Below, piece by piece: positions 1 to 64,000 of a stretch of DNA of 64,000 bases. Positions within the stretch are counted from its first letter, which is position 1; the number at the start of each line of letters is the position of its first letter. Source of the stretch: a virus. Lineage: Duplodnaviria > Caudoviricetes. Under the pieces are notes generated by a model that made no database searches, was not told where the DNA came from, and was given only the letters and a program-made list of their open reading frames with translations. The stretch lies in the IMG/VR virus record IMGVR_UViG_3300021399_000010, positions 15,215 to 79,214 of that record; one strand, written 5' to 3'. The position numbers and the translations under genes were made by a program.

Positions 1-1
1 T

Positions 2-325
2 CTCTTTCTGTGCAGCACTGCCATTGTAGTAGTCGGTGAAGAACGAGACAAGCTGGTCTACTGATTTTTCATATCTACCAAGTGCTTTTGCTATCTCGTG
101 TTTGCGACCGTTGATAGATGATAGCATGTAGTCTATGTCACCGAATATCATGTATGCAGCCTTGTTTGTGGCATAGATAAGACTAAGCAGATGTGAAACC
201 CTTTCAAAGAATCCGAGTTTCTTTGCTTGTTCAATGTCAAGACCACGGATTCCAACACGCTTGATGCGGTTCTCAACATCCTTTGTTATCTCGACACCGC
301 CAGACAGTTCGATGTGTTCTTTCAT
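2..325 (-). CDS. Hypothetical protein, truncated by window start
   Basis: Read by hand: ATG at 325 overlaps the TGA of the upstream ORF (ATGA); MKEHIELSGGVEITKDVENRIK... stays open to position 2. Confidence 0.75.
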   Translation of the reverse strand, partial: MKEHIELSGGVEITKDVENRIKRVGIRGLDIEQAKKLGFFERVSHLLSLIYATNKAAYMIFGDIDYMLSSINGRKHEIAKALGRYEKSVDQLVSFFTDYYNGSAAQKE

Positions 326-573
326 TTTCTAAGGTTTTTAAATATACCACCACGAGAGAAGAAATAATATGTGTCCACCCAATAATATTGAACACCACCA
401 TATTTGAACGGAATTGCTTGTGGAAACAAGTCTTTATATTCCTCGTCTACAAGGACATGAAATTTATCCTTGTTGGTTGGAAGATTTCTCTCCAAGTCGC
501 TATGTGAATGTAGGTATTTTATCTTGTCGCTCATGTTTGAATTATAAGAAGTGGGGGACAAATCATCCCCCAC
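322..573 (-). CDS. Hypothetical protein
   Basis: 83-aa ORF tightly packed after recT on the same strand. Confidence 0.7.
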   Translation of the reverse strand: MGDDLSPTSYNSNMSDKIKYLHSHSDLERNLPTNKDKFHVLVDEEYKDLFPQAIPFKYGGVQYYWVDTYYFFSRGGIFKNLRK

Positions 574-588
574 TTTGGTTTTGTGTGA

Positions 589-1425
589 CTATTTCTTTTT
601 CTCTTCCTTCTCATCGACAATTTCAAAGTCGGCGAACTTGCTCGCCAACTCCTGCGCTTTCTCGATGTCGATAGCATTCTCCTCGTTGTCTATGTATCGT
701 TTGGAGTCGTTCTCTCCAAGTACAGCTTGGTCGCTCGCTATCGCATCTCGCATCTCGACTGAGAGGGGTGCATACTTCGACAAAAGTCTCTTGAGTACGG
801 TCTTCTCCATCATAGCACCACGCATGTCCTTGTCCGCCCACAATCCGTAACCACGTCTGTAGGTCTGGGAAAATCTCTTTGCATGAGCATCGAGCTCCTC
901 AACGGTCATGTACAACTGCTTCTCAAAACCATTCACAAGTTGCATGTATGCGACATAACCAACGATGGGTGCTTTCTCCCTATCCGTTGCAAGTTTCTTG
1001 AACTGCAACTCTCCGCTTACGAAATCCTCTCCGACTATCTCTCCCTCTCTCACATCACGCACATTCAGTTTCTTGAACTGAGCGGAACGCAGAGCAAGCT
1101 GTACATATCCTCTTGCTCCGAGTTGCCATGTTGCGACTGTCACATTGTTCTTGTTGTCACGGTACGGAAGAACATAGCACAAACCAAGTGCAGGGTCGAG
1201 CGACAAGTCAAGGGCTGAACTCTTCAGACATGAGAACATGATGGTTGACGGGTCACACTCACTAAGTGCTTTGTTGTTGCTCACGAGAGCAACCATATTG
1301 CCTACAAACGTTTGTTTCTTCTCGCCGAGGACACTTGCAAGGTAATCCTGTGTTCTTGTGTTCTCAAGCATTGCATTGAATCTCTGGAGACCAGTCTGAG
1401 GTCTTTTTGCTACTTCATTTGCCAT
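589..1425 (-). CDS. recT: RecT-family single-strand annealing recombinase
   Basis: RecT-like motifs LSLDPALGLCYVLPY, QLGARGYVQLALRS, MMEKTVLKRLLSKYAPLS; next to an exonuclease. Confidence 0.9.
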   Translation of the reverse strand: MANEVAKRPQTGLQRFNAMLENTRTQDYLASVLGEKKQTFVGNMVALVSNNKALSECDPSTIMFSCLKSSALDLSLDPALGLCYVLPYRDNKNNVTVATWQLGARGYVQLALRSAQFKKLNVRDVREGEIVGEDFVSGELQFKKLATDREKAPIVGYVAYMQLVNGFEKQLYMTVEELDAHAKRFSQTYRRGYGLWADKDMRGAMMEKTVLKRLLSKYAPLSVEMRDAIASDQAVLGENDSKRYIDNEENAIDIEKAQELASKFADFEIVDEKEEKKK

Positions 1426-1427
1426 AA

Positions 1428-2417
1428 TTACTTTTCTTTTTTAACTTTAATTGAAACGTATCCTTTTTTAATCGTTGTTTTGGTATACTCCGCAACAATT
1501 TTCTTTGTCTTGTATGGGTGTTGTTTCATCATGTCTGCGATGTACCTTTTGTGGTCAAAGGTTTTGGTTTCCGAATCATCAACCCTTGTTATCGACCACA
1601 TGTCGTTCTTCACAGACTTGATGTCTTTGTCTTTCATGAACTTGTATAGTTGTTCCTTGAATGCAGCAACCTTGAGTTCACGTTCCTTTATCTCAGATAA
1701 GATGGTGGTTATTTTATTAAACTCATCCTTGACATTTGCAGGAAGGTATTCCGCATCAACTTCATCACCATCATAATACTCCGTGTAATCCTCAAGGAAT
1801 GTGTCAATAATATCCATTGCACTACCGATGTCGAATAGGGTGGAAAGAGTAATCCTGTGCATTGACATCCTGTCTCCGTCAAACTCCCATTGTTCCTCAT
1901 TTGAAATATCAACACCGTTTGTGTCGTAGTGTACGAGGTATACATAAACCTTCCAGTCCTTTCCGTATTTCCTTGCAAGTTCATGTGCGAGTGACCACTC
2001 TATGAACATCTGTGCTCTATATGTAGACTTGGTTGCTGTCACATCAAACTTTGTGGTCTTAACCTCATATACATAAATCGCCTTTCCATCATTGTCGATG
2101 CGAACAATGTCTGGATGACAAATCAGCTTGACATTCTTCCGTGTGTACTTCTCACTTTCCCATAGTGGGTTTGATACATACTTGACTGATGCACCACGAC
2201 AAATTGTGTCATATATCTCTTGCTCGATGAAATCCCCGAATCGCATCTCTTGCGTAGACACGTTATCTTGTGGGATAAGTCCCTTGCATACCGCAAGACG
2301 TTTATACGCCGACTTTGGTATGTATTTTAGACTTGCTACTTGTTGAAGCAGCTTTCCATCGCTACCACCGAGACAACCAATCCTTGTTGACTCTATCTCT
2401 CTTTTATACTCTTCCAT
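1428..2417 (-). CDS. YqaJ/lambda-exonuclease-like nuclease (RecT partner)
   Basis: RIGCLGGSD near the N-terminus and a PD-(D/E)xK signature HPDIV...YEVKT. Confidence 0.75.
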   Translation of the reverse strand: MEEYKREIESTRIGCLGGSDGKLLQQVASLKYIPKSAYKRLAVCKGLIPQDNVSTQEMRFGDFIEQEIYDTICRGASVKYVSNPLWESEKYTRKNVKLICHPDIVRIDNDGKAIYVYEVKTTKFDVTATKSTYRAQMFIEWSLAHELARKYGKDWKVYVYLVHYDTNGVDISNEEQWEFDGDRMSMHRITLSTLFDIGSAMDIIDTFLEDYTEYYDGDEVDAEYLPANVKDEFNKITTILSEIKERELKVAAFKEQLYKFMKDKDIKSVKNDMWSITRVDDSETKTFDHKRYIADMMKQHPYKTKKIVAEYTKTTIKKGYVSIKVKKEK

Positions 2418-2623
2418 TATACTCTATCCAATATGTCGTTAATCTCACAATTTCTCTGCATCATATCCTTCAATAGCGACTTTGTTTCACTATCAACAAT
2501 GTCACGTATCTTCACAAGTGCGTTGAGTGGAATTGCACCCAGTTCCTTGTCTCTACTGTCGATTATCGCATTACCGACAACCCATGCAAGTTCCCTTGCG
2601 ATTTTTCTAATTTTTTCTTCCAT
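2417..2623 (-). CDS. Hypothetical protein
   Basis: 68-aa ORF abutting both neighbours. Confidence 0.7.
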   Translation of the reverse strand: MEEKIRKIARELAWVVGNAIIDSRDKELGAIPLNALVKIRDIVDSETKSLLKDMMQRNCEINDILDRV

Positions 2624-2625
2624 AG

Positions 2626-2955
2626 TTATGCTTTTGTTTTTACAACATATATCTCGTTCGCATTCACGCTATTGGTTGCGAGGTATTTCCCCTTTATAAC
2701 GTTCTGGAATGAGTTTATGAAACCGAATACTATAATGGTGTTCCCTTGCGTAAGTTTTACACGTTTAAGGTATTCCACAACCTTCGGTCTGAAACACAAT
2801 ATGTTTATTGACTGACGAGTGTATGCGCTACTGATTGCATCACCTTTTGTTTCAAGTTCGATTGTGAACCACAAGTAACGTGAGCCGTTTTGCGCAACAC
2901 CTTCCTTGTAGTATGCACCCATTTTCCCTACCAGAACACATTCGTTTCTATCCAT
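2626..2955 (-). CDS. SSB-like OB-fold protein without acidic tail
   Basis: MDRNECVLVGKMG start, FTIELET strand and GNTIIVFGFI strand match the SSB pattern; sits in the recombination operon. Confidence 0.6.
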   Translation of the reverse strand: MDRNECVLVGKMGAYYKEGVAQNGSRYLWFTIELETKGDAISSAYTRQSINILCFRPKVVEYLKRVKLTQGNTIIVFGFINSFQNVIKGKYLATNSVNANEIYVVKTKA

Positions 2956-2958
2956 ACG

Positions 2959-3174
2959 TTATAACAGGTTTTTTATTTTCTCTCTAAGCGCATTTATTTC
3001 ACGTTCAAGCGCAGATAATCGGTTTGATGCACTACACCATGCCCGATAGTATTTATCGCGCTCAAAACGCAAGATTTTGTTCTCACGTTCAATGGTCTCC
3101 ATTCGGTATTGTTCCTTTGTGCAGAACTTGCCGTTTTTTAACCTTAGTTGTTCTTGTTTGAATAACTGTTCCAT
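2959..3174 (-). CDS. Hypothetical coiled-coil protein
   Basis: 71-aa ORF in the operon. Confidence 0.7.
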   Translation of the reverse strand: MEQLFKQEQLRLKNGKFCTKEQYRMETIERENKILRFERDKYYRAWCSASNRLSALEREINALREKIKNLL

Positions 3175-3232
3175 TGTTTTGCAAATTTACAATTTTACTA
3201 CAACATCGACAATGATTTTAACATATTTAACT

Positions 3233-3415
3233 CTAATCATCATCATCATCGAGCACACCATCACGAAGGAATCGTATACACTCTGGTATTGCGAGTCCGC
3301 ACATGAATCCAAGAATCGCACTGTTGCATGATAAAGCAAGCAGTCCAAACAAGAGTATTTGGACTGCCATTATCGTTGCCATAAGAATGAGGCTGAAATT
3401 TTTCATTACTCGCAT
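3233..3415 (-). CDS. Small membrane protein
   Basis: Two hydrophobic stretches and a DDDDD tail. Confidence 0.55.
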   Translation of the reverse strand: MRVMKNFSLILMATIMAVQILLFGLLALSCNSAILGFMCGLAIPECIRFLRDGVLDDDDD

Positions 3416-3984
3416 ATAATCAATTCTTTTGCATAAGGTAAACTCTCAATCCAAGAACAGAATGCGCCCCAGTCTTCCTTTAGCTTGTGGTGTTTCCTTT
3501 GCCTGTAGATGGTTGCAAGCTGTTCGTAGTTTGTGGAGCACCGCATGAAGAGTTCTATCCCCTGCGGACAATTACTCAAGACTCGCATGAAATTCTCATA
3601 AGACGGATTCTGCGAATACTCGTCAATCATCCGTTGCGTCAAACGTCTCGCGTCATCACACACATACTTGTTGAAACATGTGTTCATGTCCATCATTATC
3701 AGACGATGGATTTTTGAATTTGAGCACACTATGTCAAGAAAACCATAACGCTGCAACTCTGGTGAAATGTAGTTCGGGTACACAATATCGAATGACACCC
3801 TTATCCCTTTTCGGAAATTAGAATGTCCACTGCCACCACCAATATTTGCGAGTTTTATTGCTCGTTTCAGAGATTCTTGAAATTCCTTTTCTGTGTAGTC
3901 TGGAATCTCAAGACGTATTGCATTCCTACACGCAATAACACTCTCCTTCAAGTCGTATACTTTCCAATTTTCAATCCTTAACAT
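3406..3984 (-). CDS. ThyX-like (FAD-dependent thymidylate synthase fold) protein
   Basis: GHSNFRKGIRVSFDI, ELQRY, NYEQLATIYRQRKHHKLKEDWGAFC resemble ThyX blocks; the canonical RHRxxS motif is absent. Confidence 0.55.
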   Translation of the reverse strand: MLRIENWKVYDLKESVIACRNAIRLEIPDYTEKEFQESLKRAIKLANIGGGSGHSNFRKGIRVSFDIVYPNYISPELQRYGFLDIVCSNSKIHRLIMMDMNTCFNKYVCDDARRLTQRMIDEYSQNPSYENFMRVLSNCPQGIELFMRCSTNYEQLATIYRQRKHHKLKEDWGAFCSWIESLPYAKELIICE

Positions 3985-4453
3985 GTTTGTTTGTTTTATG
4001 TGTTTGTTGTTTTTCTATTCTTGCCAACGGCTCTTTGCCGAACTGCATCGCATCGTCGGCATCGACGGTGATGTGTGACTTCTTGTCTTCGGGTCGGTCG
4101 AGCCACAACTGGTGTCTGAGCACTTGATGTAGGTCATAGAGTATATCGGCGGTGTCGTCGTAGTGGATGCCGTGCATGGCATTCCGCTCAAGTCCCCAGT
4201 ATCGGCGCTTGATTTCCCAACTCATGACCTCTGCATCGTCACGCATGTTCTGCCATCCTCCTTCCCATTCCTTGTCCATGCCGTGGCCGCCGACAGCCTC
4301 CTTGCAACGTTTCTCCCATGCAGCCTCAAATAGGTCTTGGAATGTCCAGTCCTGTCCGCAGATGAGACGGGAGAAGCGGTCGCATGCGTGGGAGAGGATT
4401 TCCACCTGCCGCTTGGTGAGGTGGAGTGTGTAGATGTGTTCTTTCTTGTTCAT
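3971..4453 (-). CDS. Hypothetical protein
   Basis: 160-aa ORF overlapping its neighbours. Confidence 0.75.
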   Translation of the reverse strand: MNKKEHIYTLHLTKRQVEILSHACDRFSRLICGQDWTFQDLFEAAWEKRCKEAVGGHGMDKEWEGGWQNMRDDAEVMSWEIKRRYWGLERNAMHGIHYDDTADILYDLHQVLRHQLWLDRPEDKKSHITVDADDAMQFGKEPLARIEKQQTHKTNKHVKD

Positions 4454-4959
4454 TACAATAACCCTTTCTCTTTAAGTATCTCAAGTATCTCAGTCAACAA
4501 ATCAATAGGACTATGAGCCGTTATCCCAAAGATGGCATTGCCACGACCCTCTTCTCCATTGCCATTATAGCAGGCATAGTAGGCTATGTAGATGGAGGTC
4601 TTTTTCATCACAAAGTGATAGTCGACACCATCCACGGTAATGCAAGATGGCATCTTGTTAAGGAGGTCTAAGAAAGTGTCTTCATTTTTGCTAATTTTTG
4701 CAGAACTTGCAAGGTTTTGTTCGCCTTGCTTTTCAAGCCAAGCAATCATTTTAGGTTTAAAAGTATTTGAGTTGTCCACATAATTATTAATTATCGCAAT
4801 AATACTTTTCCTTATCCTCTCATCCTCGGACTCTTTGAGTTCTGGGAAGAATCTATAAATTTGTCTTACAGCATCACAGTCTTTTGAACCACAAGATTGC
4901 AGTTCTTTTTGTGCTTTTTCAAGAGCCTTTTTGTATTTTTGTTCGTAGTCCATAATCAA
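4453..4959 (-). CDS. Hypothetical protein
   Basis: 168-aa ORF; YEQKYKKALEKA...FPELKESEDERIRK N-terminus of a kind recalled from Prevotella-type phages. Confidence 0.75.
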   Translation of the reverse strand: MIMDYEQKYKKALEKAQKELQSCGSKDCDAVRQIYRFFPELKESEDERIRKSIIAIINNYVDNSNTFKPKMIAWLEKQGEQNLASSAKISKNEDTFLDLLNKMPSCITVDGVDYHFVMKKTSIYIAYYACYNGNGEEGRGNAIFGITAHSPIDLLTEILEILKEKGLL

Positions 4960-5144
4960 TTTTCTTTAATTAGTTCACCTTCGTTCCAAGCAAATGAAAC
5001 TTCGCAGCAACCATCACCACAGTCAAAACCTTTATCCTTGACTGTGTAGCCATTCTCATCTTTTTCGGTGACTACACCAATTCCGCCAAATGCGTGAATT
5101 ATCTTGTCACCTACTTTAAGGTTATCAAATTCTTCTCTTGTCAT
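4956..5144 (-). CDS. Hypothetical protein (possible SH3-like fold)
   Basis: LKVGDKIIH...GVVTE pattern; ATGA overlap. Confidence 0.65.
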   Translation of the reverse strand: MTREEFDNLKVGDKIIHAFGGIGVVTEKDENGYTVKDKGFDCGDGCCEVSFAWNEGELIKEN

Positions 5145-5146
5145 AG

Positions 5147-5356
5147 TTATTGATTTATAATTGTTATTTTTGGTTTTTCTTTATTCCTTTTAATTGCCAT
5201 TTCAGCTTCACCAAGAGTTGAGTAAATGCCTGTTGTCATAGCATCTGTATTCTCAAAATTCCACCAAAATAATCCAAATATTTTCTTTTGGACTTCGTAT
5301 TCTATTTGTCCATTAGGATATTCTCTTTTTAATATTCTATATTTTGCCATAATCAC
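5147..5356 (-). CDS. Hypothetical protein
   Basis: 69-aa ORF in a tightly packed operon. Confidence 0.7.
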   Translation of the reverse strand: MIMAKYRILKREYPNGQIEYEVQKKIFGLFWWNFENTDAMTTGIYSTLGEAEMAIKRNKEKPKITIINQ

Positions 5357-5748
5357 AACAATTTAAGTTCGTTTAATTTAATAATCATTTCGTAGCAAGC
5401 ATCAACTAAACTTTCATGCCGTTCAGTAGATAGATGTATTTCCCTCTCTGCACGTTTCATATACAGTTCCACATAATAACATATTTTATGTTCATCAGCC
5501 TGTCTATGTGTCTCAACTTCTAAAGGTAAAACATCAATTAACGCAGCAAGACTCCAACAAGGAATACCTATACCACTATAAAATTTGAATGGCACATCAC
5601 TATGTTTATATTGCATTTCTTCTGGCACATCTAAATTTGCTCCAGAAATTGCAACACGTTCATAAGTTTGGTCTGCCGTGTTATGAGAAAGTATCTCTGC
5701 CAATATCTTGCTTTGTTTTAAGTCTGTATATGCTTTTATACTACTCAT
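5353..5748 (-). CDS. Hypothetical protein
   Basis: Probable start MSSIKAY at 5748; WSLAALIDVLP motif. Confidence 0.7.
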   Translation of the reverse strand: MSSIKAYTDLKQSKILAEILSHNTADQTYERVAISGANLDVPEEMQYKHSDVPFKFYSGIGIPCWSLAALIDVLPLEVETHRQADEHKICYYVELYMKRAEREIHLSTERHESLVDACYEMIIKLNELKLL

Positions 5749-6022
5749 AATAACTATCTTCAATAATAACTTTAGGTTCAGTCAAATCGGTTGATAAGTG
5801 TTCTACTTCAAACCAATCTCCAAGTGGATATACGTTTGACATGCAATGGTTTATATTCCCATCAGGTTCGCACCATATACCGTCATCGTCTGCCCAATCA
5901 AACATAGAACCCACTTTTTCATCCATTGCAGCAGTCAAAAAAGCTTCTTCCACATTATTAGCAGCAACCAATATAAGGCCACCACCATAGGACATATCAC
6001 ATTTGCATCCAAATACTTTCAT
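5741..6022 (-). CDS. Hypothetical protein
   Basis: 93-aa ORF in the operon. Confidence 0.7.
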   Translation of the reverse strand: MKVFGCKCDMSYGGGLILVAANNVEEAFLTAAMDEKVGSMFDWADDDGIWCEPDGNINHCMSNVYPLGDWFEVEHLSTDLTEPKVIIEDSYYE

Positions 6023-6043
6023 AACTATTTCTTTTTAAGTTTT

Positions 6044-6238
6044 TCAAATTTCTTCTGTCCATTCGTATGGGTCAAGCTGGATAGGCTCTACTTTATCTAT
6101 ATTACACCAATGAGAGCCATTCTTTGAATCACCATACACGATTCCATCCTTGAAGCCAGTCACGCGCACAACTATCTTGCTTCCGTCGAAACAGTTGAAA
6201 TACACAAAGGCTCCAGTCATCAATTCGTTTTCTTTCAT
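6044..6238 (-). CDS. Hypothetical protein
   Basis: Probable start MKENELM at 6238. Confidence 0.65.
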   Translation of the reverse strand: MKENELMTGAFVYFNCFDGSKIVVRVTGFKDGIVYGDSKNGSHWCNIDKVEPIQLDPYEWTEEI

Positions 6239-6240
6239 TG

Positions 6241-6465
6241 TTATTCTTCTTTGTTTTGTCCACAAGTAACTTCTCCGAATTTCCCATATATAGGGTCAAT
6301 AGGTTGTGGAGGCGTTTGCGTAAATGGGATATATGTCAATTGCGGTTCATTAACCACAAAATCCATTAAAAGGAAATAATCCTCCTCGTTGAACACATCA
6401 TCCCCACATCTTTCGTTGAGGTTATTTAAAATTCTTATTGCTTGTTTTTGTTTGTCTGTCATCAT
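6241..6465 (-). CDS. Hypothetical protein
   Basis: 74-aa ORF preceded by AGAAAGGAG. Confidence 0.65.
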   Translation of the reverse strand: MMTDKQKQAIRILNNLNERCGDDVFNEEDYFLLMDFVVNEPQLTYIPFTQTPPQPIDPIYGKFGEVTCGQNKEE

Positions 6466-6483
6466 TAATCTCCTTTCTGTGCT

Positions 6484-7146
6484 TTAATGTTTACCATCGT
6501 CTCTTACAGGAGTTGTCAATGCTTTCTCTATTGACCACCCAAGAACATTAAGCCTTTCCCAAAGAGCACCATAATTTATATTCATAATTTCGCTCCACTC
6601 TGTCATTGTATGCAACTCACCGTTATACTCATATTTACGAACATTTGACTTGTTATTGGCTTGTGTCCTTATGTCTGCCCATCTACAGTTAGATGGTTCA
6701 TAATTTCCTCTATAATCTATTCTGTCTATTGTCAATTCATCAGAATACCCATTAGCCATAGCCCAATTATAAAAAGCCATAAAGTCATTTTTCCATTCAT
6801 CACATATCGTTATTCCTTTTTCACCATATTTTTTATAACCACTTGAACTTTTTGTATAGCATCTTTCTTTCATGCCATACCATATTCCAAGAAGTCTTGA
6901 TTCTCTTGCTTCTTTTGGGTATTTACTTGTTCCATTATTATTTCTATAAGTAAGAAACATTTTGTTTCTAAGACATCCGCAAGACTGTGTTCTTCCGTGA
7001 ATAACCCTATCCATAGAATACTCTTTTATTTTTCCGCAATCACATTTACACAAAATACGTCTTTTATTACCAACAGGAGACACTTCCTTGATTATAGTAA
7101 GTTTCCCGTATTTCTGTCCTTCAGTTACTTCATTTCTTTTCTTCAT
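6484..7146 (-). CDS. Free-standing HNH homing endonuclease-like protein
   Basis: YGKLTI, LCKCDCG, TQSCGC, IWYGMKERC, TIDRIDYRGNYEPSNCRWA; probable start MKKRNE at 7146. Confidence 0.85.
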   Translation of the reverse strand: MKKRNEVTEGQKYGKLTIIKEVSPVGNKRRILCKCDCGKIKEYSMDRVIHGRTQSCGCLRNKMFLTYRNNNGTSKYPKEARESRLLGIWYGMKERCYTKSSSGYKKYGEKGITICDEWKNDFMAFYNWAMANGYSDELTIDRIDYRGNYEPSNCRWADIRTQANNKSNVRKYEYNGELHTMTEWSEIMNINYGALWERLNVLGWSIEKALTTPVRDDGKH

Positions 7147-7444
7147 AGTTGTTGTCATTTTTTGATTGTTGCATACCAAGTTCAAAGAAATGTTTGGCAA
7201 CATTTGTCATATAGTTATATAGTGATTCTTCTTTGTGTTGTATAATGGGATTCCTCATTCTATAACGTCTGATTTCTCTGTCCAAGTCCACTTCTTTCAC
7301 TTCAAGGGTGTTGAGTGCTATTAACAAGTCGTCTTTGAAATCTTGAACACTTTCAACTACGTCTGATGGTAAGAATTTATAATCTTCATTATAAATCTTC
7401 TCTATCTCAGCCACTACAGTGGTTTTGTCTATTAGTTCTTTCAT
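7130..7444 (-). CDS. Hypothetical protein with 3' end probably altered by the HNH insertion
   Basis: 104-aa ORF ending AKHFFELGMQQSKNDNNYEEKK and overlapping the HNH start. Confidence 0.7.
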   Translation of the reverse strand: MKELIDKTTVVAEIEKIYNEDYKFLPSDVVESVQDFKDDLLIALNTLEVKEVDLDREIRRYRMRNPIIQHKEESLYNYMTNVAKHFFELGMQQSKNDNNYEEKK

Positions 7445-7626
7445 TGTTGCATTGCTTTTTTAAAGTCCTCAATAAACTTCTCAATATTCGCCACCTCAAG
7501 GTCGACGGCTTGCCGCTGGTAGAGCCATTCAACGGCCTTGTCAACAGCCTTAGCATATCCTGTGTTAAACCCATTAGTTTGTCCTTTGTAGTATTCTTCC
7601 AGTAATTCGTCTTCGTATGTTTTCAT
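7441..7626 (-). CDS. Hypothetical protein, paralog of 7626..7796
   Basis: KAVEWL...FIEDFKKAM. Confidence 0.7.
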   Translation of the reverse strand: MKTYEDELLEEYYKGQTNGFNTGYAKAVDKAVEWLYQRQAVDLEVANIEKFIEDFKKAMQQ

Positions 7627-7796
7627 TATTCCATTGCTTTTTTAAATTCTATAAGGAAATTGCTTGGGTCACTATTCTGCTGTCCCAAATAATCAAGCAA
7701 ATGTTCATCAAGCCATTCAATAGCCTTGGTGATGGTGTCGTACCTGCCTTTGCTGTACTCCATTCTGAGCAGGTCAAGCATTTCTTCGTGGTTCAT
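7626..7796 (-). CDS. Hypothetical 56-aa protein not in the ORF track
   Basis: Hand translation MNHEEMLDLLRMEYSKGRYDTITKAIEWLDEHLLDYLGQQNSDPSNFLIEFKKAME; fills the gap exactly. Confidence 0.7.
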   Translation of the reverse strand: MNHEEMLDLLRMEYSKGRYDTITKAIEWLDEHLLDYLGQQNSDPSNFLIEFKKAME

Positions 7797-7933
7797 TCCT
7801 CACCTCCTTCCGCTGGACAGGGTTGCCATGAGTTACACAAGCTTCCAAGGCTGCACTTGCAGCAGGGAATCTCAAGGCCGCAGTGTGGCCACTGTATCTG
7901 AGGGCATCCTATACCTAAACATTTCTTACTCAT
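7793..7933 (-). CDS. Small Cys-rich protein (46 aa)
   Basis: MSKKCLGIGC...CPAEGGEE with 8 Cys; AGGAGGTGA upstream. Confidence 0.6.
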   Translation of the reverse strand: MSKKCLGIGCPQIQWPHCGLEIPCCKCSLGSLCNSWQPCPAEGGEE

Positions 7934-8201
7934 GTTCACCTCCTTCCTTTGGTAGGCTAATGTCGCACCACCATTTAATGTTTGGGGTGTTCCACCCACC
8001 TTTGTCGTAGGTTTGTGGATAAAATGTTTCCACGTTCCCAGTCACAAGGCTTTTGCCAATGTATCCTTTCTTGCTTGGTCTATGTGCAAAACACACCGCT
8101 CCACTTTTGAGTAGCACGATGACTTCCTTGTCAATAGGAGGAAGGTCATCGCCTTGTGCATCGTGCCAGTGGTTAGCTTCAATTTGTTCTTCTTTTGTCA
8201 T
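7926..8201 (-). CDS. Hypothetical protein
   Basis: WHDAQGDDLPPIDKEVIVL N-terminus (DUF551-like). Confidence 0.65.
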   Translation of the reverse strand: MTKEEQIEANHWHDAQGDDLPPIDKEVIVLLKSGAVCFAHRPSKKGYIGKSLVTGNVETFYPQTYDKGGWNTPNIKWWCDISLPKEGGEHE

Positions 8202-8596
8202 AATAAATTCTCAAGTACATATTTAAGTGCAGCTTCAACTGCTTCTTCATAAGTTTTAAAATTGGTTTCATTTTCAGAATGATAATATTTTGGTTCAGAA
8301 TAATCATATTCAACTGTTTCTTTTAAATTAATTATTTGAAAAGACCATTCTAAATCAATATCATAACCTATATCACAATGTTTGTTATGCTTTTCTCTCA
8401 ACCACTTCATAACCATTTGATGAGTGGGTGCTGACATTAGCTCCCACACTTCATGTCTGCTATTCCAGTCTGCATATTGTCTGCAAACCTCTGTCTTTAG
8501 CTCTCCATGTTCATAGCATGTCCTGCATTCCCAGTTAAACCCCTTCTTCTTTAGGAGTTGAGCAATCTCATAACTAACGTATGCTTCTTTTATCAT
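8198..8596 (-). CDS. Hypothetical protein
   Basis: 132-aa ORF, ATGA overlaps. Confidence 0.75.
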   Translation of the reverse strand: MIKEAYVSYEIAQLLKKKGFNWECRTCYEHGELKTEVCRQYADWNSRHEVWELMSAPTHQMVMKWLREKHNKHCDIGYDIDLEWSFQIINLKETVEYDYSEPKYYHSENETNFKTYEEAVEAALKYVLENLL

Positions 8597-8790
8597 TGTT
8601 TTCCCTCCAGATAGTTTATCATTTTCTGAATATTGTCTCTCAAATACTTGTCCTCGCTGACGGAAAGTACGGTCTTTAGTTCGTCAATGACAGAGGCTTC
8701 TCCAGCCAAATAGGCATTCTCCATATAGTTCTGGATAAGTGTGCCTAAGGCTGCAACGTAGTCATTTGCTCGTTGTTTGATTGTTTTCAT
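8593..8790 (-). CDS. Hypothetical protein
   Basis: 65-aa ORF in the operon. Confidence 0.7.
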   Translation of the reverse strand: MKTIKQRANDYVAALGTLIQNYMENAYLAGEASVIDELKTVLSVSEDKYLRDNIQKMINYLEGKQ

Positions 8791-8812
8791 TTTTCTCGGT
8801 TAAAGTAAAATA

Positions 8813-9292
8813 TTACTTAACAAACTCATTAGTCTTTACGTTAAAACGCTCGTATTTTCTTGTTCCAAACCTATTTATTTCGTATGGACGTGTAAGTCTG
8901 AGCCAAATATATTCATTCGCCTTAACAGCGGCAAAGCGTTCCCTTGCAATCTTCACTGCTCTGTCCATTGAGTCTGCATCAATATAGAAGCGAATATAGG
9001 ATTCCTCTTTTCTAAGGCCCAAAGAACCAAATATAGAACATGTGTCGACAACCTTGTTTCTGTCATAACTTGTTGGACGCGCCTCACAGAGTTTTACGTC
9101 TTCAACACGAAACTCAACACACCAAAGTTGTGTTTTCTTTTCCACCTCTTCGTCAAGGTTGTATTCCTCAATGTTATAATCAGTTCCGTTTTGTTCCACA
9201 TAGTCAACGGCTTTTTCTTTTGTTGTGAACACAGCGTCTATTCCGTAGTCGGAATATTCTCCGCTTGTCACGATGTATATTTTCTTTTCCAT
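8813..9292 (-). CDS. Hypothetical protein
   Basis: 159-aa ORF; IYIVTSGEYSDYGIDAVFTTKEKA N-terminus. Confidence 0.75.
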   Translation of the reverse strand: MEKKIYIVTSGEYSDYGIDAVFTTKEKAVDYVEQNGTDYNIEEYNLDEEVEKKTQLWCVEFRVEDVKLCEARPTSYDRNKVVDTCSIFGSLGLRKEESYIRFYIDADSMDRAVKIARERFAAVKANEYIWLRLTRPYEINRFGTRKYERFNVKTNEFVK

Positions 9293-9318
9293 AATTCTGT
9301 TATTTGTTTAATGTTGTT

Positions 9319-9612
9319 TTATATTGTACTACCAATTTCCAAATTACCGAATGCGTGACTACTTCTATAAATTCCAACAAACAACCGTTTAAAATAATTC
9401 AAAAGCATAGTCTCTTTGATGTCGGCATCTTCGTGTAATGTTCTGTGTGTGTTAGAGAATTGCCTTCCTATATCAATTACATATTTGCTAAACTCAAAGG
9501 TTCTTCCTTCCCTGTCAGTAAGAGTGCCATAGAACTTATCTCCATGTCTTTCTACAACAAAAGACTGAATGTGTTCGTCTATGTACTTCTGTATTTCTGA
9601 TTTTGTTTCCAT
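9319..9612 (-). CDS. Hypothetical protein
   Basis: 97-aa ORF. Confidence 0.65.
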   Translation of the reverse strand: METKSEIQKYIDEHIQSFVVERHGDKFYGTLTDREGRTFEFSKYVIDIGRQFSNTHRTLHEDADIKETMLLNYFKRLFVGIYRSSHAFGNLEIGSTI

Positions 9613-9621
9613 ATTCGTTTA

Positions 9622-9804
9622 TTATTTGTTGTTTTCTAAATCTGTTTTAAATACTCCATCTTCATAATTGTTATTGATACAGATGCTTTCTGGTACGAAC
9701 CAAACACCATCGGTAGAACCGTTCTTTGGAAACAACTCCAATGCCATTACCCTTGCGCACTTCTTTGCGCGTGGACAAATTTCTCCTTTGCAATAGTAAC
9801 TCAT
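9622..9804 (-). CDS. Small Cys-containing hypothetical protein
   Basis: Probable start MSYYCKGEICPRAKKC at 9804. Confidence 0.6.
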   Translation of the reverse strand: MSYYCKGEICPRAKKCARVMALELFPKNGSTDGVWFVPESICINNNYEDGVFKTDLENNK

Positions 9805-9838
9805 AATATTATTATTTGTTTGGCTATAAATTTGTTTG

Positions 9839-10633
9839 TTAGAAAAGTGACAGTTGATTCGTCTCGTTCTTGATGCGCTTGTTGGCAATATCAACATACT
9901 CTTGTGAAATCTCAAAGCCGATGTATTTTCTCCCAAGTTGTAATGCTGCAATAGCCGTTGTGCCGCTTCCCATGAAGGGGTCGAGCACTACGTCTCCTTC
10001 GTTAGTCCATGAAACGATGTGGTCAGCAGCCAATCTGACAGGGAAAGCGGCTGGATGGTATGATAGCTTCTGAGGTTGAATCTTCCAGATGTTTGTACGC
10101 TTTCCGTATTCCTTTGTCACGATTCTACGATGGTGAGTGCTTTCGCCATCTTTGTACGAACCATGAACAGAGCGTCTGTCGCTTGGTGCTTCCTTATTCT
10201 TACGGTCTTCGATAGGATTGAACTTCGTCGGATTTCCCTTGCTGAAAACGAACATGTACTCAAAGTTCTGTAAGTAGCACTTGTTTGAGCCGAGACAGCC
10301 GTTGCAAGTCTTCTCCCATATCATCGTGTCATGCAGATTGAATCCGCACTCCATGAAGTAGAGAGCCTGTCGGAACGATGTGCCTGTCTCGCTTCCGTTA
10401 AGGGTTGCGTCGTTGACATTCCAAACGACATAACCGCCGTCGGCAATCACTCGGTAGAGTTCCTTGATAATCGGCTTCCATACATGTTCGCCCCAAGTCT
10501 TATCTACGTCGTTATTGTAGGTACGGAGGTTGTCGTATGGTGGCGATGTCACCGTTAAGTCGATACACTCATCATCAAGCATTCTCATTCCTTCTACGTT
10601 GTCTTGACAATAAATCTTGTTTAACTCTAACAT
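9839..10633 (-). CDS. Beta-class amino DNA methyltransferase, probably N4-methylcytosine
   Basis: Motif IV VTSPPY precedes motif I VLDPFMGSGTT; HPAAFP. Confidence 0.9.
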   Translation of the reverse strand: MLELNKIYCQDNVEGMRMLDDECIDLTVTSPPYDNLRTYNNDVDKTWGEHVWKPIIKELYRVIADGGYVVWNVNDATLNGSETGTSFRQALYFMECGFNLHDTMIWEKTCNGCLGSNKCYLQNFEYMFVFSKGNPTKFNPIEDRKNKEAPSDRRSVHGSYKDGESTHHRRIVTKEYGKRTNIWKIQPQKLSYHPAAFPVRLAADHIVSWTNEGDVVLDPFMGSGTTAIAALQLGRKYIGFEISQEYVDIANKRIKNETNQLSLF

Positions 10634-10639
10634 ATTGTA

Positions 10640-11290
10640 TTATTTAAATAGTGATAGTTGTGATGTCTCTTGTTTGAATCTTTCTTGTGCCTTGTCAAAG
10701 AAATTTTTATCAATCTCGCATCCGACGTAATCATACCCCAACCTATAAGCTGCAATTCTTGAACTGAAAGAACCTGCCATCGGGTCAAAGATGATGTCAC
10801 CATTCTTTGCGTAGTTCTTAATCAACCACTCGTACAACTCCGTGGGCTTCTGTGTAGGATGAATACGCTTACCGTCTTTAGTGTCGCTTATAAACCCCAT
10901 TTGCCGCAAGTGAAACATCTTCACGACCTTTGTCATGTTAGTCCAAGCAAGTTCAGCATCAGCAAACACACTCTTGTTTGTAGTCCCATTGCATTTATCC
11001 CATACGAGCCAGCATTTCGACTGAGGCAACAGATGTGTAAAGTATTGCCCCCCCCATATAATTACGCGGTCAGACACCCTTAAAAGCTCGTCAAAAAACT
11101 CTTTTTGTGGTATTTCTTTATCCCACTTTACGTCTTCAAGAGTTGGTCTGTTGTCGCAAACGCCCCAACCGTTCTTTCCTCTTGCATAACTAATGCCAAA
11201 CGGAGGGTCGGCGATACAAAGTCCAAAATACTTGTCTGGCAGAGTCTTCATAAGCTCCATACAGTCGATGTTGTAAACTTCTGATTTCAT
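10640..11290 (-). CDS. Beta-class amino DNA methyltransferase, probably N6-methyladenine
   Basis: ADPPF, HPTQKP, IFDPMAGSFSS, GCEIDK. Confidence 0.88.
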   Translation of the reverse strand: MKSEVYNIDCMELMKTLPDKYFGLCIADPPFGISYARGKNGWGVCDNRPTLEDVKWDKEIPQKEFFDELLRVSDRVIIWGGQYFTHLLPQSKCWLVWDKCNGTTNKSVFADAELAWTNMTKVVKMFHLRQMGFISDTKDGKRIHPTQKPTELYEWLIKNYAKNGDIIFDPMAGSFSSRIAAYRLGYDYVGCEIDKNFFDKAQERFKQETSQLSLFK

Positions 11291-11296
11291 ATTATA

Positions 11297-11749
11297 CTAA
11301 ACTTTTTCATATCTGATAATTCTCTGACGTTTGCGCTTTGGCTTTTCTGCCTCTTTCTTTGCTTTTATCTCAGCCATTTTCTTTTCGTGTGCTTCGCGTC
11401 GTGCAAGTCTGTCAAGGTGTCTTTGCCAACATTCTTGAGAGTATTGTAAATTCTTTCGTTTTCTTTCACGAATTTCATCACGATGCTCGTAAGCCCAATC
11501 AAGTTTACTTGCTAATTCATCAAAGTTGTGGATAATATCTTCAATAGAAACGTCGTCATGTATAAATATACGTTTTTTGTATTTCTTTCGGAACTCATCA
11601 TCATTTATACCGCAAATGTGTACTGCAATTTTGTACGGCAAAACAAAAAGATGACAAGAGTGCATTTCTGGAAACTTTGTCTTTGAATACTTTAAACCAA
11701 GTCTTTCAACATGATTTATAAGTTCTTTAAGTTTTTCTTCTTTAGTCAT
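11297..11749 (-). CDS. Hypothetical protein with basic C-terminus
   Basis: 150-aa ORF, first gene after the long leader. Confidence 0.75.
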   Translation of the reverse strand: MTKEEKLKELINHVERLGLKYSKTKFPEMHSCHLFVLPYKIAVHICGINDDEFRKKYKKRIFIHDDVSIEDIIHNFDELASKLDWAYEHRDEIRERKRKNLQYSQECWQRHLDRLARREAHEKKMAEIKAKKEAEKPKRKRQRIIRYEKV

Positions 11750-12300
11750 ATATTATATTGTTTAAATTATTATCGTACTAAAACATTAACCGCAAAGGGT
11801 TTAAGTGTAGGGGATTTCGCAAATCATCCCCTTACCCACCGAGAAAATTAATTCAGCGGTGAGAATTGGATGATTTTGCTCTTGAAACTCCGCATTAGGG
11901 AATCGGCTTTTTCAATCGCCCCTCGGTTGGTGGTTCAAACGTCGGGTGTCAGGCTTTACAAATTTCCACTTGCGCACACGCATCCTTATTCCATCAGCGT
12001 CCGCCATTCGTGCATATATCCCATGTTCCTTTTGGCGGTTCTTTTCGTCCTACAGGGTAAACGTAAGATGACCCCGATAACCCCTGCGTTGACGGCTTTG
12101 ACTCACAATATCGTATGGCTTGCACCATGTTTCTTGCTATTGTCTTAGCGAGTAAAAACAAGAAAAAGCCAGACCTTATAAAACAAGAAATCCAACTTCG
12201 GTGTGGCGTCACTTCTGTTGGAAATCGTTTTTATATTGTCTGGCTTGAGCCTTCAAATGATAATTCGTATGTCCGTTACACAAGTACGCCACCTTGTTTC
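11750..12300 (-). ncRNA. Candidate structured leader or ncRNA
   Basis: About 550 nt with no convincing ORF, downstream of a promoter box; stems 12166-12174/12238-12246, 12191-12196/12217-12222, 11810-11815/11826-11831. Confidence 0.45.
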
Positions 12301-12306
12301 ACGATG

Positions 12307-12314
12307 CAAAGATA
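12307..12314 (-). promoter_or_regulatory. Bacteroidota -7 promoter box (TATCTTTG)
   Basis: Exact TAnnTTTG in an AT-rich intergenic stretch. Confidence 0.65.
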
Positions 12315-12360
12315 AGAATATTTTTTCATCCTCCAAATTTTTTGAGAGATTTTTTTCATT

Positions 12361-12519
12361 TTAATCCATTTCCTCGATTCTCCACCATTCAACATCGGGT
12401 TCATTAAGTCCCCAGAAGTCGATGAGGAATTTGCGAGAAACATCCTCACTTGTGGTGTATGTAGGTGTCAAAACACCATCCCTACCACGTTCCTTAATTG
12501 TTGCTTTGTAGGTTTTCAT
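12361..12519 (-). CDS. Hypothetical protein
   Basis: Probable start MKTYKAT at 12519. Confidence 0.6.
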   Translation of the reverse strand: MKTYKATIKERGRDGVLTPTYTTSEDVSRKFLIDFWGLNEPDVEWWRIEEMD

Positions 12520-12614
12520 GTTAGAATTTGATTTAATGCGGTTTATTTTGCTTGTGTTCCATTTTCTCGTCATAGGTGTGTAGTTGTCCCACAAAAACAA
12601 GAAACGCGCTTACA

Positions 12615-12914
12615 TCAGAAATTAGAAATGTCGATAACCTTTGTCTCTGTGTATTCAATCTTTCCTTTGTATCCTCGACGTGATAGTTCCTCCATAAGTT
12701 CTCTGGGTGTGAAATCATGGATGCGGAGATGTCTCGCATTCTGCACTGCGGCAGACATCTCGTCAAGTTTCTCCTCCGCTTCGCGTATTGCGTTAGCTTT
12801 GCGTTTTGCGTTTGCACACTCTGTACAAACACTCACTCTTTTCCCCCATCGGGAAAGCTTGAACATGGTCTCGTCAAGTTCACGACCACATGTTTTGCAA
12901 ATAATAGTTCCCAT
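12615..12914 (-). CDS. Zinc-finger protein
   Basis: CKTC...CTEC followed by a coiled coil. Confidence 0.7.
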   Translation of the reverse strand: MGTIICKTCGRELDETMFKLSRWGKRVSVCTECANAKRKANAIREAEEKLDEMSAAVQNARHLRIHDFTPRELMEELSRRGYKGKIEYTETKVIDISNF

Positions 12915-12942
12915 ATTAAATAAAATTAAGTTAGATGTCTGT

Positions 12943-13038
12943 TTATAAAATCCCGTAGTAAAACCAGATGTACACCATGATAATGATAAAGGCGAACAGC
13001 ATTGTCAAGACACCTTTGATTAATTCTTTTGTTTCCAT
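12943..13038 (-). CDS. 31-aa single-TM peptide
   Basis: Hand translation METKELIKGVLTMLFAFIIIMVYIWFYYGIL; fills the gap. Confidence 0.5.
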   Translation of the reverse strand: METKELIKGVLTMLFAFIIIMVYIWFYYGIL

Positions 13039-13041
13039 TTT

Positions 13042-13377
13042 TTATTTTAATATTATGTTATGTTTCTCAAGGAAGTTCTGAAACTCGTCGTATGTGCGAG
13101 CACCAACGTTCTTCAATGACTTGAACCTCTTTTCATTTCCGATATGGTCAACGATGTCTTGAATCGTAGCATCGGACTGGATTCCGTTCTTTCTCATGAA
13201 GTCTCTGATGACATTGATTAACCGCGTGGACACTCCTTCGTTCTTCATCGTGTCAAGCATTCTCTCGCCGTTCGTTGTCGATAGTGAACACTCATTCTCG
13301 CAGCTTTTAATCATCTCTTCCACGAGAGTTTGCATATCCACAATCGACTCCAGTAGTTTTTCCAATTTCTCTTTCAT
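13042..13377 (-). CDS. RNA polymerase alpha C-terminal domain-like protein
   Basis: VSTRLINVI...TIQDIV...LKNVGARTYDEFQNFLEKHNI aligns by eye with alpha-CTD LSVRSANCL...YIGDLV...[20 protein letters not shown]. Confidence 0.6.
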   Translation of the reverse strand: MKEKLEKLLESIVDMQTLVEEMIKSCENECSLSTTNGERMLDTMKNEGVSTRLINVIRDFMRKNGIQSDATIQDIVDHIGNEKRFKSLKNVGARTYDEFQNFLEKHNIILK

Positions 13378-13769
13378 TGTTTTGTTGTTTTAAGTCTTCT
13401 TAATCCTTTATATATTAAGTAAAATGATATTAATATATTGACAAGAGAGATGATGTATATATCTGCGCCACTCATCTCTGTCTGCAACAAGTCTCTTTCC
13501 AATAGGTTGACAAATATATATCCGCAACATAGTTTGTTATACACACACGTCTCAATTGCAAATGATATTATCGTTATTAATATTGACGACCCTATATCGT
13601 ATCTGAAATAATCTGAGATAAACCAAGATATTTCCTTGTTGAGGTATACTCCGTCATAGAATTGCACATAATCGTTCGTGGACAGAGAAATGATATTCTC
13701 TAAAAACGACACCATTATGATTGTTGTGATGACAAACGGAATAACCCGTCCCGTTTCAATCATCAACAC
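13374..13769 (-). CDS. Multi-pass membrane protein
   Basis: Three to four hydrophobic segments. Confidence 0.65.
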   Translation of the reverse strand: MLMIETGRVIPFVITTIIMVSFLENIISLSTNDYVQFYDGVYLNKEISWFISDYFRYDIGSSILITIISFAIETCVYNKLCCGYIFVNLLERDLLQTEMSGADIYIISLVNILISFYLIYKGLRRLKTTKQ

Positions 13770-13794
13770 TCTGGACTTGTGAATCAGTCTCGTA

Positions 13795-13974
13795 TTATTT
13801 CTTTTTTATCTTCACCTTGAAACTCGGGCCGTTGTCTGGATAGACTTTCGCCTTCGCTTTCTTTATCTTAATTGTGTCTTGTTTCTCGACCATCGTCGCA
13901 TCGTTCCTGTGGATGAGTTTCGCAGACTGCCTCACTCTAACCTTTACCTTCTTCCTTTTCTTTGGTTTCCCCAT
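13795..13974 (-). CDS. 59-aa highly basic protein not in the ORF track
   Basis: MGKPKKRKKVKVRVRQ...KVKIKKK; 22 K/R versus 4 D/E. Confidence 0.6.
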   Translation of the reverse strand: MGKPKKRKKVKVRVRQSAKLIHRNDATMVEKQDTIKIKKAKAKVYPDNGPSFKVKIKKK

Positions 13975-13993
13975 ATTCTTTCAGTTTAACTTG

Positions 13994-14063
13994 CGACACG
14001 GGAGGGAGTCGAACCCACATATACTCCTCACTCGGAGTCACGTAACCATTCCGTCACCGTGTC
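13994..14063 (-). tRNA. tRNA-like element (pseudo-tRNA) with 6-nt anticodon loop
   Basis: Acceptor GACACGG/CCGTGTC, D-loop AATGGTT, stem ACTCC/GGAGT with loop GAGTGA, T-arm GTGGG-TTCGACT-CCCTC; no encoded CCA. Confidence 0.7.
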
Positions 14064-14119
14064 TAACCTACGTGTGTTTCACAACACTTCAGTTTTACCT
14101 CAACATTACAACAATATCT

Positions 14120-14135
14120 TAACTTTGCAAAGTTA
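14120..14135. promoter_or_regulatory. Perfect 16-bp palindrome holding a TAnnTTTG box on each strand
   Basis: TAACTTTGCAAAGTTA; the minus-strand box points at the tRNA-like element. Confidence 0.55.
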
Positions 14136-14172
14136 TATTTTACTTTGCATACAACAAAGATTTTAACAACCT

Positions 14173-14631
14173 TTAAATCACATATATGATTGACTTCCGT
14201 GAAGAGATGTCTGACATATCAAGGTCGATGTAACTTGTAAGTGCGTCCGAAATCTCCTTGTTTTTCTTCATGTATTCCTCTTCAGACGTTGTGTCGCAAA
14301 GTTCTTTCAACGACCTACAGTAGTCTCTCAAAGACTTCTTGGTCGGGAAGTTGAAGACGATTATTCCGTGTCGTGCTCTCCATCTACAGGAGCGAGCGTA
14401 TTCCTGTGTGTGGTCGTACTTTATGATTTCATGTCCGCAACAATACACCTCCACGGTCTCTCCCATATTGTATCCGCTTGTCGCATGCTCGTGGAAGTTG
14501 ACGGTTCGGTCTACGAAGTACCCCGTCAATGAATATGGTACACCAAATGAGTGGAGTATGTCGTGTACACGTTTAAGTTCCTCATACTCTTTGAATTTCT
14601 CCACGATGTAATTGTAACTTCTATCTTCCAT
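14173..14631 (-). CDS. Hypothetical protein
   Basis: 152-aa ORF. Confidence 0.75.
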   Translation of the reverse strand: MEDRSYNYIVEKFKEYEELKRVHDILHSFGVPYSLTGYFVDRTVNFHEHATSGYNMGETVEVYCCGHEIIKYDHTQEYARSCRWRARHGIIVFNFPTKKSLRDYCRSLKELCDTTSEEEYMKKNKEISDALTSYIDLDMSDISSRKSIIYVI

Positions 14632-14643
14632 GTTTCTGTTTTT

Positions 14644-14880
14644 TCAATTGTTGTCCAATAAGTCGTTTATCTTGTCTATTAGTTCCGAAATGTCTGAGAC
14701 AATCTCGTCGAGAGTCTCAATGTTTTCCTCCATCGTGCATCCCCTGTCAGACTCCTTGAGTCCGTCAGGCATGTTCTCATACACATCCGACTCGTCTTCC
14801 ATTACCGACTCCAGAATGGATTGGTTGTCGACAAGACTATCTACAACCATGTTCAATCTCTTTCTTCTTTCCTTGTTCAT
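14644..14880 (-). CDS. Acidic helical hypothetical protein
   Basis: MNKERRKRL...ENMPDGLKESDRG; 78 aa. Confidence 0.75.
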   Translation of the reverse strand: MNKERRKRLNMVVDSLVDNQSILESVMEDESDVYENMPDGLKESDRGCTMEENIETLDEIVSDISELIDKINDLLDNN

Positions 14881-14993
14881 GTGTTTGAATTTAATTACTT
14901 ACGCATACCTCTACCACCCATGCGGATGAAGTCACCATTGAGGATGCAGCCGATTATTCCGATAAATACGATAATTGCCATCTTTAGTTTTTT

Positions 14994-15785
14994 TTAGTTT
15001 TTTATGGATTTATATGTTGCTTGTATATAGCCTCTCAGTTTGGTCTGGGACTTCTTCACGTCTGAAAAATCCCATGATTGGAACAAGTCTCTGTCTATTT
15101 CAGAGTAGTCCCTCATCATAGACAAGATTCTTGTCTTGTTGTTTCCCTTCGTACTTATCTGTCCCCAATACCAATGATATGGATTGTCGTTCTTCGTCGC
15201 TTCGGGGAATACATTGCGAAGAACTTTGAGGAATGCCTGAACGTCTCGACTGTTCTTGTGTCGACTGTTCTTCGTTTTTCCACGCTGCTCGTACTCAGTA
15301 GCTTTCTCTTCCTCTGATTTTTTTGAGATTGTAAGTTTGTATTTGTCACTTGCGCCGCCCAATTTGCAGCCTTTTGCTTTCTTGACTGCAAGTGCTTTCT
15401 TTGTGCGGTCTGATGTCAACTCTCGTTCATACTGCGCAACAGATGCGAACACGCCAAGGAGGAGGGTGTTGATTTGTGGCATGTCACAGAAGTGAATTTC
15501 TATGCCTGTGTTGATGACCTTGAAACAGAACTCCACATCTCTCGCAAGTCTGTCAAGCTTCGCAATGACCAGAGCACATCCGTTTTGTTTGCAGAAGTCG
15601 ATAGCATTCAGAAGTCCCTTTCTGTCTCGGTGTGTACCGCTCTCAACATCCATGAACTGTTCTACCTTCTCTCCGTCGTTGGCTCGGATGAAGTCTTCGC
15701 AAATCTTTTGCTGAGACTCAAGGCCAAGCCCAGAACGCCCTTGTTTCTGTGTTGAGACTCGGATGTATACTGAATACTTTTTCAT
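14994..15785 (-). CDS. Small serine recombinase (resolvase/invertase family)
   Basis: YIRVSTQKQ with catalytic Ser, ESG..DRKGL, VIAKLDRLAR, SVAQYERELTSDRTK. Confidence 0.92.
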   Translation of the reverse strand: MKKYSVYIRVSTQKQGRSGLGLESQQKICEDFIRANDGEKVEQFMDVESGTHRDRKGLLNAIDFCKQNGCALVIAKLDRLARDVEFCFKVINTGIEIHFCDMPQINTLLLGVFASVAQYERELTSDRTKKALAVKKAKGCKLGGASDKYKLTISKKSEEEKATEYEQRGKTKNSRHKNSRDVQAFLKVLRNVFPEATKNDNPYHWYWGQISTKGNNKTRILSMMRDYSEIDRDLFQSWDFSDVKKSQTKLRGYIQATYKSIKN

Positions 15786-16096
15786 AGTTCGTAAGTTTCA
15801 TTCCACTGTTTCTTCGTATACGGGATTGCATATCCGTTCTCGCGTTTTGCGAGACTGAACTGTTTGTCGGTGAAGAGTCGGACTGTGTAAGTCTTGTCCA
15901 ACTTCTTGTCGAACTCGTTGATGAACTTGAGTGCGGCGTCCTTCGTACCGAACCATTTGCGGAAGGTCTTTGGACTCTCGTAGTTGCGCAGTGTCTCTCC
16001 GAATGCCTTGCGGTCATGTTTGGTAACCACTCCGTATGAAGGAAATAACTCTGCCCAGATAACCTTGTATGCGCTTATTGTTTCAATCGTTTTCAT
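15782..16096 (-). CDS. Hypothetical protein
   Basis: 104-aa ORF, ATGA-coupled to the recombinase. Confidence 0.75.
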   Translation of the reverse strand: MKTIETISAYKVIWAELFPSYGVVTKHDRKAFGETLRNYESPKTFRKWFGTKDAALKFINEFDKKLDKTYTVRLFTDKQFSLAKRENGYAIPYTKKQWNETYEL

Positions 16097-16109
16097 AATG
16101 CTAATGTTT

Positions 16110-16562
16110 TTATCCGTAAATTGCCTCTCCGAAAGTAATTATCTGTAGCAGGTTCTCAGCCTCTGTCAAATCAAGGTCGTACGAATCGTCGTTGATAAGG
16201 TCGAAAGCGCATTTAGCATCCCAATCGCCATTGTCAAGAGCCTTCTGAAGACCTTTCTTGATGTCTGAAAGAGTAATAGTGTAGTCCATTGTCTCATTAT
16301 CAGAATCCCATGAGTGATACAATTTGCCGTGAAAATCTTCCTCGTCCTCTGCTTGTCTGTCGTATATTACTATTGACTTTCCGTTTAGCAACAACTTGGC
16401 GCACTTGTCCTCGATGCAGTCGTATTCGTCTGGGTTTGGAATTTTGCGATAGTCTCCTACGTTGTAGTCAACTCCAAAGAGTTGAGAGCCATAAAGTCCT
16501 GTTGAAAGCAGATTAACGATGTCGTCATGCGTGATTTCCGTGATTGTTGTTTTTGTTTTCAT
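16110..16562 (-). CDS. Acidic hypothetical protein
   Basis: 150 aa, ends LQIITFGEAIYG; preceded by the leader repeat. Confidence 0.8.
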   Translation of the reverse strand: MKTKTTITEITHDDIVNLLSTGLYGSQLFGVDYNVGDYRKIPNPDEYDCIEDKCAKLLLNGKSIVIYDRQAEDEEDFHGKLYHSWDSDNETMDYTITLSDIKKGLQKALDNGDWDAKCAFDLINDDSYDLDLTEAENLLQIITFGEAIYG

Positions 16563-16580
16563 AATTGTAATGTTTTAATG

Positions 16581-16826
16581 TTAATACTTACTATACACAC
16601 TCTCTATTTCTGTTGAGATTCTATCCAAATTCATAGTTCTGTCTACTTTGAAACAGCGAAACGCCATAGGATTCATATTGTTCGCATATCCGAAGGATGA
16701 TGGTCTTACCATTATTCTCTCTGGTAAACCGAAAAGAGATATATAAACATTGAAAATCCTATATCTTTTCCATTCCTTAGTATCGAAAGCCTCTTGCAAC
16801 TTTCTTTTGATTTCCTTGTTGTTCAT
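16581..16826 (-). CDS. Hypothetical protein
   Basis: 81-aa ORF with the leader repeat. Confidence 0.7.
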   Translation of the reverse strand: MNNKEIKRKLQEAFDTKEWKRYRIFNVYISLFGLPERIMVRPSSFGYANNMNPMAFRCFKVDRTMNLDRISTEIESVYSKY

Positions 16827-16854
16827 TTTTCTAATGTTTTATGTTAATACTTTG

Positions 16855-16862
16855 CAAAATTA
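16855..16862 (-). promoter_or_regulatory. Possible -7 box TAATTTTG
   Basis: TAnnTTTG immediately upstream of a leader-repeat copy. Confidence 0.4.
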
Positions 16863-17147
16863 ATCTTTGTCTGTTTGAAATTTATATCGTCCGTTCTCTA
16901 TCGTAGTACCTCTTGGAACGAGGTCAATGTGAGGTGGAGTTTCGTAGTGTCCTATAACAAATCCGTATTCCTTGATGTATTCCGTCTCAGGATTGAACGT
17001 GAAATCGTCTACGTCGAACATCACACTGTTCTTGCAGATTACCAAGTCCCTGCTCTTGCACAGAGCCTTAACATCGTCAAGTTTCATTTCTCTGTATTGA
17101 CTTGACTCACCAACAATCCATACCCATGCTCTTGTAACCATACTCAA
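16860..17147 (-). CDS. Hypothetical protein
   Basis: 95-aa ORF. Confidence 0.7.
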   Translation of the reverse strand: MSMVTRAWVWIVGESSQYREMKLDDVKALCKSRDLVICKNSVMFDVDDFTFNPETEYIKEYGFVIGHYETPPHIDLVPRGTTIENGRYKFQTDKD

Positions 17148-17413
17148 TCCATCTCGTTAACGTTAATAAAGTTTCCGTCATTGTCGTAAATCTCGCATTG
17201 AAGATTCACCCTCGCAATTCCGTCTTCATCTCTTATTGTTGCAAGAATGTTTTTGTAGTTTATATCCGCCAATCCATTCCCGTCACTTGGTTTTTCTGCG
17301 CCATAGTACAGGTTGTTGGTTCTGACAATATTGTCCACATCACTCCATTTCTGTCCGTCAAACATATTGCAAAACTCTGTATAGTCTTGCTGTCCTTTTG
17401 CCAAATAGTCCAT
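17144..17413 (-). CDS. Hypothetical protein
   Basis: Probable start MDYLAKG at 17413. Confidence 0.7.
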   Translation of the reverse strand: MDYLAKGQQDYTEFCNMFDGQKWSDVDNIVRTNNLYYGAEKPSDGNGLADINYKNILATIRDEDGIARVNLQCEIYDNDGNFINVNEMD

Positions 17414-17417
17414 AGTT

Positions 17418-17777
17418 TTAAAGTGAATTAAATTCCTGTTCCATGTAGTTATTGTTACCATTCATCCAATTGTGTGTGAGCATCATCGTCATATTGAAGT
17501 CGTACTGTCCTCGTGTGATTTTGATAATCACATAAGGATAACCGAGTCCCTTGCAACGTGATATACACCCTTCCTTGTTTCCGCTTTCAGTACCACTCTC
17601 TCGTATTGCGATGTAGTATGGCTCGTGCAGCCCTCTCATAATCTCTCGATGGAAGTCGGACAATGAATGAATCATGTCCGACACGACGAGTGGTGAACAG
17701 ATGTTAGAAAATCCGTTTGCAGTTGCGGTGAGGATTTCACTGATGCGTGAGAATCCGATTTCGTTGTAAGTTTTCAT
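17418..17777 (-). CDS. Hypothetical protein
   Basis: 119-aa ORF. Confidence 0.7.
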   Translation of the reverse strand: MKTYNEIGFSRISEILTATANGFSNICSPLVVSDMIHSLSDFHREIMRGLHEPYYIAIRESGTESGNKEGCISRCKGLGYPYVIIKITRGQYDFNMTMMLTHNWMNGNNNYMEQEFNSL

Positions 17778-17802
17778 TGTTGTTGTTTTTTTTTGTTGTT
17801 AA

Positions 17803-18210
17803 TTACTTGTGTCCTATGAATGAAAGAATGGTCTCAAGGTCTCTGTCGTCGCAGACCTGCTCCAGAACATCTCTTATCGCACCTTTGTCGTTGTCGTCGA
17901 TGATTGAAGCAAGGAAGTCTCCCATGTCGTCGATGTTAAGCTTCTCTTCGCATTCAGAATAGTCCCTCTGAACAATTGCGTACACGATGTAGCCGAACAT
18001 CCATCTTTTGTTCACGTCTCTCCATGCCGCATTAATCTTGCGAACCAACTCTTTGTTGTGTGCGTTATACGTGTCCATGATGTCTGTGTAGTCCTCGTAA
18101 AAATCTCTGTGTTTCATTTTCGTTCTGTATTTATATATATTTATTAAACATTCTTCCGACGCGACGTCAACGGTCGTCGTGTTGAGAGTGAACACTTCTT
18201 TCCCCTTCAT
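17803..18210 (-). CDS. Hypothetical protein
   Basis: 135-aa ORF, ATGA overlap. Confidence 0.65.
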   Translation of the reverse strand: MKGKEVFTLNTTTVDVASEECLINIYKYRTKMKHRDFYEDYTDIMDTYNAHNKELVRKINAAWRDVNKRWMFGYIVYAIVQRDYSECEEKLNIDDMGDFLASIIDDNDKGAIRDVLEQVCDDRDLETILSFIGHK

Positions 18211-19121
18211 TCTTCGTGCGCAACGAAGTCTTCTTTGTTTAACCCTGCGCTATCGAACATGAATCCCTCTATCTTTTCAAGGTCTCCGTAGAATCCCCAA
18301 CAAGAATCAGCCTCTTCCCAATCCTCATGCTCGTAACACTCATCGTCTCTGTTCGCGTTGATGTACTCCTTGTGAATCACGCTCTTAACGCAGTCCTCAA
18401 CAACGTAGCCGTACACATCGTTGTCGCCCCAAGCCTCAAGTTCATTTCGCATTCCGTCGCACAGGTCGTAACAATCTTCCTTGTCCCAATATTCTTCTTT
18501 AATCCAATCCTTCAAAGCCTCGTCTTTTTCTAACCAAGCAATTCCTTCAGAGTCAGTAGAAAACTCTCTGTCGAAAGATATTTCTCCGTAGTAGCCGAAG
18601 CTGTATGACATAATCTTAACATTATCCGTAAGGCAGTTCTGGGCGCACCAATCAATAGTCTCATTCTGTACATCTCCGATGATAGTACACAAGTCTATAT
18701 CGTCTTTCTTGCCGTCATAGAACTCGTTCTCGTACCATCCATTCTCAGCATTTGTTGACCAATAGTGTGATGATGTCTCGTAGAGTATGTAGCCACGCCT
18801 TGACCTGTCATATACAAGTGCGCTACCAAACTCAACCTTATCTTTCCCGATTTTCTTTCCGTTGTCGATAAGGGCGTTGATAAACTTTTCTCTATTGCAG
18901 TTGTCTCCTGTCAGAATAAGATACTCAAGTAGCTTACGAGCGTTTTCTGATTTATTCTCTCGCTCATGCTTGTCCATAATCGAGTAGTCTCTTGACCAGT
19001 CCTCGCAGTGCAATGGGAAATCCCACATATAACGAGGATTCTCTGCGTTCTCTTCATAATAGAAGGAAATTCTCTGTAAGCCGTCCTTCTTGATAAATCT
19101 CTTTACTAAATCTCTTTCCAT
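18207..19121 (-). CDS. Acidic hypothetical protein
   Basis: 304-aa ORF rich in D/E/W/Y; leader repeat upstream. Confidence 0.8.
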   Translation of the reverse strand: MERDLVKRFIKKDGLQRISFYYEENAENPRYMWDFPLHCEDWSRDYSIMDKHERENKSENARKLLEYLILTGDNCNREKFINALIDNGKKIGKDKVEFGSALVYDRSRRGYILYETSSHYWSTNAENGWYENEFYDGKKDDIDLCTIIGDVQNETIDWCAQNCLTDNVKIMSYSFGYYGEISFDREFSTDSEGIAWLEKDEALKDWIKEEYWDKEDCYDLCDGMRNELEAWGDNDVYGYVVEDCVKSVIHKEYINANRDDECYEHEDWEEADSCWGFYGDLEKIEGFMFDSAGLNKEDFVAHEE

Positions 19122-19151
19122 GTTGTTAATGTTTTATGTTAATACTTTCGA

Positions 19152-19640
19152 TTAAATAGTTTCAACCCACTCAAAGAACGCCTTCAGGAACGGATGCAGA
19201 CGTGTTGCCATCATCGTCAGTCCATTGTCGTAGCCGTGTCCGCTGAGACGGAGCTGAATGAAATAGTCCATATTCTCATTAGTTGAGTAATACTCACCCA
19301 TACCACACCCACTCCAGCCGAAGCAGACGGCGTTCTCCGTAGGTGCATAATACACATGCGCATCCTGCCTACGGTCGCTCAGGCAACACACACTCAGCTT
19401 CTTGTTGTAGTTGGTATAGCTCACGTTTTGCTGATTCAGCCACTCTTCAAACTTCCAGCCAAGTCTGTTCTTGTATAACGCATCCACAGTGTCCACGAAG
19501 TCGATAGCGTCTTCGTAGCACGCCTTTATCATATTCACACGCTTCCAGAAGCCGTCCTCGCGCATCTGTCGTGCATTTCTTCTCTGCTCGGCAATCATAT
19601 TGCCCTGACGCTGTATCGCGTCCATGTTTCTTACTGCCAT
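19152..19640 (-). CDS. Hypothetical protein
   Basis: 162-aa ORF; leader repeat upstream. Confidence 0.8.
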   Translation of the reverse strand: MAVRNMDAIQRQGNMIAEQRRNARQMREDGFWKRVNMIKACYEDAIDFVDTVDALYKNRLGWKFEEWLNQQNVSYTNYNKKLSVCCLSDRRQDAHVYYAPTENAVCFGWSGCGMGEYYSTNENMDYFIQLRLSGHGYDNGLTMMATRLHPFLKAFFEWVETI

Positions 19641-19650
19641 AGTTGTAATG

Positions 19651-19830
19651 TTATTTGTTAATACTAATTTCTTTCCATTCTCTCATACACCCGCAATGTT
19701 TGCAATAACACTCGTCACTTTCATCCCATCCAAAAGATTCTCCAGTGTTGGGATTGAACCAAGACTTCTCCATTATATTGTCTGAGCCGCAGACGGCACA
19801 AACAATCTTTACTCCATTTAATTTTTCCAT
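19651..19830 (-). CDS. 59-aa zinc-ribbon protein not in the ORF track
   Basis: MEKLNGVKIVCAVCGSDN...CYCKHCGC...ISINK. Confidence 0.65.
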   Translation of the reverse strand: MEKLNGVKIVCAVCGSDNIMEKSWFNPNTGESFGWDESDECYCKHCGCMREWKEISINK

Positions 19831-20002
19831 AATCTATTTTGTTTAAAAGTTAATATTCAATTCAAAATGTCCGTCGGGTATCTCACGACAGCCAACAGAC
19901 TAAATAGTATCAATCTAAAACATAATGCAAATTAGTAGCTGCGACCACATCAAAGTGCAGACTCTAAGGTCATCGCAGCCGAACCGTGTAGATAGTGAAC
20001 GT

Positions 20003-20260
20003 TTATTCCTCCTCTTCCTTTTCCAGCTCAATGCCGAACCTGTCAGCCAAGTCTTCAACGGAATCCGTATAGAAGGATTCTTCTATGTCGTTCATGTCGT
20101 CATCGACTGTCTGTGCGTCAAGCGCGTCCAGAGTCTCTTCCCTGCCTATTGAAGAACGCTCAAGAAGTTCCTCAAGGGTTTCCTCTGCCTGTGTCCTCCA
20201 AAAGTAACCACGCACGTTCTTGCTGTTGTCCAAATCCCTGAATGTTATTTCCACGTTCAT
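20003..20260 (-). CDS. Very acidic small protein
   Basis: 28 D/E versus 8 K/R in 85 aa. Confidence 0.75.
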   Translation of the reverse strand: MNVEITFRDLDNSKNVRGYFWRTQAEETLEELLERSSIGREETLDALDAQTVDDDMNDIEESFYTDSVEDLADRFGIELEKEEEE

Positions 20261-20282
20261 AGTCGTAATGTTTTAATTGTTG

Positions 20283-20687
20283 TTATATGTTGTAAGTTTC
20301 CTGTAACCAATTAGTAATATCATAGATGTCGATACCAAACTGCGACCATTTGTCGTAAGCAGACATACAGCCCTGCCACACCTCGCTCAACCGCTTGCGG
20401 TATTCGTACTTATCATACCCAAACTCGTCGGCGAAGTCATACTTATCCTTTGCGTTTCGGTATGCGATTCCGTCAGATAGGAAGAAGTAGAATGCGTTAA
20501 TCAGCGCATCTGCTTTTAATGGACTCGCATCGTTGCAGTAGTATTCAAACTGAACTTTTGTTCCGTTGATAGTCACAAATACCCTGTAGTGGTTTTTCTC
20601 CCACTTCTCTCCCCAAGGATGAGCAACACCTTGATATTTGCTCGTCAGCTTAATTTCTGTTCCTTGATACTTAATTGTCGTTGCCAT
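20283..20687 (-). CDS. Hypothetical protein
   Basis: 134-aa ORF. Confidence 0.75.
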   Translation of the reverse strand: MATTIKYQGTEIKLTSKYQGVAHPWGEKWEKNHYRVFVTINGTKVQFEYYCNDASPLKADALINAFYFFLSDGIAYRNAKDKYDFADEFGYDKYEYRKRLSEVWQGCMSAYDKWSQFGIDIYDITNWLQETYNI

Positions 20688-20689
20688 AT

Positions 20690-20842
20690 TTACTGCTCTT
20701 TAATTTGTTCTTTGATAATTTTGCTTAACTCCTTGTAGTTTTGCCCAGCAGGGGTATTGCGCCCCTGCCAAGCCATTTCACCAAGAGCGGTCTGAATAAG
20801 TCCTACCGCCCAATCGTCCACGAATAACTTATACGTCTTCAT
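20690..20842 (-). CDS. 50-aa hypothetical protein not in the ORF track
   Basis: MKTYKLFVDDWAVGLIQTALGEMAWQG...; ATGA overlap with the upstream gene. Confidence 0.6.
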   Translation of the reverse strand: MKTYKLFVDDWAVGLIQTALGEMAWQGRNTPAGQNYKELSKIIKEQIKEQ

Positions 20843-22644
20843 ACTGCTGCAACGATTTCGTTGTACATACGTTCCATTTCAGCATAGGCTATCTTGTGAC
20901 AGCCTGCCGTGAGTATGTCGTTCTCGTAAGAACTAATCGTGTATTTGCCACTGCCCTTCGTATCAATCTGCATCTCCTTGAAGCAACTTGGATTCTCATG
21001 CCATCTGCTTACAATCTTCCACATCTTCTTGCAGACCTCCACAGGGATTCTGATATTCTTTGATGTCTCCACCTTGTCCTTGCTCAAGTTTAAGCGCAGG
21101 AGGACGTTGCCGCCGAAGAAGAAATCAGCACTTGCTGACTGACTCTCAGCTCCGTATATATCCATGTAATGCAGTCTCCACAGGTCACGATAACCTTCGA
21201 CACCTCGCTCGATACATTTCTGTATCTGCGCCTGCTTGACTTTCTCTTGGTATTCCTTCTCCTTGCGCTCTTCTTTCTCCCTGCGAATACGCTCAATCTC
21301 AGCAGCACGTCTTTTAGCCTCTTTGTCAGCAAAGTATTTGTCCTGCTTGCGGATAAACTCTGCGCAGACAGCATACTCTGTCTCTGTCGTGTTCTCTCGC
21401 AGGTAGCCGTCATTGATGTACACGTCGTCGTCCCATCGGTTTGCCTTCTCCTTTTTGTGTGCCTTGATGCTATTGAGGATGCCGAGAGCCTTGCGGTTGT
21501 TGGCTACATCGTTGCACTTTGCATAGAAGTCTGCAATCCACTGTTCTTTGTCCTCACTCTTGCGGAATCCGTCATAGTCGAATGATACGCTCGTTCCAAG
21601 CCAGTAGAATCCCATGATGTACTCGCCACTGCACTCGTAGAGCACCCCGTTATCTTTGTTGATGCAGTTGTTGTAGACAACGTTCTCGCAACTACCGTTC
21701 CAAGAACTCTGCATCGGCTCGACCCCTACAATCCACTTGTATGCGTTTCTGAAGTTCTTGTTGTACTTCTCCCTGCGCTCGCTTTCGTGCTTTCTGTACT
21801 CCTTGTTGGCAAGAGCCTTGAAGTGCAGCTCAACACGCTCCTTTGCAGTCAAGGAGCGAATCTGGTCTGCTGTAAGTCCGCTATCAAGACGACCACCCCA
21901 ATAACTGCTTTCATAAGGACTTGCAATACCAAGTCTCTCGCACAACTTTTCAATCTTCGCACGCTTGTCGGCTGATTTACGGAATCGTGCGCAGTAGTCC
22001 CAATACTTCTTGTATGTACCCTCGCCGAATAGTGCATCAGTAAGTACCTGCACGTTGCGCTCTCCGTCCTTGAGCATCTTGACCAACTTACGCTTGTACT
22101 TCTTTATTTCTTCGCTATTTGAGTCTGCCTTGCCAGACTTAGCCTTGAGATACTTGTTGATGCTCGTGTCCTTGTACAGAGAGCACAACTCTTCAATGTA
22201 GTCCCAAGGAGTGAAATCTACCTTCTCCAAGCCCTTCTTCTTGCCGTCCTTGATGGCTGCAATCTGGTCGTAGATACGACCGACATAGTGGTCTATCATC
22301 TGCATCCTGTGGTGCTCCTTGAAATCCTCGTCACTGAAGTTGTAGCGGCTTACAAGATTACAGTTTCTCCAACCATAGTACGAGTTACTGCCGAAGTCCA
22401 AAGGGAATACATGCACATCGTCAGGGAACAGCCCCTTGTACAACTTGTGCTTGCTGCTTGACGGACTTGTGCTGCCGTCGAAGATTGCGACCACATTCTT
22501 CTCCATGTCCAGCCACTGACCGAAAACTGTCGAATAGCTGAAATAGTTGCGACCCTCGTATCTTACGTTGCCTGCTGAGATACGTCCGTTCTTACCCTCT
22601 AACTTGTTCGCAAATCTGTGTGCGATGTCATGTCTGTTTGCCAT
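20839..22644 (-). CDS. Large hypothetical protein (601 aa)
   Basis: Probable start MANRHDIA at 22644 behind a leader repeat; central coiled coil; C-terminal LTAGCHKI. Confidence 0.85.
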   Translation of the reverse strand: MANRHDIAHRFANKLEGKNGRISAGNVRYEGRNYFSYSTVFGQWLDMEKNVVAIFDGSTSPSSSKHKLYKGLFPDDVHVFPLDFGSNSYYGWRNCNLVSRYNFSDEDFKEHHRMQMIDHYVGRIYDQIAAIKDGKKKGLEKVDFTPWDYIEELCSLYKDTSINKYLKAKSGKADSNSEEIKKYKRKLVKMLKDGERNVQVLTDALFGEGTYKKYWDYCARFRKSADKRAKIEKLCERLGIASPYESSYWGGRLDSGLTADQIRSLTAKERVELHFKALANKEYRKHESERREKYNKNFRNAYKWIVGVEPMQSSWNGSCENVVYNNCINKDNGVLYECSGEYIMGFYWLGTSVSFDYDGFRKSEDKEQWIADFYAKCNDVANNRKALGILNSIKAHKKEKANRWDDDVYINDGYLRENTTETEYAVCAEFIRKQDKYFADKEAKRRAAEIERIRREKEERKEKEYQEKVKQAQIQKCIERGVEGYRDLWRLHYMDIYGAESQSASADFFFGGNVLLRLNLSKDKVETSKNIRIPVEVCKKMWKIVSRWHENPSCFKEMQIDTKGSGKYTISSYENDILTAGCHKIAYAEMERMYNEIVAAV

Positions 22645-22927
22645 AATTCTTAATGTTTTAAATTTTAATACTATTGTTAAAAATAAACTTGCAATTTTTA
22701 GTGTTATGCCCAATATGGCTTTGTCCACTTGTTAATATAATCATACTTTTGCTTTGGGTATGGAAGATAGTCATCCATGTATTCATGGTCAACAAGTCTG
22801 CCACTAATAAGATACCAATCAGTCATTGTGTAACCTCCTGCCAAGAATGGCATTTCAATTGGTCGCTGCGACAAAAAATGTGAAGTCGCGTTATAATCCT
22901 GCTGTGTCATATTCTGTCCTCCTATAT

Positions 22928-23332
22928 TTAAAAACGTATATTGTTAATGCATGCCTGCTTTGCCTCCTCCATCGTGTCGAATGTAGCAAAACCGCAATGC
23001 TGGGCGGCATACCATTTGTTATTCATCTTGAAAAAAATGTCAGAGTTACAAAAGCCTCTTGCGTTATGTGTAGGAAACATTCTGAATCCGTCGCATCTGA
23101 TTCCGTTGCGGATGCCATATATCCAACTTTTGCCGATTAGCTTACCCCAATCCCAACAAGTCCAATTAAACAAGTCCCAAATGGCCTCGTCTGTGAGTGG
23201 ACGCTCGTTTTTCGGGGTGATGACTGTCCCAATACACGCAACTTTAATAGTGCGCTCTTCTTTTGGGATATATTTGCCATTTTTGTCGTATCTGTCTGCG
23301 AATATCTGATATACTTTTATCTTTTGTCTCAT
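22928..23332 (-). CDS. Hypothetical protein
   Basis: 134-aa ORF; AGGAGG 8 nt upstream. Confidence 0.75.
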   Translation of the reverse strand: MRQKIKVYQIFADRYDKNGKYIPKEERTIKVACIGTVITPKNERPLTDEAIWDLFNWTCWDWGKLIGKSWIYGIRNGIRCDGFRMFPTHNARGFCNSDIFFKMNNKWYAAQHCGFATFDTMEEAKQACINNIRF

Positions 23333-23445
23333 AATTCAGTCCTCCTGCTTTTGTAAACGTTCAAGTTTTGAAATATATGCTCCCAAGCGATAATATTCGT
23401 CCGAGTGGATGCGTGTGCATTTTTCTCTTACTTCGTATTTTTCGT

Positions 23446-23628
23446 TCATGCCTGCTCCTCCTCATCAATTACGTCGACATCAAGAATATCGTCCTGCGGA
23501 TAGTCTGTCTGCGACAGGTACATACATGCGTCCATTAACGCTTGGTCTTTGTTCTCTCCGATGCCACTGCAAGTCAATACCATGCCAGTGACCAATGTGA
23601 CTTTAATCACAAATGCTTTTGCTTTCAT
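23446..23628 (-). CDS. Small acidic hypothetical protein
   Basis: Probable start MKAKAF at 23628. Confidence 0.6.
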   Translation of the reverse strand: MKAKAFVIKVTLVTGMVLTCSGIGENKDQALMDACMYLSQTDYPQDDILDVDVIDEEEQA

Positions 23629-23705
23629 TGCTTTTTGTTTTAAAGTTGATACTAAAATCTGTCGGTCGGACGGCGTGCAGAGTGTGAACGTCGCCCAATT
23701 CTGAC

Positions 23706-23915
23706 TTAAAAATAAAACTCTGTGAATACTTCTTTCGTGCCCTTGAAAAAATGCTCGTGGTTTGCGTCTGAAAACTTGCAGCATGAATAAGTCCTGCTGC
23801 CTTTGTCGTACTCGCCACGCACCCACACGACACTCTCCTTTACCCAGTCCTGCTCTCCGTAGTCCTTCAGCGTGAAGAACTCGCCTACTTTGAGGTCTTT
23901 AATCTGCTTTTCCAT
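23706..23915 (-). CDS. Hypothetical protein
   Basis: Probable start MEKQIKDLKVGEFF at 23915. Confidence 0.7.
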   Translation of the reverse strand: MEKQIKDLKVGEFFTLKDYGEQDWVKESVVWVRGEYDKGSRTYSCCKFSDANHEHFFKGTKEVFTEFYF

Positions 23916-24156
23916 ATCTCTACTATGATAATGCACGGATGCCTGCAATACAAGCACACATGTCCAAATTCTCTTTATTAATTATTAATATTAATTATTG
24001 TAGCAGGCCGACTTTCGCTGTCGGTACACCAAAGGCCACTGCTCAGATGACGCATTTAGCGTGTGTTCCGCACGACTCAGTGACGTGCCATATAGTTGAG
24101 TCCTGCGAGGCTACCAAGAACACCGCAGGACATGGCGAGGACGCAGATTGTGTACA
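23916..24156 (-). ncRNA. Candidate structured intergenic RNA
   Basis: Stems 24100-24107/24124-24131, 24070-24074/24084-24088, 24008-24012/24020-24024. Confidence 0.4.
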
Positions 24157-24657
24157 TCAGATAAACAGACTTATTGCGTCCACCATCCAATTCTTTCCAG
24201 CTTGCGACTCAGCAAAACTGCGCGAAGACACATACAACTCTGTCAAGTTACCTTCCCACTCGACATACTCAAAGTCGTCTGGTTTGTAGTCGTCACGTTC
24301 AAGACTCACACTCCACCCGCCGTGCCAATCGTGTATGCGGACTACTTTTGCGGTGTAGTTAACGCCAGTTTTAAGAATTCGCTCCCAATCCTCTCTATAA
24401 AGGTTGCCGTACTGATTAGTCGCCGAATAATACAGCGACAAGCAGTCGCCGCAATTCATCTCAACTGCCGCTGCGGTGAGGAACACCCTCACACGCCCCC
24501 ATAGTTCGGACTCGTCCTTGGCGGACTTCATCTCGTCCTGCCTGTAGCGCAGGACATCGAGTGCGAGGTCGTCGTAGCCGTCTGTGAAGACGTTGCTATT
24601 GTCTGCCAACTCAGTTTCCAACTCTCTCACAATCTGTGAATACTTTTTTGTTGTCAT
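24157..24657 (-). CDS. Acidic hypothetical protein
   Basis: 166-aa ORF. Confidence 0.8.
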   Translation of the reverse strand: MTTKKYSQIVRELETELADNSNVFTDGYDDLALDVLRYRQDEMKSAKDESELWGRVRVFLTAAAVEMNCGDCLSLYYSATNQYGNLYREDWERILKTGVNYTAKVVRIHDWHGGWSVSLERDDYKPDDFEYVEWEGNLTELYVSSRSFAESQAGKNWMVDAISLFI

Positions 24658-24686
24658 TGTCGTATATTTTATTGGTTAAACGTATT

Positions 24687-24751
24687 GAGCCTGCTATCGG
24701 AGTCGAACCGACACACCTTTTCACAAAGGCGACCGTGCCTGTCCGCAGACT
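24687..24751 (-). tRNA. tRNA-like element with a GUGA tetraloop in place of the anticodon loop
   Basis: Acceptor AGTCTGC/GCAGGCT, D-arm GAC-AGGCACG-GTC, CCTTT-GTGA-AAAGG, T-arm GTCGG-TTCGACT-CCGAT; 65 nt, no CCA. Confidence 0.65.
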
Positions 24752-24869
24752 TGATATGTGCGCTTTGACTTTATCGCTAAAGCAGCAACGCACGAAACGA
24801 AAAGCGGTGTCGCTACACCTTGATGAAACGACACCAACGCAGCCGCCCCGTGTTGAGAGTGAACACGGC

Positions 24870-25166
24870 CTATCTTGTCTCGTATACAAATATCCCTGTC
24901 TCCATGTCCTTCACTTCAGTCGGCAGGCCGAACTCTGTCCTCATTTTATGAGCATAAAGCTTCGCCATCCTCAGCGTACCGAAGAAGTTAAATGTTGCAC
25001 CTATTTCGTTGGATATATTCCATTTGCTCCACGAGGAAGGCCAACCTTCCTCAATGTTTTTCCGCCTCATGGCACGTATGTACATATCACGTCTCTCTCT
25101 GGCAGTCCTGCCACGTCCATTGCGCCACACCTTCTTGGCGCACATCATTTCTTCACACTTTGTCAT
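24870..25166 (-). CDS. Basic hypothetical protein
   Basis: 98-aa ORF. Confidence 0.65.
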   Translation of the reverse strand: MTKCEEMMCAKKVWRNGRGRTARERRDMYIRAMRRKNIEEGWPSSWSKWNISNEIGATFNFFGTLRMAKLYAHKMRTEFGLPTEVKDMETGIFVYETR

Positions 25167-25169
25167 AAT

Positions 25170-26028
25170 CTTTTCTATTTAATTTTTTTGTTGTGCTCAT
25201 GCTTTATCCCGACTTGCACTACGGACTACATATGTGCAAAAATTACACATGGTAGGTGCATTTACAACACGGGCACACGCAACACGTACGTATGCCCCTG
25301 CTGATATTCTGTATGTGAAGCAAGTGCTGGACGCCGCCCCAGCATAAACCACTACGCCGCGTATTTTGGCTTGCTACTATCCTTCCATTTGGGCTACGGC
25401 ACGCCACCGCCGCTTTCCGCCATCCGCGCATTTTGCACCCACATTTGCATGCTCAAAAGCATCGACAGCAAGCAGGTACTATTATTCGCTGCTTTGTTCA
25501 CGTCTGCTGTCATACGGCCGCTTGCATAAAATAAACGGCAAAGTGGCATTTTAACTGCAAATGCCAAACGCCTGCTATATCTTTCACAGGTTGTTCGCAG
25601 CCAGTCGCTAACAAAATGTCACCACACAAAATTACTTTATTGTGCCACACGGCGCCACCTGCTAACTAAAGCGTCCCTAAACTATCCGCTATCCTGCCGC
25701 CATACAAAAGCGGTTAATTCAATTGGAATAACTGCCCACACCAACAAATCGGTGCTACGGGCAGGCTATAGGGCACGCCTGTGCCTCTGCCTTTTCTTCT
25801 TTTATGGAATAATGCCAAATATCGCTTTACGCCTTGCTGCTTACTCGCTATCTGTGCCTCTGCTTAAGCGATAACACACGCTTACGCTGGCGGTGCTGAT
25901 AAAAACACAACACGCAAACGGATAGTTTTTGGCAGGTTGGCGCCCACCTGGCATAGCAGGTAGGTTTTTGTTGTGGGGCGGTAGCAATCAAATGCTTACG
26001 CTCAAGGCGCCGCCCCCAGCCCCCGCTG
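25170..26028 (-). ncRNA. Candidate large structured non-coding RNA or DNA signal
   Basis: About 860 nt with no convincing ORF, GC-richer than its flanks, several hairpins and GC-GTAA-GC loops. Confidence 0.4.
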
Positions 26029-26538
26029 TTAGATTACATTGGCCACACGCTCTACGAATGTTTCAGTATCGATGGCACCAACCTTTAGCGCTAATATCAG
26101 CGCCTGCTTGTGGTAGCAGGTAGGGCGCGAAATATCTGCCATATCCTTCTCGACTGCTGCCCTATATGCCAGATATGATGCTATTGCGTCCAGCGTAGGC
26201 GCAGCGGTAGCACTGCCAGATATAGGCCGATATTCATACACGCCGCCGTATAGCGTTATCAGCTCGCCGCCTTTATATGATTTGGCACGGGCGGGCACTA
26301 TCTTGCAGAAGCGGCCGGCACTATCCTTTGGCAGGAGCGACAAATCGAAGCCCCGTCCGGTTATCTTATTAGCCACCTGCCAGAGGCGTTTTACATTCTC
26401 GAGCACTACGCCGTCTAATGCCGTATTTTTCTTCGCCTGCTTATTTAAGGCATGTAGCCAGAAAAGATTGCTCTTTGTCACTTCTTTCATTTCTCGCTTG
26501 GCAGCGGTAGCAACCGCCGTAAATTCATTCTTTGCCAT
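26029..26538 (-). CDS. Hypothetical protein, first gene of the leftward unit
   Basis: Probable start MAKNEF at 26538, downstream of a promoter box. Confidence 0.7.
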   Translation of the reverse strand: MAKNEFTAVATAAKREMKEVTKSNLFWLHALNKQAKKNTALDGVVLENVKRLWQVANKITGRGFDLSLLPKDSAGRFCKIVPARAKSYKGGELITLYGGVYEYRPISGSATAAPTLDAIASYLAYRAAVEKDMADISRPTCYHKQALILALKVGAIDTETFVERVANVI

Positions 26539-26606
26539 AATTGTAAACGTTTTAGTTAATGATATTTTGTTGTTTTGTTGCATCGATTACGTTTTGTAAT
26601 CTGCTG

Positions 26607-26614
26607 CAAAGGTA
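26607..26614 (-). promoter_or_regulatory. Bacteroidota -7 box (TACCTTTG) for leftward genes
   Basis: Exact TAnnTTTG about 70 nt upstream of the first leftward ORF. Confidence 0.65.
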
Positions 26615-26630
26615 GGGACAATAAACAAAA

Positions 26631-26669
26631 CAAAACTTTAATTTTTGATATCAAAACTTTAATTTTTGA
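26631..26669. repeat. 18-bp direct repeat CAAAACTTTAATTTTTGA x2, period 21 bp
   Basis: Exact copies at 26631-26648 and 26652-26669. Confidence 0.85.
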
Positions 26670-26774
26670 CTTAACAAATGTTAAAGTCTGTAAGCGGCTG
26701 ATTTTCAGTGATTTAGCATCAAAATATTTTTTCAACAAAAATTAGAGCGTTGACTATCTGGAATTTTTGCACAA

Positions 26775-26831
26775 ATATTGATATATTGATATATTGATAT
26801 AGGAATATAGTCATATAGTTAGTTAGTTAGT
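26775..26831. repeat. Short tandem repeats (ATATTGAT)x3 and (TAGT)x4
   Basis: Read at 26775-26798 and 26816-26831. Confidence 0.8.
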
Positions 26832-27591
26832 TTAGCTGTTAGTATATTGTGACTATCTTACATAATATAAACGTATCATATAGTGTAATAAATACACTTA
26901 ATATATTGTTTATGATATGTTATACCTATTTAATAATAGAGTAAAATATTTTGACAAATAATAAGTGTAAAAAGTACACTATTTGCAGATATTTATCTGC
27001 ATTGTTCGTTTGGGAGAAATACAAAATGCTGTTTCGTTACTTTTGCGCGCGCCGCATCAAAAAATAGGGACGGGGTGGGGGTATCGCAGGAGCGGAGTAG
27101 GTTGGTGCATACGTTCCCATTTTCTTTTTTTTATTTTTTTTCTTTTTTCCTTCTAATCTTTTTTTATTTTTTGGTTTTTTTATTTTTTCTTTTGTTTACT
27201 GTGTGTTGATATTGTCTGTTGCAGTTGTTTTTTGTTATTTCTTTGTCCTTGCAATCGTTGTCCAGTCGTGTAGAATTCGTTTTAAGCGCATTTATTTGCG
27301 TTCTGTCGCGTTCAAATTGTTTTTGGGTGTAGTTGGTAGTCTTATGTGCTTTTATGCGCTTAGAAGCGAAATAAACGAGTTTTGTTTGTTTTTGTGTGTT
27401 TTTCTCTCCAGATGTTTTTTATGATTTTGTTTTTTTCTTATATAGTAATACTATAATTAATTATGATGGACTCTTGGTTATGATGTAAACGTAAAATATT
27501 TTAAGTCACAATATACAATCGATATAATATATATAATTTACATAAAAACAAAAAAACGTTAATATATGATTGAGATTAATGATAAAATATA

Positions 27592-27599
27592 TATCTTTG
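27592..27599 (+). promoter_or_regulatory. Bacteroidota -7 box (TATCTTTG) for the rightward operon
   Basis: Exact TAnnTTTG about 60 nt upstream of ATG 27661. Confidence 0.7.
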
Positions 27600-27660
27600 C
27601 AAACTGTAATAAGATATTTACGAAAACATAGTGAGTCAATAAATCAATTAATAATTTATT

Positions 27661-28047
27661 ATGGAAGTCAATGGTAGAGTTATTGCGGTGTTGGAGCCGC
27701 AGACGTTCAAGGGGCGCAACGGTTCTGATTTCACGAAGAACGGATTTGTGATAGAGACCTCTGGTCAGTTTTCCAAGCGTTTGAAGTTTGACGTTTTGAA
27801 CACAGAGATGTGGAACAAGATACTTGTTCGTGAGGGTGCTGATGTCTCTGTGAGTTTTGATGCGGAGAGTCGTGAGTGGAATGGTCGCTGGTACACGACA
27901 TTGATGTGCTGGAGGTGTGTTGTTGTCAACGGTGCGACACCGATTCCCATCGGAGGTTCTATTGCAGACGGAAATGTCGGTGGTCAGAGTGTGTCCCAGC
28001 CGCAGAGTGTGAGCAACAATAGTAGCAACGACGAGATACCGTTTTAG
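27661..28047 (+). CDS. DUF3127-like OB-fold protein with SSB-type acidic tail
   Basis: MEVNGRVIAV...VSVSFDAESREWNGRWYT..CWR; ends NDEIPF. Confidence 0.8.
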   Translation: MEVNGRVIAVLEPQTFKGRNGSDFTKNGFVIETSGQFSKRLKFDVLNTEMWNKILVREGADVSVSFDAESREWNGRWYTTLMCWRCVVVNGATPIPIGGSIADGNVGGQSVSQPQSVSNNSSNDEIPF

Positions 28048-28049
28048 TC

Positions 28050-28385
28050 ATGCGGCTGCGGAAGGGTGATAATGCTTCTCTGTCTCGCATCCGAGAGATG
28101 TTGTGTCTTGGTGTTGACATCGACATCGAGGTTACCAGAGACGGGGTTGAGTTTCGTCTTGAGGATGACGACTCTTTTAAGTTGTCGTACGACACGATGT
28201 CGGATGTTGTTGACTACATCCGTGGTCTTAGGCATTGCGGTGTCGGCGTGTTGCGTGACCGAGTTGTCGACGGACTTACCCCAGAGGAGGCGAACCGCTT
28301 CATATCATCCCTTTCATCCAAGATGGGTTACAACGACCGCGCGTTGACAATAGAGTATCTTGACAACGGAAACATTACGTTATGA
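28050..28385 (+). CDS. Hypothetical protein
   Basis: 111-aa ORF in the operon. Confidence 0.7.
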   Translation: MRLRKGDNASLSRIREMLCLGVDIDIEVTRDGVEFRLEDDDSFKLSYDTMSDVVDYIRGLRHCGVGVLRDRVVDGLTPEEANRFISSLSSKMGYNDRALTIEYLDNGNITL

Positions 28386-28693
28386 ACATGATGACTGTGA
28401 ATAAAAAGTCTGAGATGACGGAGACGGAGAAGTTCTGTTACATTCTTGATGAGATGCGTGACGTGTTCATCCAGAAGAACTCCGACTACGGAAACAGTTT
28501 CGTGGACACCATCCGAGAGTTCGGGTATGTTGTTCCAGTTGCGAGACTGAATGACAAGCTGAATAGACTCAAGAAGATGGTTAAGGGAGACCGCATGAAC
28601 ATCAAGTCTGAGTCCATGCGAGACAATTTCCTCGATATTGCGAACTACTGCGTTCTTGCACTCGTGGCGATGGAGGATGAGGTGGATGAGTAA
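28382..28693 (+). CDS. DUF1599-like (all-alpha NTP pyrophosphohydrolase-like) protein
   Basis: KNSDYGNSF, RLNDKLNRL, ESMRDNFLDIANY. Confidence 0.75.
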   Translation: MNMMTVNKKSEMTETEKFCYILDEMRDVFIQKNSDYGNSFVDTIREFGYVVPVARLNDKLNRLKKMVKGDRMNIKSESMRDNFLDIANYCVLALVAMEDEVDE

Positions 28694-28805
28694 GAAGTGC
28701 GAAATTTGCTCTCTGAGAGGTTTTTCTCCGTCTTGGTGGATTAGTTACCCACAGGGGTGGTGAAATGCGCTTAGAAAGCAAATAAAACGGTTTAAATCGA
28801 ATTAT

Positions 28806-29213
28806 ATGGCAAGTTTCAGTGTTATAGGGTTCATAGAATCCATAAAATATCTCCCAAATAAAGGCGGTTGCTTGGTTTTTGTGACCGAGTTCAAGAAGGG
28901 ATACCGCAAGAGTGACGGAGAGATTGTTGACGACAAGTATCTTTCGTGGAAGTGCATCTACAAGCAGGGTCTTGTCAAGTACATCAACAATCATTTCAAC
29001 CGAGGTATGCTTGTCGAGATAAAGGGAGAGGTTCTTCCATACTCCATTGAGCACGACAAGATAGTAGACGGTTACAGCGTGATAGGTCAGACATTGAACA
29101 TGTGTTCCTTCCCACGTTCGCAGATGCGTTCGGAAGAGAAGATGATAAAGGAGTCGCAGAACACGTTTGACGAGAAACCAGACCTTGAAGGTTACAACAA
29201 GGACGATTTTTGA
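28806..29213 (+). CDS. SSB-like OB-fold protein
   Basis: FSVIGFI start, GMLVEIKGEV strand, acidic tail ending NKDDF. Confidence 0.6.
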   Translation: MASFSVIGFIESIKYLPNKGGCLVFVTEFKKGYRKSDGEIVDDKYLSWKCIYKQGLVKYINNHFNRGMLVEIKGEVLPYSIEHDKIVDGYSVIGQTLNMCSFPRSQMRSEEKMIKESQNTFDEKPDLEGYNKDDF

Positions 29214-29253
29214 TGTTCCATTTCATATAATTTTGTTGTTTTGTTAAATTGTT

Positions 29254-29286
29254 GAAACCCTCTGTCCGTCACGGATGGAGGGTTTC
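29254..29286. terminator. Hairpin terminator between convergent operons
   Basis: GAAACCCTC...GAGGGTTTC with an inner stem; T-rich on the plus side. Confidence 0.7.
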
Positions 29287-29340
29287 TTTGTAGTACGTAT
29301 TAAACAACCAAAACAAAAATAAGACCTACAATTGTGCTGA

Positions 29341-29853
29341 TTATAATTGAACGTTTCCTTTAACCTGTTCCTTTGGAGCGTCTAAGCAGTGAAATTTTAT
29401 CGTACCCATGATGTAGGACTTGTCTCCACGGTCGAGTTTGATGGTTGTTGGCGCGTATGTGTCCAAGACAACGCAATGCACATACTTGTTTCCAACGTAT
29501 TTTGACCGTAGCCAGACATCGGTGTTGGTCATGTAGTCCACAAACTCATCATGGACATCAAGAACATCGAAGTTTGTTTTGTCCTCTGCGTAGTTCTTTC
29601 GGATGATGAACGTGAGTTCGATGTCGGTGTTCTCCCTTATCACAACTGGGTTCTCGTTGGAGTCCTGTGTGGTGATGAGAAAATCCTCCTCTTGCTCGTC
29701 TATCCACTGTTCGGTGTATATATTCACTGGTTTTCCCTTGTTGAGCAGACCCTTTAGTTCAAGGACTGCGACACCGTCGAACATCTCAGTTATGTCTTGG
29801 AATGTCTCACTTTCGGTTTTCTTTGCGTAATATTTGCCACTTGACTTATTCAT
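29341..29853 (-). CDS. Probable distal-tail-like virion protein
   Basis: 170-aa ORF two genes after the tape measure; assignment is positional. Confidence 0.45.
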   Translation of the reverse strand: MNKSSGKYYAKKTESETFQDITEMFDGVAVLELKGLLNKGKPVNIYTEQWIDEQEEDFLITTQDSNENPVVIRENTDIELTFIIRKNYAEDKTNFDVLDVHDEFVDYMTNTDVWLRSKYVGNKYVHCVVLDTYAPTTIKLDRGDKSYIMGTIKFHCLDAPKEQVKGNVQL

Positions 29854-30434
29854 AATTTTAACTTTTTGTTAAACTGTTTTACTTTTGCGAAACAGAACCT
29901 TCCTTCTTCAACAGAGCATTTGTCGCTATACTTGAACACCGTTATGGTGCTGTCGATGTCCGTATCCTCGATGTTGAGTTCGGAGTCGTCGAAGAGATAG
30001 ACCTTGACACTGTTGTACCCATCGCACACAAGACTCACCTTTGAGTGGTTGCTGATGTAGAGTATCGGACATTTCGTCTCTTGTATCACGATGTCCTTGT
30101 CCTTGGTGTGCGACACATGACACACATCCGTCTCCACTACAATTGCATTGTCGTACGGATAGTCCATGTACCATGAGTAGGTGTAGTCTGGAACGTCATC
30201 ACAGTCCTTTAGGACAACTCCGTTCATGTACTCTCCAAAGTTGTTCATAGCATACTCCTTTGTTATCACACCATCAGCCATCTTTGTTGCGACATAGGGG
30301 ATGCTTTGTTGTCTCATTGCGAGTCTCACGAGTTGCAGCTTGTCACCGTGACAAGAACGAATCTCGTCACGGTACTCGCTGCATAGTCCGCTTGTGTAAG
30401 CGTTTTTCAAGAAGTTGAAAAATTCCTTTTCCAT
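29850..30434 (-). CDS. Hypothetical protein after the tape measure
   Basis: 194-aa ORF with beta-rich repetitive C-terminal half. Confidence 0.75.
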   Translation of the reverse strand: MEKEFFNFLKNAYTSGLCSEYRDEIRSCHGDKLQLVRLAMRQQSIPYVATKMADGVITKEYAMNNFGEYMNGVVLKDCDDVPDYTYSWYMDYPYDNAIVVETDVCHVSHTKDKDIVIQETKCPILYISNHSKVSLVCDGYNSVKVYLFDDSELNIEDTDIDSTITVFKYSDKCSVEEGRFCFAKVKQFNKKLKL

Positions 30435-30443
30435 ATTTGTCTT

Positions 30444-33400
30444 CTAACTCAATAGTTCAACGTTGAATGCGCGTCCAGAGGGGTTCAAGACACCCTCAAG
30501 GATTGATTGTATCGACATCTGCACTTGATATGATGCTTGCAACTGCAAGAGTATCTGTCCGATGTTTGCGGTCTGCACATCAAGGTCGAAACCGATGATG
30601 GTGTCACGGATTTGGGTGAGGAGGTCGGTGTGGACATACTGTTGTTGGGTGTTTGCATTCCAGTATGCTTCAAGTGCTCCTGCTTGGTCTTCCGTTATTC
30701 CTTGTATACCTTGTTGCAGTGCGCTGAGATTCTTGTCCACATTACCATCTCCGTACATGATTCCAAGTGCGCCATATAGTCTTGTCAAGTCCTCGTTGAT
30801 TCCCTCTGCTATGGACTTGCTTCCTATCAGGTTGCGGATTTTCTCAAGTTCATTTAATGTTATCGCAGTCCCTCCAGCGCTGTTTGCGTCTGTAATCTGG
30901 TTCACCATGTCCCAGATTGGCTGTAGCCTGTTGGCAACAAGTTTGGATGCGAGCGACTTCATTATCATTGTGTCAATCATGCTGTCAAAACTCTCTCCGA
31001 GAGACTCCATGACATCCTCGCCTTGTCTCCACGCTGACACCCAAGTTGACACAAAATTCTCAGCCGCAGACTTTATGTCACTTCCGAGGAGTGTTGTGGA
31101 TATCTCATCTGTCAAATCCTGCAACTCTCGCTTTGCAGCTGCAACCTCTCCCTCAAGACTGATGATGGCATCCTCATCCCTATGCTTACCTTTTCTTGAC
31201 TTCTCAAGGGCAAGCTGACGTTTGAGTTCTTCAAGTTCAAGTCTCTTGTTCTCTATCGCAGCTTTCCGTGCTGCAATCTCAGCTGATGCCATAGATTTCT
31301 CAATAGTGTGTTGCAGTTCATCATATGCTTGTTTTAACTTTTCGACTCTCCTCTTTGACTTGTCAATCTCCTTCGTGATTTTCTTGTCCTTGTGGTTTGA
31401 GATGAACGAAACAAGACCAACAATGACGGACAATGCGGCTGCTATGGCCAAAAGCCAGGGTTGAGACGATTCAAGTAAAATCATGGCTGCAACAACACCC
31501 ATTATAACGGTTGTCATTATAGAAAATCCTTCACTTATTGCATCGATTGCATCAGCAGTCTCATTGTCACCGCCAGCACGGAACAACTTTGACACGGTGT
31601 CAAACAATTCTTTCACATTGTTCAGTTCGCTGGTGATTCCTTGCAATGAGGACTTTAGGTTCTCTTGCGCCTTCTTCCCTTTACCCTCTGCCTGTGCGAG
31701 TTTGACTTGTGCGTTTGCTCGTTTCTTTACTGCTGCTGCAAGAGCCTCTTGCGCCTTCTTTTGTTCAGCAGGAGTGCCATTTTTTGCAAGTCCTGCTTTT
31801 TGCTGTGCAATTTCCACATTGCGTTCGGCAATAGCAAGTTCATCTTGTGCGTCTTTGACTTCACCAGATGCTTCTGCCATTGCTTTAAGACTCCTTGCCA
31901 CACCGCCAAATGGGTCACGCGTATTCAATTCGTTCTCCGCATCCTCAAGAGACTTTATAAGTGCTTTCATGGACGCTGGGTCTTCTTTAACCTTGTCCTT
32001 CAGACCTTCGAGTTTATCCATGATAAGCTGTATGGCTCTCGTGGAATTGTTTGCCATGTCTTCAAAAGTCATCGTGTACAACTCACTGTTCTTGAAATCC
32101 TCCCAATAAGCCTTTGATGTATCTGCTTTTGTTTGGTTGCCTGATGCTGTTACAAGTTTTAGCGCAATAGGATTCTTGTCCGTAACATCTTTGACTATTT
32201 CTGCAATCTGTAGGTTTATGTTGGCTAATTCCGCAGGGTCATCAGTTGCCTCAAGCCTTAATTGCAATCTAACTATTTCGCTCTTTTGGTCTTCCGTACC
32301 AAACGATTTAACTGCATTTACTTGTTGTTGAACACTGTCTTTGTATATCTTGGTCAACTTGTCTTGTAGGTTGCCATACTTTTCAATAAGACTATTTTTC
32401 CACTTTTCTGTCTCTTCCAAATCCTTTTTGCGTTTTCCGCTAATATCTTCGTATGCTTTCAGTATTGCATCGAACCATTCTTGATTAAACGAGCCAGCAT
32501 CTACTTGCTCTCTAAAAGCGGTTATGTCATCACGAGTAAGACCACGCAACTCATCACCAGTGAATTGTAACGAACTATTCTTTCCTTTAAGGTATTTGTT
32601 CAGATATGTAGAATATCTGTCTGCGTATTCCTTGACTGTATGAGGTAAAGACTCTATATTTATACCCATCATGTCAGCAAACGCATTGCCTAACTCAGGG
32701 TCTGCATCCAACTCAACCGCCAACTCGTACTCGTCTTTCAACTTGTCGAGTTCACTGTTGAGACCCTTGGTAATCTTCGTGAGGTCGTATTTCTTAGCAT
32801 CAACATTAAGAGACTGAATCTTGACCTCCAAGTCCTTAATCTCACTTGGTTTGGCACGGCCAGTTTCTTGGATTCTCTTTAGTTGATTCGACAACATGGT
32901 CATTATTTCAGCAGGATTGGCGACACCTGCGAACTTCTTTGGGTCAAACGCCTCGATACCCCACTTGGCAAAAACCTTGTTGATTTCCTCAACGGTTTTT
33001 TCATAACCGTTAGTCGCAAGGTTGACAGCATCTGCATGGTTCATTCCCTCCTTTGTGAGGTCTTTGTATGTGCTGCGAATCTTGTCTATCAGAGAGAGTT
33101 CCTCCTTTAGGGTCTTCTGGAGTTCAGATTCTTCTTGTCGTCTCGCAGCAGCTGCCGCACGTTCACGTTTTCTTGCGTCAGCTGCGGATTTCTTTGCGTC
33201 TTTCTGTGCTTCTTTTTCATCCTTCTTGCTAATGCCGCCTTTTGCTAACGCCTCGTCCCTCTCTTTCTGTGCCTCATCTCTCTCTTTCTGTGCACGAGTG
33301 AGTTCTTTTTGTTCGTCAGCAGTTAATGACTTTTTTTTGTTGAGCTTGTTTATACGTTTGTTAAGACGGTCGATTTCTCCATCAGCTTTGTCGATTTGTG

Positions 33401-36400
33401 AGTCATACTCCTTCAAGGTGTCGTATAACGACTTGTCTCCTTCTGAACTAATTACGAGAGGTATGAAAATAGACCACTTGTTCGCATTCTTCACCCAGTT
33501 GTTCAATAGGGTGAAAACATCATCTGTTGCGAGATTATGCTCCCTTGCGAATTTATTTGCGGTGGTTTCCGCGAACTCCTTCCACTTTCCCTTAGAGAAG
33601 TCGATTTTTGCGATTTCTTCCGCGTCCATACCACGGAACATCTCTCTCGTCTCGCTTATGTGTTGCTCTTTCAACCACGTTGTATATTCCTCCCAGAGCA
33701 CCTTTCCTCTTCCGTTGTTTTCTGCGAAATGGACGTACTCTTCATTAAGTGCGTTGAGACGTGCTTGGATTTCAATTTTCGCATTTTCGTCCGCAGCCTT
33801 TGCTAATGCGTTCTTTTCATCCTCTATCCTTATGGATAGTGCTTTTTTAGCTGCATTCGCGCGCGCCTCTTCTGTAATCAGTTGGAGTCTGAATGCCTTT
33901 TCTGGACTTATCTGGTTCTGCTCAACAACGTTTCCGATAATCTTAGAGTACGCCTCGTTTATTTTGTCTATATCGCCGCTCCACCCCTTGAGGTTTATAA
34001 AATTGTCAATGGATTCAGTCAGCGCATCAACGTCTTTTTTAAGGGTCTCCAAGTCGTCTTGTTGGTCTTTCCAAAACTCTTTGTCGTACGAGTCTCTAAG
34101 TCCAGATTTATGGTATTCTTGATATTTCTTCAAACTTTCAACATAGTCGTCCAAATTTCCAACAAGACCATCTGCACCTTTCCACAAGTTCCACCACTTC
34201 GACCAGTCTTGCGTTATCTTAATGGTGGTGTCGTCCATCTCCTTTATCGCAGCATTTACCGCGCTAACCTTATCCAGAAGTGCGAATCCCTGTCTCAAAC
34301 GTTCACTTTCATTTTGGATAGACAATAGATGTTGTACAAACTCCTCACTGTTGCGTGAACTTAACTCTATTTGTTCTCTCACATTCTCCCACGCCTTTGA
34401 CGCCTCTGTCGGAGCAATGTCTCCCTTGTCAAGTTCGTTTCGCATCCTAACGTTAACATCCTCGCCAAGGAATTTTGCAAGTTCGTCGTATGTCGTCTTT
34501 GCGGAATCTCGCAAGTTCTTATTAAACTCCTCTGTTGCTTGGTTTGCGTTCCATATCGCAGACGCCAATTCGGCGAACCACATAACTGCCACCATAATCC
34601 ACGTTGTCGGAGATAACAACAGCGCAGCAAGAGACTTACCCATTGTAGTCAAAACCATAGCAAGACGTTTCCCAGCGATACTTGTTAAAGTTAATGAAGC
34701 AGCGAATCTTTGAAGTGGCTTAACGCCCATCTTCAACAATGCGTTCCCAAGCAGCATTATTGCAAATCTAAGACCTACTATTGCGCCGACTTGTTTGAGG
34801 GCGTGGTCTACTTGTTTCCAGTGTAGAAACAACTTTTTCAGCAAATCGATTGAGAAAGATATTAGACCTTGAGTTTCCTTACCCATGTCGTTCAACATGT
34901 TGTTCCACGCAAGAGTAAGATTCGCAAGCCGCACCTTTAAGGTGTCTGCCATCTTTGCTTGGAAGTCAAAGAATTTTCCTCCCTCGTCCGTCATCTTGTA
35001 CATAACAGACATCACAGTGTTGAAGTCGATAGTTTTCTTCTTTATGCGGTCATACACATCAGCGACACTAACCATGCGTCCCTCAAGTTCCGTGTAGTAG
35101 TCAGAAAGCTGTTTGACGAGAGGAATACCTGCGTTGGAAAACATACGCGCGTCGCGTGCATTCAAGTAGCCGTATGCTTTTATCTGTCCGAGTGCATAGG
35201 TGAGACGGTCGATTGGAATACCAACAGCAGCAGCCATATCAGCAAGTCTTCTCGTCGTATCAACAACATCCCTTGCTGCGATGTCGTATGCGGTCAACTG
35301 TTTTGCAGCGGTAGATAACTCAATAAGTGTGTACGGCGAAACCAGAGCCATCTGGGACAATTCGTTGAATATCTGTGTTCCTCTTTCTGCACTATTGATG
35401 AGGATTCCCAATGCACGCTCGTTCATCTCGTATTGAGAGCGTATGTCGATGAGATTCTTGACGAACTGAGTGCTTGCACCAACTGTGAAGTAGAACGCAA
35501 GACGGTTCTTCATATAGTTCCATGAGCGAGCAAGGGCTTTGTTCAGTTCCGTTGCTTGCTTCGTTGTGCTCATATACTTGTTTAGGTCTTTTTGCAGACG
35601 GTTGATTGCTGCATCGACTTGTTTGAGTTCTGCGATTTGTTTCGGGTCGGTAAGGTCAATTCCTCGTTTGTAGGATTGCAGTTGCCGTATCTTGTAGGTA
35701 ATATCATCAAGGGTCTTTTCAGAACCGCTAAGAGCGTCTTTAAGGCTGACTGGACGTTTCATCGTTTGCTGAAACTTATCCATCTCTCTCTCTGCTTGTT
35801 GAATCTCCCTAATTAACACCTTCGCGGCGTCATCGTGAACGCCTTTTGGTAATGCGAGTAATTCCCCTTTAAGCTGTTTCACATAATTCGCAAGGTCTGA
35901 GTAAGACGATTTCGCTTTATTGATTTCGTCAACCCACTTTTCCTGCATCCCAGTTATGGTTTGCAATGCTCTTCTTACGTCACTTACGTGCTCTATTCTT
36001 ATTGACGGTGTTTCGTATTTTTTCTTGGTTTTTGTCTCAACCCATCCAAGTAATTCCGCAGCTTTCTTGTCTTCCTCACTCTGCTGACGAGTTATGGTTA
36101 CACCTCTTTCTCTCTCTTGATTTACTCGTTGTATTGCTTGTTCTATCTGTCCCTCCAGTGTGATACCCATTTGCAAGTTTTCCATGACAGGCATCGCTCT
36201 TCCATCGATGTTTGCTATCCCTCTGTGGAATCCCATTTGGTCTGCGGTTTGCCATTTTGCTCCAGCCCTCACTTCTGCTGCAATCCTCCGTACTTGTTCG
36301 GAATATTCTTTTGCAGCGGCAGTGGACTGTTGTGTGGATGCCGCGACTTGTTGCTGCGTGGAAACCTCTTCTCGCATAATATTCAACACCTTCTCCCGTT

Positions 36401-37709
36401 TTGCTCGCAACTCATCCAGTGTTCCGCCTTGCTGTTTCAGCGGGTCGGTGCTTGCAACTCTCTTCTGTTCTGCTTCAAGTTCTTTATTTTTCGCTATTAA
36501 CTTATTTATCTCGTCATTTGTTTGCTGTATAGCGGCGCGGTATCCATCTTTAACACCATACCTTGAAGACGCATTTTTCTCTTCTTGTGCGAGTTGTTGC
36601 AACGAACTACGCAACTCTTGTATTTTTGCATTGTTTTGCGTAATTTGTTGTCCGAGTGCAGCGACTCTTGCGCTTTGTTCTTGAAGAAGTCTGCTTTCCT
36701 CAGTTTTAATTAACTGGGAAAGTTGTTCTGCTTGTTCCCTATACCCCTTCATAAATGCGATATACGACTCTCTTGCGGACTTGGTCGACGTTTGACCAAT
36801 TTGAGGCTGTTCGGCTGTTCTTCGTTGCTGCTCTTGCAAGTCTCTCGACTTCTCTCTCAACTTGTCAAGTGCCTGTACCGCCCTGTTTATTTCAACTTGC
36901 GAGAAGATTCCTTTGTTTCTCAAATTGTCGAGCAAGAACTGAATCTCTCGTATCTTTGCATTGACTTGGTCGATGTTCCCTGTCGGCATGGACAGTGCGT
37001 TCTTCATTGCGTTTTTGAGAACGGTGTCTTGGTATTTCTGTTCTGTCGCAATTCGTTTCTGGTTAGCGGCAGCTTCTTGTTCTGCACGTTTTGTTTGTGC
37101 TTGCGCTGCTTTGTTTGCCGCTTTCTCTTCCTCCGCATACAGTCGGTTCAACTTCTTGAGTTCGTCGCTCTGACGACTCATCTCGTTGATTTTCTTCGCA
37201 TCAAATGCCCATGTCTTCTCATTTGCAAGTGCATTTGTCATAGCAACACCAGCCTTCGACTGATTTAGCTTTTCTCTGAGTTGAGCAACTTTTGTCAATG
37301 CAGCAGTGTACTTGTCGAGGTCTTCTGTGGAAAACGTTTTCTTTGACGCAAAGTCGTTGACAACTTTCTGCGCCCTCTTCAACGCAACTTCAAGCTGGTC
37401 GTAGGTAAGAGCGGTCTCTTTCGTTGCAGCGGTCTCCTTCTTTTGCGCCGCAGTACGCTGCGCGGATGCGTCCACCGCAGGAGAGTTTTTTCCGCTCCCA
37501 GTTGCGCTGCCTTGCGGTGCATTCACATCAACCTTGACGCTACCAAGTTCCTTTAGCTTGTTCTTCATCGCATCGATTGACGTGTTGAAGTTGTTGACCA
37601 TCTTCTGCGTACCTTCCGCAACGTGAGCGACCAGACTGTCTATCGACTTCTTTAGTTCCTCGTCGTTAAGATGACCTACTATGATTGTTGGACTATCTCC
37701 TATCGCCAT
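30444..37709 (-). CDS. Tail tape measure protein (2421 aa)
   Basis: Long helical protein with a tape-measure domain (SPYTLIELSTAAKQL...YALGQIKAYGYLNARDARMFSNAGIP); follows the tail chaperones. Confidence 0.92.
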   Translation of the reverse strand: MAIGDSPTIIVGHLNDEELKKSIDSLVAHVAEGTQKMVNNFNTSIDAMKNKLKELGSVKVDVNAPQGSATGSGKNSPAVDASAQRTAAQKKETAATKETALTYDQLEVALKRAQKVVNDFASKKTFSTEDLDKYTAALTKVAQLREKLNQSKAGVAMTNALANEKTWAFDAKKINEMSRQSDELKKLNRLYAEEEKAANKAAQAQTKRAEQEAAANQKRIATEQKYQDTVLKNAMKNALSMPTGNIDQVNAKIREIQFLLDNLRNKGIFSQVEINRAVQALDKLREKSRDLQEQQRRTAEQPQIGQTSTKSARESYIAFMKGYREQAEQLSQLIKTEESRLLQEQSARVAALGQQITQNNAKIQELRSSLQQLAQEEKNASSRYGVKDGYRAAIQQTNDEINKLIAKNKELEAEQKRVASTDPLKQQGGTLDELRAKREKVLNIMREEVSTQQQVAASTQQSTAAAKEYSEQVRRIAAEVRAGAKWQTADQMGFHRGIANIDGRAMPVMENLQMGITLEGQIEQAIQRVNQERERGVTITRQQSEEDKKAAELLGWVETKTKKKYETPSIRIEHVSDVRRALQTITGMQEKWVDEINKAKSSYSDLANYVKQLKGELLALPKGVHDDAAKVLIREIQQAEREMDKFQQTMKRPVSLKDALSGSEKTLDDITYKIRQLQSYKRGIDLTDPKQIAELKQVDAAINRLQKDLNKYMSTTKQATELNKALARSWNYMKNRLAFYFTVGASTQFVKNLIDIRSQYEMNERALGILINSAERGTQIFNELSQMALVSPYTLIELSTAAKQLTAYDIAARDVVDTTRRLADMAAAVGIPIDRLTYALGQIKAYGYLNARDARMFSNAGIPLVKQLSDYYTELEGRMVSVADVYDRIKKKTIDFNTVMSVMYKMTDEGGKFFDFQAKMADTLKVRLANLTLAWNNMLNDMGKETQGLISFSIDLLKKLFLHWKQVDHALKQVGAIVGLRFAIMLLGNALLKMGVKPLQRFAASLTLTSIAGKRLAMVLTTMGKSLAALLLSPTTWIMVAVMWFAELASAIWNANQATEEFNKNLRDSAKTTYDELAKFLGEDVNVRMRNELDKGDIAPTEASKAWENVREQIELSSRNSEEFVQHLLSIQNESERLRQGFALLDKVSAVNAAIKEMDDTTIKITQDWSKWWNLWKGADGLVGNLDDYVESLKKYQEYHKSGLRDSYDKEFWKDQQDDLETLKKDVDALTESIDNFINLKGWSGDIDKINEAYSKIIGNVVEQNQISPEKAFRLQLITEEARANAAKKALSIRIEDEKNALAKAADENAKIEIQARLNALNEEYVHFAENNGRGKVLWEEYTTWLKEQHISETREMFRGMDAEEIAKIDFSKGKWKEFAETTANKFAREHNLATDDVFTLLNNWVKNANKWSIFIPLVISSEGDKSLYDTLKEYDSQIDKADGEIDRLNKRINKLNKKKSLTADEQKELTRAQKERDEAQKERDEALAKGGISKKDEKEAQKDAKKSAADARKRERAAAAARRQEESELQKTLKEELSLIDKIRSTYKDLTKEGMNHADAVNLATNGYEKTVEEINKVFAKWGIEAFDPKKFAGVANPAEIMTMLSNQLKRIQETGRAKPSEIKDLEVKIQSLNVDAKKYDLTKITKGLNSELDKLKDEYELAVELDADPELGNAFADMMGINIESLPHTVKEYADRYSTYLNKYLKGKNSSLQFTGDELRGLTRDDITAFREQVDAGSFNQEWFDAILKAYEDISGKRKKDLEETEKWKNSLIEKYGNLQDKLTKIYKDSVQQQVNAVKSFGTEDQKSEIVRLQLRLEATDDPAELANINLQIAEIVKDVTDKNPIALKLVTASGNQTKADTSKAYWEDFKNSELYTMTFEDMANNSTRAIQLIMDKLEGLKDKVKEDPASMKALIKSLEDAENELNTRDPFGGVARSLKAMAEASGEVKDAQDELAIAERNVEIAQQKAGLAKNGTPAEQKKAQEALAAAVKKRANAQVKLAQAEGKGKKAQENLKSSLQGITSELNNVKELFDTVSKLFRAGGDNETADAIDAISEGFSIMTTVIMGVVAAMILLESSQPWLLAIAAALSVIVGLVSFISNHKDKKITKEIDKSKRRVEKLKQAYDELQHTIEKSMASAEIAARKAAIENKRLELEELKRQLALEKSRKGKHRDEDAIISLEGEVAAAKRELQDLTDEISTTLLGSDIKSAAENFVSTWVSAWRQGEDVMESLGESFDSMIDTMIMKSLASKLVANRLQPIWDMVNQITDANSAGGTAITLNELEKIRNLIGSKSIAEGINEDLTRLYGALGIMYGDGNVDKNLSALQQGIQGITEDQAGALEAYWNANTQQQYVHTDLLTQIRDTIIGFDLDVQTANIGQILLQLQASYQVQMSIQSILEGVLNPSGRAFNVELLS

Positions 37710-37714
37710 GTGAC

Positions 37715-38110
37715 TTATTGTTTTTTATTGTTAATACTCTTCTTTTTCCCTCTCTTGGTTGGTATCTCGTATTCCTCGCCCTCCTTGAGTTCTGGAATCT
37801 TCATGTTGCCGAAGAAGTTGTCGAGTTTGTTCTGCGCCTTCAGTGCTTCCGCGTAGTTGTTCCATGCTTTCTTGTCCGCACCTTGCAGGTACTTCGTGTG
37901 GGTGTTGTCGACCGCCATGAACTGTATCTGTGCGCAACTCAACTTAAACAAGTAGTCGTCCAACGTGTACTGAGGAAACGCTCTTATGAAATCTGCGGCG
38001 TCTGCAATGCCAGTGCTTCCATAAATTGTGAGGCTGTCTCCGCTGACTTCTTCTTCCGCATCAGCAGTGAATCCGTAGCCATACTCACCGATTTTTTGAG
38101 TAAAAAAAAA
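37715..38110 (-). CDS. Tail assembly chaperone, -1 frame extension (lambda GT-like)
   Basis: Open -1 frame FFTQKIGEY... entered at the T9 run; no good start of its own. Confidence 0.75.
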   Translation of the reverse strand, partial: FFFTQKIGEYGYGFTADAEEEVSGDSLTIYGSTGIADAADFIRAFPQYTLDDYLFKLSCAQIQFMAVDNTHTKYLQGADKKAWNNYAEALKAQNKLDNFFGNMKIPELKEGEEYEIPTKRGKKKSINNKKQ

Positions 38111-38574
38111 GCACTGAGGTCGATGGACTTGATTGCACCAAGGATGATTGCAGCCCACTCGTTTGGTTCATAAGTGGAGTTCATCACCTTCATCTTCATT
38201 TTGCTAATCCACCTCTCATTTCGTGTGACTGATTCCTCGTAGTCCTGCACGCCATCTGGAGTAAACAAATGGTTGCAAAGGATAATAGCCATCACCTCGC
38301 ACATAGCATCCAAATCAGTACACAATGCGGTGACGATTTTGTTGTCGTCATCAACCATGAGTTCATCTGCTTCCTTCATGTCCATGCACAGCTTGGCGAT
38401 TCTATATACACTGTAATAACGCATATCCTTAACACGATATTCCCTCCCGTCCAAAACAACCAGAGATGGAGAGTCGGTTATTATCTCCGCTATACTCCTT
38501 TTGATGTCTATCGGGAAGTCTTTCAACTCATTGTCTTCTACTTGTACTTCTTCTTCTTTCTTTTTCTTTGCCAT
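37984..38574 (-). CDS. Tail assembly chaperone (lambda G-like)
   Basis: Between the tail tube and tape measure genes; contains GCT TTT TTT TTA. Confidence 0.8.
   Translation of the reverse strand: MAKKKKEEEVQVEDNELKDFPIDIKRSIAEIITDSPSLVVLDGREYRVKDMRYYSVYRIAKLCMDMKEADELMVDDDNKIVTALCTDLDAMCEVMAIILCNHLFTPDGVQDYEESVTRNERWISKMKMKVMNSTYEPNEWAAIILGAIKSIDLSAFFLLKKSVSMATDSLLMRKKKSAETASQFMEALALQTPQIS
38102..38110 (-). promoter_or_regulatory. Programmed -1 frameshift slippery site (U9)
   Basis: A9 on the plus strand at 38102-38110, inside the overlap of two frames. Confidence 0.75.
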
Positions 38575-38600
38575 TGTCTTCGTGAAATTAGAGTCTTCAA

Positions 38601-38945
38601 TTAAATGTTATTGTACTCAAAGTACACACCTCCTGCGTCATTCGGACACCTTAAATGCCATGAGTTTTCAGCATACCATGTCAACCACACTTGTGCCACC
38701 ATTTGAACATGAGGTTCATAACCTTGCGCAGGGTTGTAGTGAACCCTTGCGAAACAGACAGTACCATCGATTATCTTCTGGACGAACATTTCTGCTACTG
38801 ATTTCTCAATCTCAGTCTGACCATTATCCAAGTAGACATCAATGATTTCAACCTTTGCGGAAGACGAACCTCCACCTCCTTCGGACGCATCTTGGAAGCC
38901 AACTATGTGTCCGTCTTCATCGTATAACTTTACCTTCGTTGCCAT
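38601..38945 (-). CDS. Hypothetical virion-associated protein
   Basis: Short N-terminal segment, GGGGSSS linker, then a beta-rich domain. Confidence 0.7.
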   Translation of the reverse strand: MATKVKLYDEDGHIVGFQDASEGGGGSSSAKVEIIDVYLDNGQTEIEKSVAEMFVQKIIDGTVCFARVHYNPAQGYEPHVQMVAQVWLTWYAENSWHLRCPNDAGGVYFEYNNI

Positions 38946-38975
38946 AAATCATTTACATTGTGTTTATAAAACTAA

Positions 38976-39010
38976 GGGGTGCGCATGGGATGATACCCAC
39001 AACGCACCCC
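38976..39010 (-). terminator. Hairpin terminator after the major tail gene
   Basis: GGGGTGCG...CGCACCCC followed on the minus strand by TTAGTTTT. Confidence 0.65.
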
Positions 39011-39039
39011 CACGTTCACGAAAACAAAGAATGTAGTCT

Positions 39040-39546
39040 CTATGCGGGTTTCGTACCGATAATCTTGTACATGTGGTCTACTGAAACCGCACTTGCACCT
39101 TCGCCAGTGGTGGTGGTGTGGTTCATAGCGGTGATGGTCACAGCGAAGTTCAGAGCACCGTCCTCATCCTTCTTGATAGTGCCGAGGGTCAGACCATCGT
39201 AGAGGTAGAGAGCGAAGTTACCACGTCCGAACTCAAGCTGCCACGAGTGGTTGGATGTGTAAGCGGTGGTAGCACCCTCATACACGTCACTTGCAACAGA
39301 ACCGCCGAACAGTGCAGGGAGTTCGGAGAGGTCGTAGTTAGCCAACTCAAAGTTGAAGGTCACAGGGTTGCCATCGTAGAAGATGTCGAACGGGGTGTCA
39401 TAGAACTCAGCCTCAATCTCAGTGGAATCGGGTTCATCCTGTCCAACGGTGAGACCTTTGAGAACACCCATAAGCGGAGTAGTAGCATCACCACCCACAG
39501 TACCATACTTCAGCGCAACGGCTTTTACAGTTGTTTTCTTTGCCAT
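39040..39546 (-). CDS. Major tail (tube) protein
   Basis: Position and size; TEIEAEF...FNFELANYD strand pattern. Confidence 0.7.
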   Translation of the reverse strand: MAKKTTVKAVALKYGTVGGDATTPLMGVLKGLTVGQDEPDSTEIEAEFYDTPFDIFYDGNPVTFNFELANYDLSELPALFGGSVASDVYEGATTAYTSNHSWQLEFGRGNFALYLYDGLTLGTIKKDEDGALNFAVTITAMNHTTTTGEGASAVSVDHMYKIIGTKPA

Positions 39547-39578
39547 AATTCTTGCAGTTTAAACTATTAATACTTTTG

Positions 39579-40019
39579 TTAACTATTATCTTTTTCTATA
39601 TTTACGATGAACGATTTTACAAAGGTGAAATAAGGATTGTTCGCATTGCTCGTCTCAATGTCATCCATCGAGAGTATCACATCGTCTTGTATGTAGTAGT
39701 CTCCAGAGGGGTTCGACACAGCACCCTTAATCACATCCGTTATTCGCTGTTCAAACATCTGGTACTTCTCCACATCAAGACGACCACGACTGATAAGAGG
39801 AACAAATGCCTCAACAAAACACCGAACGCTACCGAACGCACTGAGGTCAAACTCGCTCTCATCGACGATGTTGCCAACGTGAAGAACGATAAAACCATCC
39901 TTGGTGTCGGACTCGGTGAGTTCCTGTGGTTCGTTCATCGAGTATACGTTCTCCGTTACAGTACCGTAAAACAGACCGTACAAGTAATTGTATATCTCTA
40001 TGCGTGAATCGTTGTACAT
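39579..40019 (-). CDS. Probable tail terminator
   Basis: 146 aa, immediately upstream of the tail tube gene. Confidence 0.55.
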   Translation of the reverse strand: MYNDSRIEIYNYLYGLFYGTVTENVYSMNEPQELTESDTKDGFIVLHVGNIVDESEFDLSAFGSVRCFVEAFVPLISRGRLDVEKYQMFEQRITDVIKGAVSNPSGDYYIQDDVILSMDDIETSNANNPYFTFVKSFIVNIEKDNS

Positions 40020-40021
40020 TG

Positions 40022-40693
40022 TTACTTCAAATTCTTTTTACCGTATTTGTAGTAGTTCCTAATCTTACCCTCAAAGTCTTTATTTCGACGTTTTTCAATT
40101 GCCTTCCTCGTATAGTTACTGACTGGATGACGAAATCTAACACGAGCAGGCTTGAGTTCTTTCTTCACCACATCGAAGAATTGGGTCATTACTGCGAATT
40201 GCTTGAATCTCTGTGAATAAGGTATTCCAGAATTTCCTCCTCCACTTTTCATCATGAACCCGTTCTCCCAAAACCCCCAATATGGTGCAAGTATTGCAAC
40301 AAAGACTCTCCAGCCCCTCCCCTCTCCACGATTACCGTAGCGGTTTAGGTATTCTTCCGCAAATAGTCGACCGTTGACTGGATACAAGTATCTCTCATCT
40401 GGGTCGCTCCTCCACTCGTGAAGATAAGAGTCTCTTGATGCCTTTTTCTCACGGTAGAAACCACCTTCAACAAGTTTCCCCTCATAGGAAACTCCCCAAC
40501 AGAGACTGTCGAGAAGGTTTCCAGTTCTGTCCATGTGGTGTCTGGATGAGTAAGTCTGGATTTGCGCACCAATCTTCTCGATGAGTTCCTTCGCATAGTT
40601 GATTAGTCTGATATTCTGTTCAGCAATAACAGTCTTCATCATGCGGTCGAACATCGCCTTTTCGTTGAAATTGACAAGTTTGGTCTTTTCCAT
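40022..40693 (-). CDS. HK97 gp10-like tail completion protein
   Basis: MDRTGNLLDSL motif and position. Confidence 0.55.
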   Translation of the reverse strand: MEKTKLVNFNEKAMFDRMMKTVIAEQNIRLINYAKELIEKIGAQIQTYSSRHHMDRTGNLLDSLCWGVSYEGKLVEGGFYREKKASRDSYLHEWRSDPDERYLYPVNGRLFAEEYLNRYGNRGEGRGWRVFVAILAPYWGFWENGFMMKSGGGNSGIPYSQRFKQFAVMTQFFDVVKKELKPARVRFRHPVSNYTRKAIEKRRNKDFEGKIRNYYKYGKKNLK

Positions 40694-40696
40694 GTG

Positions 40697-41035
40697 TCAC
40701 CAACTACTTCTGGTTGCGTAAATACTTACTCCCCCCAGTTGCGAGGGGTCTGCGTTGTCTACAGTTAGTTCAAAGGTCTCTCCATATCTCGTAACGGACA
40801 CCTTATCTCCCTTTCTGGGAACTATCCAGTTGTCGTCCTCATCTTTGGTCAGCGGAATGGAGATGATGTAGGAAGATGTTTGCATGGTGCGACCTATTTC
40901 GTCGGTAACCATGTGCTCATCCATGACACCCTCGTAGATAACCACAACGGTGTCCTTCTGCATCCCTTTACCTGCGATGGTTCGTGTGATAGTTCCCTCG
41001 TAGGGATATTCAAGTATCTCGTCTCTCAATGTCAT
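40697..41035 (-). CDS. Probable head closure (stopper) protein
   Basis: 112-aa beta-rich ORF, positional. Confidence 0.5.
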   Translation of the reverse strand: MTLRDEILEYPYEGTITRTIAGKGMQKDTVVVIYEGVMDEHMVTDEIGRTMQTSSYIISIPLTKDEDDNWIVPRKGDKVSVTRYGETFELTVDNADPSQLGGVSIYATRSSW

Positions 41036-41421
41036 AACCTCTGCACGTCTACAATGGGAATGAACTTAATCTTCTTGTTCTGCGACATCTCCTCAAGCAT
41101 GTCACCTCTGTCGTCCTCGTATTTGTTGTATATACGGATTGCGTATTTGATTTTGTCGTCTTGGTAGAAGTCTTGTTCTTGGCCAATGGATTTCTGATAC
41201 CCATTGTGGGATTGGGACAATGAAGCAGTATTAGAAGGACTGAGAAGCACCGCAGTGAAGATGATGTCTGCGGTCATCAACTCACGTTGTTTCTTAGTAA
41301 CCACACTCTCATCATACACGTCGTCACTGGGGTTGCACTCCCTGTCAAGAGCAATCTTTATGAAATTCTGCTCCTCAAAGGAATACCTCGTCGATGCTTT
41401 CAACCATTCTAATACCGTCAT
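41032..41421 (-). CDS. Probable head-tail adaptor
   Basis: 129 aa right after the capsid gene; SLSQSHNGYQKS strand. Confidence 0.55.
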   Translation of the reverse strand: MTVLEWLKASTRYSFEEQNFIKIALDRECNPSDDVYDESVVTKKQRELMTADIIFTAVLLSPSNTASLSQSHNGYQKSIGQEQDFYQDDKIKYAIRIYNKYEDDRGDMLEEMSQNKKIKFIPIVDVQRL

Positions 41422-41481
41422 TGTCTCACCTTTTCTAACCTAACTTATTTACTTCAAACCTATGAAAACCTATATCAAACG

Positions 41482-42756
41482 CTAATCTGCTACAGAGATG
41501 TCCACACAAACGTGATACTGACTCTCGTTCAGCACGGTTGCATAACGACCGATAGCATCAGTGTGGTAGGACTTCAGCATGCCGTTCTTCGTAATCTTGT
41601 TGATAATGTAGATAAGGTTGTTCCACTTACCAATAGACCACTGAACATCGTTGTTGACCTCACCGCTGCGCATCAGCTTAACCCATTCGGGAGTAGCATG
41701 CACAACAACACCAGCCATACCCAGAGGACGGAGAACAACGGTGTTGGGCTTCCAACCACGAACGGTGTAGTAGGTGGTGATTCCCTGCACGGTCTGTTGC
41801 TCACGCACAACACGGATGGGAGAAATCTTGGAGATGCTTGAACGAGTGTAAGCAACAAGCTGCTGCCAAGTGATGGTGGAGGTGTCAAGAGCGGACTGAG
41901 AGTTGCTGATAATCACAACCTTGTCTGGTGCTTCAAGACGGATGTAGCGGTTCACCTCTGCGATGAAGAACGAGTTCTTGAGCAGAATGTTGACGATGAT
42001 GTCATAGGGAATATCCCACTCAAAGGGAGTAGACTCATCGAGGTTGTTAGCAACCTTGAAATCATACTCAATCTTCTGCATCTGTGAGGGGATGTCTGCG
42101 GTTGCATCAGTCCAAACCTTTGCGCCAGCATGTTTGAAGTTGGCGGTGGGGATGTAAGCCTCTTGGTTGACACGAACACCGCTGAAACCTTGAGAAGTAG
42201 CAGTAACACCTGCAACAACACTCTGGTTGGTGGTAGTGTTGTAAGCACCACCATAGGACAGAGTCATAGCGGCCATGTTCGACAGACGGAGGTTGTGTGA
42301 CTTGATAAGGTCAGCAACACCACGCTGCATTGCGGTTACAAGACTTCTGTCTTCGGGCGACATCTGAGCAAGACGAGCCTGCATCTCAAGCTTCGACATC
42401 GAGGTATCGAAAAGACCCTTGCCGTATCCGTAGATAGAACCAGTCTTCTCGCTGTATCCCTCACGGTCGAGTTGCATGGTCTCAGACAGAGGAGCCATCG
42501 GGTCGGCCATCGGAACAACACGGATGTCACGTTGACGAACCGTCCATGCAGGATTCTTCTTGGTGTCTGCAATGTCGATGTCATACTCGTTACCCTCAAC
42601 TTGGAAGTGTTCAGTCCAGAAGTTGGAGTTCTCGTCAATATCGATAGTATCAACAAGTTGCTGGAGGTAACCAACACCCTCTCTATCGAAAAGTTTTGTG
42701 TAAAGTCTCTCTAAGGTCTCATCGGGAGTCCAATAGCTTTTCAGTGCATTTGCCAT
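41482..42756 (-). CDS. Major capsid protein
   Basis: 424 aa, follows the scaffold and decoration genes; strong GAAAGGAGG upstream. Confidence 0.8.
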   Translation of the reverse strand: MANALKSYWTPDETLERLYTKLFDREGVGYLQQLVDTIDIDENSNFWTEHFQVEGNEYDIDIADTKKNPAWTVRQRDIRVVPMADPMAPLSETMQLDREGYSEKTGSIYGYGKGLFDTSMSKLEMQARLAQMSPEDRSLVTAMQRGVADLIKSHNLRLSNMAAMTLSYGGAYNTTTNQSVVAGVTATSQGFSGVRVNQEAYIPTANFKHAGAKVWTDATADIPSQMQKIEYDFKVANNLDESTPFEWDIPYDIIVNILLKNSFFIAEVNRYIRLEAPDKVVIISNSQSALDTSTITWQQLVAYTRSSISKISPIRVVREQQTVQGITTYYTVRGWKPNTVVLRPLGMAGVVVHATPEWVKLMRSGEVNNDVQWSIGKWNNLIYIINKITKNGMLKSYHTDAIGRYATVLNESQYHVCVDISVAD

Positions 42757-42775
42757 ATTTTATTTCCTCCTTTCG

Positions 42776-43471
42776 TTAAATCCAAAAAATACCATCGATG
42801 TATGAACGGTTCTTGGCAAGGACATAGCTGGGCAGTGGCTGCATGCGTGCAATCCAAGCCTCCTTGTCGTGTACCGTACTGATGGAGTAGTTAGCATTCT
42901 CAATTCCGTAGCCTTCGGTGGGTAGCAGGTCTACATCTGCCTCAACAAAAGTGTTGGGGTTGGGGACAAGAACCTTTGCAGAACCAGTAGGCGATTGTGC
43001 GCTGGCGTCAGCGGCTGCATCCGATTCTACAAGAATGTCACCAACGGAAAGTGCGCCGATTGCAGCACTGATAGTAACGGTAAATTCCTCGTTGGTTGCG
43101 TCGTAGGTAACGGCGGTAACTTGTCCGTAAGCACCGCTTGTAGTTACGGCGGCGGGGGCTTTCATGAGATACATTCCCACTTCGGGAGCATCGCTAAAGC
43201 CATCACCCTTTACCTTAATCGTTGTAGCACTTGAGCCTGATGCTGTGCTTACCTCAAATGAGCGGAAGATAAGACAACCCTCGGCAGGAGTATACTGCAC
43301 AAGCTGTGCTGCCCACAAATGCCCAAAGCCTTTGTTTGGGTTAAGGATTGTGCCACCAAGGAGAACATTCTTGCGGTTCTCGCCGTTGCTATCCTTCACC
43401 CAAACCCATTTGCCGCCACGAACCTTTCGTGCGGTTTCGTAAAAATACGCTAAGTTTGTTACTTGTGACAT
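42776..43471 (-). CDS. Probable capsid decoration protein
   Basis: Ala/Thr-rich beta protein between scaffold and capsid genes. Confidence 0.55.
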   Translation of the reverse strand: MSQVTNLAYFYETARKVRGGKWVWVKDSNGENRKNVLLGGTILNPNKGFGHLWAAQLVQYTPAEGCLIFRSFEVSTASGSSATTIKVKGDGFSDAPEVGMYLMKAPAAVTTSGAYGQVTAVTYDATNEEFTVTISAAIGALSVGDILVESDAAADASAQSPTGSAKVLVPNPNTFVEADVDLLPTEGYGIENANYSISTVHDKEAWIARMQPLPSYVLAKNRSYIDGIFWI

Positions 43472-43488
43472 AATTTAAATTTTAAACG

Positions 43489-44133
43489 TTAAACTTTAAT
43501 TCTCTTCAACGAAGACATCACCTCATCATCTCTTTTTTGAATCTGTTTCGGTGCGAGCGGCTTAATGTCTCCGATTGAGTCCTTGAAGATTTCTTGGAAT
43601 CGTGCAACCATCGACTTAGCTTGCTCATTGTCCTCTTTGTCAAGCACCACATCAACACCTTTTGCGAAAGCCTCAAAAGACTTGTGCAGGTCTTGTCTGA
43701 TGCTACCCTTGGCAATCTTAACAACCTCTTTGAACTTGTTTTTCTTCGCTTCCTCATCCTTGAATCGTTTGAGTTCGTTCAACTGTTCTTGAATCTCCTC
43801 AGACAACTCCGTTTCTTGCGGTGCGGTCTTTGGTTGAGTGGTGCGTTTGCCAAGTTTCTTATTCAACTCTGCGATTTGACGCTTGTAGTCCTCCTCCTTG
43901 GTCTCAAATGCTTTCTGCTTTGAGGTAACACCCTTTGAAGTTGCGCTGAATGCGGTGTTGAGATTGAAGTGCAAGTCCTCAATCATCGCCTCATCATCCA
44001 GTTGTGCTTCGGGGTACTTCTTAGCAAAAAAATCTGAAAACATGTCCTTGAACTCTTGGGTTAGCGTCTCTTCTGTGTAGCCTTTCTCACTACAATACTC
44101 GTTTGCTTTCTGCAAAACCTCTTCTTTCGTCAT
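43489..44133 (-). CDS. Probable capsid scaffolding protein
   Basis: Charged coiled-coil, 214 aa, first gene of the head operon. Confidence 0.65.
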   Translation of the reverse strand: MTKEEVLQKANEYCSEKGYTEETLTQEFKDMFSDFFAKKYPEAQLDDEAMIEDLHFNLNTAFSATSKGVTSKQKAFETKEEDYKRQIAELNKKLGKRTTQPKTAPQETELSEEIQEQLNELKRFKDEEAKKNKFKEVVKIAKGSIRQDLHKSFEAFAKGVDVVLDKEDNEQAKSMVARFQEIFKDSIGDIKPLAPKQIQKRDDEVMSSLKRIKV

Positions 44134-44293
44134 AGTTTTCTCCTAAGATTTTTGATTAAATTGAATAAAATTTCATGCAAATAAAATGGTAATTTTTGTA
44201 ATACACATTTCTTATATACATTGTTTAATGTTAAAATAAACTTTTTTAAAATACTTTGAATCACGGTTCACAAAGAAAAGGTGTCAATGGTGT

Positions 44294-44301
44294 TAATTTT
44301 G
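44294..44301 (+). promoter_or_regulatory. -7 box TAATTTTG upstream of terL
   Basis: Exact TAnnTTTG 26 nt before ATG 44328. Confidence 0.55.
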
Positions 44302-44327
44302 CAATTGGTTAATAGTTAAATAGTTAG

Positions 44328-46115
44328 ATGTCAAGCAGAAACAAAGACAAGGTTTTATCTCCACTTGCGGATGGAAATCAGAAGTATGCAATACGTTCAA
44401 ATGCTGATATTGTATGCTTTACTGGCAACACAGGAGGAGGAAAGTCATACGCATTGTATTATGCGCCAATGGAGTACCTTGCAATGAATGACAATGCGAA
44501 GATTGTTTGCTTTATGCGAAACATCTCCGACTTCTGGGGTGCAGGAAAAGTCAACGACACGTTGAAGAAAATGTACCCACTTATCGACCGCTCGGTGAAG
44601 AAACAACCCAGAGACCCAATCGGTGAGATTATCAGAACCCCCACCGACATGGGTATGAAACTACATAATGGAAGTGAAATAAAATTCCAACAGCTTGACA
44701 ACGAGAGTCCCATTGTTATTGAGAAGATTGCCAAGGGTCTGCAAGCGAAGAAACTTATTTTCGATGAATGCAACAAATTTAACTGGAGGACGATTACCGC
44801 TTTTATGCCTCGTCTTCGCAGCGACTCAAGTGGCAAGGCTCAGATATTTCTCGCACAGAACCCAGAGCGTGAGTGTTTCTTGCGCAAACTGTGTGGGAAA
44901 GGGGAACATGGAGGTGGGTGGATTAATGATGACGGCTCTGTTGACAAGTCTATGGATGGGGTTGTGATGTACTTCAACATGGAGGAGGGTGACTTGGAAA
45001 AGACCTACTTCGGGAGAACCAAAAAGGAGGTTTACGAAAAGTGCAAAGACCACATCGACTCTCTTCTTGCGGTAGACCCAGATATGTCATACGAGGACTT
45101 TATCTTGTCTATGGTGTTCTACACATTCGATGTGAGAGACAACAAGAAGATGTTGTCCAAAAACAAATCCTATCGTGGTCTTGCCGCAAACTCTTCCACT
45201 GCACTCTCTTCCTACAATGCAAACTGGAACTACTCTATTACTGATGATGAGGATGACTCTATTGAGGACTTGTCAAAAGTTCAAGTTTCGCAGATGGACA
45301 TAGAGAGGATGTTCCGTCCTGCCGAGATTCCACACGACAGTGTTTGCGAGAAACGTTTTATGACGATGGATATGGCAACCACTGGTTTCGACAACCTCAT
45401 CTTCATGTATTGGGAGAAATGGTCTAAGTTTGGATTCCTTTGCAGAGACATCAAGTATAGCATGCAGAACACAAACCGAGAGGCGGTAATGATGGCAATC
45501 AAATTCCGTGAGACCCACAACTTGCTTGAGAAAGACATGATACTTGATGTGCAAGGATTCGGATTCCTCAAGGACTGCTTTCCAAGGTCGATTACTTTCT
45601 CTGGCGCAGGTACTGCATCCAATCGTGGAAAAGCACAATTCAAGACCATGAAGGACGAGGCTGGACATATTGCTCTTGAGATGATTAAGAGCGGCCTTGT
45701 ACACTTTGACCCACAACTTGCAAATATGCACTACAATCACAAACACATGAGAAGAGAGGGCGGTACTACAATTCTCCGTCACATGTTGTTTGAGAGTAGG
45801 ATATTCCAGTTCAATAGGACTCCAAATGGCAGGATAGCGATGTTGGGAAAGGAGCAGATGAAGCCGATGTTGAAAGGCATGTCTCCAGACTTGACAGACA
45901 ATATAATCCTTGCTTGTGGTGGTATGGTCTACGATTGTTACCGAATGTTGCGAGATGATTCTGGCATGATGCGCAAACGTGCGAATGCAGAAGACATGCT
46001 CGCTCTTCTCAACGTGAATGCAGATGTCGATGGAAATGACCCCATGAGTTTTGCGAGACCAAAGAAGAAAATAAGAAATGCGAGTGAAATACTAAAAGTT
46101 TTAAGTTCAATATGA
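44328..46115 (+). CDS. terL: Terminase large subunit
   Basis: Walker A FTGNTGGGKS, Walker B LIFDEC, AQNP coupling motif, nuclease strand MTMDMATTGFD. Confidence 0.9.
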   Translation: MSSRNKDKVLSPLADGNQKYAIRSNADIVCFTGNTGGGKSYALYYAPMEYLAMNDNAKIVCFMRNISDFWGAGKVNDTLKKMYPLIDRSVKKQPRDPIGEIIRTPTDMGMKLHNGSEIKFQQLDNESPIVIEKIAKGLQAKKLIFDECNKFNWRTITAFMPRLRSDSSGKAQIFLAQNPERECFLRKLCGKGEHGGGWINDDGSVDKSMDGVVMYFNMEEGDLEKTYFGRTKKEVYEKCKDHIDSLLAVDPDMSYEDFILSMVFYTFDVRDNKKMLSKNKSYRGLAANSSTALSSYNANWNYSITDDEDDSIEDLSKVQVSQMDIERMFRPAEIPHDSVCEKRFMTMDMATTGFDNLIFMYWEKWSKFGFLCRDIKYSMQNTNREAVMMAIKFRETHNLLEKDMILDVQGFGFLKDCFPRSITFSGAGTASNRGKAQFKTMKDEAGHIALEMIKSGLVHFDPQLANMHYNHKHMRREGGTTILRHMLFESRIFQFNRTPNGRIAMLGKEQMKPMLKGMSPDLTDNIILACGGMVYDCYRMLRDDSGMMRKRANAEDMLALLNVNADVDGNDPMSFARPKKKIRNASEILKVLSSI

Positions 46116-47644
46116 TAAGAGAAAGAGACATACATTGGTTCTTGGATAAACCCACAAGACTGTTGCAGATGAGACCTTTCACGAGGGGAGGAAAGATGAA
46201 CTCGCATGGATATGAGGCATCTGAGATTCTCAACAACAACATGATTGAGACTGGGTTTGCGAACTTGCGACTGAAACCAATTTCGCAAGACACATACATC
46301 ACGGAGTATCGTCCCGACCTCCATCATATCATTCTCAACCAGACAATTCCACACATTCAGATTGTGCTTGACGGATGTGCGTTGCCGAGTGGTATGATGG
46401 AGATGACACAAACCGCATCGTTCCAAAAGTTGATTCATTCCGCTCATGTAAGAAACCTCACTGCGAATCCGATTGAGTTCAACCTTTGCAATGAAGAGCC
46501 TGATGATGATGAGAGGAAGACATTCAGCATCATCAAGCAAGAGTGGTTGTGGAGAGACCGAGAGTGGAACAAGTATCAAGCAATAAACACATGTAAGCAA
46601 CTTGGCAATTGCGGTGTATTGTTTAGTTTCGACAAGTATACCCAAACATATAACGTAACCAATTACTCATACGAGGACGGTTACCAAATCATCCCCAACT
46701 ATGATGAGTATGGGATTGAGATAGCAAGGTCGCTCGCATACCAAGTTGACGAGAATATTGTAATAGATACCTATGATGCAACAAAACACTATAGGTGCGT
46801 ACAGACCGCAAATGGTTGGGAGATACAAAGCGAGAAACACGGTTTCAGTCGTTGTCCTCTTCTCCACAAGAGAGGAAAAGTCGCATGGGAGTATGCGGAG
46901 AGTACCATCGAGATGTGGGAACTCATGGCGAACATCCAAGACATTGCACTGAAACGTTTCGGTACGTTTGCACTCGTCTTTACTGGTGAGATGGACACTG
47001 ATTCTTTCAAGCGAGACTCGTCCACACTAATCATAAACCTGTCAAGTGACACAACGAACGGAAAGCAAGATGCAAAAGTTCTTGACTTCCCAGAACCACA
47101 GACGATGGATGGCTATTTGAAGACATTGGAGGAGAAAATATCCTTGTTCTCCTCGACATCGTTCATAACCCCTAAAGACATCACTACTTCAAATAGTGGT
47201 GGTAACGGCATTGCACTTGCTATGTCAAATGACTACTCCCTTGCAGTACAATCATCAATAGACTGGCAGAGATTCATCAACGACATGGTGTACTTACACC
47301 AAGAGGGACTTGATTTGGAGAACAACGGAGTGAGCAAATATGCAAAGGTGCGCATCGGTGCAAAGATTATACCTTGGTCACTTGAAACCACCAACACAAA
47401 GCTGCTCAACCTTACGATGGAAGCACCTTACCTGTCCACGCAGACTGTTATCGAGAGATGTCCCGATGCTGCTCCCGATGAATTGGAGAGGATTATTGCA
47501 GAGAGAGGAAGTCTTATCACAAGGAACGACAAGACGGTTGATTCAGCAGCAGAAACCGCAAACAGCATGGCAACCAACCGCAATGACATAGTTCGCGACA
47601 ATGAAGATAAGATAGTAGTTGAACCAGCACAAATTAATCCGTAA
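46112..47644 (+). CDS. Portal protein
   Basis: 510 aa, ATGA-coupled to terL; SPP1-like features. Confidence 0.8.
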   Translation: MIRERDIHWFLDKPTRLLQMRPFTRGGKMNSHGYEASEILNNNMIETGFANLRLKPISQDTYITEYRPDLHHIILNQTIPHIQIVLDGCALPSGMMEMTQTASFQKLIHSAHVRNLTANPIEFNLCNEEPDDDERKTFSIIKQEWLWRDREWNKYQAINTCKQLGNCGVLFSFDKYTQTYNVTNYSYEDGYQIIPNYDEYGIEIARSLAYQVDENIVIDTYDATKHYRCVQTANGWEIQSEKHGFSRCPLLHKRGKVAWEYAESTIEMWELMANIQDIALKRFGTFALVFTGEMDTDSFKRDSSTLIINLSSDTTNGKQDAKVLDFPEPQTMDGYLKTLEEKISLFSSTSFITPKDITTSNSGGNGIALAMSNDYSLAVQSSIDWQRFINDMVYLHQEGLDLENNGVSKYAKVRIGAKIIPWSLETTNTKLLNLTMEAPYLSTQTVIERCPDAAPDELERIIAERGSLITRNDKTVDSAAETANSMATNRNDIVRDNEDKIVVEPAQINP

Positions 47645-47649
47645 AAGAT

Positions 47650-48081
47650 ATGGGATGGAGTGATTTGATTTTGTCGCTGCTCACTATTTTAGCAGGTGGT
47701 GGATGGTTTCTTACATACCGTGCCTACAAGCGGAAAAATGAAGGAGAGGCAGCGCAGGCTGAAGCCGAAGGGTGGAAAGCACAACAAGATGTATATCAGC
47801 AAACGATAGAGGACTTGAAACAATCATGTTCCTATATCCGTGATGACAGAAATCTTTTGAGAGAGGAGAATAAGAAGTTGCGTGATGAGAACAATCAGTT
47901 GCGTGACAAGTACAACGAACTTGAGCGACAAATCATTGATTTGCGGAAAGAACTTGCACGGCAAGAACGGAAGTTGGAGAGTGTTATCCCTTTTGTGTGC
48001 GGCCTTGCAGGGTGCGCCAATAGAACCCATGTTGAGTTTCAAGAGTCAATAACAGATAAAGACCATGCGGACAATATATAA
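47650..48081 (+). CDS. Probable holin or membrane lysis protein
   Basis: N-terminal TM followed by a coiled coil; directly upstream of the endolysin. Confidence 0.55.
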   Translation: MGWSDLILSLLTILAGGGWFLTYRAYKRKNEGEAAQAEAEGWKAQQDVYQQTIEDLKQSCSYIRDDRNLLREENKKLRDENNQLRDKYNELERQIIDLRKELARQERKLESVIPFVCGLAGCANRTHVEFQESITDKDHADNI

Positions 48082-48694
48082 AGGATGTAGAGGCGATGAT
48101 GTAAAAATCTTGCAGAGAGCATTACATCTGTTTGTCGATGGCATATTTGGTGCATTGACCGAAGAGGCCGTTAAGGATTTCCAAAAAGAGAATGGTATTG
48201 TTGCTGATGGCATTGTTGGTCAGCAGACGTGGTCGAAACTTTTGGGGAAGGACTCTTACGACAAGAATCAGCTTGAAAAATCGAAGAGGTTTATCAACGA
48301 GATAATCGTGCATTGCACTGCGACACCAGAGGGAAAGGATTTCACTGTTGATGATGTCACAAGATGGCATATCAAACGTGGTTTCTCAACCATTGGGTAT
48401 CATTATCTGATATACCGTGATGGAAGCGTGCATAAAGGACGTGACATCAATGTAAGTGGTGCTCACTGCACTGGACACAACAGAAACTCCATTGGAGTGT
48501 GTTATGTCGGTGGTTGCGCACCTAATAGCACCTCCCCAAAGGATACAAGGACAGATGCTCAAAAAACGGCTCTTGTTGATTTGCTTCGCAAGTTGCGAGT
48601 GCTTTACCCACAAGCAAAGATTCATGGTCATAGGGACTTTGCAAACAAGGCTTGTCCGTCATTTGATGCAACGAAGGAATATAGAAATATATGA
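48065..48694 (+). CDS. Endolysin: PG-binding domain plus N-acetylmuramoyl-L-alanine amidase (T7 lysozyme-like)
   Basis: DGIFGALTEEAVKDFQ...DGIVG; IIVHCTAT, IGYHYLI, GAHCTGHN, HGHRDFANKACPSFD. Confidence 0.92.
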   Translation: MRTIYKGCRGDDVKILQRALHLFVDGIFGALTEEAVKDFQKENGIVADGIVGQQTWSKLLGKDSYDKNQLEKSKRFINEIIVHCTATPEGKDFTVDDVTRWHIKRGFSTIGYHYLIYRDGSVHKGRDINVSGAHCTGHNRNSIGVCYVGGCAPNSTSPKDTRTDAQKTALVDLLRKLRVLYPQAKIHGHRDFANKACPSFDATKEYRNI

Positions 48695-49086
48695 TGCGTA
48701 TGAGAAAGATACTGTTTTTGATAATGTGTTGTTCATTCTTCTCTTGTGCAACGAAACGCAAGATTGAGTACATAGACCGAGATGTTGTTAGGTATGAGAC
48801 AAAATACCAACATGACACACTGTTAACCAACATCCATGACAGTATCTTTCACACAATATACCAGAAAGGTGACACTGTTTACGACATAAAATACAAATAC
48901 AAAATCCAATATAGAGACAAGGTTGTATCACGATATGATACAATATACAAAGACAGCATACAGACCGTCTTTAAGGAAATAACCACCGAAAAGAAAGTTA
49001 TTCCTAATTGGTGCTACTATTCCTTGGTGTGTTGGGTTTTAATTATTATATTTGCAATCATAAAAGTTAGACAATGGATAGTTTAG
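48691..49086 (+). CDS. Unimolecular spanin-like lipoprotein
   Basis: Signal peptide with FFSC lipobox-like site, beta-rich middle, C-terminal TM with basic tail. Confidence 0.65.
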   Translation: MMRMRKILFLIMCCSFFSCATKRKIEYIDRDVVRYETKYQHDTLLTNIHDSIFHTIYQKGDTVYDIKYKYKIQYRDKVVSRYDTIYKDSIQTVFKEITTEKKVIPNWCYYSLVCWVLIIIFAIIKVRQWIV

Positions 49087-52000
49087 GACTGAACAAGAAG
49101 TTCCCGATACTTGACAAGGATGGGAATCCTTTCCATGACTTGGTGTTGCACAAAGCATCAGTGGAGAGCGTTGTCATGTCTTTAGGGGACAAGATTGTTG
49201 GCGATGTCTACTATAAGAACAACATGCTTGATGTTACTATGGAAGAGTATGTTGAGTATGATGGGGTTAAGTATATGCTTGTCAATCCGCCGACAATAGT
49301 CAAGGAGGGTGTTGTGTCCAACAACTCAGACTTGAATGGCATGACAAAATACTCATTTGAGTTCTACCATCCGATGTACTGGTTGAATGACTATCCTTTT
49401 GTTGATGTTGCGACAAGTAGGGATGATAACAGATACTTGTCCGAGAGCAAGACTTTTACTTGGATTGGATTGCCCGATGACTACATCGAGAAACTGAACA
49501 AGAACTTGGAAGGTACACTCTGGGTTGTCGAGAAGAGTGAGAGATTCCCAGAGGACAAGGAGACGCAACTTAGTGAGGTTCTTAGTTTCGACAACAGCAC
49601 TATCGCAGATGCGCTCAAGACGTTCTATGAGACATGGGGCATTCCATACGTTATCGAAAAGATAGAGGGTGATGCAAGTCTTTATGTAAAGGGGAAGAGG
49701 TTTAAGGTTGTTCTTGGTTTGCCGTCAAGTGAGATTTATGATGCAAACATGGCAAACTGGACTTCGATGGAGGTCTCCGTGAAGGGTGTGGATGACATCT
49801 ACTACAGCCAGACAAGAATAACAGTCCCTGCGAACAAAAGATTGCTTGTTGACTCACTTACGGATGGATTTCTTCCTGTTATAATGGAGGATGTTCATGG
49901 TACTGTTATAGGTACTACAAGTATCTCATTCACCACCACCACAAATGTGTTGCTTGGACTGCAAGGGAGTAGCGGTATAGTTCGTTACTACATCTACAAT
50001 GGCAGTGAGGACACATACACATTTAAGTGTGGTAAAGGTGTGGGATTGAAGAACAACTCTCGCACACCGAGAAACAACAAGATTGTTACACGAATAGCAG
50101 GATATGGTAGTGAGGACAATATACCCTACGGCTATCCTCAAGTAATATGGTATGGAGACCCTAATGCAATTTGCACCATTGGTGATTCAGTTGGTGTAAA
50201 GACCAATGTTACCATCAACGGAAAGACATTTGCGTATGCGATGTCCTATCCTCTTTATGATGGTATTGTTGGCGGACAATGGGTTAAACTAATCAAACAT
50301 CCTTTTACAAGACACCACTTGATGCCTCTTGTGTATTCGGAGTGTTTGTTCAACAAGGTTAGCCCATACAAGAGTGACGGAACACCGAACTATGATTTCG
50401 ACCCAGACACGACACTTGTTGATTACTATGATGCAATACCAACAGTGGAGCATCCATACCCCAACCCCATCAATGAGAAAGCACCGTCTTATGAAATCCA
50501 TCAGTTTGAGGATATAAAACCCAAACTTGACACAGACACTGCGTTAAGAGCAGATGCAGTCCCTGTGAAGAATGACACCACCGAGGACACTGCATGGGAT
50601 GACTCACAAGATGGTGATGGAAACTATCTGCAAAGCTATTTCAAGTTGTTCCTTCCGCAACTCACATTCGACTTGTATGCGTGTGCTGCAATCACGCAAG
50701 AGATGAATATCATTATGCGTAGTGGTGCTTGTCTTGGGTGTAAATTCCCGATACAAGTAGACTGGGAGGACTACAAGAAGAATTTCTACGACGAAGACGG
50801 AAACTTTGCGCCTTATGGTTCGCAAAGAAACTATGATAAGTACCCCGACTCTTCACAGACAACGATAGATGTTATCGCGCAGAAAGAGTATGAAACATTT
50901 GGGGTTATAATGCCAAACATATACCAACAGCCCAAATCTGGAGACAAATTTGTTATCACTGGTATTTCCCTTCCGTTGTCTTACATACATGACGCAGAGG
51001 AAGAACTTAGTGATGCAATGCAAGGGTATATGATGGAGAACAACATATACTACTATGACTACCCACTAAAGTTTGATGAGTATTTCCTTGCAACCAATAC
51101 ACATATACTTAGACAACTCAAACCGCACAATGTTGTTAGGTTTATGTTTGCAGGGGAGACTCTTGAACTATACATAAAGGACATTGCAATAAAATACGGA
51201 GAATCTCCACTTCCGCAGTATAATATTACACTAACCGACAACATAGAGGTGGTACTCAACCAGATAGGACAAGTCGTTGACAATGTTGATAAGCTATCCT
51301 CTTTGGTTGCGATACTTAGACAAAGCTATGGTCGGAACGTGTGGTCGGAAATATCAAAGAAACTCTCAAAGGTAAGCAATGACACCGCAGCAGGAATCAT
51401 CACATTCTTACAAGGTATCATCTTTGGTAGTGGTGGTTATGGAATCACCGATGATGGTGATGCGACACTAAGCAGTGTTGTTAGCGACAACTTTATTCCC
51501 GACAATTTCCTTGGCTCTGGTTGGGGTGCTTGGTTGGATGAGAATGGAATCTCCACATTTGAGGTTGACAATCTCAATGTCCGTATGAAAGCAATATTCA
51601 ACGAACTTGAGATAAGGAAGGTGAGCAGTTCTGGTGGAAACCTCTTGTTCACCTCCGCAGGGTCGAAGATACAGAAAGTAGTTCCCGTTGATGCGAACGG
51701 AAATGAGACCACAATAGCCAATGCAGTTGCTTTCCGATGTGACTTGTTTTCAGATGACGGAACGACTGCAACAATGAATGATTGGATGGTTGGTGACCAA
51801 GCAAGATGCCAGCAATTCAACATCAAAGAGGGAAAGTATCAGAATGTCTCAAATCGGTCATATTGGAGAAAGGTTATTGCAACCGAAGAGCGGTATGATG
51901 AAGAGGGCAAACTGATAAACTCCGTCATTCTTGCAAAGAACTCAAGCGGAACATACAAGGGTAACTCATTCACAAAAGGAACAAGCACAATGTTGTCAGA

Positions 52001-53651
52001 TTACCCACAAGACAATGACACCATAGTCCAATTGGGTAACCAGACCAATGCGTCAAGACAGAATGCGATAGAGTTGGTTGCAAATGGAGAAAATGCACCT
52101 GCGCTCTTGAAGTATCACGGAATTAATGACTACACTCTTGATGGAAAGTTAATCCAAGGTGAGTATTATGACACAGTACATCATGTGTTCTACTCAAAGA
52201 CCTATGGCAATTGGTATGTTGGAGCGAGGGAAAGTGATGCGGACGGAGGTTACGCAAAATATGACGAGGAAACAAGAACATTCTCAGTAAAAGGTAAACT
52301 TGAAGTAGGTTCAACCCTTGATGATGGCCGTGATGTCAACGCACTTGGAACGAGTCGTGGGAACTTGTTGAAGAACACTGGCTTTACTGGAGATTATGAA
52401 AGTGTTGATGAGGAAGACGGAGAACTTGCGATAGACGAGTCAACTCCGATATATTCCAACCCTCTCAAATACTGGGATGCCACCAACGTGGAAGTCATAG
52501 CCGACACCGACTCTGCAAGCGGCTACTCTGCAAAACTTGGTGTGCTCTCGCAGACCGTTGACGGAGGATGGAAGGAGGGAGAGTGGTATATGCTTTCCCT
52601 CAGAGCCGCACAAGGCACACTTACCATTGAGGCAGGTGGAGAGGTCAAAGTGGCCACCTTGACCGACTGGGAGCGGATAGACTTCCCCTTCCAAGCATCG
52701 ACCACTGACGGGGTGGTGCGGTTCAGCGGCACGGCGAAGGTCTGCGAGATAATGCTTACGGCTGGCAACCTGCCCACCGAGTGGCACAAGGCTTCGACCG
52801 ACAACGACAAGTCAATGGCCGAGTTTTTCGGTCTTGACTACTTACGTAAGGCCATTACGGACGCAACCACCAACATCATCGGCGGTCTGATTATGACACA
52901 GATTTTGAAGGTGGGCAACTACCGAGGAGGCCAAATGAGTCAAGAGACTGGCGGCATGAGCGGTGCTTACAACGATGACAAGTCTCCCTTCCTTTGGGGC
53001 GGCGGCACGATGGAGGATGCTATCTATACCATCATGAAGTATGCAAAGAACCCTGCCTACCAACCCACCGAGGAGGAGGTGAGCAGGATGGCGAAGTTCG
53101 TGGTGACTCATGGTGGCAGAGCGATACTCAACGACATCGTGCTGAGAGGTTACATCTATGCCTTGGGCGGTGTGTTCAATGGAACTGTCTATGCGCATGA
53201 TGGAGTCTTCACGGGTTTCATCGGCAAGAAGAAGACCACAGTCACACCGAGCAATATTGAGCAATATTCAACCCGTGTCATCGAGCCAATATCTGGAGAT
53301 GAGTATTATCAACTCAACATCGAGAAGACTGGTTCTTGGATAGAAGTTCGTGACTTTACCGACTATGATGTTGTGCTGCGAATACCCTATACCTATGGAG
53401 GAACTACAAGCGACACCGCAAGGGCATTGGTAGGCAACTCTGTCTTGCTCTACAACTATTGCTCCGACTCACAAGTAAACCTTGAAATGGTTGGAAACTA
53501 CCATCACGACGATGGTCAAAGTGCGTCCTCTTTCCTTGTCCGAGTAGGTCATTGTGCGTACATGGAATGCAAATGCGGTGCGGACACCAACGGGAAAGAG
53601 GAAATCTATTGGAGTTTTGTGCTATCAGAAGTGTCAGACTATAATTCATAA
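49074..53651 (+). CDS. Tail tip / hub protein (1525 aa)
   Basis: Large multidomain ORF before the fibres; EVDNLNVRMKAIFNELEIRK block and a GNLLKNTGF CBM-like domain. Confidence 0.75.
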   Translation: MDSLGLNKKFPILDKDGNPFHDLVLHKASVESVVMSLGDKIVGDVYYKNNMLDVTMEEYVEYDGVKYMLVNPPTIVKEGVVSNNSDLNGMTKYSFEFYHPMYWLNDYPFVDVATSRDDNRYLSESKTFTWIGLPDDYIEKLNKNLEGTLWVVEKSERFPEDKETQLSEVLSFDNSTIADALKTFYETWGIPYVIEKIEGDASLYVKGKRFKVVLGLPSSEIYDANMANWTSMEVSVKGVDDIYYSQTRITVPANKRLLVDSLTDGFLPVIMEDVHGTVIGTTSISFTTTTNVLLGLQGSSGIVRYYIYNGSEDTYTFKCGKGVGLKNNSRTPRNNKIVTRIAGYGSEDNIPYGYPQVIWYGDPNAICTIGDSVGVKTNVTINGKTFAYAMSYPLYDGIVGGQWVKLIKHPFTRHHLMPLVYSECLFNKVSPYKSDGTPNYDFDPDTTLVDYYDAIPTVEHPYPNPINEKAPSYEIHQFEDIKPKLDTDTALRADAVPVKNDTTEDTAWDDSQDGDGNYLQSYFKLFLPQLTFDLYACAAITQEMNIIMRSGACLGCKFPIQVDWEDYKKNFYDEDGNFAPYGSQRNYDKYPDSSQTTIDVIAQKEYETFGVIMPNIYQQPKSGDKFVITGISLPLSYIHDAEEELSDAMQGYMMENNIYYYDYPLKFDEYFLATNTHILRQLKPHNVVRFMFAGETLELYIKDIAIKYGESPLPQYNITLTDNIEVVLNQIGQVVDNVDKLSSLVAILRQSYGRNVWSEISKKLSKVSNDTAAGIITFLQGIIFGSGGYGITDDGDATLSSVVSDNFIPDNFLGSGWGAWLDENGISTFEVDNLNVRMKAIFNELEIRKVSSSGGNLLFTSAGSKIQKVVPVDANGNETTIANAVAFRCDLFSDDGTTATMNDWMVGDQARCQQFNIKEGKYQNVSNRSYWRKVIATEERYDEEGKLINSVILAKNSSGTYKGNSFTKGTSTMLSDYPQDNDTIVQLGNQTNASRQNAIELVANGENAPALLKYHGINDYTLDGKLIQGEYYDTVHHVFYSKTYGNWYVGARESDADGGYAKYDEETRTFSVKGKLEVGSTLDDGRDVNALGTSRGNLLKNTGFTGDYESVDEEDGELAIDESTPIYSNPLKYWDATNVEVIADTDSASGYSAKLGVLSQTVDGGWKEGEWYMLSLRAAQGTLTIEAGGEVKVATLTDWERIDFPFQASTTDGVVRFSGTAKVCEIMLTAGNLPTEWHKASTDNDKSMAEFFGLDYLRKAITDATTNIIGGLIMTQILKVGNYRGGQMSQETGGMSGAYNDDKSPFLWGGGTMEDAIYTIMKYAKNPAYQPTEEEVSRMAKFVVTHGGRAILNDIVLRGYIYALGGVFNGTVYAHDGVFTGFIGKKKTTVTPSNIEQYSTRVIEPISGDEYYQLNIEKTGSWIEVRDFTDYDVVLRIPYTYGGTTSDTARALVGNSVLLYNYCSDSQVNLEMVGNYHHDDGQSASSFLVRVGHCAYMECKCGADTNGKEEIYWSFVLSEVSDYNS

Positions 53652-53660
53652 AACATATAC

Positions 53661-56600
53661 ATGGAAAATTACAACGAGATACCGAAGACTGGAACGATTG
53701 GTGGGATGGTGGACAACATCAACGCCAACTTCCAACTCACGAAGGAGATGTTGGAGAGACTGGAGGTGACGAAAGACCATGCCGTGGGACTCTTCTCCAC
53801 ACTTGCGACATTGCAAGCAGCCTATCCATCACCCGAAGTTGGTGACTGGGCACTGGTGGGTGACACCACACCTTTTGCCATCTACAAGTGTACCACGGCG
53901 GGTACATGGAGCGACACTGGAGGCACTTACGACGGAGGAACTATCGACCTTTCCGACTATGTAAAGCAGGCGCAGTTTGCAGAACTTGCCGCAGATGTCG
54001 CAGGGGGATGCGCAAGAATCTCCCTTGCTGGTGCGGCCCTTTCCTTGGTGTCGGTGAGATTCTATGGAGTGTGTGCAGGACATACCTATCGTCTGTACAT
54101 CCAAAGACCTTCCGTAGACATGACTGGAGTTACCTACACAACGTCTGGTTATGCAATGCTGGAAATCACCCGTAGGGACAAGAGTGGAAACAAAATGCCG
54201 AGCGAAACCGATGTCGTGAAAGTCGGTTGCAACAAGAAGTCGGAGCCTCTTGCCGCCTACTACGACATCAAAATTGATGCCTCCATGACCGAGATTGACA
54301 ACATACAAGTTGCCATGAGAGCGGCAACGGGGTGGGTGCAGTGGTTTCAATTGGAGGACATTACCGAAAGCGCCAACGACAAAGGCTACATTCCAAACAT
54401 CTCGTTGATAGGCACTGGCAATGACATCGCCTATTCTGCATTTTATAAGGGAGTGAAAGGTGGTCGGAAATACCGCATTCTCATCAAGACCCCAAACATC
54501 GACATGAGCGGTGTGACCAACACCAACTCACGGCTCATCATCTACCTCGTCAACCTCGCCACAATGGTGGTGGACACCACCTCGCAGATTGTCAGATGGA
54601 ACAAGGCGGACACACTGCCCGACTACTACGATTTGGAAGTCCCCGACGACGGCATCAATTATGCGCTGCATTATTGCATGAGGGCCACCGCTGGCGCAGA
54701 GCAGATATTGGAAGTCATCGACATGACCGACTTCGGAGAGGGAGGCGGCGGAGGCGGTGATGAGGGCGGAGTTCCCGACATGATGTCTGTGAGCGGCTCA
54801 ACGGACAGAAATGCCATGTACAACACTGGCTACACGGCTAAGGCTTTTACCAATGGTCACACCTATCGGGTGTATCTGTCCGATGCACATTTAGAGCTCA
54901 TAGACCCTGCCCCAGGCAGCACATGGGACATCTTCAACATCATCCTCGCTCCCGAGCATGACGGCTCGATGCCGCCTGATTCTGGCGACAGTTCATGGGA
55001 GGGAAGGTCTATCTTCCTTAAAGTGGCCTACAACCAAAGACCCCTGCAACCCTATTACGATTTCCCGATTCCAGATGACGGGCAGAAGTGGCATGTAAGA
55101 TTCAGCGGCCGATGCGGCAGCACCATGACCTTTTCCTTTGAAGACCTCACCGAGGGCGAGGAGGACACCGCAAGCGGCACGGGCGGCACTTCCATGCTCT
55201 CGCTCATTCAAGGCAACATCGACCAAAACGGCAAGGCGGACAATGCGACCGACTATGTACACACATCGCCCATCGCAGGAGGCAGGGGCTTCTTCCTCTT
55301 GCTCAACGAGGGATATGAGATACATGACATCAGACTCTTTACCTCTGACGGCACACTCATCTGCCATTCCTACCTCCCCCTTGCGGTGAACTGCTCCCCC
55401 TCTTCCGTCTACAAGAGAGAGAGCGGACTGCGGTGCTACTACGGCAATATGTCCATGCCGCAGGGGTATTATATGTCCGTCATCATCACCAAGGTCAGCA
55501 CAACGGGCGGTACGAGGAGCGAAATAACACCGCAAGACAAGGCGGTGATGGAGTTCACCTACATGGACAACCCACATCTCCACTACACCAGCCCTACGGC
55601 AGAACCTTGGGTTGGAACGCAGACGCAGTACGATGCCCTCACAGCCGCCCAAAAGGCATCGCTCGACTGCATCATCGTGGAAGGTGACACGACGGTGTCC
55701 TACATTCCGAGGAACAAGGCTGGTTATGTGCGTGAGCGGTACAAGCAGCTTACCAATGTGGTATGGACACCGAAGGCGGCAGTACCTGTGTCGCAAGGGG
55801 CAAGCACATGGCCTAACTACCTCTACCTTGAAGGCGAATCAAGAATTGGAACACCTTACAGCGAGGTTGCGCAATTTGAAAAATACATTGGAGTTCATGT
55901 CAGCCTCTATACCTTCCTCACAGCCGTCCACAACAAGCGGAGTGTTCTCTATACGGAAGACCTTAACAAAAGAACCTCCTCCTACGGGTACATCTACGGC
56001 TCTCCGTCTTGGGTGGCGGGTCTGTTAGCACCTTTTTACGGGTGTGTGTGTAGCGGTCTGACCTGCCATGCGCTCGACTTGAAGAGCATCTACACGGCTG
56101 CTCTCTACAATCCAACAAGGTCTGACAAAGTGCCTAACTTTGAATCAGTGGAGGTCGACTTCGAAAACCTCATGCCGCTCGACATTATCGCCTACAAGAC
56201 CCATGTTTCGATGTGCTCTGATGTGATTTATGACGATGACGGCAACCGAAAGTTCATCGTGTGGACTGAGCAGACAAGGCCAGTAGCCATGTCCTCGCCC
56301 ATGACAAAGGAAATCTTCGATGCAAGAGTGGCGGCGGTCAATGCCGACTCGTCAAGAGGGCCAGTCTACATTATGCGTTTCACTGGATGGGACAATGTAA
56401 GCAAGGCAATGGAAGAGCCTGTTCAGACTGACCTTGCCGACCTGCCGAGGAACATTGATTATGTCGATGAAATCTGCACGCACCTTGGCGACAAGCCGAG
56501 TGTTGGCTTGAATGACATTCTCTATCTGAATTGTTTCCGCAACAGTAAGTACACCTCATGCGTCATCGAGAAGTCGACCGACCATGGCGCAACGTGGAGC

Positions 56601-57044
56601 GCATTCTCAACCGTTAACATCTCCTCTCTCGCTGCCGACACCCTCTATCCCGAAGATGGGGAAGACTGGGTGAGAGTGGATTTGTGCGCTACGAAGACCT
56701 ACGGAATGTATAGGGCGCATTTGGAAGGAGGCGGTTCGACAAGCGGCTACACCCACTGGGAAGTTATTGACAACACTGCAAGCATCATCAAAGAGTCTGG
56801 TGCGACTAATGCGACTATTTCCTTCGCCAATGACTACTGCAATCCCTACCTTGTCCAAAGATGCCGAAGAGCCAATGCCTATCTGCCGTATGGTGAGGCG
56901 AGATACCCGACCGTGCTTGAAAATGGTACTGGCAAAATGAGTGTGGATTGGGTGTACAGCGAGAGTCTCGACACCTGCGCCCGAATCTTCTGGAGAGGTG
57001 ACTACGGAGTGGTATTCGCAGATGTAGAACTTCCGAAATCGTAA
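53661..57044 (+). CDS. Tail fibre / receptor-binding protein with three tandem modules and a papain-like domain
   Basis: LQAAYPSPEVGDWALVG N-terminus; three ~120-aa repeats; GTPYS...VCSGL...THVSM. Confidence 0.75.
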   Translation: MENYNEIPKTGTIGGMVDNINANFQLTKEMLERLEVTKDHAVGLFSTLATLQAAYPSPEVGDWALVGDTTPFAIYKCTTAGTWSDTGGTYDGGTIDLSDYVKQAQFAELAADVAGGCARISLAGAALSLVSVRFYGVCAGHTYRLYIQRPSVDMTGVTYTTSGYAMLEITRRDKSGNKMPSETDVVKVGCNKKSEPLAAYYDIKIDASMTEIDNIQVAMRAATGWVQWFQLEDITESANDKGYIPNISLIGTGNDIAYSAFYKGVKGGRKYRILIKTPNIDMSGVTNTNSRLIIYLVNLATMVVDTTSQIVRWNKADTLPDYYDLEVPDDGINYALHYCMRATAGAEQILEVIDMTDFGEGGGGGGDEGGVPDMMSVSGSTDRNAMYNTGYTAKAFTNGHTYRVYLSDAHLELIDPAPGSTWDIFNIILAPEHDGSMPPDSGDSSWEGRSIFLKVAYNQRPLQPYYDFPIPDDGQKWHVRFSGRCGSTMTFSFEDLTEGEEDTASGTGGTSMLSLIQGNIDQNGKADNATDYVHTSPIAGGRGFFLLLNEGYEIHDIRLFTSDGTLICHSYLPLAVNCSPSSVYKRESGLRCYYGNMSMPQGYYMSVIITKVSTTGGTRSEITPQDKAVMEFTYMDNPHLHYTSPTAEPWVGTQTQYDALTAAQKASLDCIIVEGDTTVSYIPRNKAGYVRERYKQLTNVVWTPKAAVPVSQGASTWPNYLYLEGESRIGTPYSEVAQFEKYIGVHVSLYTFLTAVHNKRSVLYTEDLNKRTSSYGYIYGSPSWVAGLLAPFYGCVCSGLTCHALDLKSIYTAALYNPTRSDKVPNFESVEVDFENLMPLDIIAYKTHVSMCSDVIYDDDGNRKFIVWTEQTRPVAMSSPMTKEIFDARVAAVNADSSRGPVYIMRFTGWDNVSKAMEEPVQTDLADLPRNIDYVDEICTHLGDKPSVGLNDILYLNCFRNSKYTSCVIEKSTDHGATWSAFSTVNISSLAADTLYPEDGEDWVRVDLCATKTYGMYRAHLEGGGSTSGYTHWEVIDNTASIIKESGATNATISFANDYCNPYLVQRCRRANAYLPYGEARYPTVLENGTGKMSVDWVYSESLDTCARIFWRGDYGVVFADVELPKS

Positions 57045-57047
57045 ACT

Positions 57048-58727
57048 ATGGCAAGAATAATCAAAGGGCGGCAGATGACTGCAAGATATTACAAGGGCAG
57101 GGAAGTGCTCAAAGAGTACAAGCAGGGGAGGCTGGTGTATGAGAAGTCCACCTCCATCCCCGACTACCTCTGCTTCACGGCTCTTGAAAGTGGCACATTC
57201 ACCTTGACCATCCCTGCTGCGGTGACACCCACCTATCTCTCCTATGTGGAGTGGAGCAAAGACGGGAGGACATGGAATCACACCGACAACACATCTGAGG
57301 CGGTGACCATCCAAGTAGATGTGGCGAGTGGCGAGAAGGTGTATTGGAGGGGGAGTGGAAGGCGTATGGCCACGGGTTATCCAGATGGACGATTTAGCAA
57401 GTTTTCTTCTACTTGCCAGTTTGATTTGAGCGGTGATATACGCAGCATCCTATATCTCGATGACTTTAGTGTTACCACAACGACTCAGCAATATTGTTTC
57501 ACTGGATTATTTTACGGGGCATCAGTCATAGATGCCTCCAACTTGCGACTTGCACTTACTGGCGATTCTGCTTATATGATGTGTTTTAGAGGATGCACAC
57601 AACTCGTACATGCACCATCTCTGATGGAGGGGGGTGCTATAATGCACTGGCAATTCCATACAACTTACCAAGGATGCAATAGACTTGTTACTGGTACCGA
57701 CATCCAAGCGACCTCAGTTGCCAGCGTAGGATGCTATTATACATATAGAGGCTGCACATCATTGATGAAGGCTCCAGACATCTCATCTGTCATATCCGTT
57801 GGACAGCAAGGTTTCTATGCGATGTTCTATAACTGCTCAAGTCTTAATTATGTAAAATGTCTCGCCTCTTCATTTTATGAGGATGACACTACCTCTAATG
57901 CCGCTACTTATGCTTGGTTAAGCGGTGTCAGCAGCACAGGCACATTCATCCAAGCCGAGGGAGTCACATGGCCCCGAGGTGCAAGCGGTATTCCTACGGG
58001 GTGGGTGGATGTTGAGAAGAGGACAATGCCAAGCGGGTACAAGCAGGTAGAGTATCTGCAAGCGGTCAAGCCTTACCCATCGAATTACAATGCTGCTATT
58101 GTTGGCACGGGAATAGTCCTCGACCCTTCGCAAGACACCATCGAGTATGCGGTGTGGCCACGGCTTGATGAAGATGGCTATCTTATCAATGGCGGAGGGA
58201 GTACAGCAGGAGAGATGCCATTTGCTAACAGCAGTTCGCCTACATCTCCTACTGCAAAAGTCGGTTTTTTCTATTCATTGTATCGTGTCAATTCCTCTAC
58301 CAATCTATTCTCGACCTTTTTCACCCGTGAAAATGGTGACGGCACAAATAAGGCTTTAGGCTCTTCTTTGGATGCCATAAATAAAGTGACTGACAGTCCT
58401 CAGACTATTAGGGTTGAGTTCAGTGCAACATCTTCCGTGATGTATTTGAATGGCACTCAAGTGGCATCAAGAAGCGGCTACACTGTTGACACCTCCGACA
58501 TGGCCACCATGCAAGCCTTTGTGCTTGCTTACAACAATAAGACATATAGTTGGGAACACCCCTTCTACTACCTAAAGTGGTGGAGAGGAGCAAACCTTAT
58601 AGCCGACTATGTGCCATGCGTCAGAGAGAGTGATGACGAGGTTGGCTTCTACGACTTTGCCTCTCAGACATTCAAGACAAGATACTACACAAGTTCAGAG
58701 CCTTTCACAGCAGGCGAAGAAATTTAA
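57048..58727 (+). CDS. Receptor-binding protein with BspA-type LRRs and a C-terminal beta-sandwich
   Basis: Repeats FRGCTQLVHAP, YQGCNRLVTG, YRGCTSLMKAP, FYNCSSLNYV; C-terminal ADYVPCVRESDDEVGFYD. Confidence 0.75.
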   Translation: MARIIKGRQMTARYYKGREVLKEYKQGRLVYEKSTSIPDYLCFTALESGTFTLTIPAAVTPTYLSYVEWSKDGRTWNHTDNTSEAVTIQVDVASGEKVYWRGSGRRMATGYPDGRFSKFSSTCQFDLSGDIRSILYLDDFSVTTTTQQYCFTGLFYGASVIDASNLRLALTGDSAYMMCFRGCTQLVHAPSLMEGGAIMHWQFHTTYQGCNRLVTGTDIQATSVASVGCYYTYRGCTSLMKAPDISSVISVGQQGFYAMFYNCSSLNYVKCLASSFYEDDTTSNAATYAWLSGVSSTGTFIQAEGVTWPRGASGIPTGWVDVEKRTMPSGYKQVEYLQAVKPYPSNYNAAIVGTGIVLDPSQDTIEYAVWPRLDEDGYLINGGGSTAGEMPFANSSSPTSPTAKVGFFYSLYRVNSSTNLFSTFFTRENGDGTNKALGSSLDAINKVTDSPQTIRVEFSATSSVMYLNGTQVASRSGYTVDTSDMATMQAFVLAYNNKTYSWEHPFYYLKWWRGANLIADYVPCVRESDDEVGFYDFASQTFKTRYYTSSEPFTAGEEI

Positions 58728-58747
58728 ACCCCATAAACCCAAACAAT

Positions 58748-59875
58748 ATGCGACAAGAACTGAGATTTTATCGAACTGAAAAGGCTATCGAAATCGAGGC
58801 CGAGGGGCAAGTCATCGCCACACTGCCGATGATTGAGACCTCGCAACCCACACCTGCTCCCGAACCCACCCCGAAGAGCATCACCTACACCTTCGGCGAG
58901 TGGCAACCCCAGGTGACCCACACAAGGCTCACCGAGCCGAAGGGCGATTGGGCGGTGCTCAACTCCCTCTCCGAGAACAAGCGGAGCATCCATCTGCCCG
59001 CCAACGTTACCAACCCCAAAGGCATCCTATCGCTGACCATCAAGAAGCAGACAGCAAAGTATGGCTCAGAGGAAAAACCCTACACATCGGGCCTCGTCTA
59101 TAGTGCCAAGATGTTCGGCCTTGGAAGAGTGGATGTAAGAGCGAACCTCCAATTCGCCCTCGACATCAAGAACAGCATCTGGCTCACCACATCAGCCTAC
59201 ACCACAAGAGACACGGGGAAGCTGAAACAGCTCATCGAGTGCGATGTCGTGGAATACACGGGTGCAGACACGGGCGAGTACAACACCGCCCGAGGCATGT
59301 GGCTTTGGCAGGAAAACAAGCAGTCCGTATCTGCCGACCGACTTCCCTACAACGACCTCACGACCAAGACCTCCCTATCGGGCGGAAGTTGGTGGTGGGT
59401 GGCCAGTCACAATGCGTGGTATCAATGGACACTCTACCCCGTGTGTAGGAATGGCAACCGCTTCAAGGGAACGAACGGCAAGTACTACTTCATCACCAAC
59501 ACCGAGCGAGGCACTTACATCCCCTCCACCGAACTGACATGGATTCGTGAGGACGGAGTAGAGGGCAAAGGTCTTGACGGCAACAAGTACTTCACAGTTG
59601 AACCTACCGACCCCATCGGCGGAGGAGCAGTGAAGAGCCAATTCTTGGACGGGAAGACAAAAATCGCAGGCTGGCACAAGTGGTCAATCGTCATGGACAA
59701 CACCTACATCGCCTACCTCTGCGATGACAAGGAGTACTGGCGCAGTCCCGAACCGCTCACCCTTCCCGACGACCTCACATACAACCTCATCTTCGCCACC
59801 AACTCCATCACCGACCGCTACACGGGCGAGCACACCATGCAAGTCGAGAGTGTAACCTTCACACCGAAGCAGTGA
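58748..59875 (+). CDS. GH16-family glycoside hydrolase
   Basis: YTSGLVYS, FGLGRVDVRANL, NSIWL, catalytic ExDxxE (ECDVVE at 59237-59254), WHKWSIVM. Confidence 0.8.
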   Translation: MRQELRFYRTEKAIEIEAEGQVIATLPMIETSQPTPAPEPTPKSITYTFGEWQPQVTHTRLTEPKGDWAVLNSLSENKRSIHLPANVTNPKGILSLTIKKQTAKYGSEEKPYTSGLVYSAKMFGLGRVDVRANLQFALDIKNSIWLTTSAYTTRDTGKLKQLIECDVVEYTGADTGEYNTARGMWLWQENKQSVSADRLPYNDLTTKTSLSGGSWWWVASHNAWYQWTLYPVCRNGNRFKGTNGKYYFITNTERGTYIPSTELTWIREDGVEGKGLDGNKYFTVEPTDPIGGGAVKSQFLDGKTKIAGWHKWSIVMDNTYIAYLCDDKEYWRSPEPLTLPDDLTYNLIFATNSITDRYTGEHTMQVESVTFTPKQ

Positions 59876-59957
59876 TGGATGAGGAAGAAGTAACCGACAT
59901 TGAACCAATCGGAAAGGGAGACCTTGATTGGTGAGCACAGCAAAACAAAGAATAGAT

Positions 59958-60101
59958 ATGGATGAATTTGACTTTGACAAACTAAAGTATTATGATGAGT
60001 CCGCAAGGAATCCAGATGACTCTATAGGTGGTTGTCTTGGTGTTGCATTAGGATTTGTCTTGTCATTGATAATATGTATAATATTAAACTGTATGACATG
60101 A
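59958..60101 (+). CDS. 47-aa single-TM peptide
   Basis: Hand translation MDEFDFDKLKYY...GGCLGVALGFVLSLIICIILNCMT. Confidence 0.5.
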   Translation: MDEFDFDKLKYYDESARNPDDSIGGCLGVALGFVLSLIICIILNCMT

Positions 60102-60178
60102 GCAAGAATACAACAAAAACATTGTTACTGGTGTTATCAGTGGCAATCACAACCATAGCACTTCTTTTGCTATTATAG
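60098..60178 (+). CDS. 26-aa single-TM peptide
   Basis: MSKNTTKTLLLVLSVAITTIALLLLL; ATGA-coupled to the previous ORF. Confidence 0.45.
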   Translation: MSKNTTKTLLLVLSVAITTIALLLLL

Positions 60179-60217
60179 ATACTGACTATTCCATTGTAAT
60201 TGTAAATGTTTAATGTT

Positions 60218-60258
60218 GCGCATCGGTGTACAAATCAGTACATCGGTGCGCTTCTTTT
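60218..60258 (+). terminator. Intrinsic terminator ending the late operon
   Basis: 14-bp stem with two G-U pairs (strand-specific) plus TTCTTTT. Confidence 0.8.
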
Positions 60259-60319
60259 ATGGTATTGTGTTTGCAATATCAACGTAGTTAATTGGACTTA
60301 AATAAGTCCATGTTATAAC

Positions 60320-60345
60320 GGATTTGTTTTGTTTATATTTTTGTT
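60320..60345 (+). promoter_or_regulatory. Probable Bacteroidota promoter for the 60.4-kb module
   Basis: TATTTTTG (TAnnTTTG) with TTTG upstream, about 55 nt before ATG 60397. Confidence 0.5.
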
Positions 60346-60396
60346 GCGTAACGTTACGAGTCTAATAATTAAAGTCAAACAAAAATTTAAACAATT

Positions 60397-61365
60397 ATGG
60401 CAGAGATTTATCAATTACCCGAAAACGGGAACTCCAATGGTAATGCTACCATTCCTTTCTCGATTCCCATCGGTTTCGGCGGTTATGGCGGCAATGGTAT
60501 GTTTGGTAACGGTAATGGTTTCAACTCCATAGCTGACCTCTTCGGACTTGCTATCATCGCATCCATGTTTGGATGGGGCAACGGAGGTTTCGGCGGCGGT
60601 TTCGGTTTTGGAGGCAATAGCGGAGCAGGCTTCATTTCAAACCAACTCAACAATGACAGTGGTCGGGAACTTCTCATGAACGCAATCACCAACCAAGGTG
60701 AGGCATCGAGAACTGCAATCCAGACTCTTTCCACTATGTTGGGACAAGACTTCAACCTTGTGAACGCAGGAATCCAGAGTGCTCAGAACACATTGAACCA
60801 AATCGCCAATCAGCAGGGAATGTCTACCTTGCAGCTGATTAATGCAGTCCAAGCAGGTGATGCCGCATTGACGAGTACCATTCAGAAGTGTTGTTGTGAC
60901 AATCAACTTGCGTTATGCCAGCAGACGAACGCATTGCAGAATGGCATCAATGGCGTACAGCAAAGTATTGCGTCAAAGAGTGCGGCTGACCAGCTTGCCA
61001 TGTGCCAGCAGACCTACAATCTTACCGACACGATGAACCGCAACTACCTTGCTCTTGACAACAAGATAGATGCAATGGAGTCAAGTCGCAAGGATAGGGA
61101 GATTTCCGCACTCACCGCACAAGTCGCAAAGCTTGAGTCGCAGAACTTCACCGCAGGAATCGTTCAGCAAGCAGTTGCTCCCATCAATGCTCAACTTGCT
61201 GGTCTTGCAAACGAGGTGGATGGCATTAAGTGCAAACTTCCCTCAACCGTAAACGTTCAGTATCCGAATCTTATTGCGATGAATGCGACACCCTATGTTA
61301 GTGGTGGTTTCTATCCCAACGGTTACGGATACAACGGTTTCGGGAACGGGAATCTGGTGTTCTGA
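60397..61365 (+). CDS. Gly-rich, TM, coiled-coil protein with a CCC motif
   Basis: GFGG-rich N-terminus around IADLFGLAIIASMFGWG, Gln/Asn-rich heptads, KCCCDN. Confidence 0.85.
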   Translation: MAEIYQLPENGNSNGNATIPFSIPIGFGGYGGNGMFGNGNGFNSIADLFGLAIIASMFGWGNGGFGGGFGFGGNSGAGFISNQLNNDSGRELLMNAITNQGEASRTAIQTLSTMLGQDFNLVNAGIQSAQNTLNQIANQQGMSTLQLINAVQAGDAALTSTIQKCCCDNQLALCQQTNALQNGINGVQQSIASKSAADQLAMCQQTYNLTDTMNRNYLALDNKIDAMESSRKDREISALTAQVAKLESQNFTAGIVQQAVAPINAQLAGLANEVDGIKCKLPSTVNVQYPNLIAMNATPYVSGGFYPNGYGYNGFGNGNLVF

Positions 61366-61389
61366 TTAAGGATATAGGAGGTAAAAGGT

Positions 61390-61734
61390 ATGAGTTGTAG
61401 TTGTAATTGCAATATAACGACAAATGCTGGTGGTATTCCTTATATCAGCAACACTAACGTAACGGTCGGAACGGACACCGTGGACATCGCATTGGGATTC
61501 CGTCGCATTCAGCCCGTTGGGTACTTTACGGTACACATGGAGAATGCAATCCCTGCTGATGCAACCACAACGCTTCCTGTGACACTTACGATGAACGGTG
61601 TTACAAGGAACTTGACATTGTACAACGGTGATGCAGTGACAGTGGCAGAACTGATTGGTGGAACTGGTGTTTTCCTTGTGTTCAATAACCGTTTCGATGG
61701 CATACTTCAATTGATGTCAAGAACTATTGCGTAA
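61390..61734 (+). CDS. Beta-rich protein with N-terminal CSCNC
   Basis: 114 aa; AGGAGGT 7 nt upstream. Confidence 0.8.
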   Translation: MSCSCNCNITTNAGGIPYISNTNVTVGTDTVDIALGFRRIQPVGYFTVHMENAIPADATTTLPVTLTMNGVTRNLTLYNGDAVTVAELIGGTGVFLVFNNRFDGILQLMSRTIA

Positions 61735-61752
61735 CAATTAATATTTTCAATT

Positions 61753-62274
61753 ATGGATTTTAACAGTCTTGGTAATGGTAATCCGTTTTATGTATTGAGA
61801 AAGGGAGAGAAACCCGTCTTGGAGGTTGGTGTTGTCAAGTCAAAATCACAACCAAGGGCAAAGTTTCCGACCCAGACACCGAACATCATGTCTGGTGTGC
61901 AGATGCAGCAAGTCATCGATGTAACCGCAACAATAAACGGAAGGGATGAGGTATTCAGTGATATACCTGTGAATGTTGAGATAGCAGCGAGGGGAAATGA
62001 CACCTTTAGTGGCAGTCGGGAAGCAATGCTCCAAGCGGTGGATGCAATGTTGCAGACATCAAAGAAAGCACTTGAACAAGTATCATACCACAAAGGTGTT
62101 ATTACAGAAAGTGAGAAGATGCTTGAGGTGTTGAATCCGAGATATGCGGAAGAGAAGCGTCAAGCAAGGACAATAAGTGATTTGGAGAAGCGTCAAGCTG
62201 CAACCGACCAGAAACTCGATGCTATACTTGGCATCTTGCAGAAACTCGACTCTCCGTCACCAAGTTCTGTTTAG
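61753..62274 (+). CDS. Hypothetical protein, beta N-terminus and coiled-coil C-terminus
   Basis: 173-aa ORF in the module. Confidence 0.8.
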   Translation: MDFNSLGNGNPFYVLRKGEKPVLEVGVVKSKSQPRAKFPTQTPNIMSGVQMQQVIDVTATINGRDEVFSDIPVNVEIAARGNDTFSGSREAMLQAVDAMLQTSKKALEQVSYHKGVITESEKMLEVLNPRYAEEKRQARTISDLEKRQAATDQKLDAILGILQKLDSPSPSSV

Positions 62275-62308
62275 TTAAGTCGTAACCAATAAAAAAATAC
62301 ACAATACT

Positions 62309-62542
62309 ATGGCTTGGATTTTTGTAGACAAAGAAGAAGAGAGCGGAAAGCAACAGATGCGTTCCAACATGCGTCAGATGATGCGTAGTGGTGGTTATCG
62401 CAACTATGGTGGTGGCAACAGCGGTAGTTATCGTGATGGCTACCGTCAAGGCTACAGGCATGGTTGGGAAGACTCCGAGGACGACATGGAAGATGATTCC
62501 GAATTTCGGCGGCGCAGAGACAGTCGTGGACGATTTATGTAG
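62309..62542 (+). CDS. Small disordered Gly/Tyr/Arg-rich protein
   Basis: GGYRNYGGGNSGSYRDGYRQGYRHG, acidic patch, ends RRRRDSRGRFM. Confidence 0.75.
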   Translation: MAWIFVDKEEESGKQQMRSNMRQMMRSGGYRNYGGGNSGSYRDGYRQGYRHGWEDSEDDMEDDSEFRRRRDSRGRFM

Positions 62543-62566
62543 AGGTGAGTAACAAATATTTATCAT

Positions 62567-62597
62567 AGGGGGGAGATTTTATTGTTTCCCCCTTTTA
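62567..62597 (+). terminator. Hairpin inside the module
   Basis: GGGGGA...TCCCCC followed by TTTT. Confidence 0.5.
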
Positions 62598-62622
62598 GTT
62601 AAACAAATAAACAAAGAATAAT

Positions 62623-63015
62623 ATGAAACAATACATTTCTGAGGGGGAGGCAATATACATGGATAAGAACTTTGGTTTGTTCAGCAGGAGACTTGCGGAG
62701 TGGGCAATCTCAAATATGGAAACCAAAGAAGGTAAGGAAATGAAGCCCATTAAGGCGAAGCCTTTAAGGGAGTTTGAGGATATACTCAAGGAGTACAAGG
62801 TTGAGTTGCAAGAAGAGTTTGTGTACACTGGTTGGTATCTCTACAACATGGCAATTGCAGACTATCCGCAAACATTGAAGACGGATGAGCAGCGAGTTAA
62901 GTTTGTTGAGGAGACGATATGTGACCCAGATGGTTCGCCAGAGAATGTCCTTGCTTGTTTTGTTGCCAAGATGTGTGTCGCAGGAGTACCCATATATTGG
63001 GAGAAATATTTGTAA
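62623..63015 (+). CDS. Helical hypothetical protein
   Basis: 130 aa; YLYNMAIADY, DPDG, GVPIYWEKYL. Confidence 0.8.
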   Translation: MKQYISEGEAIYMDKNFGLFSRRLAEWAISNMETKEGKEMKPIKAKPLREFEDILKEYKVELQEEFVYTGWYLYNMAIADYPQTLKTDEQRVKFVEETICDPDGSPENVLACFVAKMCVAGVPIYWEKYL

Positions 63016-63018
63016 GCT

Positions 63019-63408
63019 ATGAAGACTGAGTATATTGATGTGGACGGTTACTGGGGTATTGCAATATGTCATGATTATGATGTTTCTAACCCTGAAGATG
63101 AACATATTCTATGGGGGTATATGCGTTCATTTGGCATGAAAGAAAGAAATATCAATAAGGCGTTAAACATTCTCTCAAATTACAACACAGGAATGTGTGT
63201 GTCAAACAATGACGTGCGAATGAGTGGCATATTTATAAGCAAGGCAACAAGTCCGAGTGAATGGTGGTCATCGTGCTTGCACGAGTTGCGTCATTGCGCA
63301 CAAGCAATTATTGACTACTATGGCGCGGATTGGAACGAAGACGATGCTTATCTAACAGGCTTTCTTACTAAACGTGCAGTTGAGATATTGGGTGAACCTT
63401 GTAGATAG
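63019..63408 (+). CDS. Putative zincin-like metallopeptidase
   Basis: HELRH (HExxH) with downstream EDDAY. Confidence 0.65.
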   Translation: MKTEYIDVDGYWGIAICHDYDVSNPEDEHILWGYMRSFGMKERNINKALNILSNYNTGMCVSNNDVRMSGIFISKATSPSEWWSSCLHELRHCAQAIIDYYGADWNEDDAYLTGFLTKRAVEILGEPCR

Positions 63409-63430
63409 AGCCTCATTGTGTAGGCTCTAT
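63405..63430. terminator. Bidirectional hairpin between convergent genes
   Basis: ATAGAGCCT/AGGCTCTAT 9-bp stem. Confidence 0.65.
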
Positions 63431-64000
63431 CATTTTTGTTTTCCACAAAAAGCCAAATACCAATTTGTTTTTGTCTCTATGTTTTGCTATCAAGCTTTTT
63501 GCTGAAGTAATTTTATATCCTATTGGTGCTGCATCTTTTGCTGCGTCACTTATAGAATCATACATTTTTATAAATGTGCCATCTTTAGAGTATTTTCCTA
63601 TTTTAATTGTAAGACCTTTTTCTTTTCTTGTTCTTATTTGTTTTTCCCTATATTCTTTACTTTTTCTTGAATTTACAACTTTTTGGTGCGTAATTGGGTT
63701 TCTTGCATTTTCTAATCTTGTACACCACTTTAAATTTTCCACTCTATTATCAAGCCTGTTTGTGTTTATATGGTCTATATGATTTTTGCCGTTTGGTTTC
63801 TCTATAAAAGCCATTGCCACAATTCTATGAACCGCAAGTGTTTCATGTTTGCTATTTTTGGATAATGTTATATAATAATAACCATCATGTATTTTTAGAT
63901 TTCTAATACTTTCACGTCTGTGTATTTGGCGATTTTTTGTGTTTATAGTCCTTTTAAGTGACTTTATTCTTCCATTATTACTCACTTCGTACAGACCTTC
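63413..64000 (-). CDS. NUMOD4-HNH-NUMOD1 homing endonuclease, truncated by window end
   Basis: EGLYEVSNNGRIKS (frame open to 64000), VHRIVAMAF, IDHINTNRLDNRVENLKWCT, YDSISDAAK. Confidence 0.88.
   Translation of the reverse strand, partial: EGLYEVSNNGRIKSLKRTINTKNRQIHRRESIRNLKIHDGYYYITLSKNSKHETLAVHRIVAMAFIEKPNGKNHIDHINTNRLDNRVENLKWCTRLENARNPITHQKVVNSRKSKEYREKQIRTRKEKGLTIKIGKYSKDGTFIKMYDSISDAAKDAAPIGYKITSAKSLIAKHRDKNKLVFGFLWKTKMIEPTQ

What the first reader, a model, noticed from the sequence alone, without database searches (positions are those of the whole stretch)
25170..26028. About 860 nt of gene-free, hairpin-dense sequence: large ncRNA or DNA-entry signal
Seen: the genome is otherwise tightly packed, but this stretch has only short, unconvincing ORFs and is GC-richer than its flanks. 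It holds GGGGCGG/CCGCCCC (25975-25981/26010-26016) enclosing GC-GTAA-GC, a second GC-GTAA-GC (25880-25887), GGCATTT/AAATGCC (25545-25565), GGGCA/TGCCC (25271-25297), a 12-bp direct repeat CTGTGCCTCTGC (25779, 25852) and several GCAGGT/ACCTGC words. The GNRA loops read on the minus (transcribed) strand. Established: large structured RNAs such as GOLLD and ROOL occur in phages, often near tRNAs, and T5 has a repeat- and palindrome-rich injection-stop signal near its end. Inference: one of these, or a new class.
Basis: partly seen in the sequence, partly recalled or inferred. Interest (0 to 1): 0.7.

Follow-up and report, generated by a model that had tools for sequence, protein, structure and literature searches.

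The report
New large early phage RNA
The gene-free stretch is a strongly conserved, roughly 840-base structured non-coding element, most likely an RNA made early in infection by a rumen/gut phage of Bacteroidota; its core is two hairpins that show the same 8-base loop, it matches no described RNA family, and its job is unknown.

Summary
The gap is real. No frame is open under any genetic code, and no small ORF longer than 27 aa on the transcribed strand survives in the three full-length variants. Substitutions show no codon periodicity.

The stretch 25189-26028 is far better conserved than the gene beside it. About 9% of its sites vary, against 40% of that gene's third codon positions.

The same element sits next to one early-gene family in five phage clades. 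It lies downstream of the gene in four clades and in the 5' leader in one, always on the sense strand.

The shared core is two tandem hairpins (25893-25913 and 25865-25884). Their loops are UGUGUUAU-like, and a conserved box GCGNAAAGCGAUAUUUGRCA follows them.
- A covariance model built without the window's clade finds the window at E about 3e-4.
- All 9 stem pairs show compensatory changes, and every cell forms a standard pair.
- The G·U pairs fit only the gene-sense strand.

Rfam gives no match, so it is not GOLLD or ROOL. Nothing supports a T5-like DNA-entry signal.

Function is inferred only. My best guess is a promoter-proximal RNA platform on which two copies of one factor bind the twin loops. 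Evidence of expression is weak: only RNA-library contigs.

The parts
25189..26028 (-). Whole conserved non-coding element (about 840 nt), read 5'->3' from 26028 down to 25189
   Evidence: Compared with L010, L012 and L013, the element differs by 1.1%, 5.9% and 4.6%, against 5.6%, 11.8% and 11.8% for the adjacent CDS. There is no codon periodicity: 29/25/20 variable sites by phase, against 12/8/67 in the gene. Contigs in runs X3 and X4 keep this block at about 96% identity while they lack flanking genes.
25975..26016 (-). 5' hairpin P1 (GGGGCGG...CCGCCCC)
   Evidence: RNAalifold pairs columns 32-38 with 67-73. Pair 35/70 changes from G-C to A-U in L013.
25943..25964 (-). Second 5' hairpin (CCUACCUG...CAGGUGGG)
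   Evidence: Pair 88/101 changes from C-G to U-A in L012, and pair 86/103 from U-G to U-A.
25893..25913 (-). Core hairpin Ha: GUGUUG [UGUUUUUAU] CAGCAC
   Evidence: It aligns to hairpin 1 of model R1, which was built without this clade. All 6 pairs covary across clades.
25865..25884 (-). Core hairpin Hb: UAAGCG [UGUGUUAU] CGCUUA
   Evidence: The loop is identical in clade 2, L019 and L020, and reads UGAGUUAU in L017. The three inner pairs all covary.
25813..25832 (-). Conserved single-stranded box GCGUAAAGCGAUAUUUGGCA
   Evidence: Conserved between the window clade, clade 2 and L017, and more loosely in L019.
25545..25565 (-). Hairpin GGCAUUU [GCAGUUA] AAAUGCC
   Evidence: RNAalifold pairs columns 485-491 with 499-505. 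A C-to-U change in L013 gives a G-U pair.
25434..25449 (-). Hairpin UGCA [AAUGUGGG] UGCA, probably the counterpart of 'island 2' in relatives
   Evidence: Clade 2 has UGCAA[AAAUGUGGGUA]UUGCA at the collinear place. This was seen by eye and is not statistically tested.
25271..25297 (-). Long 3' hairpin (GGGCAUACGUA...UGCGUGUGCCC)
   Evidence: RNAalifold pairs columns 756-766 with 772-782. A change in L013 gives a G-U pair.
25325..25808 (.). Part covered by contigs of RNA libraries
   Evidence: X11 has a 484-nt contig at 25325-25808 with 4 differences. X18, from another study, has a 179-nt contig at 25381-25559 with 0 differences. Neither has a contig on the two flanking genes. This is weak evidence: the runs were picked with words from 25000-26600.
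26607..26614 (-). Bacteroidota-type -7 box TACCTTTG, the likely early leftward promoter that drives gene 1 and the element
   Evidence: Pattern scan. The same kind of box (TAnnTTTG) stands just upstream of the element in clade 2.
26029..26583 (-). First early gene (169-184 aa), always next to the element
   Evidence: The family has 92 cluster representatives. It has no Pfam or PHROG family. The AF2 model has pLDDT 86 and finds no PDB fold match.
24870..25188 (-). 98-aa gene cassette inserted at the 3' edge of the element
   Evidence: L010, L012, X3 and X4 carry 11 nt here instead.
24690..24751 (-). tRNA-like element (acceptor-like stem, T-loop UUCGACU, GUGA cap) downstream of the element
Evidence: Read directly from the sequence. 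L020 has a T-loop minihelix at the 3' end of its own gap.

Best explanation
Window 25189-26028 (minus strand) is a structured non-coding RNA of about 0.84 kb.

Where it is made (inferred from promoter boxes): it is transcribed as part of the leftward early transcript of a siphophage of Bacteroidota. The promoter carries the -7 box TACCTTTG at 26614. The element comes directly after the first early gene.

Family (shown): it belongs to a family of 0.55-0.84-kb elements found in at least five related phage clades. The element always adjoins that gene family and is always on its sense strand.

Core (shown): two tandem hairpins each display a UGUGUUAU-type loop on a freely varying stem. A conserved single-stranded box follows them.

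Mechanism (inferred): the twin loops are a docking platform for two copies of one factor. This could be the neighbouring early protein or a host RNA-binding protein. The complex would then act on the nascent early transcript or its polymerase, by nut/put-like read-through, processing or stabilisation. The rest of the RNA would fold into a stable body. That body may be released from the operon transcript with the help of the tRNA-like element downstream.
For: Not coding:
- All six frames carry stops of all three kinds.
- Seven of the eight small ORFs on the transcribed strand, all those longer than 27 aa, are broken in at least one of three variants, and substitutions show no codon periodicity.

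Constrained:
- 74 of 840 sites vary, against 67 of 169 third codon positions in the adjacent gene.
- Runs X3 and X4 keep the block at about 96% identity while they lack the 98-aa gene. X3 also lacks the 166-aa gene.

Homologous elements in other clades:
- nhmmer matches the clade-2 upstream region to the L017 downstream gap at E 2.5e-9, with a second collinear piece at 2.6e-3. It matches the window clade at E about 0.01, and the reverse search gives 0.006.
- Covariance model R1 was built from clade 2 and L017 only. It finds window 25782-25919(-) at E 2.8e-4, L013 at 9.5e-6, and a new clade, L019, at 1.5e-4. L020 has both hairpins.

Structure:
- All 9 pairs of the two hairpins have double changes, and 100% of 78 cells pair. 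None of 500 shuffles reaches this, and slid controls give 28-55% paired.
- Within the window clade, 23 variable pairs are kept and 7 broken on the minus strand. On the plus strand 9 are kept and 18 broken. The null kept fraction is 0.61.

RNA, sense strand:
- Five G-U cells in the core stems would be A-C mismatches on the other strand.
- The element keeps its sense orientation when it swaps sides of the gene. In clade 2 it starts just after a TAnnTTTG promoter box.
- RNA-library contigs from two studies lie inside the gap.

One partner for both loops: L017 changed both loops to UGAGUUAU, and L012 has UGUUUUUAU in both.
Against: - There is no direct evidence of a discrete transcript or of its ends. 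The RNA-library contigs are shallow (depth 3-4), could be carried-over DNA, and come from runs chosen with words of this same stretch.
- The single-sequence folding z-scores are modest and similar on both strands.
- Outside the 140-nt core, cross-clade structure has not been tested. Within-clade variation is too low to prove the other helices.
- The proposed partner is a guess. The neighbouring protein has no known RNA-binding fold or family.
- The simple scan found no terminator-like sites on the sense strand near the element in L017 or L015, so the read-through idea lacks its expected target there.
- An 840-nt body is far larger than any known nut or put site.
Confidence: 0.75

Rival explanations
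1. It is a free-standing, trans-acting stable RNA. It could be a self-assembling 'ornate' RNA in the manner of ROOL/GOLLD. It could also be a sponge or decoy whose twin loops titrate a host RNA-binding or defence protein. In this reading it is cut out of the early transcript and does not act in cis.
For: - It is large (0.55-0.84 kb) and constrained along its whole length.
- RNA-library contigs lie on the element but not on the flanking genes.
- tRNA-like elements lie 3' of it in the window clade and in L020. Known large phage RNAs are often found near tRNAs.
- Four of five clades keep the identical loop UGUGUUAU although their neighbour proteins are only 35-50% identical. That fits a conserved host target.
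Against: - It has no similarity to any Rfam family.
- Its strict promoter-proximal place and its adjacency to one gene family fit a cis or partnered role as well.
- Processing has not been shown.
- Both loops changed together in L017, which suggests a lineage-specific partner.
Confidence: 0.3
2. It is a DNA-level element that works as single-stranded hairpins. Examples would be an origin or priming site, a hairpin promoter, or an entry or packaging signal beside the AT-rich replication-origin-like region.
For: - Variable stems with fixed loops are also the signature of ssDNA hairpin sites, such as the nick sites of rolling-circle replicons and the hairpin promoters of phage N4 (my own knowledge).
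- It lies 0.6 kb from a 1.1-kb AT-rich region with a GC-skew switch and short direct repeats.
- G-T mismatches are tolerated in DNA hairpins.
Against: - The element keeps the sense orientation and a place inside the early transcript in all five clades, even where it has moved to the other side of the gene.
- All 840 nt are constrained, not just a site.
- RNA-library contigs cover it.
- No replication or nicking gene is linked to it.
- It is about 18 kb from the terminase genes.
Confidence: 0.1
3. It has no function of its own. It would be decayed genes, a spacer kept similar by recent recombination, or a set of tiny ORFs.
For: - The early regions of these phages are mosaic. The 98-aa and 166-aa genes come and go.
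- On the opposite strand, two overlapping ORFs in different frames (62 and 52 aa, both with TTG starts) stay open in the three variants.
Against: - Its sites vary about 4.5 times less often than the neighbour gene's third codon positions, and this holds in three variants plus X3 and X4.
- Covarying hairpins are shared with clades whose neighbour protein is only 37-49% identical.
- In the antisense 62-aa ORF, the L012 indels are a 1-nt and a 2-nt insertion about 56 nt apart. They would scramble about 18 codons.
Confidence: 0.04

Closest known systems
Lambda nut sites (boxA + boxB) and HK022 put RNAs
   Same: - These are promoter-proximal RNA elements in phage early transcripts.
- They are hairpins whose loops are read while the stems vary, with a conserved linear box beside them. 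put has two tandem hairpins.
- Lambda has both layouts seen here: nutL lies upstream of the first gene N, and nutR lies downstream of the first gene cro.
All of this is from my own knowledge.
   Different: - nut and put are 50-70 nt, while this element is 550-840 nt and constrained throughout.
- There is no sequence likeness.
- The neighbouring protein is a folded 170-210-aa protein, not an arginine-rich N-like peptide.
- No read-through has been shown, and the simple scan found no sense-strand terminator-like sites in two relatives.
ROOL and GOLLD (large ornate RNAs, often in prophages and rumen or lake metagenomes; Rfam; bioRxiv 10.1101/2024.12.08.627333)
   Same: - Size class, and phage and rumen origin.
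- No coding capacity and many hairpins.
- tRNA-like elements nearby.
   Different: - No covariance-model match even at E<=10 in the window or E<=0.1 in the relatives.
- Here the element is part of an early operon next to one gene family. Its hallmark is a twin hairpin with a UGUGUUAU loop.
Candidate structured RNAs from large screens of viral contigs (PMC10690425) and human microbiomes (PMC8040213)
   Same: Comparative-genomics candidates from phage intergenic regions, including cis elements next to particular genes.
   Different: Those motifs average 67 nt.
T5 injection-stop signal
   Different: - The transcript-like orientation is conserved.
- Stems covary under fixed loops.
- It is not adjacent to packaging genes.
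- The phage is unrelated to T5: its closest cultured relative is Bacteroides phage C3_41T2LP, with 54% terminase identity.

Membership tests
GOLLD (Rfam) | Match to the family covariance model at or near its gathering score | tested here: not met
   cmscan of the whole window at gathering thresholds, and of 24800-27800 at E<=10, gave no GOLLD hit. Nor did the homologous elements of nine relatives' loci at E<=0.1.
ROOL (Rfam) | Match to the family covariance model | tested here: not met
   The same searches gave no hit.
Group I / group II introns, OLE, HEARO, raiA and other large RNAs in Rfam 15 | Match to any of the family covariance models | tested here: not met
   The only hits at E<=10 in 24800-27800 are three chance-level matches outside the element: RAGATH-28, mir-399 and TMV_UPD-PK3.
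Lambda-type nut / HK022-type put antitermination RNA | Promoter-proximal position in the early transcript | tested here: met
   A TAnnTTTG box stands at 26614, upstream of gene 1 plus the element. In clade 2 the element starts just after such a box.
Lambda-type nut / HK022-type put antitermination RNA | Hairpin(s) with conserved loop and variable stem, plus a conserved linear box | tested here: met
   Twin hairpins with all 9 pairs covarying and fixed loops, followed by a conserved 20-nt box.
Lambda-type nut / HK022-type put antitermination RNA | Promotes read-through of downstream terminators | not testable with these tools
   A terminator-like hairpin with a U-tract lies downstream in the window at 24819-24806(-). 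The simple scan found no sense-strand terminator-like sites in L017 or L015. A reporter assay is needed.
T5-like injection-stop / DNA-entry signal | Located near the first-injected genome end and acts as DNA | tested here: inconclusive
   The element lies at 40.4-41.2 kb of a 79.2-kb record, but the record's start may be arbitrary. The conserved transcript-like orientation argues against a DNA signal.
Type III toxin-antitoxin RNA (ToxI-like) | Tandem array of near-identical short repeats next to an endoribonuclease toxin | tested here: not met
   There is no tandem array. In the fold searches of the neighbour protein no PDB chain reached Foldseek E<=0.1 or VIA Z>=3.

The most novel reading that the evidence does not exclude
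This is a previously undescribed class of large phage RNA. It would be an early-made 0.55-0.84-kb RNA whose twin UGUGUUAU hairpins recruit two copies of a dedicated early phage protein of a new fold. It would be released by tRNA-like processing signals. It would be either a new transcription-control ribonucleoprotein of Bacteroidota phages or a new self-standing ornate RNA.
Probability: 0.35. Interest if true: 0.8.

Novelty: new variant of a known kind. Interest (0 to 1): 0.66.

Why it matters
Large structured RNAs are rare, and each new class has opened new biochemistry. This one is tied to the first minutes of infection in phages of Bacteroidota, the dominant gut and rumen bacteria. Early gene control in those phages is essentially unknown.

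The element gives a compact, testable handle: two identical loops on covarying stems, a conserved box, and a candidate partner gene that always sits beside it.

If it turns out to be a read-through or processing device, it would be the first nut/put-like system outside the lambdoid phages of proteobacteria. If it is a free RNA, it adds a family to the small set of ornate phage RNAs.

Tried and rejected
- **Alternative genetic codes.** Stops of all three kinds occur in all frames.
- **BLAST of the stretch against 50,697 phage records.** No match.
- **Relatives by protein patterns.** The two flanking proteins as single queries, and the three-sequence alignment A1, found nothing new in IMG/VR contigs. 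Alignment A2 found nothing in JGI metagenome contigs. The 56-sequence alignment was too diverse to search with.
- **Exact 20- and 21-mers of the element.** No hit in IMG/VR or JGI metagenome contigs.
- **Twin-loop DNA pattern.**
  - The 11 IMG/VR hits were chance matches.
  - None of the 38 hits in GTDB genomes scored with model R1 (E<=0.1) at the matched place. The four Prevotella/Bacteroidales hits that I read are one protein-coding stretch, not an RNA.
  - So no host or prophage copy was found.
- **L006, L007, L008** (629-aa protein 69-76% identical). Their early regions are not alignable to the window. L006 has a 555-nt gap after its gene-1 homologue but without the UGUGUUAU loops, so homology is undecided.
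- **Bacteroides phage C3_41T2LP** (first 50 kb read). No R1 match.
- **Function of the neighbour protein.** No Pfam or PHROG family. Foldseek E>0.1 and VIA Z<3.
- **Complex prediction**, to test a homodimer of that protein.
- **Terminator scans near the element in L017 and L015.** No terminator-like sites on the sense strand.
- **RNA-library cover.** The parts of the stretch without RNA contigs say nothing.
- **Literature search for the loop word.** Only microRNA noise.
- **Supplement of PMC10690425.** Not held, so overlap with its candidates is unknown.

Full report
**Setting.** The window is bases 15215-79214 of a 79,214-bp viral record with direct terminal repeats. The gene content is that of a siphophage. 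It has a large terminase (44328-46115), whose closest cultured match at 54% identity is Bacteroides phage C3_41T2LP, and a 2,421-aa protein that I take to be the tape measure by its position and by comparison with C3_41T2LP. Promoter boxes of the Bacteroidota type (TAnnTTTG) face outward from a 1.1-kb AT-rich region at 26600-27650, where the GC skew changes sign. One box at 26614(-) precedes the first gene of a long leftward block (26583 down to about 589). The finding lies immediately after that first gene.

**The observation.**
- 25167-26028 has no credible gene. All six frames carry TAA, TAG and TGA stops.
- A public gene caller left the same 880-nt gap in a genome whose 2.7 kb around the gap is 100% identical.
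- The named inverted repeats and the 12-nt direct repeat exist.
- The region is not GC-richer than the gene on its right.
- Single-sequence folding beats shuffles only mildly, and on both strands: z = -1.85 and -2.27.
- Rfam gives nothing at gathering thresholds or at E<=10.

**Close variants.** The cluster of the neighbouring protein led to four contigs that carry the stretch: L010, L011 (partial), L012 and L013. Two metagenome runs hold further variants. Three things follow.
- *Boundary.* The 98-aa gene at 24870-25166, with its leader up to 25188, is a cassette. L010, L012, X3 and X4 have 11 nt in its place, so the conserved unit is 25189-26028.
- *Constraint.* This unit differs by 1.1%, 5.9% and 4.6% from the three full variants, against 5.6%, 11.8% and 11.8% for the adjacent gene. 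In the gene, 67 of 87 variable sites are third codon positions (40% of them). In the gap, 74 of 840 sites vary and are spread 29/25/20 over the three phases. The stretch therefore changes about 4.5 times more slowly than synonymous sites.
- *Small ORFs.* Of the eight ORFs of 25 aa or more on the transcribed strand, seven are broken in at least one variant. Only a 27-aa ORF in the most invariant part stays open. The antisense ORFs that stay open have TTG starts. The 62-aa one is hit in L012 by a 1-nt and a 2-nt insertion about 56 nt apart.

Coding and neutral decay are thus excluded.

**Structure within the clade.** RNAalifold on the minus-strand alignment gives 218 pairs.
- Three pairs show double changes.
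- About two dozen show one-sided changes that keep pairing.
- Three pairs are broken in one sequence each (C-U, C-A, C-U).
- In a fair comparison, with each strand folded on its own, the minus strand keeps 23 of 30 variable pairs and the plus strand 9 of 27.
- Column shuffles keep 61% on average and at most 72%, against 77% observed on the minus strand.

This is suggestive but not proof, because the sequences are only 1-6% apart.

**Distant relatives.** The neighbouring protein belongs to a family with 92 representatives at 50% clustering. I read the context of five further clades.
- *Gaps downstream of the gene.* A gene-free stretch follows the gene in L017/L018 (640 nt; protein 42% identical), L020/L021 (680 nt; 37%) and L006 (555 nt; 31%). 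L019 (47% identical) runs on gene-free for 236 nt to the contig end.
- *Clade 2.* This clade (49% identical; L002, L003, L004, L014, L015) has small genes downstream instead. It carries a conserved non-coding stretch of about 550 nt between a TAnnTTTG box and the gene's start codon.
- *Profile searches tie these together.*
  - The clade-2 leader matches the L017 downstream gap at E 2.5e-9, with a second collinear piece at E 2.6e-3.
  - The clade-2 leader matches the window clade at E 0.01-0.025, and the reverse search gives 0.006.

**The shared core.** The core is two tandem hairpins with an 8-nt loop, followed by a conserved box. The window's box reads GCGUAAAGCGAUAUUUGGCA.

| Clade | Ha | Hb |
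|---|---|---|
| Window | GUGUUG[UGUUUUUAU]CAGCAC | UAAGCG[UGUGUUAU]CGCUUA |
| L015 | CACUUA[UGUGUUAU]UAGGUG | GCCG[..]CGGC |
| L002 | CGUCUG[..]CAGACG | GCUA[..]UAGU |
| L017 | UUUCGG[UGAGUUAU]CCGGAG | UCGG[UGAGUUAU]CCGA |
| L019 | AGA[..]UCU | ACCGA[..]UCGGU |
| L020 | GGCAAUAG[..]CUAUUGCC | GUCG[..]CGAC |

[..] stands for UGUGUUAU.

**Independent test of the core.** I built covariance model R1 from clade 2 and L017 only, with just these two hairpins as structure.
- In a 200-kb search it found window 25782-25919(-) at 24.3 bits, E 2.8e-4.
- It found the other window-clade variants at E 1e-5 to 4e-3, and the new clade L019 at 1.5e-4.
- On the resulting 9-sequence alignment all 9 pairs have changes on both sides, and 78 of 78 cells are standard pairs. 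None of 500 shuffles reaches this.
- Sliding the partners by 1-3 columns drops pairing to 28-55%.
- The alignment was fitted by the model, which favours the structure. However, the fixed loops anchor it, and the seed alignment was made by MAFFT alone.

**RNA or DNA, and which strand.**
- Five cells in the core are G-U pairs, which would be A-C mismatches on the other strand.
- In all five clades the element has the orientation of the early genes and lies inside the early transcript. This holds even in clade 2, where it sits on the other side of the gene and begins just after the promoter box.
- In the four clades where the element follows the gene, the first hairpin starts 116-148 nt after the gene's stop codon.
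- Contigs from two metatranscriptome studies lie inside the gap (25325-25808 and 25381-25559) and none lies on the flanking genes. These runs were chosen with words of 25000-26600 and the depth is 3-4, so I treat this as a hint only.

Together these favour an RNA read on the minus strand. An ssDNA hairpin element remains a minority rival.

**How it may work (inferred).**
- Two identical loops on unrelated stems suggest two copies of one reader.
- The loops changed together in L017 (both UGAGUUAU) and in L012 (both UGUUUUUAU), which fits a single partner.
- The gene that always adjoins the element is the obvious candidate. Its product is a confidently modelled helix/sheet protein (pLDDT 86) with no family and no fold match, so nothing supports or excludes RNA binding.
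- The layout recalls lambda nutL and nutR and HK022 put (my own knowledge): a promoter, then the element before or after the first gene, with loop-specific hairpins and a linear box.
- The window has a terminator-like hairpin with a U-tract downstream at 24819-24806(-). The simple scan found no sense-strand terminator-like sites in L017 or L015.
- The element is ten times larger than any nut or put site, and all of it is constrained. That argues for an additional or different role, such as a stable processed RNA.
I could read its acceptor-like stem, T-loop (UUCGACU) and GUGA cap. L020 has a 9-bp T-loop minihelix at the 3' end of its own gap. Cleavage by tRNA-processing enzymes could therefore set the RNA's 3' side. 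This is untested.

**Comparison with known families.** It is not a member of GOLLD, ROOL or any other Rfam 15 family. It resembles nut/put in place and in motif logic, but not in size or sequence. Large screens of viral contigs have reported thousands of short candidate motifs averaging 67 nt (PMC10690425). I could not check overlap, because no sequences were available. Searches for more members in IMG/VR, JGI metagenomes and GTDB genomes found none. The family is so far known only from one IMG/VR record (the window), one JGI metagenome contig (L017) and Logan and ENA assemblies. By the run records most of these samples are rumen or animal gut, and one is labelled soil.

**Verdict.** This is a real, strongly constrained element that is very probably an RNA. 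It defines a new family with a well-supported twin-hairpin core. Its function and its ends are unknown.

Noticed in passing
window 24870-25188: The 98-aa gene with its leader is a cassette. L010, L012 and the contigs in runs X3 and X4 have 11 nt (GCCTACTTATG on the plus strand) in its place. It was inserted exactly at the 3' edge of the conserved element. The protein has no family match.
   Followed up: partly
window 24157-24666: The 166-aa gene is missing in the X3 contig, where 9 nt replace 508 nt. This is another movable early gene.
   Followed up: no
window 26600-27650: A 1.1-kb AT-rich (22-32% GC) gene-free region with a GC-skew sign change. It carries an exact 18-nt direct repeat (26631, 26652), an 8-nt tandem ATATTGAT repeat, T-rich runs, and outward-facing TAnnTTTG boxes at 26614(-) and 27592(+). 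It is probably the early control region and replication origin.
   Followed up: partly
window 24690-24751 (minus strand): A tRNA-like element with an acceptor-like stem (AGUCUGC/GCAGGCU), the T-loop UUCGACU, and a GUGA-capped stem where the anticodon arm would be. ARAGORN and Rfam do not call it a tRNA. It lies between the large element and the next gene.
   Followed up: partly
L020 1436-1460: A 9-bp hairpin with the T-loop-like loop UUCGAUU at the 3' end of the 680-nt gap in a distant relative. The gaps of these phages may end in tRNA-like minihelices.
   Followed up: partly
L014 1028-1102 and L002 545-619 (minus strand of the loci): Clade-2 phages carry a tRNA-shaped gene (Rfam tRNA, 50-52 bits) for which ARAGORN reports a four-base anticodon (gcga). 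It lies in the long gene-free region opposite the early operon.
   Followed up: no
L015 about 400-425 and 567-585 (also L014, L002, L003): The palindrome GUGUUUCACGUGAAACA occurs twice inside the clade-2 version of the element and is invariant in all copies.
   Followed up: no
window 25627-25634 (minus strand): A TAATTTTG box (Bacteroidota -7 type) lies inside the element, in an invariant stretch that is also predicted to be a stem. It could be an internal promoter or chance.
   Followed up: no
window 26029-26583: The first early protein belongs to a family of 92 or more clusters found only in metagenomes. It is confidently modelled (pLDDT 86: three helices, a three-stranded sheet, and three further helices, one of them long) but has no Pfam family and no PDB fold match.
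   Followed up: yes
L006 4366-4919: A more distant relative also has a 555-nt gene-free stretch after its gene-1 homologue. It is hairpin-rich (several GCAAAG-type loops) but lacks the UGUGUUAU twin hairpins. It is either a much-diverged version or a different RNA in the same slot.
   Followed up: partly

Follow-up and report, generated by a model that had tools for sequence, protein, structure and literature searches.

The CCC module and its flanking signals

The 64,000-nt window, the whole stretch of viral DNA analysed here, carries six open reading frames on the + strand between 60397 and 63408, and an ORF check placed them where a previous, sequence-only reading had described them: ORF1 (60397..61365, 322 aa), ORF2 (61390..61734, 114 aa), ORF3 (61753..62274, 173 aa), ORF4 (62309..62542, 77 aa), ORF5 (62623..63015, 130 aa) and ORF6 (63019..63408, 129 aa, a predicted minimal zincin-like protein). 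The motifs singled out in that reading (KCCCD in ORF1, MSCSCNC in ORF2, RRRRDSRGRFM in ORF4, and HELRH with a downstream Glu in ORF6) are all present. HMM searches matched ORF1 to phrog_16490 (3.5e-28), ORF2 to phrog_31654 (3.1e-13), ORF3 to phrog_28898 (1.5e-29) and ORF5 to phrog_38431 (1.8e-14), all of them families of unknown function. Inspection by eye together with a hydropathy scan showed that five of the six products lack an export signal.

As proposed, the genes are preceded by a terminator-like hairpin and a promoter-like box of their own and end at a further hairpin. A terminator-like hairpin (60218..60251, +), with a 14 bp stem followed by a T-run, closes the preceding tail-fibre/GH16 operon. 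Downstream of it, 53 nt before the ORF1 ATG, is a putative TAnnTTTG box, TATTTTTG (60336..60343, +), that fits the Bacteroidota -7 promoter box; a pattern search ahead of ORF1 for a -33 TTTG at standard Bacteroidota spacing found none. At the far end, a hairpin with a 10 bp stem (63404..63431, +) separates ORF6 from a convergent HNH endonuclease gene. This element had been called bidirectional; the hairpin exists, but its T-run is on the + strand only.

An internal, terminator- or attenuator-like hairpin (62567..62594, +), followed by TT, separates ORF1–4 from ORF5–6, and proved to be conserved among relatives. A GC-rich stem with a T-rich tail occurs in 39 of 49 distinct ORF4/ORF5 spacers (mean of base-order shuffles, 7.0), and stems of at least 9 bp are found in 28 of the 49 (shuffles: mean 0.6, maximum 4). 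The stem sequences differ from one relative to another while the structure is retained; the hairpin thus exceeds chance and is conserved as a structure. No such stem is seen in the ORF1–ORF2, ORF2–ORF3 or ORF3–ORF4 spacers, which are far shorter (median 25-32 versus 75 nt). Were the hairpin a partial terminator, it would yield more of ORF1–4 than of ORF5–6.

Distribution across phages and a second version of the module

The same six-gene order recurs in ~90 IMG/VR contigs and ~40 Bacteroidales MAG loci, in the Bacteroides phage C3_41T2LP, which is in culture, and also in crAss-like phages, which are among the most abundant human gut viruses. Co-occurrence of the six genes is far above chance expectation, bearing out the proposal of a dedicated, self-contained gene set that recurs in gut phages; the pairing of CCC and RRxxRGRYM genes stated there likewise holds, and the products are not all known virion components. 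The six genes constitute one conserved, horizontally mobile accessory operon, here termed the CCC module.

The carriers are many unrelated phages of gut and rumen, with unrelated capsids and tails, comprising both crAss-like podoviruses and tape-measure siphoviruses; in the searches made, the module was absent from crAss001-type phages. It is found on contigs of up to 1.7 Mb that resemble chromosomes with prophages, and in crAss-like carriers whose regions seen here contain no gene annotated for lysogeny. HNH homing endonucleases are inserted at varying junctions within the module, a pattern that fits DNA conserved between phages that co-infect. The module adjoins lysis genes in cr273_1, cr109_1, cr116_1, L147 and Ceridwen, lies between the portal and scaffold/capsid genes in L160, and follows the recombination genes in C3_41T2LP. 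Its adjacency to lysis genes may merely reflect the usual insertion spot at the ends of late operons.

ORF1 reaches further still, into contigs binned to Bacillota, Aeriscardovia and Spirochaetaceae, the Butyrivibrio phage Ceridwen, and viruses of Methanomassiliicoccales; a Bacillota homologue also matches phrog_16490 (2.8e-36). Around this same ORF1 family, phages of Gram-positive hosts carry a rearranged second version of the module, in which a Cys-His-Asp enzyme (F_pep) takes the place of the HExxH protein. Residues D17-C18, H98 and D109/D112 of F_pep are invariant in 14 sequences and are candidates for a catalytic triad of the papain-like or C39-like Cys peptidase type; F_pep has no match in Pfam or among PDB sequences. 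A disordered family of the Bacillota version, A8, shares with ORF4 the motif RRDS(R/M)GR(Y/F). Profile-profile comparisons of ORF2 with F_o2, ORF3 with F_o3, ORF6 with F_pep and ORF5 with F_o4 detected no homology, so that the argument for a common parts list rests, for ORF2/F_o2, ORF3/F_o3 and ORF6/F_pep, on architecture and position.

ORF1 and its putative partners

ORF1 begins with a conserved segment, IPFSIPIGG, followed by a Gly-rich flank, the hydrophobic stretch IADLFGLAIIASMFGW and a second Gly-rich flank; then come a Q/N-rich helical region bearing the CCC motif and a Gly/aromatic tail that ends in VF. The three cysteines (residues 165-167, within QKCCCDNQ) are invariant across alignments of relatives from both module versions, and an additional Cys lies 7 residues past the last of them. 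Gly makes up 13% of the protein and Gln+Asn 21%, and its ends are rich in aromatic residues. ORF1 is the sole module product with a hydrophobic segment, which in the window is short and weak (Kyte-Doolittle 1.42 over 19 residues). Relatives have stronger versions, such as WIWILFLWLIW, FLWIIFLFFLF and MLIVLFLILILGF; the segment is the most constant architectural feature of the family and strongly apolar in most members, and in several the hydrophobic core is shorter than a classical transmembrane helix needs. At 50% identity the family falls into 758 clusters among 1.84 billion representative proteins searched, and no fusions were found, the longest of the best 150 relatives being at most 346 aa. 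Some homologues bear the database labels "spike protein" or "glycoprotein", which probably reflect coiled-coil composition. By codon usage ORF1 resembles the capsid gene about as well as the scaffold gene does, and more closely than the other genes tested, which is weak evidence.

ORF2 is a small, beta-rich protein that opens with MSCSCNC and has a nearly invariant N-terminal Cys; it has neither a signal peptide nor a lipobox. Its presence tracks the form of ORF1: ORF2 occurs at all 76 of 76 loci in which ORF1 has the Gly/aromatic tail, and is missing beside all 10-12 ORF1s that carry an alternative tail. ORF1 followed by ORF2 is, moreover, the only adjacency preserved across all arrangements examined. 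A complex prediction for ORF1(75-322) with ORF2 returned a score of 0.00, uninformative for or against binding.

In the AF2 model of ORF3, residues 1-90 form an SH3/Tudor/EF-P-domain-I-like barrel, which is followed by a helical hairpin and a long C-terminal helix. Neither Foldseek against the PDB nor VIA-align gave a match to this model above background, and a BFVD fold search recovered uncharacterised phage proteins only, among them the ORF3 homologue of cr109_1. ORF4 has a conserved start (MxWIFVDK), MR repeats, a GYRxGYKHGWED element and an acidic patch, and closes with the motif RRxRDSRGR(Y/F)x, which in the window reads RRRRDSRGRFM; Arg accounts for 17% of its residues, Asp+Glu for 19% and aromatics for 13%. 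ORF5 scores above the Pfam gathering cut-off for DUF7841 (PF25223; 41.4 versus 25.2 bits, E 1.9e-10), and PF25223 was present in 120 of 120 ORF5 homologues among the matches listed. In three loci (cr109_1 gp65, L143 and L148) the ORF5 domain is fused to an ORF4-like acidic/RG tail; a separate search for longer ORF5 forms found none.

ORF6 as a candidate metallopeptidase

The HELRH motif of ORF6 spans H88-H92, and H88, E89, H92 and the downstream E107 are, together with W12, invariant in its relatives (43 sequences aligned for HExxH). In a confident AF2 model (pLDDT 96), the HExxH motif sits within a helix (79-101), E107 opens a second helix (107-124), and a small beta-sheet precedes both helices. 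This order of secondary structure corresponds to a minimal zincin, and the placing of the candidate third ligand, Glu, on the following helix fits the MPTase layout described by Iyer et al. (2017, PMC5512222). The predicted layout agrees with the earlier suggestion of a zincin-like HExxH peptidase.

Comparisons with known enzymes remained at background level. Foldseek gave no PDB match to the ORF6 model at E<=0.001 (best, an M61 peptidase, E 0.13), and VIA-align matched anthrax lethal factor (Z 4.8, rmsd 5.8, 103 aligned), an oligopeptidase (Z 4.8) and the YbeY-like AQ_1354 (Z 4.0), none above background. The best Pfam hit, DUF6782 (E 0.098), reached 12.3 bits where 27 are required, NCBIfam gave no match, and the best PDB sequence hit of the ORF6 profile, lugdulysin, was not significant (E 0.089). 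In C3_41T2LP the homologue of ORF6 carries the annotation of a PolyVal-type metallopeptidase.

Across the module as a whole, Pfam, NCBIfam and PADLOC searches with all six proteins returned DUF7841 for ORF5 only, profiles of ORF1, ORF2, ORF3, ORF6, F_o2 and F_pep found nothing significant among PDB sequences, and the ESM Atlas gave no model or named cluster for ORF5 or ORF2; these searches, with Foldseek and VIA-align, gave no characterised relative for any module protein. The module DNA has no match among GenBank phages. Literature searches covering C3_41T2LP, DUF7841 and crAss-like lysis genes turned up no mention of the module, and the Ceridwen paper contains no virion proteomics or functional data on its genes.

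A separate lysis cassette

The window contains a complete lysis cassette of its own at 47650-49086, 11 kb from the module. Its first gene (47650-48081) encodes a TM-plus-coiled-coil protein, the second (48065-48694) a PG_binding_1 + Amidase_2 endolysin, and the third (48691-49086) a product that joins an N-terminal lipobox-like signal to a C-terminal TM, the architecture of a unimolecular spanin. The CCC module is therefore not the canonical lysis set. The occurrence of ORF1 in phages of monoderm bacteria and in archaeal viruses argues against a spanin or outer-membrane role; since the family is not confined to diderm hosts, ORF2 lacks a lipobox and a separate spanin-like gene is present, we rejected ORF1/ORF2 as spanins, a reading that is largely refuted already. 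Holins are small membrane proteins with one or more clear TM domains, encoded together with the endolysin; ORF1 has 322 aa and one weak hydrophobic segment, and in the window it lies 11 kb from the endolysin.

Proposed function and alternative readings

We tentatively favour a reading in which the module encodes a peptidase-matured, membrane-associated assembly that acts late, at the cytoplasmic membrane. ORF1 would sit in or on this membrane by its short, Gly-flanked hydrophobic segment and oligomerise through its Q/N-rich helical region, with the invariant CCC and the Cys one heptad on locking or metal-bridging the chains; strongly reducing host habitats make disulfide locking doubtful. ORF2 would partner with the Gly/aromatic tail of ORF1, while ORF3, with its SH3-like barrel and coiled coil, and ORF5 might handle the disordered ORF4 through RRDSxGR(Y/F). 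A small peptidase, the HExxH protein here and the Cys-His-Asp protein in the Bacillota version, would trim one component, possibly the conserved N-terminal segment ahead of the Gly-rich hydrophobic part of ORF1. The presence in both versions of an enzyme of peptidase type, though the two are unrelated, supports this reading, as do the synteny of the six genes, the CCC shared by both versions, the constant ORF1–ORF2 order and its match to the ORF1 tail, the ORF5/ORF4-like fusions, the motif common to ORF4 and A8, the conserved internal hairpin and the lysis genes beside the module in several phages. The weakness of the hydrophobic segment in the window and the positions of the module here, in L160 and in C3_41T2LP, away from lysis genes, speak against it. 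The cytoplasmic membrane is suggested as the site of action because it is the sole envelope layer common to all hosts, and the outcome could be an accessory to egress or lysis timing, or a membrane-remodelling step.

Somewhat unlikely, by comparison, is that the products are packaged in the virion and ejected, being processed by the peptidase in the manner of P1 Dar/DdrB or of T4 internal proteins, with ORF1 inserting into the target membrane like a pilot or ejection protein and Arg-rich ORF4 travelling with the DNA. The PolyVal-type annotation in C3_41T2LP speaks for it: MPTase domains of this kind are characteristic of proteins that enter with the DNA, and one of them is predicted to process DdrB of P1 ahead of packaging (PMC5512222). 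The position of the module in L160, the conserved N-terminus (a possible targeting signal) and basic tail of ORF4, and a wide host range, every host having a membrane to cross, also fit. Packaging would, however, need to be independent of virion type, given the unrelated capsids and tails of the carriers, and the module has a promoter-like box and terminators of its own outside the virion operon and is missing from crAss001-type phages in the searches made.

A more specific form of the membrane reading, which we consider rather improbable as a whole, casts ORF1 as a protease-primed, membrane-active coiled coil: cleavage after the leading segment would expose the Gly-rich hydrophobic end, with a beta-sandwich protein as cap, an adaptor of SH3 type and a disordered, RG/Y-rich client assisting, for late remodelling or fusion of the cytoplasmic membrane. 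Such a device, unrelated to holins and spanins, would be an unrecognised machine in viruses of Bacteroidota, Bacillota, other gut bacteria and gut methanogens.

The sequence-only reading had proposed a membrane-anchored, Cys-crosslinked or metal-binding fibre or shell, matured by the peptidase, that would change the host surface (superinfection exclusion, adhesion) or sequester nucleic acid through ORF4. As a property of the Gram-negative envelope, the surface change is weakened by the rearranged module in monoderm phages and by ORF1 in archaeal viruses, as well as by the five products without export signals. In its general form, with the module as a moron shielding an infected or lysogenic cell by superinfection exclusion or another surface or membrane change, it is improbable, notwithstanding the self-contained layout with promoter-like box and terminator hairpins, the single membrane-type protein and the large, chromosome-with-prophage-like contigs. 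The module is retained in crAss-like phages lacking annotated lysogeny genes in the regions seen, and six conserved genes with signs of high expression, namely a strong Shine-Dalgarno site before ORF2 and the codon use, suggest a bulk product. To our knowledge, exclusion systems consist of one or two small genes and include no peptidase.

Still less probable is a cytoplasmic, self-assembling scaffold or condensate in which multivalent assembly would be driven by ORF1, through its Gly/aromatic ends, and by the Arg/Tyr/Gly-rich ORF4, possibly holding nucleic acid. The compositions of both proteins, the cytoplasmic nature of all ORF1 partners and the sub-transmembrane length of the hydrophobic core in several relatives are consistent with it; the constancy and strong apolarity of that segment in most relatives, and the conserved linear motifs of ORF4, which go beyond mere composition, are not.

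We regard canonical lysis machinery, with ORF1 as holin, i-spanin or T4 T-like holin and the other products as its antiholins, as very improbable: an N-terminal hydrophobic segment ahead of a long, helical Cys-bearing domain and the lysis-gene neighbourhood in several phages speak for it, but the window already has a full cassette, L147 has holin-like and amidase-like proteins of its own directly upstream (read by eye), ORF2 has no lipoprotein signal, and the family extends to monoderm phages and to viruses whose assigned hosts are archaea without a wall, in which a spanin would serve no purpose. The holin and defence-system readings were rejected too; PADLOC matched none of the six proteins.

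The separate lysis cassette, the wide host range of ORF1 and the rearranged second version are new here, as are the ORF5/ORF4-like fusions, the match between ORF2 and the ORF1 tail, the hairpin conservation, and the ORF6 and ORF3 models. A system of several proteins that is retained in phages of Gram-negative and of Gram-positive hosts, whose ORF1 occurs in archaeal viruses too and of which no component is characterised, points to a so far unknown stage in the life cycle of phages of anaerobic gut communities. If the enzymes of both versions are indeed peptidases, proteolytic maturation would be central, and E89A would offer a clean genetic handle; as two of the carriers, one a Bacteroides phage and the other a Butyrivibrio phage from the rumen, are in culture, the module is already open to work at the bench.

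Comparison with known systems

With lysis cassettes and their regulators (holin/endolysin/spanin; T4 T with RI/RIII) the module shares a membrane-type protein whose long helical domain bears Cys, a set of small soluble partners, frequent adjacency to lysis genes and a late-operon context. It differs in having no detected sequence or fold relationship to them, in coexisting with a separate complete cassette in the window, and in occurring in both diderm and monoderm phages, with ORF1 alone in archaeal viruses. It also includes a putative peptidase and a disordered RG/Y-rich protein, and we know of no lysis cassette that contains this pair.

ORF1 resembles class I viral fusion proteins in its short conserved leading segment, Gly/Ala/Phe-rich hydrophobic segment and long heptad-like helices, and, as with other protease-primed, membrane-active coiled coils of this kind, a dedicated putative protease is encoded beside it. 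Members of that class are primed by proteolysis, which places a fusion peptide at the new N-terminus, and form a trimeric helical hairpin; the likeness seen in ORF1 is one of linear architecture. ORF6 has in common with PolyVal MPTase domains (Iyer et al. 2017, PMC5512222) the HExxH helix, the Glu on the next helix and the preceding small beta-sheet, as well as the processing role proposed for them and the PolyVal-type annotation of its C3_41T2LP homologue. Those domains lie inside giant multidomain proteins, whereas ORF6 is a free-standing protein of 129 aa, scores under the Pfam and NCBIfam cut-offs and matches zincin structures weakly (Z 4.8).

Finally, the upstream terminator hairpin, promoter-like box and terminal hairpin, together with movement between unrelated phage backbones, recall phage morons, which are promoter-gene-terminator units located within or behind late operons. 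In contrast to morons, the CCC module comprises six co-adapted genes with an internal attenuator-like hairpin, and is carried by apparently strictly lytic phages as well.

A conserved six-gene module with its own flanking signals

Judged from sequence comparison, the CCC module is a real, conserved gene set. Within the window it comprises six plus-strand open reading frames, namely ORF1 (60397-61365, 322 aa), ORF2 (61390-61734, 114 aa), ORF3 (61753-62274, 173 aa), ORF4 (62309-62542, 77 aa), ORF5 (62623-63015, 130 aa) and ORF6 (63019-63408, 129 aa), at the positions described in an earlier, sequence-only reading; the motifs picked out there (KCCCD, MSCSCNC, RRRRDSRGRFM, and HELRH followed downstream by a Glu) are all present. 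A hairpin scan recovered the proposed upstream terminator-like hairpin (60218-60251) and terminal hairpin (63404-63431), and both the TAnnTTTG box (60336-60343) and an internal hairpin between ORF4 and ORF5 (62567-62594) were confirmed; a -33 TTTG at standard spacing before the box was not found. Among 49 distinct sequences, the ORF4/ORF5 spacer holds a hairpin with a T-tail in 39 (versus 7.0 in shuffles) and a stem of at least 9 bp in 28 (versus 0.6), with a stem sequence that varies from locus to locus. Between the GH16 gene and the upstream terminator are two tiny ORFs (59958-60101 and 60098-60178; 47 and 26 aa when read from the ATG) that each encode a single hydrophobic helix; among relatives, L071, the closest, is alone in keeping them (96% and 87% identity).

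The window belongs to a tape-measure siphovirus-type phage whose gene layout is that of the cultured Bacteroides phage C3_41T2LP, and its nearest relatives are IMG/VR contigs from rumen and gut and Bacteroidales MAGs. Of about 90 IMG/VR loci found with tblastn, nearly all keep the six proteins in the gene order of the window, and HMMs find the module in about 40 Bacteroidales-type MAG loci. All six genes occur in C3_41T2LP, whose counterpart of ORF6 carries the annotation PolyVal metallopeptidase. The tail-fibre and GH16 genes that flank the module in the window are mostly absent from relatives' loci.

crAss-like phages from different families carry the module in slightly rearranged form: the order is ORF1, ORF2, ORF4-like, ORF3, ORF5, one more gene and endolysin in cr273_1; holin, LysB-like protein, ORF5-ORF4 fusion, ORF1, ORF2 and ORF3 in cr109_1; and ORF1, beta protein, ORF3, small protein and ORF6 in cr116_1. 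The last of these has, besides its clear ORF6 homologue (L101:8841-9239), a second, weaker ORF6-like gene (L101:6255-6611; HMM E 1.6e-5) just upstream of its ORF1 homologue. Module genes of cr273_1 and cr109_1 (loci L001 and L100), such as the ORF1, ORF3 and ORF5 homologues, contain in-frame TAG codons, which fits the stop-codon recoding known in some crAss-like phages.

HNH homing endonuclease genes split the module at junctions that differ between loci. In the window, an HNH/NUMOD gene (63413-63985, minus strand) converges on ORF6; homologous genes in relatives sit at the ORF2/ORF3 junction, at the ORF4/ORF5 junction or 3' of ORF5 (observed in the window and in loci L005, L025, L034, L037, L040, L057, L062, L071 and L085). 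These varied positions suggest repeated homing into a conserved module.

Features of the six proteins and links between them

ORF1 (family phrog_16490) begins with a conserved leading segment, IPFSIPIGG, followed by a short hydrophobic segment with Gly-rich flanks, a Q/N-rich helical region and a Gly/aromatic tail ending in VF. The helical region contains an invariant CCC, with an extra Cys 7 residues past its last Cys. Searching 1.84 billion representative proteins with an ORF1 profile returned 758 clusters at E<=1e-3, and because the best 150 of these are all at most 346 aa, ORF1 is a free-standing protein, with no fusions seen.

ORF2 is small and beta-rich; its N-terminal Cys is nearly invariant, and it lacks a signal peptide. 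The ORF3 model (pLDDT 85) shows an SH3/Tudor/EF-P-domain-I-like barrel, after which come a helical hairpin and one long helix; the structural matches to the barrel (at best Z 6.3, rmsd 2.3, 63 aligned) are generic. ORF4, previously described as low-complexity, proves to be more than that, as its MxWIFVDK start, MR repeats, inner GYRxGYKHGWED motif and RRxRDSRGR(Y/F)x end are all conserved. ORF5 scores above the curated threshold of Pfam DUF7841. In ORF6, residues W12, H88, E89, H92 and E107 are invariant, and the model (pLDDT 96) runs strand-strand-helix-helix-strand-strand, HExxH helix, Glu helix, the order of the zincin-like MPTase layout (PMC5512222); structural searches gave weak zincin matches only.

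Several arrangements tie these proteins to one another. A DUF7841-like domain is fused to an acidic, RG-rich, ORF4-like tail with a terminal Y in cr109_1 gp65 and in ORFs of two other loci (L143 and L148), and a stand-alone ORF4 was not found in cr109_1. The sole adjacency retained in all arrangements examined is that of ORF1 with ORF2 next. Where ORF1 has the Gly/aromatic tail ending in F, ORF2 follows in all 76 distinct sequences, and the 10-12 ORF1s with an alternative tail (TITLP...VPTIWA...TPTTT) have ORF3 directly next. This pattern suggests that ORF2 is coupled to ORF1 tail type; because the DNA of the tail and of ORF2 adjoin, a single block swap could also explain the match.

A second version of the module beyond diderm hosts

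The range of the module exceeds diderm hosts. Homologues of ORF1 are present in Butyrivibrio phage Ceridwen, in two Methanomassiliicoccales-assigned viruses and, from a scan of genome contigs, in sequences binned as Clostridia, Lachnospiraceae, Oscillospiraceae, Erysipelotrichaceae, Aeriscardovia and Spirochaetaceae; host calls from MAG binning may be wrong for phage contigs, but Ceridwen is cultured on a Gram-positive host.

In Ceridwen and in Bacillota-, Aeriscardovia- and Spirochaetaceae-binned contigs, ORF1 is surrounded by a second, equally syntenic six-gene set (L153:5519-8426, L147:5916-7912, L160:5163-8297 and L099:4722-8359). Its order is F_pep (about 127 aa, invariant DC...H...D; phrog_3754), F_o3 (barrel and C-terminal helix, predicted from sequence pattern alone; phrog_21718), a small helical protein (61-77 aa in the loci read), the ORF1 homologue (phrog_16490), F_o2 (a beta protein with invariant GCC; phrog_20016) and F_o4 (helical ends flanking an R/G/Y/S-rich stretch with ARRDSMGRY; phrog_28802). 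The L160 set sits between portal and scaffold/capsid genes and includes a small HTH-like gene. The Erysipelotrichaceae-binned L147 locus is without ORF2; after its module comes a 312-aa protein (L147:7973-8908) that is Gly-rich in its N-terminal part and has a coiled coil, and for which no family match was found.

At the sequence level the two versions overlap only in ORF1, which is homologous, and in the RRDS(R/M)GR(Y/F) motif common to F_o4 and the ORF4 tail, which one ORF4 relative reads as RRRRDSMGRYI. No homology was detectable between ORF2 and F_o2, ORF3 and F_o3, or ORF6 and F_pep, so the correspondence rests on position and architecture. The Cys-His-Asp pattern of F_pep suggests a peptidase; if it is one, two unrelated peptidase types would serve in the same module, which would point to proteolysis as a central step.

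Possible roles of the module

Because export signals are missing from five of the six products, the simplest picture would place the partners and the long domain of ORF1 in the cytoplasm. The cytoplasmic membrane is the sole envelope layer common to all hosts, and these two points together lead us to favour a membrane-associated role. We tentatively propose, as a possibility well short of probable, that the peptidase would mature a membrane-associated ORF1 assembly active late in infection. The predicted cleavage site would follow the conserved leading segment of ORF1 (IPFSIPIGG / MPVSPMYGG). Alternatively, the products might be packaged in the virion or ejected from it; the module might be an exclusion or conversion moron; or it might form a cytoplasmic scaffold or condensate.

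A canonical lysis role is largely excluded, as the window has a complete lysis cassette elsewhere. Directly 3' of the portal gene, three lysis-type genes (47650-49086) encode a TM-plus-coiled-coil protein (47650-48081, 143 aa), a PG_binding_1 and Amidase_2 endolysin (48065-48694, 209 aa) and a protein of unimolecular-spanin architecture (48691-49086, 131 aa), whose N terminus has a lipobox-like signal (MMRMRKILFLIMCCSFFSC) and whose C terminus has a TM helix. To our knowledge, this architecture is not well described in Bacteroidota phages.

Among the components of the module, the generic zincin motif of ORF6 is the only relation to anything characterised, and a literature search found no paper treating the module. 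On these two grounds we rate the module as outside known kinds, though it may yet prove ancillary to a process already known.
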